Shown here in pieces: positions 1 through 64,000 of a stretch of 64,000 nt of DNA. The stretch comes from Elsinoe ampelina (lineage: Eukaryota). The DNA lies in contig ML992505.1 of assembly GCA_010093995.1 (NCBI GenBank), forward strand, positions 1,594,670 through 1,658,669. The letters run 5' to 3'. The number at the start of each line of letters is the position of its first letter. Positions within the stretch are counted from its first letter, which is position 1. The translations under genes and the position numbers were made by a program. The notes under the pieces are model-generated. The model was not told the origin of the DNA. It ran no database searches and saw nothing but the letters and a program-made list of their open reading frames with translations.

Positions 1-2
1 AA

Positions 3-1439
3 AGCACAACGAGTCTGGATAAGCCAACAGCAATGTCTTGGGTCGGAATGACATCCTTCATTCGCGCTGCAATGAATACGACCGCCACTGTTGGATTAAT
101 CACTGCGTTGTCTGTGCCTGCAATGATGTGCGACCCTGCTGCGAGCGAAGCTCAACAGAGTCTCCGCGAGGGAAAGGTCCTACCACATGTTGAGGCCAAA
201 GATTTCATGGTGCCGCTTCTCGCCGACCAGATTATCAAGCGGGCGTTCCCATTCGACAGCATCCATACACAAATGGGCTACTTTCGAACATGCTTCACTT
301 CGGGGGATGGCTGGCTGGCACTACTCTTGTCAAGGCTTGATCATCTCGAAGTCCTTGACTTGACCTTGGCTGGGACGAACGGATATAGGTATAGCGATGA
401 CTGGAACGATACTCGCTTCTGGTCATTGATGATGATGCTATCCGCTTCAATTGCGGGGGACGTGTCGGAAGAATCGTTTCCTCGTCACCTTCCGCAAAGC
501 CTGTTGGAAGTGGGATCATCTGCGATTCCTCGACCTTCACCTTGGACGCAGGAAATTTGTGACATCTTTAGTGGTATCAGCTATTCGACGTCCTACCAGA
601 CGAGTCACCGCGTATGCACATCCCTGAAATCATTGGTCATTCGGGATTTGAAGTTCGTCATGCAGGCAGCTCCTGCTATCAACTTCTGCGGGCTCTGTCG
701 TTTGGAACTCCACGGCTGTTCCGAGTCGAACGATGCGGAGCTTTCCACATTCAGCAAGGTGGTAGCCCCGCTGAAGACTTTGGTTATATCGTCTGCGCAA
801 CAACGGATCCGCAACGGTCAGCGCCACATACCCTGGTCGTCCGGGATCAGCTCACGCCACATTCAGCAGGCTCTATGGAACTTTCGCCACACCCTGGAAA
901 ACCTGACCCTCTATGGTTATGACCATCCTGTAGTACCACGCGATACCAGGACGGTGACATTTCGACAGTTATCAAAACTGCGGCGATTACATGTAACTCC
1001 TGGCTATTTGCCAATGGATGAGACCGGGCTACGAAGGAACCTCGACGCGGAATTTCCTCTCAGTCTAGAGGAGCTCTGGGCCTTGAGGCTCAATCATGAA
1101 CAACGTACGATCCTGCCAGCGATGCTGAGCGATCGCGTGACCCTTCCACATTTGAACACGGTCATACTTGACATCCACAGATCGCATGCAGACATGTTTG
1201 ACTATCAGCAATACGCTGAGCTCGGGCGCAAGCGTAATGTCAAGGTTGCAATTTGGAAGCTTCACTGCCACCGAAGAAGCTGCTGGAGTCAAGACACCGG
1301 CTTCATATGCAACTTGGACAGCGATCAGATAAGAGATTCAATGGCATGGGAGGATCCAAGACTGCAATACACAATCGCCGCTGCGTGGCCAGAGTACTCA
1401 GCTCGGGAATGGAAGAGACAAGAGCTGTACGACATGTAG
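3..1439 (+). CDS. F-box/LRR-like fungal protein, 5'-partial (paralog of the next gene)
   Basis: Frame is open back to the window edge. LRR-like segments (LEVLDL, LKSLVIRDL, LENLTL, LRRLHV, LEELW). Colinear similarity to the 1986-3654 gene, including the C-terminal WKRQELYDM vs WNRRELFHM. Confidence 0.7.
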   Translation, partial: STTSLDKPTAMSWVGMTSFIRAAMNTTATVGLITALSVPAMMCDPAASEAQQSLREGKVLPHVEAKDFMVPLLADQIIKRAFPFDSIHTQMGYFRTCFTSGDGWLALLLSRLDHLEVLDLTLAGTNGYRYSDDWNDTRFWSLMMMLSASIAGDVSEESFPRHLPQSLLEVGSSAIPRPSPWTQEICDIFSGISYSTSYQTSHRVCTSLKSLVIRDLKFVMQAAPAINFCGLCRLELHGCSESNDAELSTFSKVVAPLKTLVISSAQQRIRNGQRHIPWSSGISSRHIQQALWNFRHTLENLTLYGYDHPVVPRDTRTVTFRQLSKLRRLHVTPGYLPMDETGLRRNLDAEFPLSLEELWALRLNHEQRTILPAMLSDRVTLPHLNTVILDIHRSHADMFDYQQYAELGRKRNVKVAIWKLHCHRRSCWSQDTGFICNLDSDQIRDSMAWEDPRLQYTIAAAWPEYSAREWKRQELYDM

Positions 1440-1985
1440 CAGCGTATTTACCTTGAAGATTAGCGTTCTATCTCAGTCGCTCACGGGAAGCTCGCTCACG
1501 TATGTTGTGGGCATCTGCGAAAGCCCATACAGGCGTCGATGGAAGAGTGGTGCAGTCTTCCCGAACAATCGCTAAATCATTGTACATTTGATGACAGTAA
1601 CGACATTGTTTCTCTTTAATCAACCTTTGCTAGTAGTCTCTATTCCCATTTCAGCAGGTAGCTGGTAGTAGAATGGTCGCGCGTGCGGAGGTGTGCGCGG
1701 CTGAGGCGGCTCGCTGAGTACCGCCCGCAACGTACATATCGCACGCACTCTTTCCTTCCTTGCCCGCTCAAATTTGACAGAGGCATTCATGGATACTCAA
1801 TGAGCTCCTGGAACGAGTCGGCAGGTACGGATTATGCCGTCGTGATATGGCGGCCCACTCCAGGCACCCATGCAGATGCATGCACCTCGACGCAAGGGGT
1901 AGCTGAAAAAAAAATGAGTCTTTCAGGTATATTTTTACCTATTGCCTGCGATTTGGGAATTGTCTTCTCCTGCGTACTTGTCATC

Positions 1986-3654
1986 ATGTCTTCACTGCTA
2001 CCTCAAGAATTGGTCGACATGGTTGCCGGCCACTGTCGAGATGATCACCGCACCCTATCACGTTTCGCACAAACATGCCGCACGTATCAGACATTACTTG
2101 CTCCCAGGATCTTTCATACACTCGTCATCAGCGATAATCTCAGCAATCCTTTGACCAGGAGGACGATGAATTCCGACTGCACGGGCCAGACATACATGTC
2201 CTGGTCAGACATGATCTCCTTCGTGCAAACTGTCGTTGCTGGATCTATCGTGGCTCGCTTCGTCAGAGTGGTGCATGCTCCGCATATCAACCCTGAACAC
2301 ATCCTCAACCAATTGTCAGATGAGCTCAGGACGATCTATAGAAGCGTGGCGAGACCTTCGGCGAGGATCGACAAGGGAACTTATACAGCGGTGCCTCAAT
2401 GAGATCAAAGGTCCCACAATGTCACCGTCGACCAGGCAAGACTGGATGCGTGACCTGCTACGTGGCGATCGCTTTGGTGACAGTTGGTTGGCTCCCTTGT
2501 TGCTACATCTCCCCAATGTCGAAGCACTTGAAATTGGCTTGGACACCACTGGAGGGAACATCAATCAATGCGGTAGTAGTGATCGTCGTCTATGGAGCTT
2601 GAGAACTCTGTCATCTATCAGAGCTGCAAATCCATTGCCATGCATTGCTCCATCTGCCACGACCAAAACTCGGGCCATCAGGCATCCAAGACCAGGCGTT
2701 TGTGACTACTCCTCATTTTGGATGCACGAAATTTGCGATCCGCTTGACGCCGTGGGGTCATATAAGACAAGACTCGATTCGCTGAGGTCTCTCGTCATTC
2801 GAGACCTGCAACTCACTGCTCGTGAGGCATCGAAAAGTGCGTATTGCAAGCTCACACGTTTAGAGCTGCACGACTGCTTCTCAACTGAGCAAGACACGTC
2901 ACTAGCATTTTGCAGAATCAAGGCCCCAGTCATCACCCTTATCATCACGAATCGTAATATGGACCGGGAATACATATTTGCATCCTCCCCAATACCGCTA
3001 GGCTATAGACACTCACCTTCGTCAAACACCATGCCACTTCGCATCGTTAGATTTGCTCTGCACAATTTTCGAAACACATTGGAGGAACTGGCTATCCACC
3101 GACATATGATCCAAGGGCCATGGTCAGATCGTACACCACTACGTCTTGTTTCACTTCAGAAACTACGTCGGTTACACATACACGGTTGGTATTTCTCGCT
3201 AGACCAATCAGGCCTGCTTCCCGATTTCAAGAAGCATCTGCCACCCTCACTCGAAGAGCTCTGGATTACGAACATTCACAAAAACCATAATGGAATCCTC
3301 GTCGCACCTCTAGCTGTGCGCCGGGACGCCCATCCCAACCTCAAGAGAATCATGCTCGATATTCGAGAGGTGGACACGCCTCACAAGAGCGATATATTCT
3401 CTCTCGAGCACCTGTCCAAGAAGGACACGAAGATTTTGATCTGCAGTCCGCGCCCGCACATATCGCCGTGCAGCAAAGTCTGGAACAATCTGACGAGCAG
3501 GTATGTTCGAACTGATTGCAAGTGTGGTTACGAAGACGGGGGGCGTCGAGTTGAAACGGGGTTCGATGATGTGGATAGCTACCATACACGGATACTGACG
3601 AGTCCGGGGACGCCTGTGGAGGATTGGAATCGGAGAGAGCTGTTTCATATGTAG
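1986..3654 (+). pseudogene. F-box/LRR-like protein interrupted by an apparent single frameshift near 2330-2390 (pseudogene or sequence error)
   Basis: ATG at 1986 gives an F-box-like MSSLLPQELVDMVAGHC..TLSRFAQTCRTYQTLL that ends at a stop at 2402. The LRR body continues in the overlapping frame 2236-3654. Spacing relative to the upstream paralog leaves no room for an intron. Confidence 0.6.
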
Positions 3655-3949
3655 CAGTCAAGGTCACAAGATTTGATAGCGAACCTTGTTCCACGCTTGT
3701 TCTCCCAAAAGGCAAATAGCAGGAGCTAAGAGACGACATCTATTGCACTGATATGAAACGTAGAATGTGCCAAAGAGAGCCAAGATAGAACGAATACAAT
3801 GTGTCGAAATTTCTCTTGAGACACTACCTACCCCAAAACTGACCGTCACGACCGACTTGCCACAATGAGCTCACATATCGTCGCACATGCCAAAGTCCCC
3901 TCCCACAATATCCAAGGTATATATTTATTCTCATCCGCCTTTCCCCTCA

Positions 3950-4104
3950 CCAGCGCATCCAATGCGTATGTGGTGCCAATCAAATCACCAGGCGGAAATC
4001 GATCCACGTAACCACAGTTCTCTGTTCGATTCAGAGAGGGTTAATGGTCGCAAACGTGGTCGCCAACGGGGTTTGGGAATCGGCAATCCCAGCGATTCTT
4101 TTTT
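3950..4104 (+). ncRNA. Candidate structured RNA polymerase III-type ncRNA of unknown family
   Basis: TATATATTTA at 3918-3927. B-box-like GTTCGATTC in a CTCTG-TTCGATT-CAGAG hairpin (4020-4036). Several nested stems. T6 (4099-4104) and T5 (4108-4112) terminator-like runs. Confidence 0.45.
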
Positions 4105-4875
4105 GCGTTTTTGGTCGGGGGTTCGAGCCGTGGTGAGGTCGGATTTTTTGGCTGGGAGGGGGGTGGTTACATGTCAGGTGAGGCTGGGGTGCTGTTACAA
4201 TGACTGAAGGGGCGGTGGTGCTAGAGTAAGCCTGCTTTGGGGTGGAGTTGTATAGGGTTGATTGAGGACGTTGTGTATGGCACGAACCTGCTATGGTTTA
4301 TTGAGGCTGCTGCAATCTTGCTGTATCTCATGGGACGGGAAGACACCTTGCCGGATTCGCGGCTAAGATACGGCATCTCCCAGTGGTTTTCAGCAGGTCT
4401 CTGTGCCTCAATGCCTGGGGTCGACATGATAGGATGTATGCATGACCCCTGAGTGCGCCGGCCGAACATTGAGGCTGCACCGGAACGAATGCAACTCACT
4501 TTCGCCGCAGCGGCAGAAAGGCTTTAGAGCAGTCGGAATGGTCATAATCGTCAATAGAGAGCAAGTAAAGCGGTATACTGTACAGTATCTCATGCATGTC
4601 GGTCGATGGTATGCACCCGATCAGGTCACGTCACATCACATCACGAGGCCGCCCACTCGTCTACTGCAGTACAATCACTTCTACTAGATTCCCATGGTGC
4701 GCACTTATGAACGAAATGCAATGATTTCGGATAATGATAAGAGCTCGAGTTAAAGAAGATGGAGAGGTCGGCTGGCGTTGATGACTAAGCATATCTGAGG
4801 TCGACCGCGGATCTGGAGAAGTTGACGAAGCTGCCCAGGAAATTTTGTAGAGCAGCAGACCAACACATCAAGGCA

Positions 4876-6842
4876 ATGATAACCCGGCAACTGGCTCTCG
4901 GGCGCGGTATGTTGACATGAGACCGTACTGGAACCCACGCTAACCAAACACTCCAGGCCGCATAGCTCTCGCAAAGCCCTCGTCGCCAGCATGGCGAAGA
5001 GCACTCGCGACTGCAGTCGACCAGCACACCTCTTCCATGCCTACAGCTGATCCAGTCAGTCTGGATCTTCCCTCACAATCTGCATCATCTACTCGAGTAC
5101 CTCAAGCATCGTTACGTCCCGCACTGGACCCAAAGTATGGACGCTTCGCTCTCGACTACGAAGAATCTCAAGCATTCCGAAAGAAGACTCGTTCACTGGG
5201 AACACATTTGACGCCACATTATCGACCCCGGGAGCTGATTTCGAAACCACCTGGTCCGGCTGATGTCACCTTGGAAGCCTTGATGGCTGCGCAGTCTCAT
5301 TTTGGCCACGCGACAGGTCTTTGGCATCCAGGCAATGCACGGTACATTTACGGTGTCCGATCGGGGATCCACATCATCTCTCTAGATGTCACAGCTTCGC
5401 ATCTTCGTCGAGCTGTCAAGATTGTCCGCAACACAACTTCGATGGGTGGACTGGTCTTGTTTGTTGGTACAAGAGATGGGCAATCTCAATCGGTAGTACG
5501 AGCGGCGGAACTGGCTGGTGGATGCCATCTCTTCGATCGCTGGATACCAGGCTCCATCACAAATGCACACCAGATTCTCGCAAAATGTCGAAAGACTGTC
5601 CGTGATATGGAGGGCAACGAGGTGCCTGGCTTTGAAGAACAGCTCGACAAGCACCCGGCTCTAAAACCCGATCTTGTAGTCGTGCTCAACCCGCTTGAGA
5701 ATTATGTCCTACTTCGGGAATGCAGACAGCACAACATACCAACAATTGGAGTAGTAGACACAGACTGCAATCCGACTTGGGTCACTTACCCAATTCCAGC
5801 AAACGATGACAGTCGACGCTGTACCAATTTCATTGCTGGTGTTCTCGGCCGGGCAGGAGAGGAGGGCAATAAGGCAAGAGCTGGATTTGTAGCAGAATTC
5901 GGCGCCTCACCTCATGAACAAGGACATCAGCTCGAGCTCGCCTCGGATGAAGAAGGAGAGGAGGGTGAAGAAGACCTCGCGAATCCAAAGCCCTCTCCGT
6001 ACGAGGACCAGGAAGCCCGCAGAATACAGGCAATCAATAAGACCCGAAATGCCACTTCCGCAGACGAAGACGGTCTCCTCGGCCCGGTCGAACTTCTCGA
6101 CGAAGCCCAGACGAACGCAGCATTCTACATCAACGACCTCAGCGACGAATCCGATCTCGCAACAGACATCCTCGCAGCCGACTTCATCCACGGCCCACCC
6201 GACCACGCTCTGACAGACGCCGACCTCACAGAAGCCGAATCACACCTCACAGAAGCCGGCGTGATGGTTGACGGCAGCCTCACCAGCCCACTTATCCAAC
6301 TCACCCCCGAAGAAGGTCGTCGCCTCGAAGCACTAGCCGAAGAGGCCAACGACGAGCAAATCACCGAAGAAGAAGCCGCCAGCCTCATCCGCGACGCCAA
6401 CGCCATCGCCTCCCGGGGCCTCCAAATCTCCATGCCTACCGTGCAAGACACCACTGGCTCCGCCCTCCGCAAGTTACGCGAAGCAGAAGATCCCTCCCTC
6501 GCGCGTCTCGTCGCCATCAAGCGCCGGGCACTGGGCGAGACTCTGAGCGCCGCGGATCTCAAGGTCCTGGAGTCCGTGGAGGCAGAGGAGAGAGAGGTCC
6601 GCAAGAGGGTGAATGAGAAGAGAGCGGAGACGATCAAGCAGTTGACGGAAGCGATTGCAGAGGCGGATGAAGAGGCGAAGGAGATCGAGCTCGAGGAGGC
6701 GGACGAGGAGGACGAGCTGGGAATGGAGGAGTACGAGGAGAGGCAGCGGAGTCGGACGGCGCATTACGATGATCCGGATGAGGGCGGGATCGGACCGATC
6801 AGGAAGAACAGACGGGGAGGGGGTGGGGGATTTGAGCGGTGA
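4876..6842 (+). CDS. MRP4: Mitochondrial small-subunit ribosomal protein uS2m (exons 4876-4906, 4957-6842)
   Basis: S2 motifs HFGHATGLWHPGNARYIYGVRSGIHII, RWIPGSITN, PTIGVVDTDCNP..YPIPANDDS. A 50-nt GTATGT..GCTAAC..CAG intron adds an Arg-rich targeting peptide (MITRQLALGRGRIAL..WRRALAT). Confidence 0.92.
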
Positions 6843-7006
6843 GGAGGTAAATTGTGTATCGGGAAGACTGAGACACGATGGTACTGTATATTGTAGAATA
6901 TATGATTATACTTCATCCTCTATACGCGTCCAGCCCCTCCTCCCATCTCCCCCTCTGCCTTCCCCACCTTCACCTCATCCTCTATGCACATAATGATCCG
7001 AAGACC

Positions 7007-8539
7007 CTACCTCCCCAAAACCCCAACAATACTCCCCACCATCACCGCCGCCTCACGATCAAACTTCTTCTGGCCCCCGTTCTCCCCCGCCCCCTTGGAC
7101 GAATCAAGCACGCACCCCCTCACCACCCCCGCCACTCTATCCTTGTTGCTCCTCAGCGTCCTGGCGCTCACCCCTCCCCTGCCCAGTATCTCCATGACGC
7201 GCGCCGTCATGCCGCTCGCGAGCGTGCGCCAGAAATAGGACGGGAGGGAGGAGGTGTCGAGGCTTTGGAGCAGGAGGGGGAGGAGGGGGAGGGGGGAGGT
7301 CGTGAGGTTGTGCCCTGGGAGGGGGCGGTCTTCGTTCTTGGCCCGGGGAGATTTGGTCGGGTTGGGTCGAGATTTGGAAGCGGGGACTGGTGGGGGCCCC
7401 GGGGAGTCCGAGTCCGAGTCAGAGGAGGAGGCGTCGGAGTCGGAGGTGGGCCCGTTTGTAGAGGATAAGGGGGCCGAGGAGGTGAGGTACGGATGGACTC
7501 CGCGCTGGGTGCTGGACAGGACTTGTTCGAGGGCGACGACGTTGGCGCAGCGTCCGCCTACTTCTGCTAGGGTGCGTTCGAGGGTTGGGAGTGTGGCGAG
7601 GGCTCGGGCGAGGGATGCTTGCGAGGAGGTGAGGTTTGCTTGGAGGTAGGAGGTTAGAGCGTTGAGGAGGAGTTTGGGTTCGTAGGCGGTTTCCTTTGTA
7701 CCGATTGGGCAGGGAGAGAGGAGGTAGAGGGACGTGAGGGCCGAGGTTGTGCGGGATTTGGCGGCTTCGGATTGGGCAAAGGTTGTGGTGGATAGGTTTG
7801 CGGCGGGTGATGAGACAGTGGATGGGGATGGAAGGGAGGAGATGCTGAATTCGCGGATGGTTTGCTGGGCGAGAGAGATGAGTGCGCGTTCGAGAGGGGT
7901 GAAGAGGCTGTTCTTGAGGGTGGTCACGGTGGTGACTCTCTCTAAACCAGGAGTTGTGGTGGGATTGCTTAGGACAGATCGTAGCTCTAGGACGGTATGA
8001 CTAGCCGCGACCATGGATCGGTGGTTCTCTCGGACCTTCGCGCTGTTTCCTGGCGCAGAAGAGGAGGCATTAGATATGTTGATTCCCAGTTCCTCCATTT
8101 GCAACTCAAGTTGTCGGCCTAGGTTCAGGCATCTTGATACCACCCGACCCAATTTCAATGTTTCGCATAGTCGCTCCGCTGCGAGCCGTACTTGTTCGGC
8201 CTTTTCGTATCGCTCTATGACATCCTTCTCCAATCTCTTGTAACCCTCATTCAGACTCTCCAGCTGAGTCGACACCTCCTCGAGAATGTGAGAGCTGGCA
8301 TCTGCTCTCGTTTGTGTATAGTCCAGTAAAGGAACCGCCGACCTCGTGGTCAGGTTATCGATGTGTATATCCACTTCCTGCACATCAAATAAGACCCGTG
8401 ACAGGGGAGTGGAGAGATCTAGAGGGGTATCGGTGGGGTCATTTGTGCTGAGGACCAGCGTGTTGGCAAATGCAGTGGGCGAGAAGTCTGGATCGAGGAA
8501 CGTGTCATAGTCAATGTACGATGGCTCCTCAGTAGCCAT
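7007..8539 (-). CDS. COG5: Conserved oligomeric Golgi complex subunit 5
   Basis: N-terminus YIDYDTFLDPDFSPTAFANTLVLSTND..PLDLSTPLSRVLFDVQEVD and C-terminal SLPSYFWRTLAS are typical of fungal Cog5. Confidence 0.85.
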   Translation of the reverse strand: MATEEPSYIDYDTFLDPDFSPTAFANTLVLSTNDPTDTPLDLSTPLSRVLFDVQEVDIHIDNLTTRSAVPLLDYTQTRADASSHILEEVSTQLESLNEGYKRLEKDVIERYEKAEQVRLAAERLCETLKLGRVVSRCLNLGRQLELQMEELGINISNASSSAPGNSAKVRENHRSMVAASHTVLELRSVLSNPTTTPGLERVTTVTTLKNSLFTPLERALISLAQQTIREFSISSLPSPSTVSSPAANLSTTTFAQSEAAKSRTTSALTSLYLLSPCPIGTKETAYEPKLLLNALTSYLQANLTSSQASLARALATLPTLERTLAEVGGRCANVVALEQVLSSTQRGVHPYLTSSAPLSSTNGPTSDSDASSSDSDSDSPGPPPVPASKSRPNPTKSPRAKNEDRPLPGHNLTTSPLPLLPLLLQSLDTSSLPSYFWRTLASGMTARVMEILGRGGVSARTLRSNKDRVAGVVRGCVLDSSKGAGENGGQKKFDREAAVMVGSIVGVLGR

Positions 8540-8798
8540 TGGGGTTGGAGCAGATCAGTGTAGCGTCCTGGTGACAAATTTGGCCGTGGAACCTCTCATT
8601 CATGAAGTGAGGTTGAAAAGCCGTCAGAGTTTCCCCGGAAATTCTACAGCTCCCCGGAATTTTCGGGTATGTGAGATGGAGAGCGAGGCGGGGAGAAGGT
8701 GCTTGCTGTCAATTGATTGATGGAAAGTGTGTATCCAAATCATATCTTGGAATAAATCCTCCCCATATACAATATACCGAGATGTGTCCTTGAGCTGA

Positions 8799-10514
8799 TC
8801 AAGCATAGCTCGCTGCCCCGGCCCTCCTCCATCTTCTTTCGTCGGTCCTTTCCCTAATTGGCAGACTGGCCGCACTTCGCCTTCCTCGGTCCTTTCGATC
8901 CCTATCACCGCGACCATCATGTTCCCTCTCGCTCACCCTCCTATCGGGCTTTGTTCTCTCATAGTCTGTAGGCATTCTGGAACGACTGCGGTGGGAGCTT
9001 ACACAAGAGATGCTGTCCTCGGGCAGGACAGTATCGGCGTAGTTGTCATTGTCCTTCTTGCTACCACCGAAGCTTGATTTAATCATATCGAACGTCACCG
9101 GCGTGTACTTGTCTCGTTTGGAGTGTTTGCTGCTCTTGCCGTAGAGTCCTCTGTCGCGAATGGATGCGCGAGAGTCGACGATAGATGTCGGCAGAGGCAC
9201 TTCGGCAGCAGATATTCTGGACGTGCCTTTTTCAGCAGGGTACTCCGAGTGACGTCTTTCACTACGGTGCGAGCGGTGGCGGTGATGAGAAGACTCTCTC
9301 GTGGGCGCTGAGCTCCGTCGACCAGATGCAGGCTCAACGCCTTCAGGAATCCATTCAATGGCGCGATCAGGGCGAAAGGAGTCTCGGAAGGTCAAGCCAG
9401 GCTCGATGTACTTGGAATCTCTCCTAGACCTGGTCGACTTGCGAGAGCCAACGCTGACTGCACTGTCGTGCCTCGGAGACGTGGACATCTCTCCAGGCGC
9501 CAGCATCGGGAGTTGACGAAGATTGCCGTCGAAGGTGACACTTCTAATCGGCGGCTTCACGTAAGCATGAACGTCGTGGATGTTACCCGAGGTGTGAGCG
9601 CGTGAGATTCGTCCCATTGATTGTCGATCGAACCTATCTGCGCCATCATACCGAGCTCTCGATTTGGACGTTTGACTGTGAGTCCTCGACATGGTCCTGT
9701 TGAATTCTTTTTCCTTCCTTGAGCTGTCACGCTCGCTTGAGACCATGGCATAGATTGCGGCCGCTCCAGCAGCAGCACCAATGAGGGTCCCAATGAAGGC
9801 TTTTGACGGGTTGTCGACATTGGGTGCGCACGATACCGATCTGAGAGCGCTACGAGCGACATTGCCTTTTGATCGGCTGGGTCGTTCAGATCGTTCTGAT
9901 TCATCTGATACTGCTGATGCTGGAGGTCTAGTTGATCTTGTTGTGTTGAAAGCGGATGGTGGAGGAACAGACTGCGGCGGTGCGTAGTAAGCAGGCACGT
10001 ATTGGGGTATTTCGAGCTGGGGTGTGGACAATCCTCTATCGTCGCCTTGTGGCTCGACTGCCTCGACACCAGCTTGCGAAGGAGGTGGTCCAAAATTTGG
10101 CGGGCTCACTTCATGATGAACGACCTCGATGGTGTTACCGTCGAGATCAAGTACAGCAGTATTAAAGACCTCGAGATCTTGTCCACGGTAACCTGGGGGT
10201 CCAGCAGGTGAGCCGCCGGCATTCAGAGAACATGCATAGAAGTTCCTGACGGCGGCTCTGCTAGTGGCTGCAAATGCAATGTGTACAGGTGCAGGTTTGT
10301 TTGGACTGGAAAGATCAGCGTTTGTGAAAGACAGGGGTGGCAGATTTTACCCTTTGACTGGTGAGAGGAAGAAGTCCGCTTCTTGCACACCAAAGCCCAA
10401 CTGATCGTCTCTAGAACCAATGTACCGGTAGCCTAAGGGTTGCAGAGCTGCAGCAAAGAATGAATAAGAAGCTGCAATATTTTGCACAGAAAGACCTATG
10501 TGAGCAACTGGCAT
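8799..10514 (-). CDS. Glyoxalase/VOC-domain protein with a long Ser/Arg-rich low-complexity C-terminus (exons 10514-10351, 10305-8799)
   Basis: A 45-nt intron (10306-10350, GTAAAA..GCTGAT..CAG) joins MPVAHIGLSVQNIAASYSFFAAALQPLGY..VHIAFAATSRAAVRNFY..GG..GPPGYR..AVLDLDGNTIEVV in frame to ORF 8799-10109. Confidence 0.8.
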
Positions 10515-11374
10515 GTCAGGTAGTATAGTACAGTATCCACACTATTGTGTAACAATGAGCGGAAGTTGAAGGAGAAGACGGTAACTTATCCTGCCTCGAG
10601 GACATGGTCGAGACATTACGGCCAGAAGCGTCAGGACCGTTCACGCGAGAAGGAGCAGCTTAGCGTGTGATTCGGGCTCTGCACGGTTGGGAAGGGGTAA
10701 GGACGTGGCAGTGAGCTCGCCAGAAAGCTCGCCTGGCGGAGGGGCGGAAGCATACCAATCGGTGTAAAGAGGATCGTCAATATTTGAGGCTCAACTGGAC
10801 TCCTGCATGTCGGTCTGGACCGGTGTAGCATGTGGGCGTGCCACGTCGTTTGGTTTCGGAAAGATGTGGGTCTGATATGTGAGTGGTCGGGGAAGACGGA
10901 AGAAGTCGTGAGTGGTTGAAAGAGCTCCGTGACGAGGAAGATGGAGTGCAGTCGACGCTCCCGTAACCATGGCACAGCCTTCGGGCATCGACGACGTGCA
11001 TAAAGTGTAACACGATTGGTAGCGAAAAGACGAATGAAGAGCGAGGTCAAGACGCCATCACAGATGGTGACAGAGACTGAGAGAGACCCCGCAGCGTCTC
11101 GATCCGTGCCGATTCGCAACCAGATCAGGAAGCACACTGGGTTGCTACAGCCCGTCGATGCCGTTTCTTATCATTATTGGATCTGGTTGACCATGAGAAG
11201 CGAATATAGATGATAGAGGGTCATGGTATCTCATTTAACAACATGCTACATTCGACAGTTCGATTAAATCGAGCAAGAACACAGAAACCATCCCATCGCC
11301 AAATATTGCCTTCTTTTGAAGTACCTGCATCCCAAATTGAGCAGCCTGGCCAGGACTCATGTTTAGAAAACACC

Positions 11375-12421
11375 TTAAATGACGTTCCAGGCATCCTCGG
11401 CGGCGTGACAGAACTTACTGCAAGCCACACTTGCGCTCAGGCTGAAATTGCTAATACTGATCGAGTCGTCCTTGTAGGCGTCGGCGAAACTATCGTTTCC
11501 CTTGGCCATGGCACCAACGAATACGCAGATGCTCTCCTTGGGGCCGAGATCCTCGATGTAGTCCCGAACTCGCACCACAGGCGCATCAAAGGACAACGTG
11601 ACCTTTCGACAATTGGGTGGCAGATGGTCAGTGATGGGATTCTTGATCACCTTGAGAAGCTTCTCTTGGGAAGTTGTCGATCTGATCGACAGCTTGTGTA
11701 GAAGCTGTACCATGAGACCGGCGAATCGTTTGAAGGTACGCGGAATTCGGACAGTTGGGCTGACTTCGATGAGAATGCCCTTTGCCGTGTGGATGTAGAT
11801 CTGCAGTCGACCGGCTTTGTTCACAGGCGAGTCCAATAGGGTCAAAAGGCACTATCTGCTGTCAGCATGCGTCCGCGGAGCTTCGCTAGCGATCTTACCT
11901 GGTGAGTAATGTCTGGTCTGGCGTCACTAATGTCGCGACCCATCTTACGCATAACACCAATGTGCTCGTCGCTGTTCAGAAGCGAGTACTTTTCTTCCCT
12001 CGGGCCTCCACGTCCGCCGAAGGATGCCTTGTATGTCTCGAGACTGGCATTGGACAGGACGACAATGAGTCGCTTTGTGTCCTTGTCCGTGGCAGGGATT
12101 GGATGGTGCTGCTCAGCAACGAGTTGCGGCAGAGATGGTGGAGGTAAAGATTGGGTTCCTGTTACACACAGAGAACCGCAAGTCAGTTACAATTCTTGTT
12201 GAAAGAATGGACTCTCACGAGACATCGTTGAAGATTGTCGTCGTCGTCTGAATTTTCCTTCTCGTCGAAGAAAGGAAAGACGCACTTATTCTCTTGTTCT
12301 CCCTATCTTGAACTTGTAGAGCACCTCTTGGGCTACGTTTGTCACCATTGACTACTTCGTCGGCATCACGTTTGTTGCCTGGCTGGGCTGACTCGACGGC
12401 TTGCTGAAGATCCTTTGACAT
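11375..12421 (-). CDS. EMG1: 18S rRNA pseudouridine N1-methyltransferase Emg1/Nep1 (exon 1 either 12421-12286 or 12225-12219; then 12158-11899, 11851-11375)
   Basis: [81 protein letters not shown]. Splice phases are consistent. Confidence 0.95.
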
Positions 12422-13217
12422 GGTTAGGAATGAACTTGGAGTAGGTGGTAGGGATTGGATTGGATAGTGCGTTACCCTCTTCTTAATATATTTCCTCGGC
12501 CTCGTTGGAGCGGGCATTGTGAGATCCGGCGATTCGAGTCTTGGTTGTTACGGACAGATTGGGGTCCAAAGTGCATGCAGCGCGAAAAAATGGGATCTCG
12601 CTGACCGAAGGTTTTCTGACGCTGCAGATGGGCGAAATCTCTCACAGAATCTGCCCCTCCATCAAAACTCCGGCTCCGGTGCGCTCGGACCGCGATGGGA
12701 CCCCACTAATTGCCCGAGCATCAGACCACGACTGCTGTCGTTTCGAACATCAGCCAGACCAAGTTAGGACTCACGACAGTATAGCTTCACATACCTTGCT
12801 TGATCTCACATTCCCGCCGTGAGTCTGGGACTGTATAGTGGAAAGTGATAGACCGGACAATCTTCCCCACCAGATATGGGCCATGCAGAGATCAGCACTC
12901 CTCCCGCCAATGACATAACACACGCTAAAAGATAAGTCCACTGCGAGTTCTATTCATCTTCTTTGACAGCAATCTTCATCTGCAAGTGTTTACAGACGTG
13001 AGCTACGAGACTCTTCGAAGGGCTCAGAATCGAGCAACTTACATGCAAGTTGTGGTAGAAACCTGTAGCGAGCAAATTTTGCTATCGGACTGCTTCAAAC
13101 CACAATTACCCATGGTGTGGAAGGCTTTCTCTTTCGAGACTGTACAAGAGACATAGAAGCACCATCTGCCTGTCACATCCACAAAGTATCACATTCACAA
13201 CTTCACTCGTCGCCAAG

Positions 13218-14657
13218 ATGGAGCAATCTCCTGCCAAGACACAAACAACGGAATTAATCCTCCAAGATATCGATCCCAAGCTGGAAAAAGCACTCGTCCG
13301 CAAGCTAGACAGCGCCATCATCCCGGTGGTGATGCTGCTATACACCCTATCGTTCCTCGACCGCGTCAACATCGGCAACGCCCGCCTCTACGGCCTTGAG
13401 GAAGACCTCAACCTCTCAGCCACCCAATACCAAACCGCAGTCTCCATCCTCTTCGTCACGTACATCATCTTCGAACTCCCCTCCAACCTCGTCATCAAGC
13501 ACTACGTCCGCCCCTCGCGCTGGATCTCCTTCATCACCACAGCTTGGGGTATCGTTGCTACCTTCACCGGCCTCACGCAGAACTACGGCGGCCTCATCGC
13601 CTGTCGCCTGCTCCTCGGCGCTCTGGAATCCGGACTCTTCCCTGGCCTCGCAATTTACCTCACAACTTTCTACACCAAGCGCGAACTCGCCCTCCGAGTA
13701 GGCTACCTCTTCGTCTCCGCCGCCGTAGCAGGCGCATGCGGCGGTTTGCTCGCCTACGCCATCGGCTTCCTCGACGGCACCGCCTCACTCCGCGGATGGC
13801 GCTGGATCATGATCCTGGAAGGCATCCCGACCGTCCTCCTCGGCGTCTCCTGCTGGTGGCTCCTGGCCGACGACCCGGAAACCGCCTTCTTCCTGTCAGC
13901 GGAGCAGAAGAAGATGATGCTCGCCCGCCGCGCGGCTCAGCCTGGGCAGACGGATACGTTTGAGTGGAAGGACGCGAGGAAGGGGTTGAGGGATTGGAAG
14001 ATTTACGTCTTCTCCGCTGGGCAGTTTTGTGCTGATACGATGTTGTATGGGTATTCGACTTTTTTGCCGACGATTATTCGCGGGATTAACCCGGGGGCGT
14101 CCACCGCGTTGGTCCAGGTTTTGACGATTCCGTGCTATGCGACGGGGGCGATCACGTATTTGCTCGTGGCGTGGGTGTCGGATCAGAGGCAGCAGAGGGG
14201 TTTGTATACCTGTGTGCTGGGCTTATTTTCTGTGCTGGGGTATGCGTTACTGATGAGCCCTGTGGGGTCGAACGTGCAGTACGCGGGGTGTTTCCTGGTT
14301 GCGTTGGGGTTGTATGTCTTGGTCGGGCTGCCGTTGGCTTGGTTGCCGAGTAACAACCCGAGGTATGGGAAGAGGACGACGGCGACGGGGTTACAACTGA
14401 CAATTGGAAATACGAGTGGCATCATGGCGGGGTTTCTGTATCCGCCTAGGGAAGGACCGAGGTTTTTGAGAGGTCATGGTGTGACCGTGGGTGTGGTGGC
14501 AGTTGCTGTGGGAATATATGCTGGAATGAGTGTTTGGTTCGTGAGGGAGAATAAGAAGAGGGCTAGGGGAGATAGGGATGCCAGGACTGAGGGCATGACG
14601 GAGGAGGAAGCGTGGGAGCTAGGAGATGAGAACCCTCGATACGTATTTACCACCTAG
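13218..14657 (+). CDS. MFS transporter, anion:cation symporter (Dal5/Tna1 allantoate-nicotinate permease) family
   Basis: LVRKLD..YTLSFLDRVNIGNARL, FELPSN, RLLLGALESGLFPG, GWRWIMILEGIPT; about 12 hydrophobic segments; C-terminal LGDENPRYVF. Confidence 0.9.
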   Translation: MEQSPAKTQTTELILQDIDPKLEKALVRKLDSAIIPVVMLLYTLSFLDRVNIGNARLYGLEEDLNLSATQYQTAVSILFVTYIIFELPSNLVIKHYVRPSRWISFITTAWGIVATFTGLTQNYGGLIACRLLLGALESGLFPGLAIYLTTFYTKRELALRVGYLFVSAAVAGACGGLLAYAIGFLDGTASLRGWRWIMILEGIPTVLLGVSCWWLLADDPETAFFLSAEQKKMMLARRAAQPGQTDTFEWKDARKGLRDWKIYVFSAGQFCADTMLYGYSTFLPTIIRGINPGASTALVQVLTIPCYATGAITYLLVAWVSDQRQQRGLYTCVLGLFSVLGYALLMSPVGSNVQYAGCFLVALGLYVLVGLPLAWLPSNNPRYGKRTTATGLQLTIGNTSGIMAGFLYPPREGPRFLRGHGVTVGVVAVAVGIYAGMSVWFVRENKKRARGDRDARTEGMTEEEAWELGDENPRYVFTT

Positions 14658-14878
14658 TTGGAACCTAGCATCGTGAGGACTTATATTCCCTACATGCCGA
14701 GCATGTATATCGAACAAGATCGACGCGCGTTGTTGGATGAATGGCTAATTTATGGCAACCGACCGTGATACGTCTCAAGGGAGCAAATATCAGGTTCGAG
14801 AAATGGCTACCAATCCTACATGTCTGCCAAACCTCCAAACTCCACGCCATGCTTAATATCACAAAACCCTCAAGGTGC

Positions 14879-16462
14879 TCAGAACGGAAATCCGCCAGGA
14901 AAGCCACCACCGCCGCCTCCCGCTCTAAACTTGAATTGTCCTCCACCTCCACCTTGCTGAAACATGAATTGCTGACCGCCGGGGAATCCACCGCCAAAGG
15001 GACTGCCCTGGAACGGATTGCCTTGTTGACTGGTGTCATTCGGATCGTCGCCGTTATCGAATCGCTGCTTCAATTCAGGATCGCTAAGCACTTCATATGC
15101 CTCATTGATGCCAGCCATTTTCTTCTGGGCTTCTTCGACGGTGATGCCTTGTTGTGATGCTTTGTCGGGGTGGAATTTGACGCTGAGTTTTCGATAGGCA
15201 CGTTTGATGTCTCTAGCGTCCGAGTCTCGTGATATGCCCAGGACCTTGTAATAGTCTTTTTGCTTGGACCGTTTAAGCAGATTTTGTGCTTTATTGTAGA
15301 GCTCGTTGACACGGCGATCCTGACCGTGCGCCTCCTTGGCTGTGTTGAGAGTACGGATGGCCTCTTCGAAATCGTCATTGTCGATTTCTCGAGTAGCCTT
15401 TCCGACAAGAGCAGGTAAACAGTTGGGGTTGAAGGTCAAGGCTTCCGTACAGTATGGTGCAGCCCGCTTGTGGTTGTTCATCTCGGTATATGCTTCGCAA
15501 GTGAGCTCGACAAGCGATTCGTAGAGCTGAGAAGGAGCATTTGACGGAATGGTGCCCGCCTGTTTAAGCTTGCCTGCATCTGCTTTGATCTCTTCCAGTA
15601 GACCCTCGTCCTCGCCGGTCTTGACGAGCAATTTGACAGCGCTGTTGTATTGCCGTTTTGAGAACAGATCCCGTACCTTCTTTAGCCGCTTGTCGACTGC
15701 TTTCTCGGCCTTTAGAAGTTTCCGGCACGCCTTCGAGTCTGGATCAGAGTGCATGCATCGCCTGATCTGCGATAGACCTTGGTCGACTTCATTGAGCGAG
15801 TAGAAATAGGTAGCCGATAGTCGTAGAAATGCGTCTTCGGAAGAAGAGATCTGGGCGACATGGAGAAGATCGCTCAATCCTTCATGAATCTCACCCTTCT
15901 CAAACCGACAATGCGCCCTCCGTTTTCTCAGATCCAGCGATCCACTCGCAACATTGATGGCGACGTCCGCGTTTGAGGTACAAGCGCTCCAATCACCCGA
16001 CTTCTCAGCGTCCGCAGATACCTTCTCTGCCCCTTCTGCATCATCCAGGTCCCTGAGCTCTTCGCCTCCGGTCTTCCCTGCTGCCTTGTAGTCTTTTCTT
16101 GCAGCATTCCAATCGGCGTTGCGACTCTTGATCTTTGCTCGTTGTACCAGTGCGCCTTCAAAATTGGGCTTGATCGCCAATACCCGATCAAAGTCCTGAT
16201 TGGCTTGCGAGTGCTTCCCTAATGAAAGGTATGCAGCTCCTCGTCGAAATATGGTGAGATAGTTCTGTGGATCCCTCGTCACCGCAATATCAAAGTATGC
16301 GAGAGCATCCTGGGCATGTCCTTGAGCAAGCGCAGCAGTAGCAGAAGTTATTATCTGTGACACTGGGGTGTCGGCTGAAATGTCCGAGGGCGATAGAGCA
16401 GAGACGAAGGGCGCCGAGGCAACGAGAATGCCCAAGGCTAGCTGCTTCACCGGGCGAACCAT
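14879..16462 (-). CDS. ER-luminal TPR + DnaJ co-chaperone (DNAJC3/P58IPK-like)
   Basis: Signal peptide MVRPVKQLALGILVASAPFVSA, multiple TPRs, J domain DYYKVLG..IKRAYRKLSVKFHPDK, G/F-rich tail. Confidence 0.9.
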   Translation of the reverse strand: MVRPVKQLALGILVASAPFVSALSPSDISADTPVSQIITSATAALAQGHAQDALAYFDIAVTRDPQNYLTIFRRGAAYLSLGKHSQANQDFDRVLAIKPNFEGALVQRAKIKSRNADWNAARKDYKAAGKTGGEELRDLDDAEGAEKVSADAEKSGDWSACTSNADVAINVASGSLDLRKRRAHCRFEKGEIHEGLSDLLHVAQISSSEDAFLRLSATYFYSLNEVDQGLSQIRRCMHSDPDSKACRKLLKAEKAVDKRLKKVRDLFSKRQYNSAVKLLVKTGEDEGLLEEIKADAGKLKQAGTIPSNAPSQLYESLVELTCEAYTEMNNHKRAAPYCTEALTFNPNCLPALVGKATREIDNDDFEEAIRTLNTAKEAHGQDRRVNELYNKAQNLLKRSKQKDYYKVLGISRDSDARDIKRAYRKLSVKFHPDKASQQGITVEEAQKKMAGINEAYEVLSDPELKQRFDNGDDPNDTSQQGNPFQGSPFGGGFPGGQQFMFQQGGGGGQFKFRAGGGGGGFPGGFPF

Positions 16463-16886
16463 TGTTGTAATTGCATAAGGCGGGAAGGGAAGGATGAGGA
16501 GAAGGTCGTGGAGCAAAAGAGGTGTCGAGTTTCCAAAGGCCAGCTTTCAATGATGAGACCCTGATCTGATGCTCTCCTCTTTCGGGCCTAGCCCCATCGT
16601 CACAAATTAAGGTTGGCGGACGGCAGAGGCCGCTCATCAAAGCGTGCTCATGACGTCCCCGCAACCAACAAGTCGCTTGATTAGCGTTGAATGGGCTTCG
16701 GAGCTTGTAGGTACTGTTTCGTTTCTCAGACCACTTCAAAGTTGACTTTCTTGTCAACTAGTTTGACAGGACGCAGCTTGTTCTCGACTCAATTCGTGTC
16801 TTCTAGGACCATCTGAGGGAGCATCTCTACATAGTCACACTGGAACTGGTATTCTCCCGGACACAGAACGCGCGTCGGTCTTCAAC

Positions 16887-19209
16887 ATGACCGACTTTCG
16901 ACTGAGGATTGATGGGAGAAGGTTCAGGGACAAGCACAACAGGGAGGTTACCCTTCGAGGCATCAATGTTGCTGGAGACTGCAAGTTACCATACAAACCT
17001 GATCAATCATCACACGTAAAGGAAGGCTTCTTCGATGGCGACTCGGTCTCCTTTGTTGGTCGACCCTTTCCTCTGGACGAAGCACATACACACTTCTCGC
17101 GGTTACGGAAATGGGGTATGAACACGATTAGATATGTCTTCACTTGGGAAGCGTTGGAACATGCAGGGCCAGGGAAATATGACGAGGACTTTATCGATTT
17201 CACCTTGGAAGTGCTGCGATTGGCAAAGAGTTATGGATTTTATATCTTCATGGATCCTCATCAAGATGTTTGGTCACGCTATACGGGTGGATCTGGAGCT
17301 CCGATGTGGACGATCTACGCATGCGGCTTTGACCCCAAGAAGTTTCATGTCACACAGGCAGCCCTTGTGCACAACACTTGGCCTGATCCTGAGCAATTCC
17401 CCAAGATGATTTGGGCGACAAACTACTATCGATTGGCTGCTCAAACGATCTTCACTCTTTTCTTCGCTGGCAAGGACTTTGCGCCAAAGGCCATCATCGA
17501 TGGCAAGAACATCCAGGACTATCTTCAAGGTCATTTCATAGACGCATGCAAGCACCTGGCAAAGCGCATTGTTGACGCAAAGGATCTGGAGAATGATGTA
17601 GTCTTTGGGTTTGAGAGTATCAACGAGCCTAATCCTGGGTATCTGGTGAACCACGATCTGTCAACACTTCCAGCCGAACAGAATCTCAAGAGAGGGACAG
17701 CTCCGACAGCATTCCAAGCCATGCTGACAGGATCCGGTCGAGCAGTGGAGATTGACACCTACGAATTCGGTGGTCTAGGGCCATACAAGTCCGGATCAGA
17801 ACTGGTTGATCCTCAAGGAGAGTCTGCGTGGCTTTCGTCGGATGAGCATGACAAGAGATACGGATGGAAACGAGATCCAGGCTGGAAGATTGGAGAATGT
17901 TTATGGGCACAACATGGCGTTTGGGACACACAAAAGGATCAGTTATTACGAAAGGACTACTTCGCCAAACATCCGGTTTCGAATGAAGACATGACTCACG
18001 AATTCTTCACCAACAATTACTTTATGCATTATTACCGGACGTATGCTGCTGCGATACGAGAAGCCTATCCAGACTGTATCATGCTCTGCGAACCGTCGCC
18101 GTTTGAGATTCCTCCAAAGATCAAGGGCACGCGGGATGACGACAAGAACATGATCTATGCTGCACATTTCTATGATGGCATAACTTTACTCACAAAGAAG
18201 TGGAATCGATACTGGAACGTCGATGTATTCGGAATTCTAAGAGGAAAGTACCTCTCGCCTGCATTTGCGGTCAAGGTTGGGGAGACTGCTATCCGCAACT
18301 GCTTCAAGGACCAGCTCACTGCGATGAAGCAGGAGGGGATTGACTACATGGGAGAGCATCCCTGCATATTCACAGAGATTGGAATTCCGTACGATATGGA
18401 TGAGAAGTATGCATACAAGAGTGGAGATTACACCAGTCAAACACTAGCAATGGACGCCAATCACTATGCATTAGAAGGCTGTGGAGCAGCAGGACATACG
18501 CTCTGGGTCTATGTGCCCTCGGTAAGTCCGCAAGACGTGGTATGAAGGATTACGCTGACCTTGACAGAATAACCACAAGTGGGGTGACAACTGGAACGGC
18601 GAGGATTTGTCCGTCTTTTCAGTGGATGACAGGGCCTTGCCACTGGCACCGTCTCTCAAAGCGACGTCTTTTGATCCGAACTCCCCATCCTACTCGGAGT
18701 CGAGGACTTCGATTGATGACTCCATCTCCAAGAAGAATATTGATCGAACACTGTCGGTAGACCAGATGAGCATGAGCAAATCATCGATTCAAAGTAGCAA
18801 CGAGCATCCGACGTTCAGAGCTGCGGAGGCGTACGTGAGACCTGCGCCGATCTTCACAGCAGGGGAAATCGTCAGCTATGGTTTCGATCTACGATCATGT
18901 ACATTCACAATCACAATCAACGCTCCAAAGGCAACGGAACAGGACCTACCTACAGAGATCTATTTACCGGAATTCCACTTCCCTCAAGACACCACGGACG
19001 TAGAAGTCAGTGGAGGGAAATGGAGCATCATGAACGACACTTTGCAGGAGACGCCCGTGCAGATGCTGAAATGGTGGCATGCGGAGGGTGAGCAAAAGTT
19101 ATCCGTCAAGGGGATTATGAGGAGACAAGGGAGGGTCATCAGTCCAGAGGAGGCTGAGGAAGGCTATATTGAGCAATGTCGCCGAGTGGTGGGGTGTACA
19201 GTCATGTAA
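16887..19209 (+). CDS. EGH1: GH5 endoglycoceramidase-related / ergosteryl-beta-glucosidase-like enzyme (exons 16887-18521, 18568-19209)
   Basis: LRGINV, WEALEHAGPGKYD, MDPHQDVWSR..GGSGAP, catalytic INEP and FTEIG. The 46-nt intron restores NNHKWGDNWNGEDLS. Confidence 0.85.
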
Positions 19210-19533
19210 GGATAGAAGCACGGGAGGATATCATTTGAGCGTTGCACGGAGTTCATGGAGGAGTAAATAGTCGTTCTTTGGTCTGCTATGGTACTACACC
19301 AGTCCATGCAAGCACTTTGACTTTCCCGGGCACGTGCTCTCGCGTCTCGTGAACCTCTACCGGCAACCTTTGCTCAAAATCACTGAGCTGTTTGGCACCC
19401 ACCAGCCTTCGTCCTTCTTTCACCTCGCCGTTTCCATTACACCTTCACTCTTCGGCTCATACTGGTCAGTTGCGATTCTCACGATAGTGCACATCGATAC
19501 ACGCACTCTCGCGACAGATCCGCATGGGCTGCC

Positions 19534-22500
19534 ATGACAGCACTCAATGGTGCAACAGCTTCCGCTGACAGCCAGGAGACATTTGCCAGGATCGAACATG
19601 CTCTTCAAATCTCGTACGACCCGAAGACGTCCGCGGATGTCCGACAGGAAGCGCTTGCTTATCTGGAGGAGCTGATGAACAATCATGAAGCACCTCATCA
19701 CGGATTCACTCTGGCCAACAACCACTCATTACCGGCACATGCTCGTCACTTCGGCCTCTCATTACTTGAAATTGCATTGGTCAGGAAATGGGATCAGTAT
19801 GCTTCACAAGAAGTAGACGCTCTACGTCAATGGGTGGTGGAATTGGCCAGTTCTCTACGACCAGAAGATGCAGGATACATCCGGAACAAGATTGCTCTGC
19901 TTTGGGTGGAGCTTGCTAAGAGAACATGGGGAGACACGTGGATGGATATGGACACCATGCTGCTGCAGTTGTGGGATGTGGCTCCGTCAGATGCCAGGTT
20001 TCACTGCAACAAGGTCTTTGTACTCTACGTCCTGGAGTGTCTATCAGACGACATCTGCGTCAGAGAGAATCCTGTAGCCATGTTGAGACAGGAGACCCTC
20101 GGTCATGCACTCAACGAGATTGTCATACCGCCTCAGCTATACCGCAAATACAAAGAGGGCGAAGACGACAGCACGAGAGTCCGACACAGTGAGGCAGGAT
20201 GGCTTTTGCAGACATGCAATTTGCTCAGATCCATGGCTGGAAGTCAAGCCAATCTAGACACCTCTACTGTCACAGCAATCATTACAAGAGCACTCGAGTC
20301 CCTCAAGCCGACCGTGAGCTGGATTAGCTTTGACGGCATTATCGAGACAGATTGCATTGACTGTGTATACGACACTCTTGCGTACGGCAATGAGACGATT
20401 CGTGTCGTGAGCATTATCAAACCATATATACTATGATCACAGGCTAAGTATATGTAGGCTGCCATTGAACTTCTCCTTGCCATCTTCAGTCGGCCTTACA
20501 ATCCTCACTTCCATACAGCTTGGGAGAAAATCTTCCGTTCAGCTATCACACCAACTCGTATAGAAATGATGAAGCGAACTTTTACGGCCTCGGAAACGAA
20601 TCCTGACGACATTGACGAAACGAGTTATACCCTGCAAAAGAAGCTCTCCGAGGTAGACCATACTCATGCGGTCTACAGATGACTTGCTAATCATATCAGG
20701 TGCTGGCCGCCATCGGAGCTGGCGTTACAAAGTACCCTTCTCTTTTCGAAAGCGATACCCAAATTATGGCCTTCTATGACCTTTCAGCGAACGTCTTTCA
20801 GAGCGACAGTCTGCTTGTCTCGATACCCGTCCTTCACAGTCTATCCGATGCAATCGCGACCAAGCATAAGGATATACGCTCGTTGCTGCAACAAGCCGAT
20901 AGCATCTTAATGGACACCTGCCTGGTACGACTTATCAAGTTCGAGGCCCTGCCGCAGGATACTTCACATCCAATTCTCAAATATCTTCACGAAGACTTTG
21001 AGACACTTCCCGAGCTTCATGCATTTCTTGGTAATTATCGGAGGTACTGCACAAAAGTCATTGAAAGAATATCTCAAGAACGGCCGGTTGAAGCCATCAG
21101 CTACCTTCTGCAACAGATGAAGGATATGTTCGGCACCGTCGATGGGCTACGAGGGTCAAGGTCGAATGCGGGACAGGGACCATACTCGAAAAACGACATA
21201 CCCATCGTGCAACTTGAAGCAAACTATCTTGCCGTCAAGTCAGCATTGTCTGGATATTCAAGATGGGCTAATGGCAAGAGACAAAGGCAAATACCCGGTC
21301 AGCCAGATCCGACACTACAACAGGAGATCGCGCACAGTATAGAGCAACTTTCAGAGCAGTGCAACTCACTCATGCAGATGGGACTACGCACCAGTGATCC
21401 TGCAGCCTACGAGCATTTGCAGCCGGATGTGGCCAGGGTCTGCTCGAAGATGTTGATTGAGATTGTTCTTCGTCTGCAACCAGCACCTGACAATCTTGTC
21501 GTATCAGTAGTTGCTGCGGTACTACAGGCTGGGACTAAGACCGACGCCGCCGATGCTGGGTACCTTGAAGCCATGAAGCAATTCGAGATCGAGCGGCTGG
21601 CAGAAATTCAGAGACTAGCTGTGTACTTTCCCAACCAGCTGTATGACAACAATCGGCAAATATTCGCCCTCATCGAGCGGCTGTTGGAAGACACCGGCCT
21701 TGACGACAAGAGCCGTTGGGGTTACAAAGCGCTGCCAGTCACCCTAACACAGCGGACAGTGCAGGTTGACGAACAGAGCAGGTTGACTCAGTTGCAACCT
21801 CTGCTTGAGCCAATCGCGATCGCTTGGTCCGATGAAAGCCTTGCTCAGGGCGCTTCATCATTCGAAGGCTTCTGCGAAGTCATCGGACTAAGCAAGCTTA
21901 CAAACTATGTCGAGCAAGCCAAGTTTGGAGAGAAGGCTGACTGGGCTACTACTCCACTCGACGATGCAGGAACATACATCCAGAAGCTCATCAATCAGAA
22001 GCTAGAAGCTCTACCACTGCGAATGACTACATCCTTGCTGGGGGCCTCCTCTGAAGGTCTCAAGGAAAACTCGGCACCTCAACGTATTGCTGCAGCGATA
22101 TGGGGCAAAATCATTCCTATCATCCTGCCCAATTTGCTTACGCTGCTTCGTCATGCCACCTCGTTTGCTGCACCACAGCATTGGGAACAATTCCCCGCCC
22201 AGATACAATCAGTCGTTCGTAAGATGTTGGTTGATCGATTCTGGCAGTCCGGTATCTCTAGCGAGTCCAGAGACGACTTCGCCGCACGAGTGAGTGGCAG
22301 CAGCAAGACCTACGAAGGTTTTGCCTCAACCGTTCGCGGCGCACCACGGCAGGTCAGAGACAGCTGCTACTATATCATCCATGGAATGACGCGCTTTCCT
22401 GATGTCTTCTATGGCATCACGGATCTCGCAGAACCCCTGGCCACTGCCCTTCTCGGAGACGCCGAGTATCTCTCGACCCACCATCTCCAGCGTCTCATCT

Positions 22501-23420
22501 CCCTCCTCGACCGCCTCGTCGAACGCTGCCCTCCCCATCATCGCCAATCCTTTCTCAGCCCCCTCATCTCCCTCGCCTTCTCCAAACTCCGCATGAAGCT
22601 CACCAAAGAATGGGAACTCGTTGAAGCCTCTCGGTCCACCGACACTGACACAACCCACAATCTCAGCGAAGAAATGAAAGCCGACTCGATCGTTCGCTCA
22701 ACAACCTACACCGTCATCAACTTCGCCCACAAACTCCTCGTTCCATCCCAGATCCCCCGTCCCTCTTCTACCGTCCCCGACGCCCTCCTGTCCACCCTCC
22801 TCCTCTCCTCCCCCACCACCGCCGAGCCTCTCGTCGCCTTCCTCACCGACGCCCTCCGCATGCGCGACTCCCGCTGCGTAGCCATCGCAACCCACGTCCT
22901 CCGCTCCGTGGTAGCGCAGTACATCGCCCTCCTACAGCCAGGACAAGACAAGCCCCAGCCGTCGGACGAGCAGCGCCACACCGCCTCCACGGTCCAAGCG
23001 CACCTCGAAACCACCTGCTTGCAAGCGGCCATCACCAGCCTGAATGAGAGCTACTTCGTGGACGTCCAGAAAGATCTCTCCGCACTGATAGCGTGCGTGG
23101 TGCACAACTACGCCCCCTCGTCTGGGCGGGCAGTCGGGTTTCTACTGTCGATTCAAGGCTTGGATCCAGGTAGGGTGCAGAACGCGGTGCACAGGGTCGT
23201 GAGCGGTAGGAAGGAGAGGGAGCAGAGGGCTGTTGTCATGGAGTTGTTGGAGGGGATTAGAGGGGTGAGGATGAGTGAGGTGGGGAAGATTGGGATCGGA
23301 GGGAATAGGAGGGAGGAGAAGGGGAAGAGGAGGTGGGTTGAGGGGATGGATACGGGGGAGGGGATTGTGAGGGGTGGCGGGGGGGGGGGGGGGGGGGGTG
23401 ATGGGACGAGTGGAAGTTGA
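19534..23420 (+). CDS. MSN5: Exportin-5/karyopherin Msn5 (exons 19534-20406, 20458-20652, 20700-23420; 3' end uncertain)
   Basis: Importin-N/Xpo1-like N-terminus (ARHFGLSLLE, YIRNKIALLWVELAKRTW), conserved DRFWQSGISSESRDDF. In-phase introns 20407-20457 and 20653-20699. Confidence 0.88.
23379..23398 (+). repeat. G20 homopolymer in the last codons of MSN5
   Basis: Direct reading of the sequence. Confidence 0.95.
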
Positions 23421-23478
23421 GGTGGCATGTGGCGGATGGAACGGCGGGGTGGCAATGCATGGGTATGCGATGAGTATA

Positions 23479-24483
23479 TTATGCTTCGCCGAAATCCATA
23501 TGCGACGTCTCTTTTGCATGAGCTGTGGCGCCTTTCTCCCCCTTGCCTTTCCATCCGCAGATGTTGCAGACGAGATCGAACCCCTTTGTATCAGTGTAGT
23601 AATGCCGTTGCTGTAACGTCTTGCACAGCTCCCTAGCAGCTTCTAGTGCGCCACCGTCCATCTCTTCCGCTTCTATCCGGACAACGTCAAACACCTTTCT
23701 GTCCATATCTGGATCTGCTCCCGTATAGGGCGTCACGGCTACCACATCGTAGTGGATCCCGGAGTACACTACAATCACTCTCTTCTCTTTTCCTTCGTTG
23801 AAGCGATCTACTCGCAGGTCTTGAACGTTGATACTGCATACTTCCACCCCGAATTCTGTACTGAGAATACTCAGCTCTATCCCGCCACCCCAGCTGTCAG
23901 GGTGCTGGATCCATCGGCAGTACTCGTCAGGTGGCTTCTCGAGGACGCCAGCCGTGTAGAAGTCTGGATCGGCTTGAATCTTCTGTGCGACGATGGAGCG
24001 TAGTTCGGTCATCCCATCTAGGGAAGCCCCAAGTAGGGCGGTGCTGAGGGCGCGGAAGAGGCAGGAGTTGTCGTCCGGCATGACGCGGAGAGTGAGAAGA
24101 CCGTCGAGCTGGGGTACTGGTATCTCAGGTAGTTCAGAGTCTGAGATGGCGGGATTGGACTTGCGGGTCAGGGACAAAGGTTTGTTTGGAGATGAGGAGG
24201 ATGGAGTGTCGCTTGTCGAGGGGGCGGGTTTTGATGGTGTTTCGTGTGGGACGACGGTGAGTTGCTCGCCGTTCAGTCTGACACCAAGACTTGAGAGTGG
24301 TATATCGGATTCGAGAGAGGCGTTGCCCAAGGGTTGCGGAGGGAAGCCATATTTGAGGTCGAAGGAGTCTATGGAGGCTGCTTTTGATATCTCCTTCTTG
24401 AGATCGCCCCATGTGGAGTCTGAGGGTATTGTGATTGTCGACTGGCCGGATGGACCCCGTACACGCATTCGGATTGTCGACAT
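23479..24483 (-). CDS. OTU1: Ubiquitin thioesterase Otu1/YOD1
   Basis: UBX-like N-terminus (MRVRGPSG, LKYGFPP), OTU catalytic MPDDNSCLFRA, WGGGIEL, YSGIHYD, C-terminal C2H2 finger CNICG..HAKETSH. Confidence 0.93.
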   Translation of the reverse strand: MSTIRMRVRGPSGQSTITIPSDSTWGDLKKEISKAASIDSFDLKYGFPPQPLGNASLESDIPLSSLGVRLNGEQLTVVPHETPSKPAPSTSDTPSSSSPNKPLSLTRKSNPAISDSELPEIPVPQLDGLLTLRVMPDDNSCLFRALSTALLGASLDGMTELRSIVAQKIQADPDFYTAGVLEKPPDEYCRWIQHPDSWGGGIELSILSTEFGVEVCSINVQDLRVDRFNEGKEKRVIVVYSGIHYDVVAVTPYTGADPDMDRKVFDVVRIEAEEMDGGALEAARELCKTLQQRHYYTDTKGFDLVCNICGWKGKGEKGATAHAKETSHMDFGEA

Positions 24484-24921
24484 GGCGAGCTGCGGCCTTT
24501 GGTGGAATACCACGCTATACCGCCACTCTAGCGGTCAAGGTACCGGTCTTCCAGGGAGCTAGCTTCACACGACACCGATCATCGAGGAAGTTGTAAACAC
24601 AAGTTCGTACAGGGGACCGCTCAAGAAAGAGATGTCAAGATTTCCTCACCATACAAAGCCGTCGGAAAAGGACCTGAATGAATGCTCAAACTGAATATAA
24701 GTCAAACAACGAGCAAAAGCATGCTGAGCATGTGACGGTGTCGTCAAAGACGAAAGAAAACACGTGCGGCGATCTGCGGAACAAGATGCGGCTCTGCGCT
24801 CGGCTGCACCTGCCTCTTCTTTTGCATTCGCGACGCGAGCTCTTCTTGTGATCTGCTACACTTTCGAGTCCATCTCATGCGACAGCGCTGTGTGCGCAAC
24901 ATCGGACATTGATCGCGTACC

Positions 24922-27808
24922 ATGGCTCCGAAGCGCCCTAGTACGAGCGCTTCGCCTGAGCGCGAAGAGGAGGCCTCGAAACCACCCAAGCAGGCCTCCA
25001 CATTGTCGGACGAGATCTGGACTGTGATGCTGGATGTGTTGAATCACATCTACGAGTTTCGCACTCCCGAGTAGGTCAGCACGAAGATCAGATGAGGCAA
25101 TGCTGATATCCCAAGGGGCCACGATCCTTCCAAGGTCTTTCATCGCAAGGTCAACAAGCGCGCACTACCTGGATACTACGATGTGATCAAGGAACCTATG
25201 GCACTTAGTATGATCAAGTCGAAGATCAACAACAAGGAATACATGACAGTGAAGGAATTTGTGCGCGACTTTGCACTGGTGAGTCATGGTTGGGAGCATA
25301 TCAAGCCCATACTCACGTCTTGGTAGATTCCTCACAATGCTTTCGTCTACAACCTCCCGGATGCTGGAGCATATCAAGACGGCGTGGTACTCAAGCAACA
25401 ACTCGAAGAGCAGCTCAAAAAGGCCGTCGACTCAAAAACCTTTACCGAAGAAGATGCGCAACTTCCATACCTTGGCGAGATCCCAGCAGCAGATGAACAA
25501 CCCATCGAAGAAGAAGAGGAAGAAGAGGAGGACGAGGAGGATGAAGACGACGAAGCGGACGAGGAGCTCGGGGATGAGGTACCTAAGAAACGCGGAAGAG
25601 GTCGACCCCGTAAATCGAGCGTGATCAAGCGGGAACGAGAAAAGGAGGCAGCTGCATCCAAGGAGGACAAGGGCGATGATCCAGATCCTAGGAAGAAGCG
25701 AGGTCGACCACCGAAAGTGCTCACACCAACCGAAGGTCGCATTCAGACAGTGCTGAAGGGCCTGCGCAAGCCGAAAAACGACCAAGGGACTGCTTTGATA
25801 TCACATTTCGAGCGTCTGCCTGACAAAACCGCCATGCCCGAGTACTTTCAGGAGGTTAGAAACCCGATCGCATATGATGGCCTTAAGCGAAAGTACAAGC
25901 GCAAGAAGTACTCGTCGCTGGAGCAATTCTTGAAAGACGTGGATCTCATGTGCGACAATGCACAACAATACAACGAGGATGACAGCCAAATCTACAAGGA
26001 TGCGGGTGCATTAAAGATCGAAGCACATCGCCTCGCCGAAGAGGTCAGAGCTCGACCTGATACTGAGTATGCAGGGGATGAAGGCCGAATACCAATGCCC
26101 GAAGGTATCTTGCACAATGGAGAGTTGTACAAGGTTGGCGATTGGGTGCTTATTCAGAATGTCAACGATCTCACGAAGCCAATTCCATCACAGATATACA
26201 GAACATATCAGGATGCTCAGGGCGGCAAGTGGGTCAACGTTTGCTGGTACTATCGACCAGAGCAGACTGTTCATCGATTCGACAAGCACTTCCTGGAGAA
26301 CGAGGTTGTCAAGACTGGCCAGTACCGAGACCATAGGATCGACGAGATAGTCGGGCGTTGCTTCATCATGTTCGTTACAAGGTACTTCAAAGGACGACCG
26401 AGCAATATTTCCCCGGACACTGAAGTCTTTGTTTGCGATGCCAGATACAATGAGGAGAAGTTGACGCACAACAAGATCAAGACTTGGGCTAGCTGCTTGC
26501 CAGATGAAGTCAGGGACAAGGATTATGCCATGGATCTCTTTCCAACGGCGAGGAGGATGAAGAAGTTCCCGAGTCCTATCGCATATTTGCTCAAGGATGA
26601 GCAGAAGGAGACAGATGAACTCCCGAAACCGGAATGGGGCGCCGAGAATGCACCACCCAAGATTGGAGCGGTGCATCGGCGCCCTCGAGATCCAAGAGTG
26701 AGTCGAGCATGTGATGCGCTCATTCAAACGCTGACAATAGCAGGATTCGCCGCCACCAGAACCCACACCCCCTCCTCCACCAACGCCACCTCCAGCTCCT
26801 ATTCAGCGTCAACCGGATCCACCTCCACGTCCTTCCTTCTCGCCTGCTCCTCAGCAACCAAACATGACCCAATCACCTCTCAGACCATCAACTGGCCATC
26901 GCCAATCATTCACATCTCATCAATATCCGAACTCTGGGTCGCCAGCTCCTCTTCAGCACATCCAAGCACGCCCTTTCAATCCTTCTGTATCTTTCAATCC
27001 CGCCACTCCAAGTTATGCCACACCCAGCGCTCGTCCCAGCCTCAATCAGCAAAACTCGCAAGGGTTTGCCGCACAATCTGCTTCCTCCTCCCTACCCTTC
27101 CTTCGCCCGGATGCTCCGGCTACAGCAGCAGCAAGTTATCGCGGACCTGCTCCCATCGAGGTGTACACACTTCCCGACAACGCTGACGCCAGCATCCCTG
27201 ACGAGATCCGCTACCTCTTCCAGACCAATGATGAAGGAAAGGTACTCTTCTTCACTGCGCCTCCCGTCTACGTCGAAGGAGAAGGCGAGGTCCGAAGCCT
27301 GAAATTGCCGCAACCTGCGCCAATCATCGGTGGCGTCAACGGGAATGGTCTTCCCGGCACGCCAGGTTCCGCAATCAGAGAGGTCAAGAGAGAGCTGGTA
27401 AGCCAGGGCGAAGGTGAGGTCCTAGGTCATTCAGCAAGGTATTTGGCAGCCAAGATCCGAAGAAGGACAGAGCTAGAGGAGATGAGGGCAGAAAGGCTGA
27501 AGGCGAAAGAGCAAGAGCGGTCGATCAAGAGGGAGCGTGAAGTAGAAGAGGCGGACGACTTGGCGAGTGAAGTTGGAAAATTGAAAAGAGTCGCTCTCGA
27601 GAAGGTCAAAGAGGTACTGACCGAGGCCGCAAAGGGGGAGTTCCAAGGTGTCTTCGGGGAGGAGTGGGAAGGGAAGATGCAGAGTCGGATTAAGGAATTG
27701 GGACAGGTGCACGAGGAGAAGAAGAGGGAATGGGAGGAGATTGAGAGGGTGAGGAAGGAAAGAGAGGGGAGGAGGGTGGTGGCGATTGATGCCATGGGGG
27801 CGATTTGA
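24922..27808 (+). CDS. RSC1: RSC complex subunit Rsc1/Rsc2 (two bromodomains, AT-hooks, BAH domain); introns 25071-25115, 25279-25326, 26698-26743
   Basis: Bromo 1 (LPGYYDVIKEPMAL..IPHNAFVYN), KKRGRGRPRK and KKRGRPPK, bromo 2 (MPEYFQEVRNPI..NAQQYN), BAH (YKVGDWVLI..CWYYRPEQTVH). Splice phases verified. Confidence 0.9.
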
Positions 27809-28191
27809 GGGGTTATCGCTTATGAGAGGATAACTGATGGGGGTGCGTGTGTATGATTAATGAGTATTTACAATGAGCAGGGATAGATGCATTCTTGGCT
27901 AGCTAGCCGCAGAGGCAGGAGCGGCAAATAGTTCAATCTTTTGAGCATATACCCTTTTGCAATCCCTTGATATGTCATAAATTCAAACAACGTGTAAGAA
28001 TGTTGTCCAGCCGGAAGGAGCTCTTTGCTTGCATCGGTATCACCCATCCTGGTGGGCTTGCTCCAGAAATGATGTCTTATGGGGCAGATACCAAACAATG
28101 GTAGCCGGTCATTGAGCCGAAGCGGATCTCTCATGCCTGCGCAACTGTGATGGTATGGACAACTCCGATCAAAACCTCCAGGGCATCGCCC

Positions 28192-30066
28192 TCACACCCC
28201 ACCCACCGCGGTCTCCGCCAGTAGTGCCTCAGCCTCATGCGCATACCTCGGATTCCCCGTCTTCAAGAAAAACCGCACCACGTCCTCCCACAGCATATCC
28301 GCGCCCGCCTCCCCTCCTTGCGTCTCGGCGTACTCCATCAGCTTACTCGCTCTGTGCGCCTCCATCTCCTCTCGGCCAAGACAGCGCAGACCCTCTGTCC
28401 CGACGTGAAAAGTCGAGAGGTCCTCCGGCGTCCATGCCGGGCAGGACCATGTCCCTGTCGTGACGTAGGTGATGATTTCCTGGCGCCAGGACTTGATCAC
28501 CGTCAGGACGTGGGGAGGGATGAGGTGGTCGAAGGGCCCGAGGAGGGCGACGATGTCCCATGTGTGAGTGGCGAAGCGATGGGAGGGGAGCAGGCCGGCG
28601 AAGGGGTTGGGGAGGTCGAAGAGTTGAAGGTAGGTCGGAGTCGGGGGGGAGGATAGTTGGGCTCCTTTGGCGTGGCTGATTGCTGCGTTGAAGAAGCCGG
28701 TGTCGGTGACGATCTGGCAGATCTTTTCGAGGGCGTCTTGGTCGTTGTCGGTGGTTGTGATGTTGTAGATGTCTAAGAGTCTGGTGGGATCTTTCAGTCT
28801 GTTCTTGCAGATGGCTTGGAATGTGGCTGCGAGGTTCTTGCGGGTTTGGCTGAGGGCGACCATGTAGGATATACTACCGTCGAATGTGCAGGAGCTCAGG
28901 AGTTGAGATTCCAGCCACGGGTTGGGAATGATGTGACGTGCGTGTGCCATGGTCGCCCAGTCTTGGGATGGTATTAGGTCCGTGCCAGAGCAGGGTGCTC
29001 CAGGCATATCGAGTTCTCGAATCTGGTCCACTGGCAAATGGACGATATCCAGGGCAATATCATGGCTGCTGCGATTAGATGTAGCGATCCCGAGCTTGTC
29101 GGCTTGATGTAGAAACTCTGCCTGGTGCTGTTCCGGAGTCATTGTCACCAGCACGACACTAGAACCCGAAAGGACGATGGATCTGCGATACAAAGGAGCA
29201 TCTCGTGGTACTGAGTTGTGGAGAGAAAGACTCGCAGCACCAGCCGATTGCCCGATGGCAGTGATCTGGTCGATGTTGCCGCCGAAACCAGGGAGAAAAG
29301 TGCGAAGCCATTCGAATGCATGGATCTGATCGTGCAGACCGTTGTTCGCTGGCAGGATATCTGCAGCTTCCGGCGAATGCATGAACCCTAATGCATTCAA
29401 CCTGTAGTTCATGGATACGAAGATGATTGGTTGCTTGGTGTGCAAGGCATCCATGCATAGTTGGGTTGAATCATAGTATGCTCGTTCCCCCGATGCTACC
29501 ATGAACGCACCTCCATGGATGAAAACCGCTACTGGCAGCTTCTTCGAGCTTGTCTCCAGGGCTTCGATGGGGATCGTGAGGGTTAGCCTAAGGCAATCCT
29601 CTGATTGTGCCTGAGGCGTTCCCGCAGCCTCGGGCGGCAGCTGATTCCATTTGATGTCGGTCTCGACGCTGTCGACAGGCTGTATACTCGATGGACCCCA
29701 TTCATAAGCATGGTAATCTCCGAGGTTCTCCTCTCCCTTCCCAGGCAGCTCTGTTCTCAAGACTGACCGTGCGAAGCGCTGATGTATTGAAGCGTATGGT
29801 ATCGAGCGAAATTGTACCAGCTGCGGGCTGATCTTTCTACCGATTATCAGACCAAGTGTTGGATGATTGTAGGAATATCTGTCATCTCTCATATCCGCGC
29901 GCAGCAGAGGTCGCTTTTTGAAGAAGGAGGTGGTCCCAAAGAGGTCAAATTGGGTAGTCGCCACTGCCGTCAAAATTGCCGCTGCCGCCGTCCACCAGAA
30001 CCACCACGTTGCACGGAGCTTCGACTTTGTCCTATTTCCTACAATTTCGACTGACTCGGCTGCCAT
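28192..30066 (-). CDS. Type-B carboxylesterase/lipase with an N-terminal hydrophobic anchor
   Basis: FRSIPYA, SEDCLRL, VFIHGGAF, NYRLNALGF, NNGLHDQ, FGGNIDQITAIGQSAGA, putative catalytic His in ATHTWD. Confidence 0.88.
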   Translation of the reverse strand: MAAESVEIVGNRTKSKLRATWWFWWTAAAAILTAVATTQFDLFGTTSFFKKRPLLRADMRDDRYSYNHPTLGLIIGRKISPQLVQFRSIPYASIHQRFARSVLRTELPGKGEENLGDYHAYEWGPSSIQPVDSVETDIKWNQLPPEAAGTPQAQSEDCLRLTLTIPIEALETSSKKLPVAVFIHGGAFMVASGERAYYDSTQLCMDALHTKQPIIFVSMNYRLNALGFMHSPEAADILPANNGLHDQIHAFEWLRTFLPGFGGNIDQITAIGQSAGAASLSLHNSVPRDAPLYRRSIVLSGSSVVLVTMTPEQHQAEFLHQADKLGIATSNRSSHDIALDIVHLPVDQIRELDMPGAPCSGTDLIPSQDWATMAHARHIIPNPWLESQLLSSCTFDGSISYMVALSQTRKNLAATFQAICKNRLKDPTRLLDIYNITTTDNDQDALEKICQIVTDTGFFNAAISHAKGAQLSSPPTPTYLQLFDLPNPFAGLLPSHRFATHTWDIVALLGPFDHLIPPHVLTVIKSWRQEIITYVTTGTWSCPAWTPEDLSTFHVGTEGLRCLGREEMEAHRASKLMEYAETQGGEAGADMLWEDVVRFFLKTGNPRYAHEAEALLAETAVGGV

Positions 30067-30432
30067 CCGCTCGTTACGATGGCTGCTGTCGATACCGGTC
30101 GATTATCTTGAGCGAAGCAGTCAGCACTCATTTGTGCTCTGGTTTCCGTAGGAGATGTGTTCAATAGGCGCCGGCGCGACTCAGGTCATGTATGCAGCCA
30201 ATCAGGCAATAGGTCCTCAGGTGAGAGTCTTTTGCCCTGTTTCATGGGACGTCTTGAGCACGGGATGCTTGCAGATATTCATAGTCGCCCTCCAATCACC
30301 TAAGAATTCTTCCCACCATGGCGGCCACTCTATCGTTGCGGCTGCACGTCTGTTCCAAGCTGGACTTTCCTCTTGTACGTTGTCTCTTACGCTTACGCAT
30401 TGTATACTTCCTGGAATCACATCATCAATACC

Positions 30433-32875
30433 ATGGCCGACCCTCTTTCGATCGCGACGGGCGTTGTTGCATTCATAGGAGCAGCCAATGCGCTTGCCTC
30501 GACGATTAAGAAGCTCCATCGGGTACGTCATGCTCACACGAGCATCAAAGCCCTGGAGGATGAGATGAGAGCTCTCCGAGACTACGTCGAGAGCATCCGG
30601 CAGCTCTTGGACGCTCACGGACACCTCATGATGCAGCAGGACCCCATGGAGAAGCATCTCAACAGGGCGCACGCCAAAGTGAACGAGGTGAACATGACTT
30701 TGTTAGGATTGCTGAAGGATTCCTCGCACAAGACTGTCAGGACATCCACATGGCTGCACTGGGATTCGCAGTTGAGTCGGATGCGGCAGGAGCTTCGTGA
30801 CGTTCGTGTCGAGATTGGGAATCGCCTCAGTGTATTCAATGCGTACGTTGATTGATTGCCATCACTACAGCGCCGGGTACTGATACATTGATGTCAGCTC
30901 TGCAGCTAGTCGGACCAGCTTGCAGGTTGAGACACTCGCTATGGAGGGAAGACTCATGCAAGATGACAACCTTCGCGCACTGGCTTTGATCCAACGATGC
31001 ATCATCGAACAACGCCCAGCAATAGCCATGGAGATCGAATCGCAGCTGGCTAAGCTTCGGGATGATCTGAAAAGTCTCGACTCTGGATCATCGGGTGCCA
31101 GACCTTATCCACCTAGTCCACTTCGAAGGCTCTCTGAGCCGCCCCTCAGACGTCGGCTAGCGCTTTGTGACAGGTCCATCGGTCTCTCTTGTCAACGACG
31201 TAGTTCGAGTGATGATGCAGTCTTCAAAATGGAACTTGCACCTACACTTCAGACTTCGAAGTCCGGTCTTTCCACGCAGGAGAATGAACTTGGTACTGTC
31301 ACGCAAGCAAGCAATTACGACCACGCGGAAAGCTGCAAGACGCCGTGTAATTGTCAATGTCATCGGAATACTAGACTCAAATCGCCAGATATACTTCAAC
31401 AATTGCTAGGACAGGTGTCCATTGGCTACGCCGGTATCACCTACCTGACTGCACCATGCAACGAGCGCAGCTGCTCCCGACATCAAAAAGCAAGAGTACG
31501 AGTTCAATACCAGTTTCCAATGTGGTCGTACGTTCAGGGCTTCCTCACTCTTGTATCGCAGTCATCTGGGGTGAGAGGCCCAGAGAAGTCGCTGCGGTTG
31601 TCGCGGATACGACCGGGGTTGGATGAAGTCTTCATCCAAGTTCAGAATGGCAACCTGCCGCGGCTCAAGCAGCTCTTCCTCGAGGGTCGGGGATCGCTTT
31701 TTGACGCATCCGATACTGGATGGACACTGCTCCACTATGCCACTGTTGCAAAGCAGCTTGAAGTCATCAAGTTCCTGAAAGACGCTGGCGCAGATCCTCA
31801 TGCAGAAGCCGATCGACGTGAGACACCATTTGACGTTGCTTGGAATCGCATATTGTCTGGCAGTCTTGACCAAGAATCTGAGCTGCACCTGCGTGAGGTC
31901 TTCAACGATTCTCACGGACTGGACCATCGACAGTTTACTGTGCTACACAAGATCGTGCTTGGCCTCATTCACAAAGATCTTCGTGCGGAACTGGACGCAT
32001 CTACAGCGATGATCGACGTAGTGGACGGTACTGGCTACACAGCACTTGCTTGGGCTTCTGCGCGTGGCGACCTGCACGCCACATCCTTGCTGCTAGAATA
32101 TGGAGCATCGTCATCCACCACGACTGACATGCATGAGCTGCCCATACACCTGGCTTCGCAGACAGGTAGTCTCCAAGTTGCCCAAGCCCTTGTCGACGCA
32201 TCTGCCAATGTGAACGCTAGAGTATGGCAAACTCACATGACGCCGCTTCACTTTGCTGCCGAGTATCAAAACTCTGCAGGCATGATCCAGGGCCTGGTGG
32301 CAATAGGCGCTCAAATCGAAGCGAGAGACTGGAAAGGATGGACTCCGCTACACTGGGCGTCCTGGCGTGGCCATACAAAATCGCTACAAGCCCTCCTCGA
32401 CCTCGGGGCTGATCCGAATGAGGAGACTGACGACGGCAGCTCCGCAGTGCTACTTGCAGTCGCCAACAACAGTCACGAATGCTTGGATCGGCTGATACGG
32501 TCGGGGAGTGATTGCTGTGTTGTGCGGAACAGTGGTTGGAATCTGCTACACTATGCTGCGGTGGGCGGCACATCAGAGACTCTACGCTGTTTAAATTCGG
32601 GGACGCTCTTCGGAATCAATATCGAGACCGCAAAGACTCTGGACACCGAGCAGACAGTGCAGGATATGTACGAAGCCCGAATGCAGGGTATGCTAAATGA
32701 GGCCTCCGGGAGGCATTGTGAGCAACGATGGGAAACAGCCTGGGAAGACCTGATGGACAACGTGAGAGGACTTACACCCGTCCTGAAGATTTGTACAATC
32801 GAGGGCTCCGATAACGAGGAAGAGGAGGATGATCTGTTCGCCGATGCCGTGGCTTTTCACGATGATAATGAGTAA
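30433..32875 (+). CDS. HeLo-like/fungal N-terminal domain + Cys/His motif + about 9 ankyrin repeats (exons 30433-30842, 30898-32875)
   Basis: MADPLSIATGVVAFI..SIKALEDEMRAL N-terminus. Intron GTACGT..ACTGAT..CAG is in phase. CKTPCNCQCH and CNERSC motifs. Ankyrin cores GWTLLHYA, GYTALAWA, HMTPLHFA, GWTPLHWA, GWNLLHYA. Confidence 0.82.
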
Positions 32876-33390
32876 TGGTTATGAGCATAGAAGGCGGATT
32901 GCTGGTGGATCTCTGTCCTTGGTTCTGGATGATACCGCTTCGCTGTTAGATGATACCACCTGATTAACTTATGTATCAAACCACTTTACTGGTGTGTTTG
33001 AAGCGATGGAAAGAAATAGCCCCAATCGTCCCTGCAAGCCTCACCTTGCTTATCTAATCCCCTTGACTCGAGGTCGCCTTTCTCGCACCGCCAGAAGCAA
33101 GCGTCCCTGCATGAGTTTTCTCCCCCGCACCACTCACGCACCAATCGCACCTTCTGCCCCTCTGTCCACCGGCGCCAATTGGTCCAATCCCGTGCCCGCC
33201 AGGGTGTTCGTGCCTGCAGGATATCTATAGTGCCTTGTGCACATGCAGGATGTGTTGGCTGTCTCCCTGTAGAGAACAGGCTGGCTTTGGCGGAAGATAA
33301 GTATGCCGCTGCCCAATATGGGCGTGTTGTGGCCTCTCGCCGGTGAAAGAGCCTGTTCAACTCAAATTTCTGAGGTGTAGAGAGTACAGT

Positions 33391-34649
33391 ATGGGGGTAG
33401 AGAAAGACTCCTCCGTCTCCGCTATCGTGAGTAGTTTGGTCGCTGCTTTTGCGCGTGGATGCGATGTCTTGCGCCGAGGCAAGGGCAGAAAAGAGGGAGC
33501 GGGAGAGCTGGGACGGGCGTTGAAGAGAGGCAGGAGGGAGGTGAGAGGGGAGTATGAGGCTGGTGTGAGAGGAGTGGGGAGGGAGTTTGGTGGCGTGGAT
33601 GGTATGTGTTCCTCCTTATCTCGGGCATTGCACGGCTTGAGGCAAAGAGTGGTGCGAGCATTGCTGATGCGGAGATAGCGAGGGCTAGTCTTGGATTGGC
33701 GCATACCCTGTTGAAGCTGAATGCTGGGTTGGTGGATATCGTTGCCGGATTGCTGGACGGGAAGAAGAAGAAGGAGGTGGATTGGATGAGCTTGACATCC
33801 TTGTCTGAAACGTGCTCGAGGGAAGCGGTGGGTACGCTGTCGGATCTAAGGAGGAGATTGTCAAAGGCAGACTTGATCAGAGCGAAAGAGCAAGAGCAGC
33901 AGCTGGTCAAATACCAGGAGCCGAAGAAGAAGCATGTCACGAAGCCGGAGAAGCGGGCGGCATCCTCGGACGCGGGCAAGCCATACTGGGAGTTGCAGCT
34001 GGTGCACAAGAAGCCCAAGTCTTCGAGACGAAGTTCGAGCAGCAGGTCCAGCAAGGGGAGTCGCTGCGAATGCTGCTCACGAAGGAGCCATGATGCTTCG
34101 ACGTCAACCTCTACGCTCGTTCGGACATCATCAGACATCCACGCCAGTCGTCATCACAGTCGAAGTTCATCTGTCAAGACAAGCGCGAGCTCAACTTCAC
34201 TGCCCGACCCACTCTCCGGGCGGAAGAGACATGCTCAACGGTATGGAATGCCAAGTATAGAGGAGACGCAAGCCTCGGGACAAGCCCGACACCGAAAGCT
34301 TCAGGAGGTCGAAAGACACAATGACTACCTACCTGCTGTATTGGGGAGGCGCAATCGCGATGATCCCGTATCGCAAGAATGGGAAAAGTCTTCAAGACGT
34401 CTCACTCGACCATCACCCCCTGATCGGCCATTCAATAGAGCAGCCACGGCTCGGTACTCGATGGCTAGCACCAAGATCGGCGAGATACCGGCCGATGAGT
34501 GGGAGGCCGTACCCTTCCCGAACGACGACATGGTGGACCCTCTGCCCTGGGGCTGGGGCGGACCCGTGTCGAGCGTCGTTGGTGGCAAGGCGTCAAAATT
34601 CGGGTTCTTGGACATGTTCAAGGAACGAGTACCACAGAGAGTGATCTAG
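33391..34649 (+). CDS. Fungal hypothetical protein: helical N-terminal domain plus Ser/Arg-rich tail (exons 33391-33601, 33679-34649)
   Basis: GTATGT..GCTGAT..TAG intron joins ..REVRGEYE..GREFGGVD to ARASLGLAHTLLKLNAGLV..SLTSLSE in frame; late motif SMASTKIGEIP. Confidence 0.65.
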
Positions 34650-37600
34650 AAGTGGAAATGAAATAATGAATCCTGCGAGCGAAAGGGCCAGATGGAGCTT
34701 CACATGTTGACTCGGGACTAGTGACAAAAGACTTTTGGCGGTGACAAGCTTACGATGTTCGAGATGAATCTTGGGTGAAGGTAAGGACGCTCGCGAGTGT
34801 GGCGTTAGCAAGAGGTTTATTGGTGGCGAGAATGTTTCATGGCTGGGGCCAGTCCGCAGCAGGCGAGACACAGCTGGCTGGGGATGAACGCGTGGAGCCT
34901 GCCACGACCCATAAACGGGTGAGTCAGGGATGGCACAGACGTGGTCGGATGGTGTTTGGACAATGACGGGAGGTCATGGCATACGGGCGAGCCACGGTTA
35001 GGTCTGATAAGCATGTGAAGTGCAGAAAAAAGCGTTGTGGATGGCGTTTTGCATCTCCAGTCGACGATTGCGGCTTGTGAAGACGGTTAGAGAACACGTA
35101 ACAGGCCGGCGGTTTTGACCGTTAGGGGGTGATATCACGAGGCATGTCTTGCATTTCCCCCATCACGTCTGTTCGTTCCGCGAATGCAATCGATCTGTGA
35201 TGATCTGGTGTGGTCTGAAAGAGTGTCAACATGTCCAATGCTTTAGCTTCAATCGGGTCAGCATCGAACCAGATGGTCAGAATGACGTCCAAAAATAGCC
35301 GACGTAGATACCCCAGATTGCTGGCTGTTTCAGCATCCTCGTTATACAGAAGGATCCGGCTCCTTCAGCTACAAGCATATGTAGTGCAGATCTGTTATGA
35401 TCATGCGGCTATCCGTGGCAGAGGACGGTGTAGAGGTAAGCGGGGATGAGTCCTGTCATCTGACTGTACCAAGAAAGACAGGCAAGCATTATTCTGCAGC
35501 TCGATCGTGGTATGGTCCTGCAACAGTGCCCAAGCTCCCAACATGGTTGAGGGGAAAGAACTGGTCGCATCGATGGGAATGGTCGCGGAACAAACCGAAC
35601 CTGATCGCACGGGCGTATGGTCATGTCACCGCTCCATGATGGTGCGGAGTTTGTTGACGGCGGCAGCATTATGACGATGCTGACATGCACCCCTGTATCG
35701 ACAGATATTGTAGGCTTTGCTAGGACAATAAATGCATCGAAAAGAATGTGTCATCTTTCTCACAAAACGTTAGGCGATGAGGTTGGGCGGAGTAGACCCG
35801 TTTTGGCAATCCGATGATAGAGCTCGGTCTTTGTTCCGCAGACCGAGGAGCCCGAAGTGCGCCTCGTTGAGAATCTGAACCTCTCGCAAGGCTGCCCGCA
35901 ATTGTCCCAAGACGCACTGGCCAGCATCGTAAAGCGACCCAGCGATTCTTGTGGAACCGTCTTGTCGGGAAACAAAGGTCAATTGTTCACCAGACGGCGA
36001 TTCGGAGTCAAGACCGCACGGCTGCACGTCCAAGTTGAGATCAATGAGCATCTGGTTGATCAGCATGGGTCTCCTGCACAACACATGTCGTGCCGCCCAT
36101 GGTGTGTGGATTAGCAAGACGTACCTGATCACCTTTGAACTCCCCAACATGGCCGCATGCCACGATGCTAGTTGCAGGACTAAAGGTACACTAAAGCCAA
36201 TTGAGACAAGCCTAAGCGAATGATGATCCAATCGGTGGAGTCGCGCCGTAAATTCACCTTACCCTCCGGGTCCCTCCCCTGCGTGTCCCGCATCCAGATA
36301 TTGACTCTACGCCGTCGTCAATACTCAAGGCGAGTGTCTGATTCATATTGCGATGATGGAATGACTGTGTCTATGGTCGTCAAAGTGACTGACTCGGCTG
36401 CGCAGACAGAAAACATCCAAGCCTTTTGCGGCGCACGTGGCAGATTTTCCAGGGAACAAAAGACGGCTCGATCGGAGAGGGTGGATCAGCAACCTGTCAG
36501 CCTCACCTCTTGCTGCTACCTGTTCAAGTAGGATAAGTTAAGGCGTACCTGCTTTGATCAGCCGCCGTGCCCTTGCATCTGGACAAATTGTGACAGCAGG
36601 TGACTTGTCGCATGTGTACGCTTGACATTCATCATGCGATGGTTGGGTAGAATAGCTGTAGGGGTACAATGGTCCCAAATCGTCCGTATCAGCCACCGCC
36701 GAGTGCCCATTGACCATCGCTCGCCAACCGCAACCTTGATATCCACACCGCGTCCCGTTTCTGTTTCTGGCGTTTGCTCAACTTCACGAGCTCACGTGTG
36801 GTGAGTGGGGCATCGTGCAGATCGTCTGCTGTGCTCGAGTCGTGTGTCAGAGCGTCGTTCAGAGCCGCTGTCGAGTTTACACTTGGCTGACGGATGATGG
36901 GACGAGGCTTGTACTACTGATCAGAATAAGTGTCCATCGTAGAGGACAGCAGAGAACCAAGGCTCTGCCAACGGCGAGCGACCCGAGACAAGGTCGTGGA
37001 CTCGTGTGTTTAGCGGTTCTACCCTTGATTTTGAGAATCAGCAAAAAAAGGTAAGAGGTCTGGGCGCACGGACGACGCATCTTGTTAATCACACATGCCC
37101 GTTCATGCAACTCCAACACCACCACGAAACACATGTCAGCTCCCCTCACCGGTGCTGTCCTTTACTGTCTGGCGTATTCTGTCCTGTCATCGTCCGCCAG
37201 CTGTTCGTCTGCTGGTTCTGTAACACTTTTCGCAGGTCTAGTGACCACTCGCATCCGGACACGAACGCAAACGTCGCTCACGAACAACTCGGCGACCAGT
37301 AAGACGGTAACAATCGGATCGGCGCGCTACTGTATCTGTTCTCTCGAGCATGATCGACGGCGCTAAACCTGTCGCACCTGAACGGGCGGCGCTTTTCTTC
37401 TGGTGTCTGTGATGGAGCCTGGAGGGGCTTTCTCCCACAACAGCCAAAGCACAGGCATGATGCATCATCGCGATGGCTAGCCTAGCCACAGTTTCTGTTC
37501 ACCATCTCTCATTCATGCCGTCCGTGTGTGGGACCTTGTCAGACATTCGAATGTCAGCCCGTCCCTACGCCGTGTCACTACCGAAGCCTGAACCTGATCA

Positions 37601-37867
37601 TGACAGCTCTCCCAGAACTCGCACCTCTCTCACCCCTCTTTTTTGTGGCCACATTTTTTGGGGAGCTTTTGAACAGAGGCGCCGCCTTGTTCTAAATCCG
37701 ACTCTCTTTCCCATCCATGCCGGCCTAAATAGTTACCGGTATCCGCCACACGCACGCCCTCTCGCTCGCCTGTCTTCCCCCTCTCGTCAAAGGTGGTCAT
37801 CCCAATATGTACAAGTTGCATTAGCTGTCTTGTCCAAAAGGTGGCTTCATTACAAATGTCTCTAATC

Positions 37868-39218
37868 ATGGACCCTGTTCCTCCCTTTTCACATTCTACT
37901 TCTTCAACACACATCCACCCTCAACAGCAACACTCTTACCTGGCAGATACTTCACCTCAACAGCCTCATACTGGTTTCCACCCCGTCAATAGAGGTATAC
38001 AGAAAAGGGAGGATTCAAGAAACAGATCCACTTCAGGCGCAACTGCAGCCAAACTTGAAGGTTTACTCCCGGACTCTATCAGAAACGAACTTCCTCTCAG
38101 CCCTGGTAGTCGCCAACATAACCCCAACTGGTCTTCACCAAAGACCTCTCCAAGACCTCATCCATTTCTTTCTTCCTCACAGTCGACAACTGGTTCTCCG
38201 GCTTGGACTCCGATTCCTTCACGATCCGATTCTGGGGTAGTTAGCTCGCAGGCGCATGCGGCTGTATCACATTTGGGTTCTGTAAGCTCGCATCAACCTG
38301 GTCTTCCTTCATCCGCACCGATGAGGTATGTGTTTACCAAAGCTCCGAATAAACCAAGCTGACCTTGTCATCAGCTCTGTAAATTACGGCATGCCTGCCC
38401 AGTATGGGCCATTAGGCATTGACGAGTCTTCCCTCCATGGATCAAGTATGTTCATGACAGGACATGTCTCTGGATATGGAACTAACCTGTCAGATTACCA
38501 ATTCGATACCGCATATCGTCAGCCAATACAACAGCAACAACCTCCTGTCTCACAAGGGTACGACTTTAGCCAAGCTGATACATATGGCACGAGCTCAATG
38601 CGAACGAGTAGTCCTATGCCCGTTCAACAATCATATGGAGACGAGTACAGACTGGCTACGACACACGACGTTCATCGCAATTACACCGCAGACTCGATTC
38701 CTCGTCCACTCCCGTCTTCCACACTTGCATCGAATGCCTCGAGTTATACGTCGTCAGGCTATCAAAGGTAAGCATGCTGAGCATCTCCCATATTTCAATC
38801 AAGCTCACATCTTCTCAGATCGCCAAGCATGTACGATGGCTCAGTCTACGGACACTCAATACCAGGCGCACAGCACATGGCAGGTCAAATTCCCACGACC
38901 ATGGGCTATGGTCAGCCAGTCTACAGCTCGTCATCCATGGCCTCAATGCCTCGATCAATGTCAAGCGTGAGCAGTGACTCGATGCGAGGAGTTCACAGTC
39001 AAAAGCCAAAGCCTCAATGTTGGGAGCACGGTTGTAATGGGCGAAAGTTCTCCACGTTCAGCAATCTTCTACGACATCAGCGGGAAAAGTCTGGAACAGC
39101 TTCAAAGTCATATTGTCCCAAGTGTGGAGCAGAGTTTACGCGTACGACTGCCCGAAACGGTCATTTGGCACATGACAAGTGCTCCAAGCAGAGGAAGGGC
39201 TCATCCGAAGGGTCATAG
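37868..39218 (+). CDS. Putative zinc-finger transcription factor (atypical C2H2/C2HC pair at C-terminus); introns 38326-38374, 38768-38818
   Basis: S/P/Q-rich N-terminus. C-terminal [51 protein letters not shown]. Two in-phase introns link three ORFs. An alternative ATG lies at 37856. Confidence 0.8.
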
Positions 39219-41933
39219 ACATGTCCAGGGCATGATTCACGACGTACATGGAGACGAGACCGCGAGTCTGATTCGACATGACCACGACACGACATCCACC
39301 ACCTTCACCTCGACGACCACGAGGCACACAACCTCTCCACAACGACCGACAACGACTGACACCACTTCCTTGAATCGTGTAAACAGCGCATGATAATATT
39401 CCGAGGGACACAGATCATCCACCAGGTGCAACAGCCGCCTGACTCATCTCACGAACTCAATGAAGGTCTTTTTTGCTTTTCTACTCGCACGGCGTTCTTT
39501 CATCTCGGGCGGCAAGCTCTGGACTCAGAGCTGGGGGATGCGACAGGCCCATTCAGGCCAGGTGTCAGGCAAAGCTGGGAATCGGCACCACCACGAAGCA
39601 AATGTCATCACCAACCATTGGGCAGGCAGCACTGAATTTCTATTTACCCCGGGCAAGAGGTACTCTTCTGGGTACCCGGCGAGCGTTTGTTCATGCAGCG
39701 AGAGTATAGGTACAGTAGTTTAGCTGGCAGGCATAGTACGACAGGCGAGCAGGGAGGGAATGATAGAGTCAAACACCCGGGTCCCAGCTTTTCTTGCGCT
39801 ATACTGTGATTCCTACTCGACCACCGCAACATCCCCCGTCCCCTTTTCCCCAACTATACGCAATAGACGCTCTCGTACGGACGGGAAAACTGCAAAATAC
39901 CCTCCCCCTCCTCCCCCCCGCCGATCTCACCCGGAAGTGCCCCCCCCCCTTTTCCACTGGCCATCTCACCTGCGACCCTTCCCGAGGAGCATGTCTCTGT
40001 CTCTCGCGTGCTGCGGCGTGGGAGTCAAAGACGAAATAAAACGGCGCGCTGCGGCTCATGCTTGCTTACGGCCGGTGGGCCACTGGGCGCGCGCTGGAGT
40101 TGTCCTTGGGGCTGGACGGGGCGGCGATCGGGGAGGGATCAGGGATCGGCGGGAGTGGGTACTGTAAATGGCAGACCCACCTGCGTCTGCAGACTGCGAG
40201 GAGTGCCTGTGCTTTTTTGTAGGGTGCGATGTGATGCCTGTTTTCGGGGATGAATTTTGGTCTAGACACAAGGTTGTGATGGGTTGGGGAGGGCTCGATC
40301 TGGTTGCTGGGGGGGGGGGGGAACGGGCGAGGGTGGGCTTGTGGCGCGGAGTAGACGATGAGGCACGGTGTGGCATGGCAGGCCAGGGCAGGTACAGGTC
40401 TATTCAGTCATGGTGGTGGTTCAACATGTCGTGTCGCACGAATGCCATGCGCAGTACTGTAGTTCTACACAAAGGATCCCCCTACCCAGACCCCTGGGTT
40501 CATTCTCAATCCTGAAGGAGCAACAGACGACTCGACCACGACGTGGTAGAAGTAAAATAGTGCAGGACGAGGTTAGCCCTGCAGAAATTAAAGAGGATCT
40601 TCTGCGACCTGGGGGATTGACGCCGAAGGAACACCAGCGTAGATGCTTGGGAAACCAGGGCGAGTCTACACATGGCGCTGGGAAGGACTGTCGGGGTCCG
40701 GAGAAATTACCCCTCGGAAGAATACTGCGTCCATCCTTCATTCCCTTTGTGCCTGCGTGCAGGTGGCGTTGAGGGATTGCTTTGTGGCAGAACCTGTCAA
40801 TGTCATGCGGGATGGCGTGCATGCATCCTTTCACTGTACTCGCGGAGGGACATACATAAAGTGCAGGTCACTGGACGTATACATACTCTTGTCTGCCTGA
40901 AAACAATGTCAGGCAACCACAGTCACCCAAGGCTCGGATGGCGGCTCACTGTCGATCCCGGCCAAGCAAATCTCGCAAGGTCGAGGTCGCTGCAGACTCA
41001 TTGGAAATGGAAAAAAGGCAAGCTGTGCCGTCTTGGTGTTGAGCATCAGAAGCAGGGTTATGTCGATCTGCCGCTGGCATTCATGCCACTATCGAGGTGT
41101 TCAGAAGAGTGGATGAGGGCTGAACCTTGTGTTCCGTCCATGCGGGACGTGGTGTTGGCGTTGGGTGATCTTTGGGAAGATCTTGGATATTATCGCAATG
41201 GATTTCGAGAGGTTGAGAAAGTCAATTGAGCATTTCGAGATGCGACAAAGATTAGATCTTCTGTTCTCAATGCCCCACGGACCATGATGTTGGTCATGGC
41301 AGTGGATCGTGTGTCCATATCTCGTAATTATTTCGCCGTGTGAAGTCTGAGCTACCGGAGCAATGTAGACGTAAAAGTTGATCAGTGCCTTTGAGGTCGG
41401 AGACTATGGCTGGAATGTAATATTCCGGGCATTCGATTTTGCCCCCTTGTCTAAATTGCGATTGTGATCGCAGGCCAATGGTCAGAGACGCGAGATGCTT
41501 GGCGCGGCGGCCAACTTCATGCGGCGACCTGAACAGTCACTTTGCTCAAGACACGTCATCCAAATACTATATCATCTGTCAGAACATGCCTGGCATCCAA
41601 AATTCCTCCTGATATACCTCAGGAATAACAATCAGCATCATATAGCGACCAGAAAGACCAGCAATGTATCCATCCATGTCGATGCAGTTTCATGTCCACT
41701 TCTCCCACACCAACACCTTGGCTTTATTTATACCGAAACGAATAAGACTAATACACCGGTTAAGAAGAGACATCTGAGTATCCGGTGTATATCTCGCGCA
41801 CAGAATCGTTGTGTATCAAACACTCTCCGCTCCAAGGAGAAATCGACCAGCAGTAGTCGTCACAAAACAGGGAGCCTTAGCTTATACGATAAGCCGATGC
41901 TAGGAAGGATTGCGGCTGTAGTTCACGAGCAGG

Positions 41934-44639
41934 ATGGCATCCATCTTTACCTTTGACCCTGACATACCTCGGGTGTCTTCTCCTTGGGCGAAGCAGTTGG
42001 AGATACTGCGTGGCAAATCTAGCCCCAACCCGCCACCCAACCAAGACGTCGATGCTCACGCCGCTGTCTCCAAGCTGGAGCGAGAGCCTCAAGAAGGACC
42101 GGTGGAGTACAAGCTGCATCTGCTACTCAGACCAAGGCGAGCCTTTTCTCGAGTGTCACGACAATCGCACCTAGCGACAGGACCGAAAACAAAGTCGAGT
42201 GTCCCGACAAGTCGAACCGCCTCAGAGACGAATCTAGGAGGTTCATCGACTCCTACCTATGCCACAAATCATTATAGAAAGCACAGGCTAGAGCAGTTGA
42301 CCACTCAACTTCTATGGAGACTACAGCAGTCCTCGACCAACCATGCTTCTTCCGCATCAAATGTCATATTGCCGCATCTACCAATTGCTTCTGCCGAGTT
42401 ACAACCTCCACCGAGACCAGCAAAGTTGATCCATGGCCTGGAGGAAAGCCAAGGAGCACTTTATGAGATCGGCGTCGCGGATGACGGCACTTTCGTCGGC
42501 CTGTCAGAGGACGAGATGAGGGAGAGTGTCAACAATCTGCGAGCCATGGCCGCATGTCTCGGATGTGAGGTCGAGGTTCTAAGGCGAGTCACTGTCGGGG
42601 AAGCAGAATGGTTGGACGAGTCAGACGTCATTGGAACGACCGCCACAAAAGCCAACCACAGCAAGTTGATTGTTGCGGAAGTACTGGTCAAGCCTTGTTT
42701 CAGTGGTGAGGCTGCCGAAGAGACCGACGAAGACCAGGTCAATCACGTTGCGGATCTTGCTGGGCCAGGCGTGCATTCAATTTCTCAGACTGTAGAAAGG
42801 GAGGCATCAGGAGTCATGCGACAGTTGCGCATTTCGATGGCCGGCGCCACCTCTTCTGGAAAGTCATCTCTACTCGGAACCCTGACCACTTCAGCCTTGG
42901 ACAATGCTCGCGGCAAAAGCAGGCTATCAACTTTGAAGCACAGGCACGAGATCGACTCTGGCCTGACCAGCTCAGTGTCCCAAGAGCTCATCGGCTATCG
43001 CGAAAATGCAATGGGAGAAATCGAAGTTTTCAATTATGCCGCCGAGGACATCACATCTTGGGTTGACATTCACAACGCAGCGGACGGGGGTCGATTGGTC
43101 CTCTTATCAGATTCCGCAGGTCATCCAAGATACCGGCGAACAGCTGTGAAAGGCTTGGTCGGGTGGGCTCCTCATTGGACGCTATTGTGCGTACCGGGCA
43201 ATGAGATGGACGGTGCGCTTTTGGCATCCACTCCGGACCAGCTGGATGTACCTGCTCCTCCCGACACCGACTTGTCTACGGCGTATATGGATCTTTGCCT
43301 GCGACTAGGACTGCCGATCGCTGTAGTGATCACCAAGTTGGATGCTGCGTCCAAGAACTCATTAAGATCTACACTGGCTAATCTGCTGACTCTATTGAAA
43401 GAAGCTGGACGACGGCCGGTCATTTTACCTGCAGCATCAGGTGCCTCTTTTGAGCAGGACACCCAAGTCCTCGGCGCAGTCACCGTCGATCGAGCAACAC
43501 AATTCATCGATGACCCAGCTTTCGACCCTTTCGTCACCGTACCAGTTGTCATGACAAGCGCCGTTCAAGGTACCGGGATCGAGACTTTGCACGCTCTCCT
43601 GTCCACACTCCCAGTTCCGTCGCCCCACCCTGCAGCCGACTACTCCGACCCCCTCTTCCACATCGAAGACATCTACACCACCCCTTCCTCTCCCAGCACA
43701 ACAATTGTAGCTGGCCTCCTCCGCCATGCCCCTATTTACGTCGGCACCGAGCTCTCCATCGGACCCTTCTCCCTCGAAAGTGAAGACAGCGACAGTGACA
43801 CCACCCGCCGCCGCCCTAGCTCAGGCAACCATTCCCGCTCTTTCCCGGGCGCCATCCGTCTCTCCACCCCGCGCAACAGCGACGAGCAAGAGTGGCGCCG
43901 CGTCCGCGTCACAAGTATCCGGAACCTACGCCTACCCGTTAGATCCCTCCAGCCAGACCAAGTCGGGACCGTAGCATTTGACTTCCTACCCTCGCCAAGC
44001 AGCACGGCGCTGTCCACCTCCGCCAACTCCCCTACACCTACTTCAGGTGCTCAGGCGATGAAGGTGGCGCTGGACACCAGTCCCCGGCTATCCACCACAA
44101 CCTCAGCACGAGTAAGGAAAGGCATGATCCTCTCCCCTTCCCCACGACAGGCAGCGAGCACGATCATCGCTCGCTTTTCACGAGATGACCTCGGGAGTTT
44201 GGCAGTGGGTAGCCAGGTGGTGCTGTACATTGCTTCGGTCCGAAGCACGGCCCGTGTCGTCTCGGCTGCCGTCGCGGAGGACATGCTGCCTTCGCATGGT
44301 CTAGTGGGAGGTCTTGCGGCTCTGAACGTGTCGGATCGTCACCAACACAGCCTAGGGAGTGGGAATGGGAACGGGAACGGAAACGGAAACGGCAATGGGA
44401 ACAGAGAAGGTGTTGAGGGTGATCACGGCGTTGAAGAAGTGGTGAGGATCGCGGGACAGATTACCCACGAGGAACTGCTTGTGACGTTCAGCTTCGAGGG
44501 TGGGAGGGAGTTTGTGGAGAGGGGGTCGAAGGTGCTGGTCATGCCGGGCGGGGGCCCGGGGGTTTTCGGCGGCGGAGGGGAGGACAAGGGGACGGCGAGG
44601 TTGGAGGGGTTTGTTGGTGGGGTTGTGGATGTTGCTTGA
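41934..44639 (+). CDS. GTPBP1/GTPBP2-like translational GTPase
   Basis: EPQEGPVEYKL, TQLLWRL, GALYEIGVADDG, G1 GATSSGKSS, RHEIDSGLTSS, G3 DSAGHPRY, G4 ITKLD, G5 TSAVQG. Confidence 0.87.
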   Translation: MASIFTFDPDIPRVSSPWAKQLEILRGKSSPNPPPNQDVDAHAAVSKLEREPQEGPVEYKLHLLLRPRRAFSRVSRQSHLATGPKTKSSVPTSRTASETNLGGSSTPTYATNHYRKHRLEQLTTQLLWRLQQSSTNHASSASNVILPHLPIASAELQPPPRPAKLIHGLEESQGALYEIGVADDGTFVGLSEDEMRESVNNLRAMAACLGCEVEVLRRVTVGEAEWLDESDVIGTTATKANHSKLIVAEVLVKPCFSGEAAEETDEDQVNHVADLAGPGVHSISQTVEREASGVMRQLRISMAGATSSGKSSLLGTLTTSALDNARGKSRLSTLKHRHEIDSGLTSSVSQELIGYRENAMGEIEVFNYAAEDITSWVDIHNAADGGRLVLLSDSAGHPRYRRTAVKGLVGWAPHWTLLCVPGNEMDGALLASTPDQLDVPAPPDTDLSTAYMDLCLRLGLPIAVVITKLDAASKNSLRSTLANLLTLLKEAGRRPVILPAASGASFEQDTQVLGAVTVDRATQFIDDPAFDPFVTVPVVMTSAVQGTGIETLHALLSTLPVPSPHPAADYSDPLFHIEDIYTTPSSPSTTIVAGLLRHAPIYVGTELSIGPFSLESEDSDSDTTRRRPSSGNHSRSFPGAIRLSTPRNSDEQEWRRVRVTSIRNLRLPVRSLQPDQVGTVAFDFLPSPSSTALSTSANSPTPTSGAQAMKVALDTSPRLSTTTSARVRKGMILSPSPRQAASTIIARFSRDDLGSLAVGSQVVLYIASVRSTARVVSAAVAEDMLPSHGLVGGLAALNVSDRHQHSLGSGNGNGNGNGNGNGNREGVEGDHGVEEVVRIAGQITHEELLVTFSFEGGREFVERGSKVLVMPGGGPGVFGGGGEDKGTARLEGFVGGVVDVA
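44361..44402 (+). repeat. Coding hexamer repeat (GGNAAY)7 encoding (GN)7
   Basis: gggaat gggaac gggaac ggaaac ggaaac ggcaat gggaac. Confidence 0.9.
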
Positions 44640-44855
44640 TCTGTTTGTCTATAAAGAGTGAAGCCGGAAGAGAGATGTGAAAGTAGAGCGAGAGGATGAT
44701 CGCACGGTAATACAGGGGGAGGATGAATCAGAAGGAGGGGTGAGGAGCAGTTGTGACATGATTCATAAATTTCTTCAACATATATCTCTGGCACAGCAAG
44801 TCCATTGGTCGACCTCCTGCTCTCCCATCTCCCCTCCTGCTCCCCTTTAACCAGA

Positions 44856-45836
44856 CTATAACTTCGCCCTCACCCCACCCGTCCCCTGCCCCGTCCTTAC
44901 CCCAAACAATCCCTCCTCAACCACCACCTCCAACACCCTCCCCACCCCTTCACTTCCTGCTCCACCCTCCACCCTCCCCACCTCCACCTCCTGCGTATCC
45001 TCCTCCCCCACCCCATTCCCAAACTGGAGCACCACAAAACTCACATCCTCCTTCCCCACCACCGCCATAGGGGCATGCCACGTGCCCGGCCCATACGTCA
45101 CGCCTTGTCCGCCGTGGGCGATGAAGGCGCGGGCTTGGCTGAGGTCTGGGCCGGCGGCGCCACGAGGGGTGAAGAGGTTGGCTGTTAGAGGGGTGGGGAG
45201 GGAGCGGAATTGGATAAGGGAGGCGGAGGGGGGGAGGGGGTTGGGAGTTTCAGGAGGGGAGTGGGATCCGGAGGGGTCGTTTGCGGATGGCTCGGGCAGG
45301 ACGCGGCGGAAGATGGAGGTGAGGGTGGAGCGGGCTTTTTGGGGGACTGTGGTCGTTGGGGATGGTACGGACCGGTGGAGGGAGGGAGGCGTCGACGGGA
45401 GTGTTGGGGCGACGACGACGATGAAGGCTGTTGATCGGTCGGAGGGATCGAGGCCGAGTGGGACGAAAGTTTGGGTGGTGAAGGGGTGGCGTTCGAGGAT
45501 GGGTATGCGGAGGGTTTTGGTTGTGCCTGGGTATGGTAGAGTGGTGGTTCCTTCCGAGAGGGAAGATGATAATGCTCGTGGGGAGCAGACGAACATGGAT
45601 ATTAGAGGTTGAGCTGGTTTCCCGGATGGAGAGATGTTGTAGTGATTTGTGAGGTGCGAGACGTCGATGTACTTCTTCGCGGTGCCCTGATTGGCCGCAG
45701 TGGATTCAGGTATAGATGGCCATGATGATGGATTTCGCGATGGGTTCTCCACCACTGTGCCGAATTGTGAGAAAGATGCTGGGGTCAGTGGCTCAATAGG
45801 AATTCTGATGACCTTCTCGTCCTTTGACGAAGACAT
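44856..45836 (-). CDS. DAL3: Ureidoglycolate lyase, probably peroxisomal (C-terminal AKL)
   Basis: PLTPASFSQFGTVV, ANQGTA, ILERHPFTTQTFVP, AFIAHGGQGVTYGPGTWHAPM, FGNGVGEED; ends ..VRAKL. Confidence 0.9.
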   Translation of the reverse strand: MSSSKDEKVIRIPIEPLTPASFSQFGTVVENPSRNPSSWPSIPESTAANQGTAKKYIDVSHLTNHYNISPSGKPAQPLISMFVCSPRALSSSLSEGTTTLPYPGTTKTLRIPILERHPFTTQTFVPLGLDPSDRSTAFIVVVAPTLPSTPPSLHRSVPSPTTTVPQKARSTLTSIFRRVLPEPSANDPSGSHSPPETPNPLPPSASLIQFRSLPTPLTANLFTPRGAAGPDLSQARAFIAHGGQGVTYGPGTWHAPMAVVGKEDVSFVVLQFGNGVGEEDTQEVEVGRVEGGAGSEGVGRVLEVVVEEGLFGVRTGQGTGGVRAKL

Positions 45837-46197
45837 CTCTTGTACAATAGAGGCGATCTTGGGAGAGCAGCAGTGCAAGATGTGGATTTACTGTATGAAT
45901 GAAGCATGTGCCACGGCTGAGCTTGGAGAAAGGGCAAGACTCGGCTAAAGTTGCACAGGTCGGACAGCGACATCATCGCCGCCCGAAGGTGCCTCTGGAA
46001 AGCTAGACATTCAAGCCAAAGTCGTTGCCTTACAAACCGTTACATCAAACTCCAAACCTCATCGTCGAGCTCTGCGCACCATACCAAGACGCTACCGCAC
46101 TACCACAAAATCAGCTCAAACGCAATCTTCCGCACTCCGAGCCCAATCGCTGCAGCCTACCTTCTCCGTTGTACACGTCTCACATCCGCCTGCCAAC

Positions 46198-48524
46198 ATG
46201 GCTTCCTGGTTCGGTGGAGGAGCTTCCGTCATGGACGAGCCGGTGGAGCGCGCGACATCTTCGAGCCTGGAGGACATGGCACTCAACCTGGAGATCTCAG
46301 ACATGATCCGATCAAAGACGGTACCGGCGAAGGAAGCTATGAGAGTGTTGAAGAGACGGATAGACCACAAGAATCCCAACGTCCAGCTGGCTGCGTTGAA
46401 CGTATGTTCAAGAGAAACTAGATAGGCGACAGCATGATTCTGATATCTCGCAGCTCACAGATACCTGCGTCAAGAATGGTGGCTCCCACTTCTTCGTAGA
46501 GATCGCGTCGCGAGAGTTTATGGACAACTTGACTTCGTTGCTTAGAAATCACAGCAGTGCTGCCTTGAATGATGAGGTGAGACAGAAGATACTAGAGCTC
46601 ACTCAAGCATGGGCGATTGCAGCAGAACAAAGACCAAACGCTGGATACATTCTGGAGATCTACCGAACGCTGCAGAGAGAGGGTTTCCACTTTCCTCCAC
46701 GTCAAGAGGTGGCAGCCAGCATGTTCGACAGCAATGCGGTGAGTCCAACGGTTTCTCTGTGATGTATCATACTGACAGGTCCAGCCTCCGGAGTGGTCCG
46801 ACTCGGATGTCTGCAGGCGATGTCGAGAGAAGTTCACCTTCACAAATCGCAAGCACCACTGTCGAAACTGCGGCAACGTCTTTTGTGGAACATGTTCGAG
46901 CAAGTCTATTCCTCTTCCACATCTTGGTATTACGACACCAGTAAGAGTCGATGATGGATGTTATGCGAAATTGATGGACAAGTCGACATCGACCCCAACA
47001 CCTTCTTCATTCCAAGCCAAACCAAGGACGTTATACCAGGGCTCGATGCAGCCAAGAGATGCCCGCGTGGGAGGTATGGATGACGGATTTGATGCCGATT
47101 TGAAGAGAGCATTGGAGATGAGCTTGGAAGAAACGAAGGGACAGTCAGGAGCAGGATACGTGCCCCAGTCTTCCCTGCCAAAGTCAAAGAGTGTTACGAA
47201 TGGGACATATAAGCCCGCAAAGGCCGCAGAGGAAGAGGAAGACGCCGATCTCAAGGCGGCAATCGCTGCATCAATACAGGATATGGAGGAGCAAAAGAAG
47301 AAACATGCGGCGACGCTCAAGCAGCAGTCGTCTACTCCGGCAACTGGACCGTCACATTTCACGCCAGTAAAGAACGAATACGAGCTGACACCGGTGGAAG
47401 CAGAGAATATCAACTTGTTTGCGACATTAGTGGACCGACTTCAACATCAACCACCGGGCACGATTCTAAGGGAACCACAAATCCAAGAGCTGTATGAGAG
47501 CATTGGCAAGCTACGGCCAAAGCTCGCGAGAACGTACGGGGAAACGATGAGCAAGCATGGTGAGCTAAGCAATTTTTTCTAGAAAGAATCATGCTGACAG
47601 CTTGCAGATACACTTCTGGATCTTCACTCGAAGCTCTCTACCGTGGTCAGATATTACGACAAGATGCTTGAGGATCGCATGCAACGAACAGCATACAGCA
47701 GTGCAAGGTATGGTGGGTATGCAGCTCAAGTCCCATCTGGGGGTATGTATCCTAGCCTGGGAGGCAGTGTACCTCCTCCAGTCCAGCAGAGCGGTGGTGT
47801 TGAGAGCTACTACACCGGTGGACCAGAGCCCGACTCTTATGCATCGAATGCAAACTACCCTCCATATGCGAGCAACATTCCGAGCCAAGCACCATACCCA
47901 GACACGAATCGGGTACCACAGCAGTATGCGCCAGAACCACAGTACCAACCTCAATATCATCAGCCCCCACCTCAACAACATCAGCAGTATCAAGCCCCGC
48001 CTCAAGATCAGCCATCGCCTCTTCCCTCCCGCCAGTCATCCACACAATACCCAACACAGTCTCAATCACACTACGCGCCATCACATACGTCGTCAGGATC
48101 GCAGCAGGGTGTAGTATCACCACCGACAGATCCCAATGTAGGATACTACTACAACGACCCAGCCCAGCAACCACAAGCCACCTCTGCTCCACAGAGCGCT
48201 CCCAGCCCTGAGATGTACCACCAACAGCCCGTCCAGCAAACACAACAGCAATACCAAAACTACCAACAATCTCCTCAACAACACCACCAACCACCCCCGC
48301 AACAATACCAGCAACCGCCTCAACAACCCCAACTACAGCGCCAAACATCACACACGTACTACCAACAACCACCGCAGCAAGCGGCGGCACAACATCAATA
48401 CCCACCTCAAGCGCAGCAATGGCCCCAAGCCCCGAGCGCAAAGGGCGGATACGGGCAGGAGAGCTTCCCCACCGCGCCGCAGCACGTACCTGCGCCAAAA
48501 GAGGAGAGCTTGATAGAGCTGTAA
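46198..48524 (+). CDS. VPS27: ESCRT-0 subunit Vps27/Hrs (VHS, FYVE, two UIMs); introns 46402-46453, 46739-46784, 47560-47607
   Basis: VHS ([23 protein letters not shown]), FYVE ([23 protein letters not shown]), UIMs [12 protein letters not shown] and [13 protein letters not shown]-terminal clathrin box LIEL. Confidence 0.95.
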
Positions 48525-48700
48525 CGGGTACATGAACTAGGGAACAGAATCGATACCCAGCAGAACAAGTCAGCACTAGCTTTGGAATGGAATCTGGTGA
48601 AGTCGATCGTCTACTGCGTGAAATACATGTACCAAATGCTGGGTATCTGTAACATAACATGCTGATGACCAAAACCATCCGGAAACACCTTGCCCTCACC

Positions 48701-51356
48701 TCATGCTTCTCCCCCACCAGGCCTAACCCTCACATCCCTCACCCTCTTCACCCACCCCTCCAACCTCCCTCCCTTCTCATGCCTCTCCCCGTCCAACCAA
48801 AGCATATCCCTCCACCAAACCCCCCTCTCCACGATCTCCGCCACCGTGAACGCAACCAACGGCCCATCCGTCCATCCACCTGTCCTCTCATCGCGAGCAG
48901 GCGAGCACGTGTCCCTGATCACGCCTCTCCACCGCGCCTCCCCTTGACCGTCGTCATCTCCTCCTTCCGCGTCGTCGTGATGTCTCTCCATCGCCGTGAG
49001 CAGAGCCTCGTCCTGCGCCGAAGTCCATTCCGGTCCTGAGTAGGACAGGGTCGCAAAGTGGCGAGCCACGCTCTCGTCGGACCAAGAGGAGATACCGTCG
49101 CCGGTGCCCCTTTCCGGCTCGAGGGTGGGGTTGCGGGGACGTGGCGTGCGGCGGGGCGTGAGGTCCTGAACGCGTTCGAAGGGGTCGCCGTTGGCGTCGA
49201 GTTCAGGGGTGGGAGGGGGAGGTGTGGAATTGGGAGGTTGGGAGGAGCGAGGGCCGGAGCTGGGGCCAGGGTCGGGTCGAGGGGAGGGGAGAGAGGCGCG
49301 GTAGGCGATGATCCAGGGCTGTTCGCGAGTGGCGACTCGGTCGATCGGGATGTCTTGGAGGAGGTTGACTTTGTTGCGAGGGAGGAAGCGGAGGAAGTTG
49401 GCGGTCTCGGCTTCGCGGCGGTCGACGTGTAGAGCGAGCCAGTGAGCACGCCAGGCGCGGAGGGGTGCTTCGATGGCTTCTCGTTCACGTTGGTAGCGTT
49501 CGGATTCACGGATGCGAGAGGGGTCGGTGGCCATTGCTCTTGCCAGGGCGGCTTCTTCGCGAGCCTCGAGCCGCTTGAGTTCTTTGTTGAATGTCTTGAG
49601 TGGGCCAGGAATGTTGGAATGTAGTCGACCGAGCTTCTGGCGAACTGTGATGGATGCCTTGTGCATACGCTTCAGTGCCTCCACCTTCTCCTTGCACCCG
49701 GAGATTAGAGCGATGACGTCCACAACGATTGCCAGCTGAGATTTCGTAAGCACTGGCGTGTCAGAGAACAGGTTGAGAAGCCGAATGGCGAGTTTGACGA
49801 GCCTCGGAACGATGGCATGAGCAATATTATCAAGGGTTTTTTTGGCAGATGAAAGTGAATCGCGAGGAAGTGGTCGCTGCCTCAAGTACTCGATCGCCCG
49901 TTGATCAATCTCACTTAGGATATCCAAGGTAGGTTGACTGAGTGGCGTGCCTCGGTCGAGTGCTGTGAGCTGAGCAAGGACATCATCAATTGTTGGACAG
50001 AGTGATGCTGCCATCCTCCCTTTAGGATAATCATTCTGTGCAAGTTCTTTTGCGAAATGAAGCGCAGTGTAGAGGTTATTGTGCGTCCCGTACCACCAAT
50101 GTGATCTGCCAGCGGGAATTTGAAAAACGTCGTTGTTTGGGGCAGCACTATTCTCGTCTTCGCTTGAGCCCACTTCGCTTCCGCCCGCTTCACTATCGCT
50201 GTCTTCATCCTGTTGCTGGGGCGGTGATGATGGGGTTCCGGAAGGTCTTCCATTTGTCGCTTGCTTGGGATCAGGGACTCCTGCGTCGCCATCCGCCACG
50301 CTCTCCTCTTCAGATTCGACATCCTTCTCCTCTTCCTGCCCATCCCGCTCGCCGTCTTCTTTTCCTTCTCCGTTCTCGTCCTCTGGAACGTACTCCTCTT
50401 CCTCTCCAGCTCCATTCGCCGGCGGATTCTCTCCCCCGTTGATTGAAGCCGCGTCGGGATTACGCGTTGCATCATCAATGTTGTCATCGTCAGCGTCCGA
50501 TTCATGGCTGGAATCACTGCCATCGCTAGTTTGTGCCCCTCCGGATACAGTTCTGCGGACCAGGGATGGCATTTGTTTCGACTTGCTTTTGTTGGGACCA
50601 GGTAAGGCTTGAGGATTTGCGGCAGCTTCTCGAGATCGTTGAGCCGCTCGTTGCTGAGACGTAGACGGCTCCTCAATAGGCACTGCTGCTGCCCTTGGAC
50701 CCTGCGGCTTTTTTTGGGGTCGGCCTCGTGCCTTCTTCGGCGCCTCTACGTCCGCCGTCTTGGTTGGCGCTTTGGCTCTAAACTTGGATCTGTCAATCGA
50801 TGGTAGTTTGCCACTGGAAAGACGCGATCCACCAGGTAGATCCGACCTGGATGCTTTAGGTGAGAATGCCTCCGTTTTGTCTTTGGAGTATTGACGATGA
50901 GTTTTCTCGATTGCCTGTTTTGCGGCATCTCGATCCGATCTTCGTGGTCGTTGTTGCTCCGTAGCAGCTTTGCTCCTAGTTTGGTGTCCTGCGCCATTGA
51001 GGGTTTGGTTGAAAAGTACATGAGGCTTTCCAGCGCTGCGTGGTTTCTTCAGACGAGATTGACTCTGGGCCTGCTCTTCATTCAATTGCCGTGCTGCTTC
51101 GTGTAAGCTCTTGTTGATCTCGGCTTTTGATGACCCGGCGCCCATGATGTTGAAGCTTTCGCCGGACGAGACTTACATGGACTATCAGGTTCTGAAGTAT
51201 TATCATCCGCTTCCTCTATAGCAAGTATTAGTCGAGTCGCAGGCGCGTTGCAGTCTGGACATCAGTACCTTCCCGTCGCCGCTTCCGATTACCATTCAAA
51301 GACTCGGGTTGAGGGACAACTCCACCGCGGACACGCGGTCTTGCGCGAGTCGCCAT
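48701..51356 (-). CDS. Hypothetical nuclear protein with AT-hook, acidic region and C-terminal Myb/SANT-like segment (main ORF 51145-48701; probable upstream exons 51356-51269, 51215-51177)
   Basis: 814-aa ORF with KKARGRPQKK, a long acidic tract and WTSAQDEALL..RWRGVI. Upstream GTACTG..ACTAAT..TAG intron and a GTAAGT donor. Confidence 0.65.
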
Positions 51357-51587
51357 GTTTGGCAGAGTTAGAACTGTAGAAATATCATAATGGCTCTCAG
51401 GATGTCGCGTCAAGTGCCGGATGTTGTTCGCGAGAGAGATGGCCGAACTCGCGCTATGGCCAAGCCGTCAATGGCATCATGCAGAATGTGGGGAAAGCTC
51501 GAGGTCCCCACCGCGGCAACAGTGTCTGTCGAGACTTTCTGTCAACAATATGTGCCAATAACGACTATTGTCGAAGGTCCACACAGC

Positions 51588-53002
51588 ATGTCTGAAGATG
51601 TGCGCAACAATCGTGGTCTCAGGCGACTGGACCTTGGTGAGCAGATCACACCTGAGGAGCCGAAGAAGCGCATCAATGAAGGAGACGATCTTTCATTCTT
51701 CCTTACGTCCAAGGCCTATGTCGATATCGTCACATTTATTGGACAACTGAACCGGTCAATGTTTCCCTTGGCTCAGAGCGATGGGCGGGTTAGGTCATGG
51801 ACAACTCATTCAACTAACATAACTCTTTCACCCGAGGTTGGAAAGATAAAAGAGCTTGTACGGACCCTCAGCACAATACTTGACGAGACGCCGCCAGAGA
51901 CTGGCCCGCGCAGGTTTGGGAATGCTGCCTTTCGAACATGGTACAGGAAAGTGGAAGAGCGGACTCCGGCACTTTTGCAACAGGCTCTCCCGGACCAGAT
52001 CTGGAAGCACTCACAGGATGAGGCGCAGGAGACGCTGCAGAAAGAGTTGGGCGAATACTTCCTTGGTAGCTTTGGAAGTCCAGAGCGACTGGATTACGGC
52101 ACTGGTCACGAGCTCAGCTTTCTCGCATTCTTAGGCGGCATCTGGAAGCTGAATGGCTTTGCGTCGAGTGAAAATGGAGAGCAAGAGCGCAGCATAGTAT
52201 TTGGCATCATTGAGCCGTAAGACTGGGAGTTTGCGATCGGTGAGGGTCCGCTAATCATCACAGATATCTTGTCCTCATCCGTAAGCTGATCCTGGCGTAC
52301 ACTCTTGAACCGGCTGGCTCTCACGGAGTGTGGGGTTTGGACGATCATTCGTTTGCGCCGTATATCCTTGGATCCGCCCAACTATCCCCCGCGGTATCTC
52401 CTGGTTCATTGCCGCCCATGGAAGGTTCTCTGAAAGGTGCGCCTAGACCTGGCGACGTCGTCAAGGAAACAGCCGTCAGGAGACTGAGCGAAGAGAATCT
52501 ATACTTTTCTGCCATAGCTTTCATCTACGATGTCAAGAAAGGACCTTTCTGGGAACACAGTCCGACTCTGTACGACATCTCCGGGATCAAAGCAGGGTGG
52601 GCAAAGATCAACAAAGGTCTGATGAAGATGTATAATGCCGAAGTACTCTCGAAGTTTCCAGTAGTGCAGCACCTACGCTTTGGGTCTTTATTCCGTTGGG
52701 AGACTGACCCTAGCGCCACGCCCACGGCAACTACTGTACACGCAAGAAGCCAACCGCCAGCTACAGGAACGACAAGATTGCCTACCAATCCAGGGAATCC
52801 GAGCAGTACAATGCCGCCCATACCAACTAGTTCTGGCGCTATAGGAACCGCCGCACCATGGGCAAGAGCTCCGCCTCCAAGTAACGGATCCTTTGCAATG
52901 CCAACTATGCCTGCTGGATCTGGAGGAAACTTAAGAGGTCTTCCGTCACAAGCGTCTCAAGATCGAGTTCCTGCCATGAACGGCAATCGAAGACCAGGAT
53001 GA
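51588..53002 (+). CDS. RRD1: PP2A phosphatase activator (PTPA, Rrd1/Ypa1-type); intron 52217-52263
   Basis: [71 protein letters not shown]. Confidence 0.9.
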
Positions 53003-54253
53003 GAAACCGGGAATCCAAAGATTGCTCAATCCAAATGCCATCCGGCTCGAGCTGTGGCCAGCTCGCAGTCATGACATTCACAGAGCAACATTTTCGCATA
53101 ACAAAATCGCAAGACAAGCGATTCTAGATCTGTGCAGCGTTACGACAATCGTCCGTGCAGCAGACACACTCGCCAAAACGGCGATGATTCAGAATTGAAG
53201 GAACCGGTATGTTCGATCCCGCTGCAATACTGGATACAGCTAAGAGGGAACAGACAGCGGTCGCTTATACACGAACAAGAAGCGATGGCGAATTTGGCAG
53301 GATGTTAAGCGCAGACAGGGATGAATGATTGACGTCGCGGTCGCAATGGGATCGAGGCAATGCGTTGTGTCGCCAGACGAGAGACAACACAACAAGAAAC
53401 CCTGCACCCTCTTCACATTCGTCATGACAGCTGTTCAGATTCGGTTTCCGATTAGCGAAGTCCGGAATTCCTCTGCATCCATTCGCTTTACACTGCCCCA
53501 TACGAGCATATGGCAGGAGCTGATGTGATACTCGGCATGGTCATGCGACAGTAAATACCGAGATGGATTTTGTATTTTGTCCATGTTATTCCCGTGAGGA
53601 AGGTCGTCTTCACCGACATTTGAAATCGAGTGGTCACACCAAATTCCACTGCCACACGGGATATGAAGTTGTGCATATGCAGTTCATGTCATCGGGTGTA
53701 TGGAGAAAGGAGGAGAAGTGGCACGATATTTATAGGCTGCAGCATGATCGACAACGGTGCATGAACCGTCGGTATGGACCGCGGCTAAAGTTGCAGCACA
53801 GATGCACGCCGTCCTTGTTTCAGAAATTAGCATGGCCAGTCTGCTCCCTCTAATTTGTCCGGTTTCTCTTCTACCACCGCGCTGACTGAGCCCTACCTGG
53901 GCAGTACATGTAGCTGCTGCACCCCTGTCTTGTCTTCTTGTATCTCCAGCTCAACCTGTCCGTACACGGCGCAGCAATTCCACTCTCCATATTTAGAAAG
54001 CGCGCCGACGACAGAGCTCCGATCTAGGGAGACGACAATTGATTTAATCGCTCACTCTCCCACGTCCGTCTTCCTTCTCGGCACCTTCACCGGTTCTCGG
54101 AACTGCAAGGACAACGCATCAAGCACGTCGTTGACGACAAGGCTGGCCCTTTACATCACGCGCTGAGCGCCGCAGCAACAGGTCAGGCCACCAGAAGCTC
54201 CAATCAAGCTTGCCCTTGGGGAGATCCATACCGGATATCTCCAATCCGCAATC

Positions 54254-55268
54254 ATGCCAGGCGTTCGTAAGTTTCTTCCCTCCTGTTGGTTGCCGCTCGC
54301 GTGCATCCTACGCCGCATCCTTTCCCTTCTTGTCACTACTCGATAAGGTCGACACTAACAGTCTTTCGCCGATAGCTCCGGATGCGGCAGATCAGGTGAA
54401 GAAGCTCTTCAAGGGTTTGTTCAAGAGGGGCAAGAAGTCAAAAGACGAGGATGCCTCAGGACCATCTGCATCTCAGACCCAGAAACCTACCCCGACTGCT
54501 ACTGAATCAGCTCCGGCTCCGGCACCAGCTACCTCTACCACTGACACCGCGCCGCAAATACCTCAGATCCAGAGCCCGGGTGCTCTAGACTCTGACACAC
54601 CTGCCACGTCAGATAAGCCCGCTGCTACTCCTGCAGAGACCACACCTTCAGCTCCGACAAAGACCGAGGGATCTGAGCCTGCTGCTCCAGCACCTGCTGC
54701 TCCAGCACCTGCTGCTGCCGCTGCCGCTACCACCACTGCCCCTTCGGCTGCTGCCCCATCCGAGGCACCAGCTGAAGCCACCGCAGCTGAGACTACACCT
54801 GCTGCTGCCACTGAGGAGTCCGCTCCTGCTACCACCACTGCTACCAAGGAAGCACAGCCAGAAACGGCCCCGACTTCTACTACCAGCCCCGAAGCGACAT
54901 CAACCGCTCCCGCAGTAGCAGCCACCGAGACCAAGAAGGTCGAAGGTTAGTGCGTCTCCCCGTCTGCAGAGACTCTCCATGGCTAGTCGGCAGTCGACTA
55001 ACACGAACAAGGTCAACAATTTCTTTCCGTAACAATGTCAGACTCGTCGAAGAAGGATAATGGCAGTGGGCTGCAGGAGTCGCGAGACGGGGATGAGAAT
55101 AAGATCGACAGTGCAGGGCCGCGAGAGAATGATAAGAACACAAAGGATGCTGGCAAGACGTTAAGTGCCTCGGATGCAGAGAAAGATTCGGACGCCAAGT
55201 CGAGAGCGAGTCCAGTGCCGGGGATGCAAGCCACGAGTGGGCCACTGCAGGACTACTACCAACACTGA
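54254..55268 (+). CDS. Ala/Thr/Pro/Glu-rich low-complexity hypothetical protein (exons 54254-54266, 54376-54945, 55012-55268)
   Basis: GTAAGT..ACTAAC..TAG and GTTAGT..ACTAAC..AAG introns join the ORFs in phase. Basic amphipathic VKKLFKGLFKRGKK near the N-terminus; C-terminal PGMQATSGPLQDY. Confidence 0.7.
54678..54716 (+). repeat. 15-bp coding tandem repeat CCTGCTGCTCCAGCA x2.6 (PAAPA)
   Basis: Direct reading of the sequence. Confidence 0.9.
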
Positions 55269-55635
55269 GATGCTGCGGTAGGGAAATGAGGATGAACACA
55301 CAGCGATGTGCGATTGAAGAGCAGTTGTAGTGGGCTGCTCGATATCGCACTCGTCAACGGCCGTGATAATGTATACTTACCCAATGACGGCATGGATGGA
55401 CTCTCGACTAGCTACGAGGATGGAATCAGCATTTGAGGTATCATAGCGAATCAAGCTGGTCATGTTTTGTGCCCCATGGGTTCTCAATGTCATTGTGAAG
55501 TGATGTGAAAGTGTCAGATCCCCATGTGTTTTCGAAATTGTGGAGCCCATCTTGGATGAACTGTTCCCACCACCCCCGACATGTCCGCCCTTGGCCACAC
55601 CACCTTGCATTCCTCGTCCGCCCGCCGCCGATTCC

Positions 55636-56851
55636 ATGGCAGATATTGCCCCTCGTCCGGACGAGCCTCACAAACCCCGTCTCGTCATCTACCATCAGAC
55701 TCACCACACCGGTCCTCAAGAATCTCAAAGTCCCGTCTCCATCCTCCCACTGACATCAAACAATACCAGCGTGACCCACATCATCATCGCCGCCGTCCAT
55801 CTCAACGACGGTGATAACTTGACGCTCAACGACGATCCCCCATCGTCTCCCAAGTTTACACAACTATGGGACGAAGTCGCCATTGCCCAAGCCACGGGCA
55901 TCAAAGTCCTCGCCCTCCTCGGCGGTGCAGCAAAGGGTAGTTTCCAACGTCTGTCAGGTGATCAAACCAGTGTACGTCTCCTCCATGCTTCTACCAGCCC
56001 TCTTCCTCTTCCCCCTTCCTTTCCGCCTTTCCTTCCAGCCCCCGGCTCCACCTCCCCATCCTGACCCCCTCAAGTTCAACTTCTACTACTCCCAACTCCA
56101 CACCTTCCTAACCACCCACTCCCTCTCCGGCATCGACCTCGACGTCGAAGAAGAAACCCCCCTCCCCGCCATAATCCGCCTCATCGACCGCCTCCGATCC
56201 GACTTCGGCCCCTCCCCTTCCTTCACCATCACCCTCGCCCCCGTCCTCCCTGCTCTGTTGCCGAACATGCCCCACCTCTCCGGCTTCTCCTACTTTGACC
56301 TCGAGAACCTCCGTCGGGATCGGATTGATTTCTACACCGCCCAGTTGTACTGTGGCTGGGGCGACGCGGGGAGTGCGGAGCATTACCTCTGGGCTATCAG
56401 GAGTGGGTGGGATCCCAGGAGGGTGGTGCTTGGGACGGTGAGTTGTCCGGAGAATGGCAGTGGGTGGGTGGATGTGGGGAGGTTGGGGGAAGTGGTGGGG
56501 GTTTGTAGGAGGGCGACGTGGGGGTGGGGTGGTAGGGGAGGGGAGGCGTTTGGGGGTGTGGCGAGCTGGGAGTATTTCAATGGGTTGCCGGGGGGTGTGG
56601 AGAGACCGTGGGAGTGGGCGGGGAGGATGGGGGCTGTTTTGGGGGAGGTGATAGATGGGGCGGCAGTGGGTTCAGGGTCGCAAGGGCAGGGGCAAGGGCA
56701 GGCACAGATGGAGAGGGCGCAGCATCCTTGGCCGGCGGAGAGTGTGAAGACGTTGGAGGAACTAGGATTTGGGAGGGTGCAGGCTGTGATGGCGCTGAAC
56801 AGGACGGGAGGAAATGTGGAGTATGCTGCTGGACTTCTATTCGACATGTGA
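55636..56851 (+). CDS. GH18 chitinase/endo-beta-N-acetylglucosaminidase-like enzyme with C-terminal UBA domain (exons 55636-55971, 56075-56851)
   Basis: RLVIYHQT, VTHIIIAAVHLN, KVLALLGGAAKGSF, catalytic LSGIDLDVEE, ITLAPV, AQLYCGWG, GGVASWEYFN. Tail SVKTLEELGFGRVQAVMALNRTGGNVEYAAGLLF is UBA-like. No signal peptide. Confidence 0.85.
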
Positions 56852-56960
56852 TCTTGTCGTTCCCTCAGCGCACTGGATCCGCAGTCCGGTAAGTCAATCC
56901 TCTACAGTCTATACTCTATGCTCACGCTGGATGCTTTCTTCCTGTCATACTACATCCGCA

Positions 56961-58052
56961 TCAATACTGATACCCCCCAGGCCTTCCCCTATACCACCCC
57001 TGCCCCGCATAATCCACCTCCGTCCTATCCGGCACCACAACACCATACCTCCCATACCCACCGGACCTATACCCCTCCCTCCTCGGTCTCCACTGCTCCC
57101 TCCCCCTCTCAGCCTCCAACAACCTCAACCTCTCCAGCCTCTCCAGCCTCTCTTCCGTCCTCATCTCCGCCCTCTCCCTCTCCCTCTCCCTCTCCAACCT
57201 CTCAACGCCAGCTCTCTCCCTTTCCCTTTCCCTTTCCCTTTCCCTCTCCCTCTCCCCCTCCCCCTCCCCCTCTCGCCACCTCCCCCCCCCCCCCCCCCTC
57301 CTCCCCCTCCCAAACTCCAGATCCAGATCCCCAAACCCCCTCCCCCACCCTCCCAGCCCCTCCCCCTCATCCTCCACCCTCAGATCCTCCCGCGTCATGA
57401 ACCTCGGCCCGCGGAGCATCCCCGGATAACCAGCGGGAGGGAGGTGCACCTCGACGTTCACATCCTGACTTTGCGCTGCTTGCGCGGAGTGACGGGCGGG
57501 ATTCTTGTTCTTTTTCGGGGATCCGAGGGCGTGGGTCTGGTCGTAGGGGCAGGGGAGGGGGGAGGAGTGAGGAGTCGGGGCGGAGGGGTGGGCGTGCATG
57601 GGCGTGTAGGCCGGGGAGTAGGGAGTGGGGGTTGGCCTGGGGTACGGCTGCGGCGGAGAGGTGTGCTGCGCTCTTTGATACCCTGGAAACGCGTTGGGGT
57701 AGCGCTGTGCGGCGCCTGGAGGGAGGTGGTGGGTTGGGAGGGAGGGGTAGTGCATTTCTGCCGCTTTGGGGTATGAGGGATGGCCTGTCCGGATGAGGTC
57801 GTAGCTGGGGCGGAGGTGGCGGGTTTTTCGACGGCGGATGAGGAAGTACTTTTCCTTGTCCTTTTTCTGTCTGGAGTGGGCGTGGAAGTGGGTGTGCGCG
57901 GAGAGGTCGGTGGAGTTGTGGTAGTGCGTGGTGGTTTGCGGTGCGAGATGGGGCTGGGCGTATTGGTAGACGTAGGGAGGTGAGGGATGATCCGCTGCTG
58001 GAGGGAGATAGTGGTGGTTAGGGGGCTGATAGGAGTAGGGATGGAGTGCCAT
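56961..58052 (-). CDS. Low-complexity Pro/His/Tyr-rich and Arg/Glu-repeat hypothetical protein
   Basis: 363-aa ATG-initiated ORF. It spans homopolymer and hexamer repeats, so the frame is uncertain. Confidence 0.45.
   Translation of the reverse strand: MALHPYSYQPPNHHYLPPAADHPSPPYVYQYAQPHLAPQTTTHYHNSTDLSAHTHFHAHSRQKKDKEKYFLIRRRKTRHLRPSYDLIRTGHPSYPKAAEMHYPSLPTHHLPPGAAQRYPNAFPGYQRAQHTSPPQPYPRPTPTPYSPAYTPMHAHPSAPTPHSSPLPCPYDQTHALGSPKKNKNPARHSAQAAQSQDVNVEVHLPPAGYPGMLRGPRFMTREDLRVEDEGEGLGGWGRGFGDLDLEFGRGRRGGGGGRWREGEGEGERERERERERERERAGVERLERERERERAEMRTEERLERLERLRLLEAERGREQWRPRREGYRSGGYGRYGVVVPDRTEVDYAGQGWYRGRPGGYQY
57170..57310 (+). repeat. Pyrimidine-rich simple repeats (CCCTCT/TTTCCC)n plus a C17 run
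   Basis: Direct reading; encodes (ER)n/(EG)n and poly-Gly on the minus strand. Confidence 0.85.

Positions 58053-64000: not shown

Follow-up and report, generated by a model that had tools for sequence, protein, structure and literature searches.

In yeast, TFIIIC recognizes the A and B boxes and thereby recruits TFIIIB to the TATA box. Y RNA and YrlA are RNAs of Pol III size with a bulged stem, and YrlA additionally has a T-arm. For the SNR6 gene of Saccharomyces cerevisiae, the available part of the source describes a TATA box upstream, an internal A block, a B block 3' of the coding region, and an oligo-T end (PMC5855946). The pri-milR-1 of Neurospora crassa, as far as the accessible portion of its report goes, is an intergenic RNA of ~170 nt that is made by Pol III in a TATA-dependent manner and ends in a T cluster (PMC3547838). 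We analyzed a candidate of related layout in a stretch of 64,000 nucleotides from Elsinoe ampelina, which is called the window in the following and to which all positions refer. The gene occupies positions 3918-4129 on the + strand and is very probably an orphan Pol III gene in a small gene family. Its RNA belongs to none of the catalogued families searched, while the promoter is of a known kind.

Surroundings and known RNA families

The window gene lies between a 459-aa ORF without Pfam family (2275-3654, +) and a ribosomal protein S2-family gene (MRP4-like; 4860-6842, +; PF00318, E 1.9e-64). The latter has a 5' intron at ~4906-4955, whose GT..AG joint was seen in two of four runs. An RNA-type contig spans 3500-3777. 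In three presumed-RNA runs no contig covers 3805-4048, which carries no weight for or against expression. An overlapping ORF of 106 codons (3887-4207) has no Pfam match and is frameshifted by a 4-nt insertion in the paralog on C8. As a side observation, the tandem ORFs 33-1439 and 2275-3654 are of similar make (LEVLDL/VEALEI, LENLTL/LEELAI, LEELW) and have no Pfam assignment; an intron may connect the second to the ORF 1800-2402. A protein near the window gene clusters at 90% with a protein of Elsinoe batatas.

The first-pass annotation of the window had proposed the gene of a Pol III-type RNA of ~155 nt that falls into no recognised family. This description holds, as the element has no Rfam match, is not a tRNA and has paralogs with compensatory changes. 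Rfam gave no match at E<=10 over the window element, including the models of U6, SRP, RNase P, and RNase MRP. Over 12 further loci nothing relevant was returned but a U6 match that was partial, under the cut-off, and interrupted. The canonical genes sit elsewhere in the genome (U6 on C12, SRP on C2, RNase P on C8, RNase MRP on C13), and the window gene is therefore not a missing canonical RNA. The U6 gene (L018:1501-1705, G000:C12) is apparently split by two spliceosomal introns and is followed by a B box, and the RNase P and MRP genes (L022 and L023) both end in T4 only. A cloverleaf is absent, as had been noted before: ARAGORN found no tRNA genes in the window, and the T-arm alone is present. 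No model of a C/D or H/ACA snoRNA matched over the element, and neither C/D boxes nor a 3' ACA occur in its sequence. Likenesses to twister, pistol, and 7SK, which were considered from the general features of these RNAs, received no model support; the type A RNA has a single GATC. Literature searches, with most subscription papers outside their scope, brought up no account of RNAs of this kind from Elsinoe or any other Dothideomycete.

The promoter frame

A possible upstream promoter element, the word CAAAGTCCCC (3891-3900, +), lies 24-25 nt ahead of the TATA box. Among the seven genes compared, AAGTCC stands at an equal distance in three (the window gene and the orphan genes on C2 and C9) and is absent from the genes on C8, C1, and C14 and from U6. 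The TATA box TATATATTTA (3918-3927) and a pyrimidine-rich spacer together take up 3918-3948 (+) and lead to the putative start at A3949. Positions 3910-3949 match the SRP RNA gene of the same genome in 32 of 42 columns. Since the Rfam model begins 32 nt behind the TATA box in the SRP gene and 29 nt behind it in the U6 gene, the window RNA probably starts near A3949. Further downstream follows an A-box-like element (3972-3982, +; GCCAAT at 3975-3980), a putative label based on its position and its likeness to GTCAAT of U6. GYCAAT is found 56-61 nt past the TATA box in five of six orphan genes and 46 nt past it in U6, and the C12 gene has it, too. It is absent from the C9 gene, both genes at L038, and the SRP gene, and is imperfect compared to the A-box consensus.

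The Pol III terminator (4099-4112, +) consists of T6 (4099-4104) followed by T5 (4108-4112). An extragenic B box, GGTTCGAGCC (4120-4129, +), lies 16 nt behind T6 and beyond the range covered by the first-pass annotation, which had rested the promoter on an internal B box. This assignment found no support, as the B box common to the family and U6 is the one 3' of the terminator at 4120-4129. The U6 gene of the same genome contains TATA, GTCAAT, a T-run, a second T-run and then GGTTCGACTC, which is the frame of the window gene. With the SRP gene of this genome, too, the window gene has its promoter frame in common. The B-box stretch (4120-4143) is identical in 23 of 27 positions in the C8 paralog, compared to 12 of 23 in the spacer before the B box, and a B box behind the oligo-T is retained in the paralogs on C8, C1, and C2. 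Unlike U6 and the orphan genes, the RNase P and MRP genes show no frame of TATA and downstream B box in the stretches examined.

A search for the full frame (TATA, GYCAAT 44-70 nt on, T5, B box behind) matched a single place in the window and none of 300 shuffles, with the pattern having been composed after the locus had been seen. The combination of T-run and B box alone is not enriched over the control (10 vs 9; 5 vs 4), and the promoter evidence is therefore the joint frame. We are confident that the window gene is a real Pol III gene, and its promoter type is the known textbook one. By analogy with the established yeast mechanism, TFIIIC would occupy the A box within the gene as well as the B box past the terminator, and would bring TFIIIB to the TATA box. 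Pol III would then start at ~A3949 and stop within T4099-4104, giving rise to an RNA of 152-156 nt ending in oligo(U).

Predicted fold and paralogs

All motifs of the first-pass annotation were found at their positions: CGCAT 3954/ATGCG 3962, TGGTG 3971/CACCA 3986, GGCG 3991/CGCC 4061, CCACGT 4004/ACGTGG 4054, TAACC 4009/GGTTA 4039, CTCTG-TTCGATT-CAGAG 4020-4036, and GGGAATCG 4075/CGATTCTT 4093. The RNA is predicted to fold into a 5' hairpin, an A-rich linker, a bulged rod with a T-loop cap, and a terminal hairpin, and changes in the paralogs support this fold. The 5' hairpin (3949-3974, +) consists of ACCA/TGGT and GCGCAT/ATGCGT with a variable loop (pair probabilities 0.75-0.99); in the C8 paralog the loop is altered and the stem retained. 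A hairpin TGGTG/CACCA(3986) had been proposed before, but its pairing probability is 0.00, and TGGT pairs with ACCA 3949-3952 instead (0.83-0.94), which closes the 5' hairpin. According to the MFE structure and the pair probabilities, a long imperfect stem, the rod, extends over 3978-4075 (+). Its base is the motif AATCAAAT at 3978-3985 with GTTTG at 4071-4075, and its outer stem (3981-3989/4068-4075), which had been overlooked, reaches 0.97-0.99 for the six outer pairs. An inner stem (3991-3995/4060-4064) and a further stem (4004-4009/4054-4059) follow. The 25-nt block common to the subfamilies (3991-4015, +) includes a one-sided 8-nt bulge, AAATCGAT (3996-4003). The stem TAACC/GGTTA pairs at 0.41-0.55 and is rivalled by ACCA/TGGT (4011-14/4045-48) at 0.38-0.44.

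The apical hairpin (4018-4038, +) has tRNA T-loop geometry, and the proposed T-arm of 5 pairs and 7 nt forms with a probability of 0.98. Its GTTCGATTC (4024-4032) also matches the B-box core. Only two B-box-like words closed by a 5-pair stem occur in the 64 kb on both strands, and this T-arm is one of them. The terminal hairpin GGAATCG/CGATTCT (4076-4099, +) was likewise recovered (0.74-0.95) and carries compensatory changes in C8. Both the 5' and the 3' end of the RNA are unpaired in the fold. The earlier description of the element as densely structured did not stand, since the z-scores of the whole element against dinucleotide shuffles are -0.96, -1.87, -0.86, -0.68, and -0.41. The apical part alone reaches -2.3 and -2.5 against such shuffles.

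A DNA search of the genome gave three matches: the window gene itself, a copy on C8 matching at 84% along most of the query, and one on C1 that matched in the region of the terminator. A pattern of the 25-nt block with <=3 mismatches, run on both strands, matched four places in the genome and thereby added C2; the control gave 0. C1 was thus reached by two separate routes, the terminator/B-box stretch and the 25-nt block. The C8 paralog is identical to the window gene in 127 of 134 positions over 3971-4104, compared to 23 of 68 upstream and 27 of 63 downstream. Four of its seven body changes make two compensatory pairs, 3986:4070 (C-G to U-A) and 4079:4096 (A-U to G-C), and a fifth preserves a pair (A-U to G-U at position 4078). 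The change T4021C breaks one T-arm pair. The change at 4039 breaks a pair of TAACC/GGTTA, and a new 4017-4039 pair extends the apical stem. When the changes were placed at random 200,000 times on the MFE structure of the window RNA alone, at least two compensatory pairs arose with P 0.0016, the covariation evidence being that of two sequences, the window gene and C8. When the full-length C8 RNA begins at the A that matches 3949, a rival fold is favoured by 1 kcal/mol, and C8 takes the shared fold only if its RNA begins 2-3 nt further upstream. An RNase P/MRP-like P4 pseudoknot (AAAT..TCC with GGAGTTT) had also been considered and was dropped, because the compensatory pair 3986:4070 puts GTTT in the outer stem.

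The more distant copies on C1 and C2 have a distinct 5' domain and no T-loop, but retain the block 3991-4015, with 21 of 25 positions identical in C1 and 18 of 25 in C2. All five cores, when folded separately, show an outer stem, an inner stem, a bulge of 8-11 nt in the 5' arm, and an apical hairpin. When 11 loci were searched with a model built from the window gene and C8 alone, C8 was followed by C2 (E 0.071) and C9 (E 0.21), both in register; these two scores are weak, and C1 was missed. A five-way MAFFT alignment misaligned the cores and was excluded from the analysis. The run X1 stems from a relative at low depth (5 of 99 letters differ in the neighbouring gene) and gave a depth-2 contig over 3890-4038. 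Of its 11 differences, five could be placed, four of them to the spacer and one to the 5' loop; none of these five lies in 3961-4007. The other six were unplaced. A separate observation concerns run X5, in which a 2-kb RNA-type contig ends within the C8 paralog (L002:1270-1590) and carries the C8 3' end. This contig is probably the 3' end of a transporter-like gene on the opposite strand, which would overlap the C8 copy in antisense, judging from its putative direction.

The copies might also go back to the recent duplication of a promoter cassette for Pol III, or of an additional TFIIIC site, the RNA, if made, having no selected function and the likeness of the copies reflecting descent or gene conversion. 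The unremarkable z-scores of the whole element are in line with this. Furthermore, the window gene and C1 are 84% alike in the terminator/B-box stretch, which is as well kept as the RNA core. When metagenomes were scanned for the conserved block, in a collection in which fungi are perhaps thin, none of the 13 matches had the gene frame and none was a homolog. But the body of C8 is far better kept than the flanks and carries the two compensatory pairs, the stem topology is retained across subfamilies with unrelated 5' domains, and the X1 relative has both the syntenic window copy and a C8-type copy. We therefore regard a mere cassette as rather improbable.

The T-arm raised the question of a tRNA-derived SINE head or a YrlA-like tRNA mimic with the T-arm as the working part. 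The canonical arm of 5 pairs and 7 nt does lie ~50 nt past the A-box-like word, which is a tRNA-like spacing. However, each copy has a TATA box upstream and a B box downstream, and retroposition does not copy a TATA or B box outside the transcript. The SINE head suggested by the first-pass annotation is unlikely for this reason. Moreover, the T-arm is present in just two copies (two of five closer relatives), it is gone from C1, C2, and C9, and one of its stem pairs is broken in C8; the copy numbers, two close and two to three distant, are lower bounds. There is no A-tail at the 3' end and no cloverleaf. A search for TROVE/Ro60 gave 0 candidates in this possibly incomplete genome, whereas the control rang in 2 of 14 genomes. 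Overall, both the SINE and the mimic appear highly improbable, and the T-loop is better described as a variable module that perhaps also serves as a second B box.

The main rival is a milRNA precursor. Here, the transcript would be a Pol III-made primary milRNA like Neurospora milR-1, from which a Dicer/Argonaute-linked cut releases a guide of ~20-25 nt, most likely from 3991-4015. Size and layout (intergenic, TATA, T-run end) resemble those given for pri-milR-1 in the available part of its report (PMC3547838). The block sequence is retained (21 of 25 in C1), although its 3' part lies in stem and bulge in the window RNA and in a loop in C1 and C2. The rod also keeps within the limit of 20 unpaired bases for fungal hairpins, which is a loose test as worded in the accessible part of the source (PMC9757828). 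It would nevertheless make a poor Dicer duplex: the longest helix has 7 pairs, the MFEI is 0.59, and the best 21-nt window still has 10 unpaired positions. The block pattern matches the four family genes only (<=3 mismatches, both strands), and the genome thus holds no near-perfect milRNA target. Four genes of a second subfamily have the stem base but not the block, and no A or B box is predicted for milR-1 in the portion of the report available (PMC3547838). On this balance we consider a milRNA precursor unlikely, yet worth weighing.

We favour the reading that the Pol III gene is real and that its RNA functions in intact form, as a ribonucleoprotein, and we give this combination somewhat less than an even chance. 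The uncut RNA would then act as a protein-binding scaffold or decoy. The stem base next to the terminal hairpin and the U tail, together with the inner stem and the bulge, may form the binding site, with the 5' domain and the apical cap free to vary. Neither a protein partner nor a target was found for the window RNA.

A wider set of orphan genes and comparison with known systems

Searches with promoter patterns revealed four more orphan genes of another sequence type, one on C14, one on C12, and a tandem pair upstream of ORC6. This second subfamily has the stem base and lacks the 25-nt block. The genes on C9 and C14 and one of the L038 genes were found via the T-run/B-box pattern. Places with an incomplete frame were dropped (2 of 8, 2 of 5, and 4 of 10), and the family count is a lower bound. 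A stem-base motif composed of AA(T/G)CA(N)AAY, 51-85 nt, GTTT(G/C), a terminal hairpin, and >=T5 is present in nine of nine orphan genes checked (window, C8, C1, C2, C9, C14, C12, and the L038 pair). It is absent from U6, SRP, and L040 and occurs once in the 64-kb window. Having been derived from these same genes, the motif provides a hypothesis to take to other genomes, but is itself no test.

The C14 gene (L016/L051; G000:C14:355164-355440, -) and the C12 gene (L050; G000:C12:80780, -) are paralogous U6-type orphan genes of ~200 nt without Rfam match. Each contains three copies of CTGTTACACTC...GATGCGCG, and these repeated sites suggest that the RNA may titrate a protein. The tandem pair (L038:1308-1548 and 2068-2312, G000:C2) has CAGATG hairpins, AATCACAAC/GTTTG, and the terminal hairpin in common with the C12 and C14 genes. 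Between the two L038 copies, the inner stem GCGCC/GGCGC is replaced by GTTCC/GGAGC. L040 (G000:C5:1449759, +) is a U6-type gene of ~290 nt that has a TATA box, 5' and 3' ends that pair with each other, and a T7 run followed directly by GGTTCGACTC. It is unrelated to the other orphan genes and has neither an Rfam match nor the stem-base motif. L039 was rejected as a member; it has AAATCGATCC, T6, and a B-box-like word but no TATA box, and its alignment was no better than 31 of 200 shuffles.

The orphan Pol III-type gene on C9 is ~208 nt long. Its CCCTAACC (L015:1632-1639, -; G000:C9), a permuted complement of the TTAGGG repeat, lies directly 3' of a long stem, a placement that looks telomerase-template-like. 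We also weighed whether these are template- or guide-bearing RNAs for an enzyme, e.g. telomerase-like, with the 8-nt bulge or the A/C-rich linker being read or paired in trans. Besides CCCTAACC just past a stem and before the shared rod in C9, the one-sided bulge in five of five cores fits this idea. It is opposed by the window RNA itself, whose telomere template is no longer than TAACC, and by the lack of an Rfam match and of visible U-rich/A-rich pseudoknot strands. Furthermore, in a comparison that covered the gene stretches of four RNAs (U6, SRP, RNase P, and MRP), the window RNA had no longer complement than shuffles did (16, 47, 60, and 26 of 60). A template or guide role thus seems very doubtful.

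Taking the orphan genes together, we tentatively entertain that filamentous ascomycetes possess a class of Pol III RNAs that has so far gone unrecognised, with at least nine genes here, four subfamilies, a U6-type promoter, and one protein-binding signature. The putative signature would comprise the AAUCA(N)AAY/GUUUG stem base, the terminal hairpin, and the U tail, whereas the T-loop cap, the tripled CUCUG/CAGAUG hairpins, and the CCCUAACC stretch would be modules of individual subfamilies. If this holds true, there should be an unrecognised ribonucleoprotein with interchangeable RNA subunits. The stem-base motif offers a handle with which one could look for the class in the genomes of further fungi and pull down its protein. 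If expressed, the orphan U6-type Pol III RNAs (at least nine) would outnumber the canonical non-tRNA ones in this fungus. Their expression would also allow a direct test of whether the Pol III milRNA loci of fungi and the orphan structured RNAs make up a single group or two separate ones.

Compared to Y RNA and YrlA, the window RNA has unpaired ends and no D-arm, and no Ro60 gene was found in the genome. The ncRNAs of Aspergillus fumigatus, Afu-182, -202, -309, and -336 among others, are, like the window RNA, intergenic, structured, small, of unassigned class, and from a filamentous ascomycete (PMC2377427, as far as available). These unclassified Aspergillus RNAs show no common motif, the term 'pol III' is absent from the accessible text, and the conserved ones measure 220-350 nt (PMC2377427). 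The window RNA is set apart from them by description only, and their sequences may bear on membership. The same applies to milR-1, which was likened to the window RNA by description only and whose sequence may likewise bear on membership. According to the available part of its report, milR-1 is processed and lacks predicted boxes, whereas the window RNA has an A-box-like element, B-box words, and a heavily bulged stem (PMC3547838). Unlike SNR6, the window RNA is free of U6 sequence, as it has neither an ACAGAGA box nor a match to the U6 model, and its gene has an internal B-box-like T-loop in addition. The distance from the A-box-like element to the B box is about 145 nt in the window gene, that from A to B block ~200 bp in yeast SNR6, and with its TATA box, its oligo-T terminator, and the B box behind it the window gene has the same layout as SNR6, as described in the portion of the source available (PMC5855946).

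Follow-up and report, generated by a model that had tools for sequence, protein, structure and literature searches.

The grapevine pathogen Elsinoe ampelina carries a gene for a predicted cytosolic enzyme in which a GH18 barrel of the endo-beta-N-acetylglucosaminidase (ENGase) kind is joined, at its extreme C-terminus, to what is by sequence and predicted fold a canonical ubiquitin-associated (UBA) domain. Cytosolic GH18 ENGases are known; what is new is the joining of a canonical C-terminal UBA to such a barrel. The sequence-only reading of this DNA knew of no characterised GH18-UBA fusion, and the literature that we searched likewise contains no published description of one; in the available text on the 337-residue Eng18B, SMART, InterProScan and CDD are reported to give just one module, GH18 (PMC3346758). 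The gene lies within a window of 64,000 nucleotides, which is the whole stretch of DNA analysed (contig ML992505.1 of assembly GCA_010093995.1, positions 1,594,670 to 1,658,669), where it occupies positions 55636-56851 of the forward strand as two exons and has a product of 370 residues. The features of the locus, in window coordinates, are these:

55636, + strand: start codon ATG, with no in-frame ATG upstream within the open frame
55636-55971, + strand: exon 1 (codons 1-112), the N-terminal third of the GH18 barrel, from the translation, matches to PDB entries 2Y8V (3.6e-27) and 4AC1 (6.8e-20), and spliced contigs
55972-56074, + strand: intron of 103 nt with a GTACGT donor, CTGAC branch and AG acceptor, skipped exactly in contigs
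56075-56851, + strand: exon 2 (codons 113-370 and the stop), the remaining barrel, linker and UBA, from the translation and an exon join that agrees with database protein P0003
56135-56152, + strand: catalytic motif DLDVEE (D133-E138), from alignment to 4AC1
56645-56731, + strand: flexible linker (residues 303-331) including GSGSQGQGQGQ, with AF2 pLDDT 52-69 and low column conservation
56732-56848, + strand: UBA domain (residues 332-370) at the C-terminal extreme, from Pfam, PDB profile matches and AF2
56762-56770, + strand: LGF loop (L342-G343-F344), a hydrophobic loop of the MGF type, kept in homologs
56849-56851, + strand: stop codon TGA, from the sequence
56889-56980, + strand: 3' UTR intron of 92 nt (GTAAGT..CAG) beginning 37 nt past the stop; loose ends at 56889 in 4 of 4 runs resume with sequence from 56982

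These gene bounds are exactly those of the sequence-only reading, which had also described a GQGQGQ linker leading into a UBA signature; both are present in the translation, and the tail both scores and folds as a UBA. Pfam searches with the full protein match the UBA family PF00627 at 28.3 bits (E 1.5e-6; 28.3-32.3 bits overall) where the gathering cut-off is 22.4, UBA_7 reaching 22.2 bits, which is below its cut-off of 27, and PF00627 is matched at E<=0.01 by 66 of 67 aligned homologs. At E<=0.01, a profile built from 11 tails finds 38 PDB sequences, almost all of them UBA domains, including those of Ddi1 (the best, at 4.1e-14), NUB1, USP13, USP5, Mud1, Rad23, ubiquilins and E2-25K. Three helices are predicted (residues 333-341, 346-355 and 360-369), with pLDDT values of 83-89 in the full AF2 model and 94-96 in a model of the tail only, and the best rows of a Foldseek search with the tail are UBA domains (2MR9, 2DAK, 1Z96, 2LBC and others), their weak E-values (best 0.033, none <=0.001) being usual for a 50-residue query. 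Homology to these domains suggests that the tail would bind ubiquitin.

The GH18-UBA fusion is present in 193 of the 434 family proteins retrieved, from many genera and with the same order of barrel, linker and UBA, and it is conserved across the Dothideomycetes, to which all of the recognisable named carriers belong. There are two protein clusters with GH18 and UBA, of 65 and 145 members, assigned to Ascomycota by taxa given at the phylum level. Within the protein the UBA has the highest conservation (0.83; barrel 0.73, linker 0.43). The LGF loop is nearly constant among the 193 carriers (L in 186, G in all 193 and F in 191), and so is an LLF at residues 366-368, at the end of helix 3; we take the loop and the LLF to be the ubiquitin-contacting patch of UBA domains. 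The E. fawcettii ortholog is named 'putative DNA damage-inducible protein', because its tail resembles the Ddi1 UBA. Named relatives from Aspergillus and Penicillium have a different conserved helical tail of ∼35 residues. An acidic F[DE]Y motif at the C-terminus was considered as a feature common to all of the non-UBA cytosolic relatives and rejected, as it occurs only in P0126, P0127, P0151 and P0344 (with a variant in P0132), the remaining matches to the pattern sitting in the catalytic WEYFNS strand.

The enzyme is predicted to be cytosolic from a crude hydropathy scan, in which the first 31 residues contain no hydrophobic segment (maximum 10-residue Kyte-Doolittle mean of -0.33), in keeping with the signal peptide having been judged absent from the sequence. 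By the same crude scan none of the 158 UBA-bearing homologs with a complete N-terminus has a signal-peptide-like start, 144 being clearly of the cytosolic type and 14 having long non-hydrophobic leaders, and a secreted-looking N-terminus is found in 91 relatives that do not have a canonical UBA.

We propose that the gene encodes an expressed, cytosolic, ENGase-like GH18 enzyme of subgroup B-V (B5) whose terminal UBA, borne on a flexible linker of ∼30 residues, steers the enzyme to ubiquitinated glycoproteins of ER-associated degradation (ERAD), a reading to which we give about an even chance and in which the ENGase specificity, the ubiquitin binding and the role in ERAD are drawn from homology. 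The UBA would bind ubiquitin or polyubiquitin, and this binding would enrich the enzyme at ERAD glycoproteins that have been retro-translocated and ubiquitinated, or in the ubiquitin-rich surroundings of Cdc48 and the proteasome; glycans would then be removed ahead of proteolysis, and one polypeptide would combine the parts played in yeast by Png1 and its UBA-bearing partner Rad23. The UBA is probably not required for the basic function, since characterised cytosolic ENGases, as far as the available accounts of them go, work in a yeast ERAD reporter assay without one. Counting against the proposal are a homologous tail on secreted paralogs, the title of chitinase given to structure 2Y8V, and a modest Pfam score for GH18.

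The same enzyme could instead use its UBA for something other than substrate capture, either as a cis-acting stabilisation signal that protects it from its own degradation near the proteasome, or for docking on the UBL of Rad23, Dsk2 or Ddi1 or on NEDD8, and we regard this as unlikely, if to be taken seriously. The near-invariance of the LGF loop and the helix-3 LLF, presumably the surface that touches ubiquitin, speaks against it, but the best PDB matches of the tail include the UBA of NUB1, a NEDD8-related protein, as well as Ddi1, and no more than five residues (0-5) follow the UBA in any of the 193 carriers. A UBA in this C-terminal position is reported, in the available text, to shield Rad23 and Dsk2 from proteasomal initiation (PMC3105319), and the position in the carriers matches the one reported as protective. 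Substrate capture and these cis or docking roles are mutually compatible, and the present data do not separate them.

A complication that was absent from the sequence-only reading is that paralogs with signal peptides carry a degenerate tail homologous to the UBA tail (hhalign 99.2%, E 2.7e-19, 43 columns), such that the module is also found outside a ubiquitin context. The named rows with degenerate tails are from Claussenomyces, Xylogone, Icmadophila, Orbilia, Dactylellina, Meristemomyces, Zymoseptoria brevis and Rasamsonia, and a motif, 'AVRALNxTxGD', is common to the canonical and the degenerate forms. Because the homologous tail sits on secreted paralogs, the module evidently can persist without ubiquitin, and it could be that the tail is an ancestral B-V accessory module with no relation to ubiquitin, serving for instance to assist folding, in autoinhibition or in contacting a protein or a glycan, and that it is a UBA look-alike which was inherited and does no targeting. 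The homology and the shared motif favour this explanation, but the degenerate tails have no LGF and none of the five such proteins searched (P0152, P0169, P0180, P0232 and P0254) reaches the Pfam UBA at E<=0.1, whereas the tails of the cytosolic forms hit ubiquitin-binding UBA domains of known structure at E down to 4e-14 and are conserved better than any other part of the protein; we consider this explanation improbable. At the F position of the LGF, the secreted-type tails have F in 0 of 36 and A or V in 32 of 36, as would be expected of a hydrophobic patch whose importance is limited to places where ubiquitin occurs; a true UBA that decayed once exported would account for these tails better than a chance resemblance.

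That the secreted paralogs form a clade in which the homologous tail survives, without the LGF loop, suggests that the fusion is old. A FastTree phylogeny does not settle the order of events, as its backbone nodes between the UBA-bearing and the secreted clades are poorly supported (0.11-0.24); P0131 is placed at the base of the secreted clade in this tree, a placement that is unreliable because UBA forms from Dothideomycetes are the nearest of its named relatives. The notion that the C-terminal peptide of 43-46 residues cleaved from Endo T is itself a degenerate UBA is rejected for the Hypocreales-like secreted forms among the proteins retrieved, in which the likely Hypocreales-type tails (P0352, P0329, P0331 and P0143) match neither UBA profile. 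A broader history is possible, if rather doubtful, in which the ancestral B-V ENGase would have been cytosolic and ubiquitin-reading, with a fusion at least as ancient as the Pezizomycotina crown. One lineage would then have gained a signal peptide and become secreted, after which its UBA would have decayed, first losing the LGF loop and later the entire tail; in the Eurotiomycetes and elsewhere, cytosolic lineages would have swapped the UBA for other tails; and the Dothideomycetes alone would keep the working version, with the functions of Png1 and Rad23 in one polypeptide. Were such an ancient ubiquitin-reading ENGase real, it would give the first known case of a glycosidase choosing its substrates by a ubiquitin mark.

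The barrel takes up approximately the first 300 residues, with AF2 (pLDDT 91) predicting eight strand-helix units across residues 15-302. On the full protein, Pfam reports Glyco_hydro_18 (PF00704) with a modest score of 37.8 bits (cut-off 29.6), and no domain besides GH18 and UBA. The closest solved relative is Aspergillus fumigatus ChiC (2Y8V; sequence matches at 4e-42 and 3.6e-27), which is the best Foldseek match to the barrel at 46% identity and E 4e-31, and whose crystallised chain, titled a chitinase, has 290 residues and no UBA. Hypocrea jecorina Endo T (Eng18A, 4AC1; sequence matches at 1.9e-36 and 6.8e-20) superimposes with an rmsd of 1.7 Å at 40% identity (TMt 0.94, E 2.4e-30), and all of the top 50 Foldseek rows shown are barrels of the GH18 type, chitinases or ENGases with the exception of the spore cortex-lytic enzyme SleL. 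These structure and sequence matches, which take the place of a labelled B-I to B-V tree, indicate that the nearest relatives are members of B-V (B5) and not of other GH18 subgroups. The DLDVEE motif is intact, as had been noted, at residues 133-138, with GIDLDVEE here corresponding to GMDLDVEQ in Endo T; D135 and E137 align with D129 and E131 of Endo T, and Y204 with the tyrosine of its QFY (Y195), and these three residues are invariant among 67 homologs. At the first Asp of the longer DxxDxDxE there is a Ser here and a Glu in Endo T. According to the available text, D129, E131 and Y195 are the catalytic residues of Endo T, which, unlike the E. ampelina protein, is secreted and N-glycosylated and sheds its 43-46-residue C-terminal peptide on maturation (PMC3408457).

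The assignment of the barrel to the ENGase-like GH18 enzymes, of the Endo T or B-V kind, thus holds by sequence and by Foldseek, with activity suggested by homology. Alternatively, the protein could work inside the cell simply as a chitinase or as a hydrolase of chito-oligosaccharides, for example to recycle cell-wall chitin, and not as an N-glycan endoglycosidase. Many orthologs do carry the database name 'chitinase', the nearest structure has that title, and the available text of one account describes subclade B-V as not extensively characterised (PMC8042737). Against this, those near relatives that have been functionally characterised are, in the published portions at hand, all ENGases (Endo T, Eng18B and gh18-10), Endo T having been shown to be uninvolved in chitin degradation (PMC3408457); the next folds after 2Y8V and 4AC1, which are classical chitinases, match at E 3e-13 or weaker and 11-20% identity, as compared with 2.4e-30 for Endo T; and Pfam finds no chitin-binding module, as the sequence-only reading had said. 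We judge a plain chitinase to be very improbable.

The gene is transcribed and spliced. The 103-nt intron is exactly absent from one contig in each of the public runs X1, X2 and X3 (two studies), which are taken as transcript-derived solely from this intron-less form, none of the runs being on record as RNA and their labelling being a guess. Translation without splicing runs through the intron into a stop, and the spliced translation of 370 residues is 100% the same as P0003, 'glycoside hydrolase superfamily [Elsinoe ampelina]'. The UBA codons and the stop read identically in contigs of four runs (three studies), and in the transcript-derived contigs the stop sits after the UBA, bearing out the view that none lies ahead of it. 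No contig bridges positions 56461-56563, an assembly gap whose ends vary by run and which shows no loose ends, and we therefore place both domains on a single predicted transcript from the open frame and the homologs; contigs on either side of the gap agree with the window. That the fusion is an artefact of annotation or assembly, with two genes or with a stop or intron ahead of the UBA, is close to refuted, since the unbridged interval and a mis-built ortholog model with a retained intron (P0005, from E. australis) have to be set against a frame that is open across 56075-56848, contigs without differences and 193 homologs with the same domain order. The neighbouring genes encode PTPA, a protein kinase, a 2OG oxygenase and a reductase of the old-yellow-enzyme type, and there is no ERAD context among these adjoining genes.

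Trichoderma atroviride Eng18B and Neurospora crassa gh18-10 likewise have a GH18 B-V barrel with D-x-D-x-E and, in the available descriptions, lack a signal peptide and are predicted to be cytosolic (10.64898/2026.03.25.714127; PMC3346758). The available part of the gh18-10 preprint reports that this enzyme deglycosylates RNase B and that the ERAD reporter RTL is degraded faster in png1-delta yeast with gh18-10, and it states that N. crassa PNG-1 is inactive; in filamentous ascomycetes in general, it reports the cytosolic PNGase to be inactive and a GH18 ENGase to do the cytosolic deglycosylation (10.64898/2026.03.25.714127). Eng18B and gh18-10 are proposed, in the same available texts, to stand in for the inactive PNGase in filamentous-ascomycete ERAD (10.64898/2026.03.25.714127; PMC3346758). 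How the ENGase finds its ERAD substrates is not addressed in the available text of the preprint, in which UBA or ubiquitin has 0 occurrences (10.64898/2026.03.25.714127). As far as the available descriptions of Eng18B and gh18-10 go, which have tails of ∼70 residues, the E. ampelina protein differs in its added canonical C-terminal UBA. A whole fungal class with an ENGase joined to a strongly conserved UBA thus offers a concrete candidate answer to the question of substrate finding, namely recruitment by ubiquitin, and there are natural controls in the paralogs with a homologous tail that is without LGF and in the sister lineages with unrelated tails. The Dothideomycetes include many crop pathogens, and the enzyme therefore bears on their secretory-stress biology, the claim itself being one of basic cell biology only. 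If confirmed, this would be a rare glycoside hydrolase guided by a ubiquitin reader.

The best match of the tail is the UBA of yeast Ddi1 (2MR9), with E 1.9e-5 for the single sequence and 4.1e-14 for the profile, TMt 0.80 and 45% identity, and the two are alike in the LGF loop and the C-terminal LLF. Ddi1 is a shuttle factor with a UBL-protease-UBA arrangement, and its likeness to the GH18-UBA protein is confined to the UBA domain. The comparison with Png1 and Rad23 of Saccharomyces cerevisiae is one of functional analogy, in that a deglycosylating activity of the cytosol is there physically tied to UBA domains, through which the ubiquitin on ERAD substrates is recognised. Png1 and Rad23 are two polypeptides, coupled via the XPC-binding region of Rad23, and Png1 is an amidase of the transglutaminase fold that takes off the whole glycan, whereas a GH18 enzyme leaves one GlcNAc; Png1 has no homology to the GH18 barrel described here. 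If the proposed targeting is confirmed, the GH18-UBA fusion would have solved independently, and in a single chain, the problem for which yeast uses Png1 and Rad23.

The GH18-UBA gene is read from the window sequence as a two-exon model, with a further intron in its 3′ UTR:

55636-56851, forward strand: coding sequence, from the ATG at 55636 to the TGA at 56849-56851
55636-55971, forward strand: exon 1
55972-56074, forward strand: intron, 103 nt long; donor GTACGT, branch site CTGAC, acceptor AG
56075-56851, forward strand: exon 2
56889-56980, forward strand: 3′ UTR intron of 92 nt (GT..AG), starting 37 nt past the stop codon and seen in all four sequencing runs compared

Sequence comparison shows that the spliced product of 370 aa matches at every residue the database protein P0003, named 'glycoside hydrolase superfamily [Elsinoe ampelina]', and translation of the unspliced form through the 103-nt intron meets a stop. 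There is no in-frame ATG upstream of 55636 within the open frame. Four public sequencing runs, none of them recorded as RNA, were compared with positions 55450-56950 of the window. One contig each of runs X1, X2 and X3 (two studies) skips 55972-56074 exactly, with GT..AG ends, and these data therefore contain the intron-less form. Across 56665-56889, a stretch that takes in the UBA codons and the stop, contigs of all four runs (three studies) show no difference from the window, and they jump from 56889 to the sequence of 56982 onward. Because the G-rich segment 56461-56563 is bridged by no contig of the four runs, with contig ends that vary by run and are not loose, we infer from the continuous reading frame and the homologs that both domains would lie on one mRNA.

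Compared with 2Y8V and Endo T, the protein has an inserted segment, RRATWGWGGRGGEAF (window positions about 56490-56540, residues about 255-268), which falls inside this G-rich stretch, where every RNA-derived contig breaks; it corresponds to an 8-residue gap in both alignments and is common to the E. fawcettii and E. australis orthologs. The 435-aa database model of the E. australis ortholog (P0005) has an in-frame retained intron ('SVRPRLPP...') and an upstream ATG start, and looks like a mis-built gene model rather than a real variant.

The catalytic half is a GH18 barrel by both sequence and predicted structure. The full protein scores 37.8 bits against the Pfam Glyco_hydro_18 cut-off of 29.6, and the Pfam scan finds no chitin-binding or further module besides GH18 and UBA. 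The nearest solved chain by sequence is 2Y8V, an A. fumigatus 'class III chitinase, putative' (4e-42 for exon 2, 3.6e-27 for exon 1), with Endo T (4AC1), an ENGase of H. jecorina, also among the nearest (1.9e-36 and 6.8e-20). An AF2 model built from 67 homologs (pLDDT 91.0, pTM 0.86) retrieves the same two with Foldseek, 2Y8V first (46% identity, E 4e-31) and then 4AC1 (40% identity, rmsd 1.7, TMt 0.94, E 2.4e-30); after these two the best fold is a bacterial chitinase at E 3e-13. The accessible text of PMC3408457 gives D129 and E131 as the catalytic residues of Endo T and Y195 as a substrate contact; they align with D135, E137 and Y204 of the E. ampelina protein, which do not vary across the 67-sequence alignment.

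The sequence-only reading had proposed that the tail is a UBA domain, and it both scores and folds as one. The Pfam PF00627 cut-off of 22.4 is exceeded by the full protein (28.3 bits), by exon 2 (29.0) and by the last 63 residues (32.3), and the single sequence matches the Ddi1 UBA (2MR9) at 1.9e-5. Searched with a profile of 11 tails, the PDB yields 38 distinct sequences at E≤0.01. Almost all are UBA domains, led by Ddi1 (4.1e-14) and followed by NUB1, USP13, Mud1, USP5, RAD23B, HUWE1, ubiquilins and E2-25K; one designed repeat protein is the odd match. AF2 places helices at 333-341, 346-355 and 360-369 in the full model and in a tail-only model (pLDDT 87.8). Foldseek with the tail model returns nothing at E≤0.001, and its best rows are UBA domains (2MR9, E 0.033, TMt 0.80; 2DAK; 1Z96, rmsd 0.4) together with the related EF-Ts N-terminal domain. 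The earlier observation is confirmed in every detail, from the exact coordinates and the GH18 barrel to the lack of a chitin-binding module and the UBA tail.

The fusion is class-wide and no oddity of the E. ampelina genome. By our count from the table, 87 of the 120 proteins listed by the first homolog search have a precomputed PF00627 match, and our own scan finds the domain in 66 of 67 full-length members. An exhaustive representative search gave 702 relatives at E≤1e-3, with the tail in 22 of the best 150 cluster representatives, and 193 of the 434 family proteins gathered have a strong UBA match. Carriers include Elsinoe, Sphaceloma, Myriangium, Zymoseptoria, Cercospora, Ramularia, Aureobasidium, Hortaea, Baudoinia, Alternaria, Pyrenophora, Parastagonospora, Diplodia, Neofusicoccum, Phyllosticta, Mytilinidion, Patellaria, Coniosporium and Bathelium; class was checked by taxonomy for Elsinoe, Coniosporium and Bathelium only (E. 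ampelina being a Dothideomycete of the order Myriangiales), and the others we take to be Dothideomycetes. A Diplodia seriata UniRef entry is already named 'UBA domain-containing protein', so the architecture is visible to automatic annotation. Three proteins labelled Quercus suber (P0085, P0093 and P0299, the first two with a UBA) are typical fungal B-V proteins and probably represent fungal sequence inside a plant assembly.

Every one of the 193 carriers has its UBA at the very C-terminus, with 0-5 residues after it, and the linker varies in length (median 27, maximum 96 residues). The majority-residue fraction in the 67-sequence alignment is highest in the UBA, at 0.83 versus 0.73 in the barrel and 0.43 in the linker. 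The LGF loop (L342-G343-F344) is nearly fixed (186 of the 193 have the L, all 193 the G and 191 the F), as to a similar degree is the LLF closing helix 3. No signal-peptide-like start is seen among the 158 carriers whose N-terminus is complete: 144 are plainly of the cytosolic type, and the other 14 begin with long non-hydrophobic leaders, suggestive of gene models extended too far.

A cytosolic ENGase that binds ubiquitin and is recruited to ERAD substrates is the best available interpretation, with both halves resting on homology and the link between them on the pattern of conservation; we regard this full mechanism as evenly poised between right and wrong, and a genuine UBA with a different role would take up most of the remaining probability.

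A less likely explanation is that the tail is an ancestral accessory module of B-V ENGases that is merely UBA-like and has no role connected with ubiquitin. A clade of 48 tips (FastTree support 0.985) is made up largely of proteins that bear classical signal peptides, from Claussenomyces (Leotiomycetes), Xylogone, Icmadophila, Orbilia, Dactylellina, Arthrobotrys, Meristemomyces, Zymoseptoria brevis, Rasamsonia and one Atractiella record (Basidiomycota), and many of these close with a 45-residue tail of consensus 'HPF...L..GA.HFEAVRALNxTxGD..AA..L'. Profile-profile comparison aligns this tail with the cytosolic UBA over 43 columns (hhalign 99.2% probability, E 2.7e-19), and the module can evidently persist where ubiquitin is absent. 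The ubiquitin-type hydrophobic loop, however, is retained only in the cytosolic lineage, as the ubiquitin-binding reading predicts: the secreted-type tails lack the LGF loop while keeping a conserved N-x-T sequon, at profile position 19, where LGF has its F, 26 of 36 such tails have A, 6 have V and none has F, and none of five degenerate-tail proteins scanned (P0152, P0169, P0180, P0232, P0254) matches the Pfam UBA at E≤0.1. To judge from these sequences, the secreted-paralog tail looks like a UBA that decayed outside the cytosol. In more derived members of the clade, such as those of Botrytis and Sclerotinia, the tail is missing altogether. That a homologous tail occurs on secreted paralogs suggests that the fusion is older than the split of the Pezizomycotina classes; FastTree backbone support (0.11-0.24) is too weak for the order of events. 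The Atractiella rhizophila record, P0152, is nested among the Pezizomycotina secreted forms with 54% identity to a Claussenomyces protein, and reflects either gene transfer or record contamination.

Cytosolic-type relatives without a UBA have other, differing tails, including a conserved helical one of about 35 residues ('MKDVV.AARQVL...MMNQ') common to Aspergillus, Penicillium and Thermoascus proteins and, in four representatives, a C-terminal end with the acidic motif F[DE]Y..[ST]D. Hypocreales-like secreted forms have yet another, which matches neither UBA profile. The related proteins with conserved tails are:

P0152, P0269-P0275, P0277, P0279-P0284, P0288, P0292, P0299: signal-peptide B-V paralogs with a UBA-homologous tail, several Pezizomycotina classes
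P0126, P0127, P0151, P0344 (acidic motif; P0132 a variant); P0323, P0332-P0336, P0340, P0347: cytosolic-type, conserved non-UBA tails

The accessible text of PMC3408457 reports that mature Endo T has lost 43-46 C-terminal residues. Within the GH18 B-V family, the C-terminus seems to serve as an exchangeable region for targeting.

The surroundings of the gene are as follows:

51372-53002, forward strand: gene for PTPA (phosphotyrosyl phosphatase activator), lying in two ORFs that a short intron near 52220-52244 presumably separates
58612-60305, reverse strand: protein kinase gene, about 2 kb downstream of the GH18-UBA gene
further neighbours: two low-complexity ORFs with no Pfam match, a 2OG-Fe(II) oxygenase and an NADH:flavin oxidoreductase

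None of these neighbours is ERAD-related, which is expected for a eukaryote and not informative. Several GH18 orthologs or paralogs (P0069, P0089, P0269, P0382, P0391, P0406) bear the database name 'Cyclin-dependent kinase catalytic subunit'; the name may have passed over from an adjacent or fused gene model within a conserved gene order. Downstream of the GH18-UBA gene, positions 57140-57330 of the window form a long tract of low complexity, rich in CT and including about 14 C in a row, inside ORFs without a Pfam match on either strand.

Our literature search found no description of an ENGase-UBA or GH18-UBA fusion, although most subscription journals lay outside it and absence is not proof; the titles of papers that mention 'ENGase' together with 'UBA' point mostly to animal NGLY1/RAD23, and none to a fungal GH18-UBA fusion. 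Neither term, 'UBA' or 'ubiquitin', occurs in the main text of a survey of 373 fungal genomes (PMC8042737) or of a 2026 preprint (10.64898/2026.03.25.714127), the accessible part of which reports that gh18-10 deglycosylates S-alkylated RNase B and promotes RTL reporter degradation in png1-delta yeast, and that N. crassa PNG-1 is inactive. Eng18B, according to the accessible text of PMC3346758, has 337 aa, no signal peptide and a single GH18 module by SMART, InterProScan and CDD, whereas the E. ampelina protein combines GH18 with a UBA and so extends the known cytosolic GH18 ENGases by that domain.
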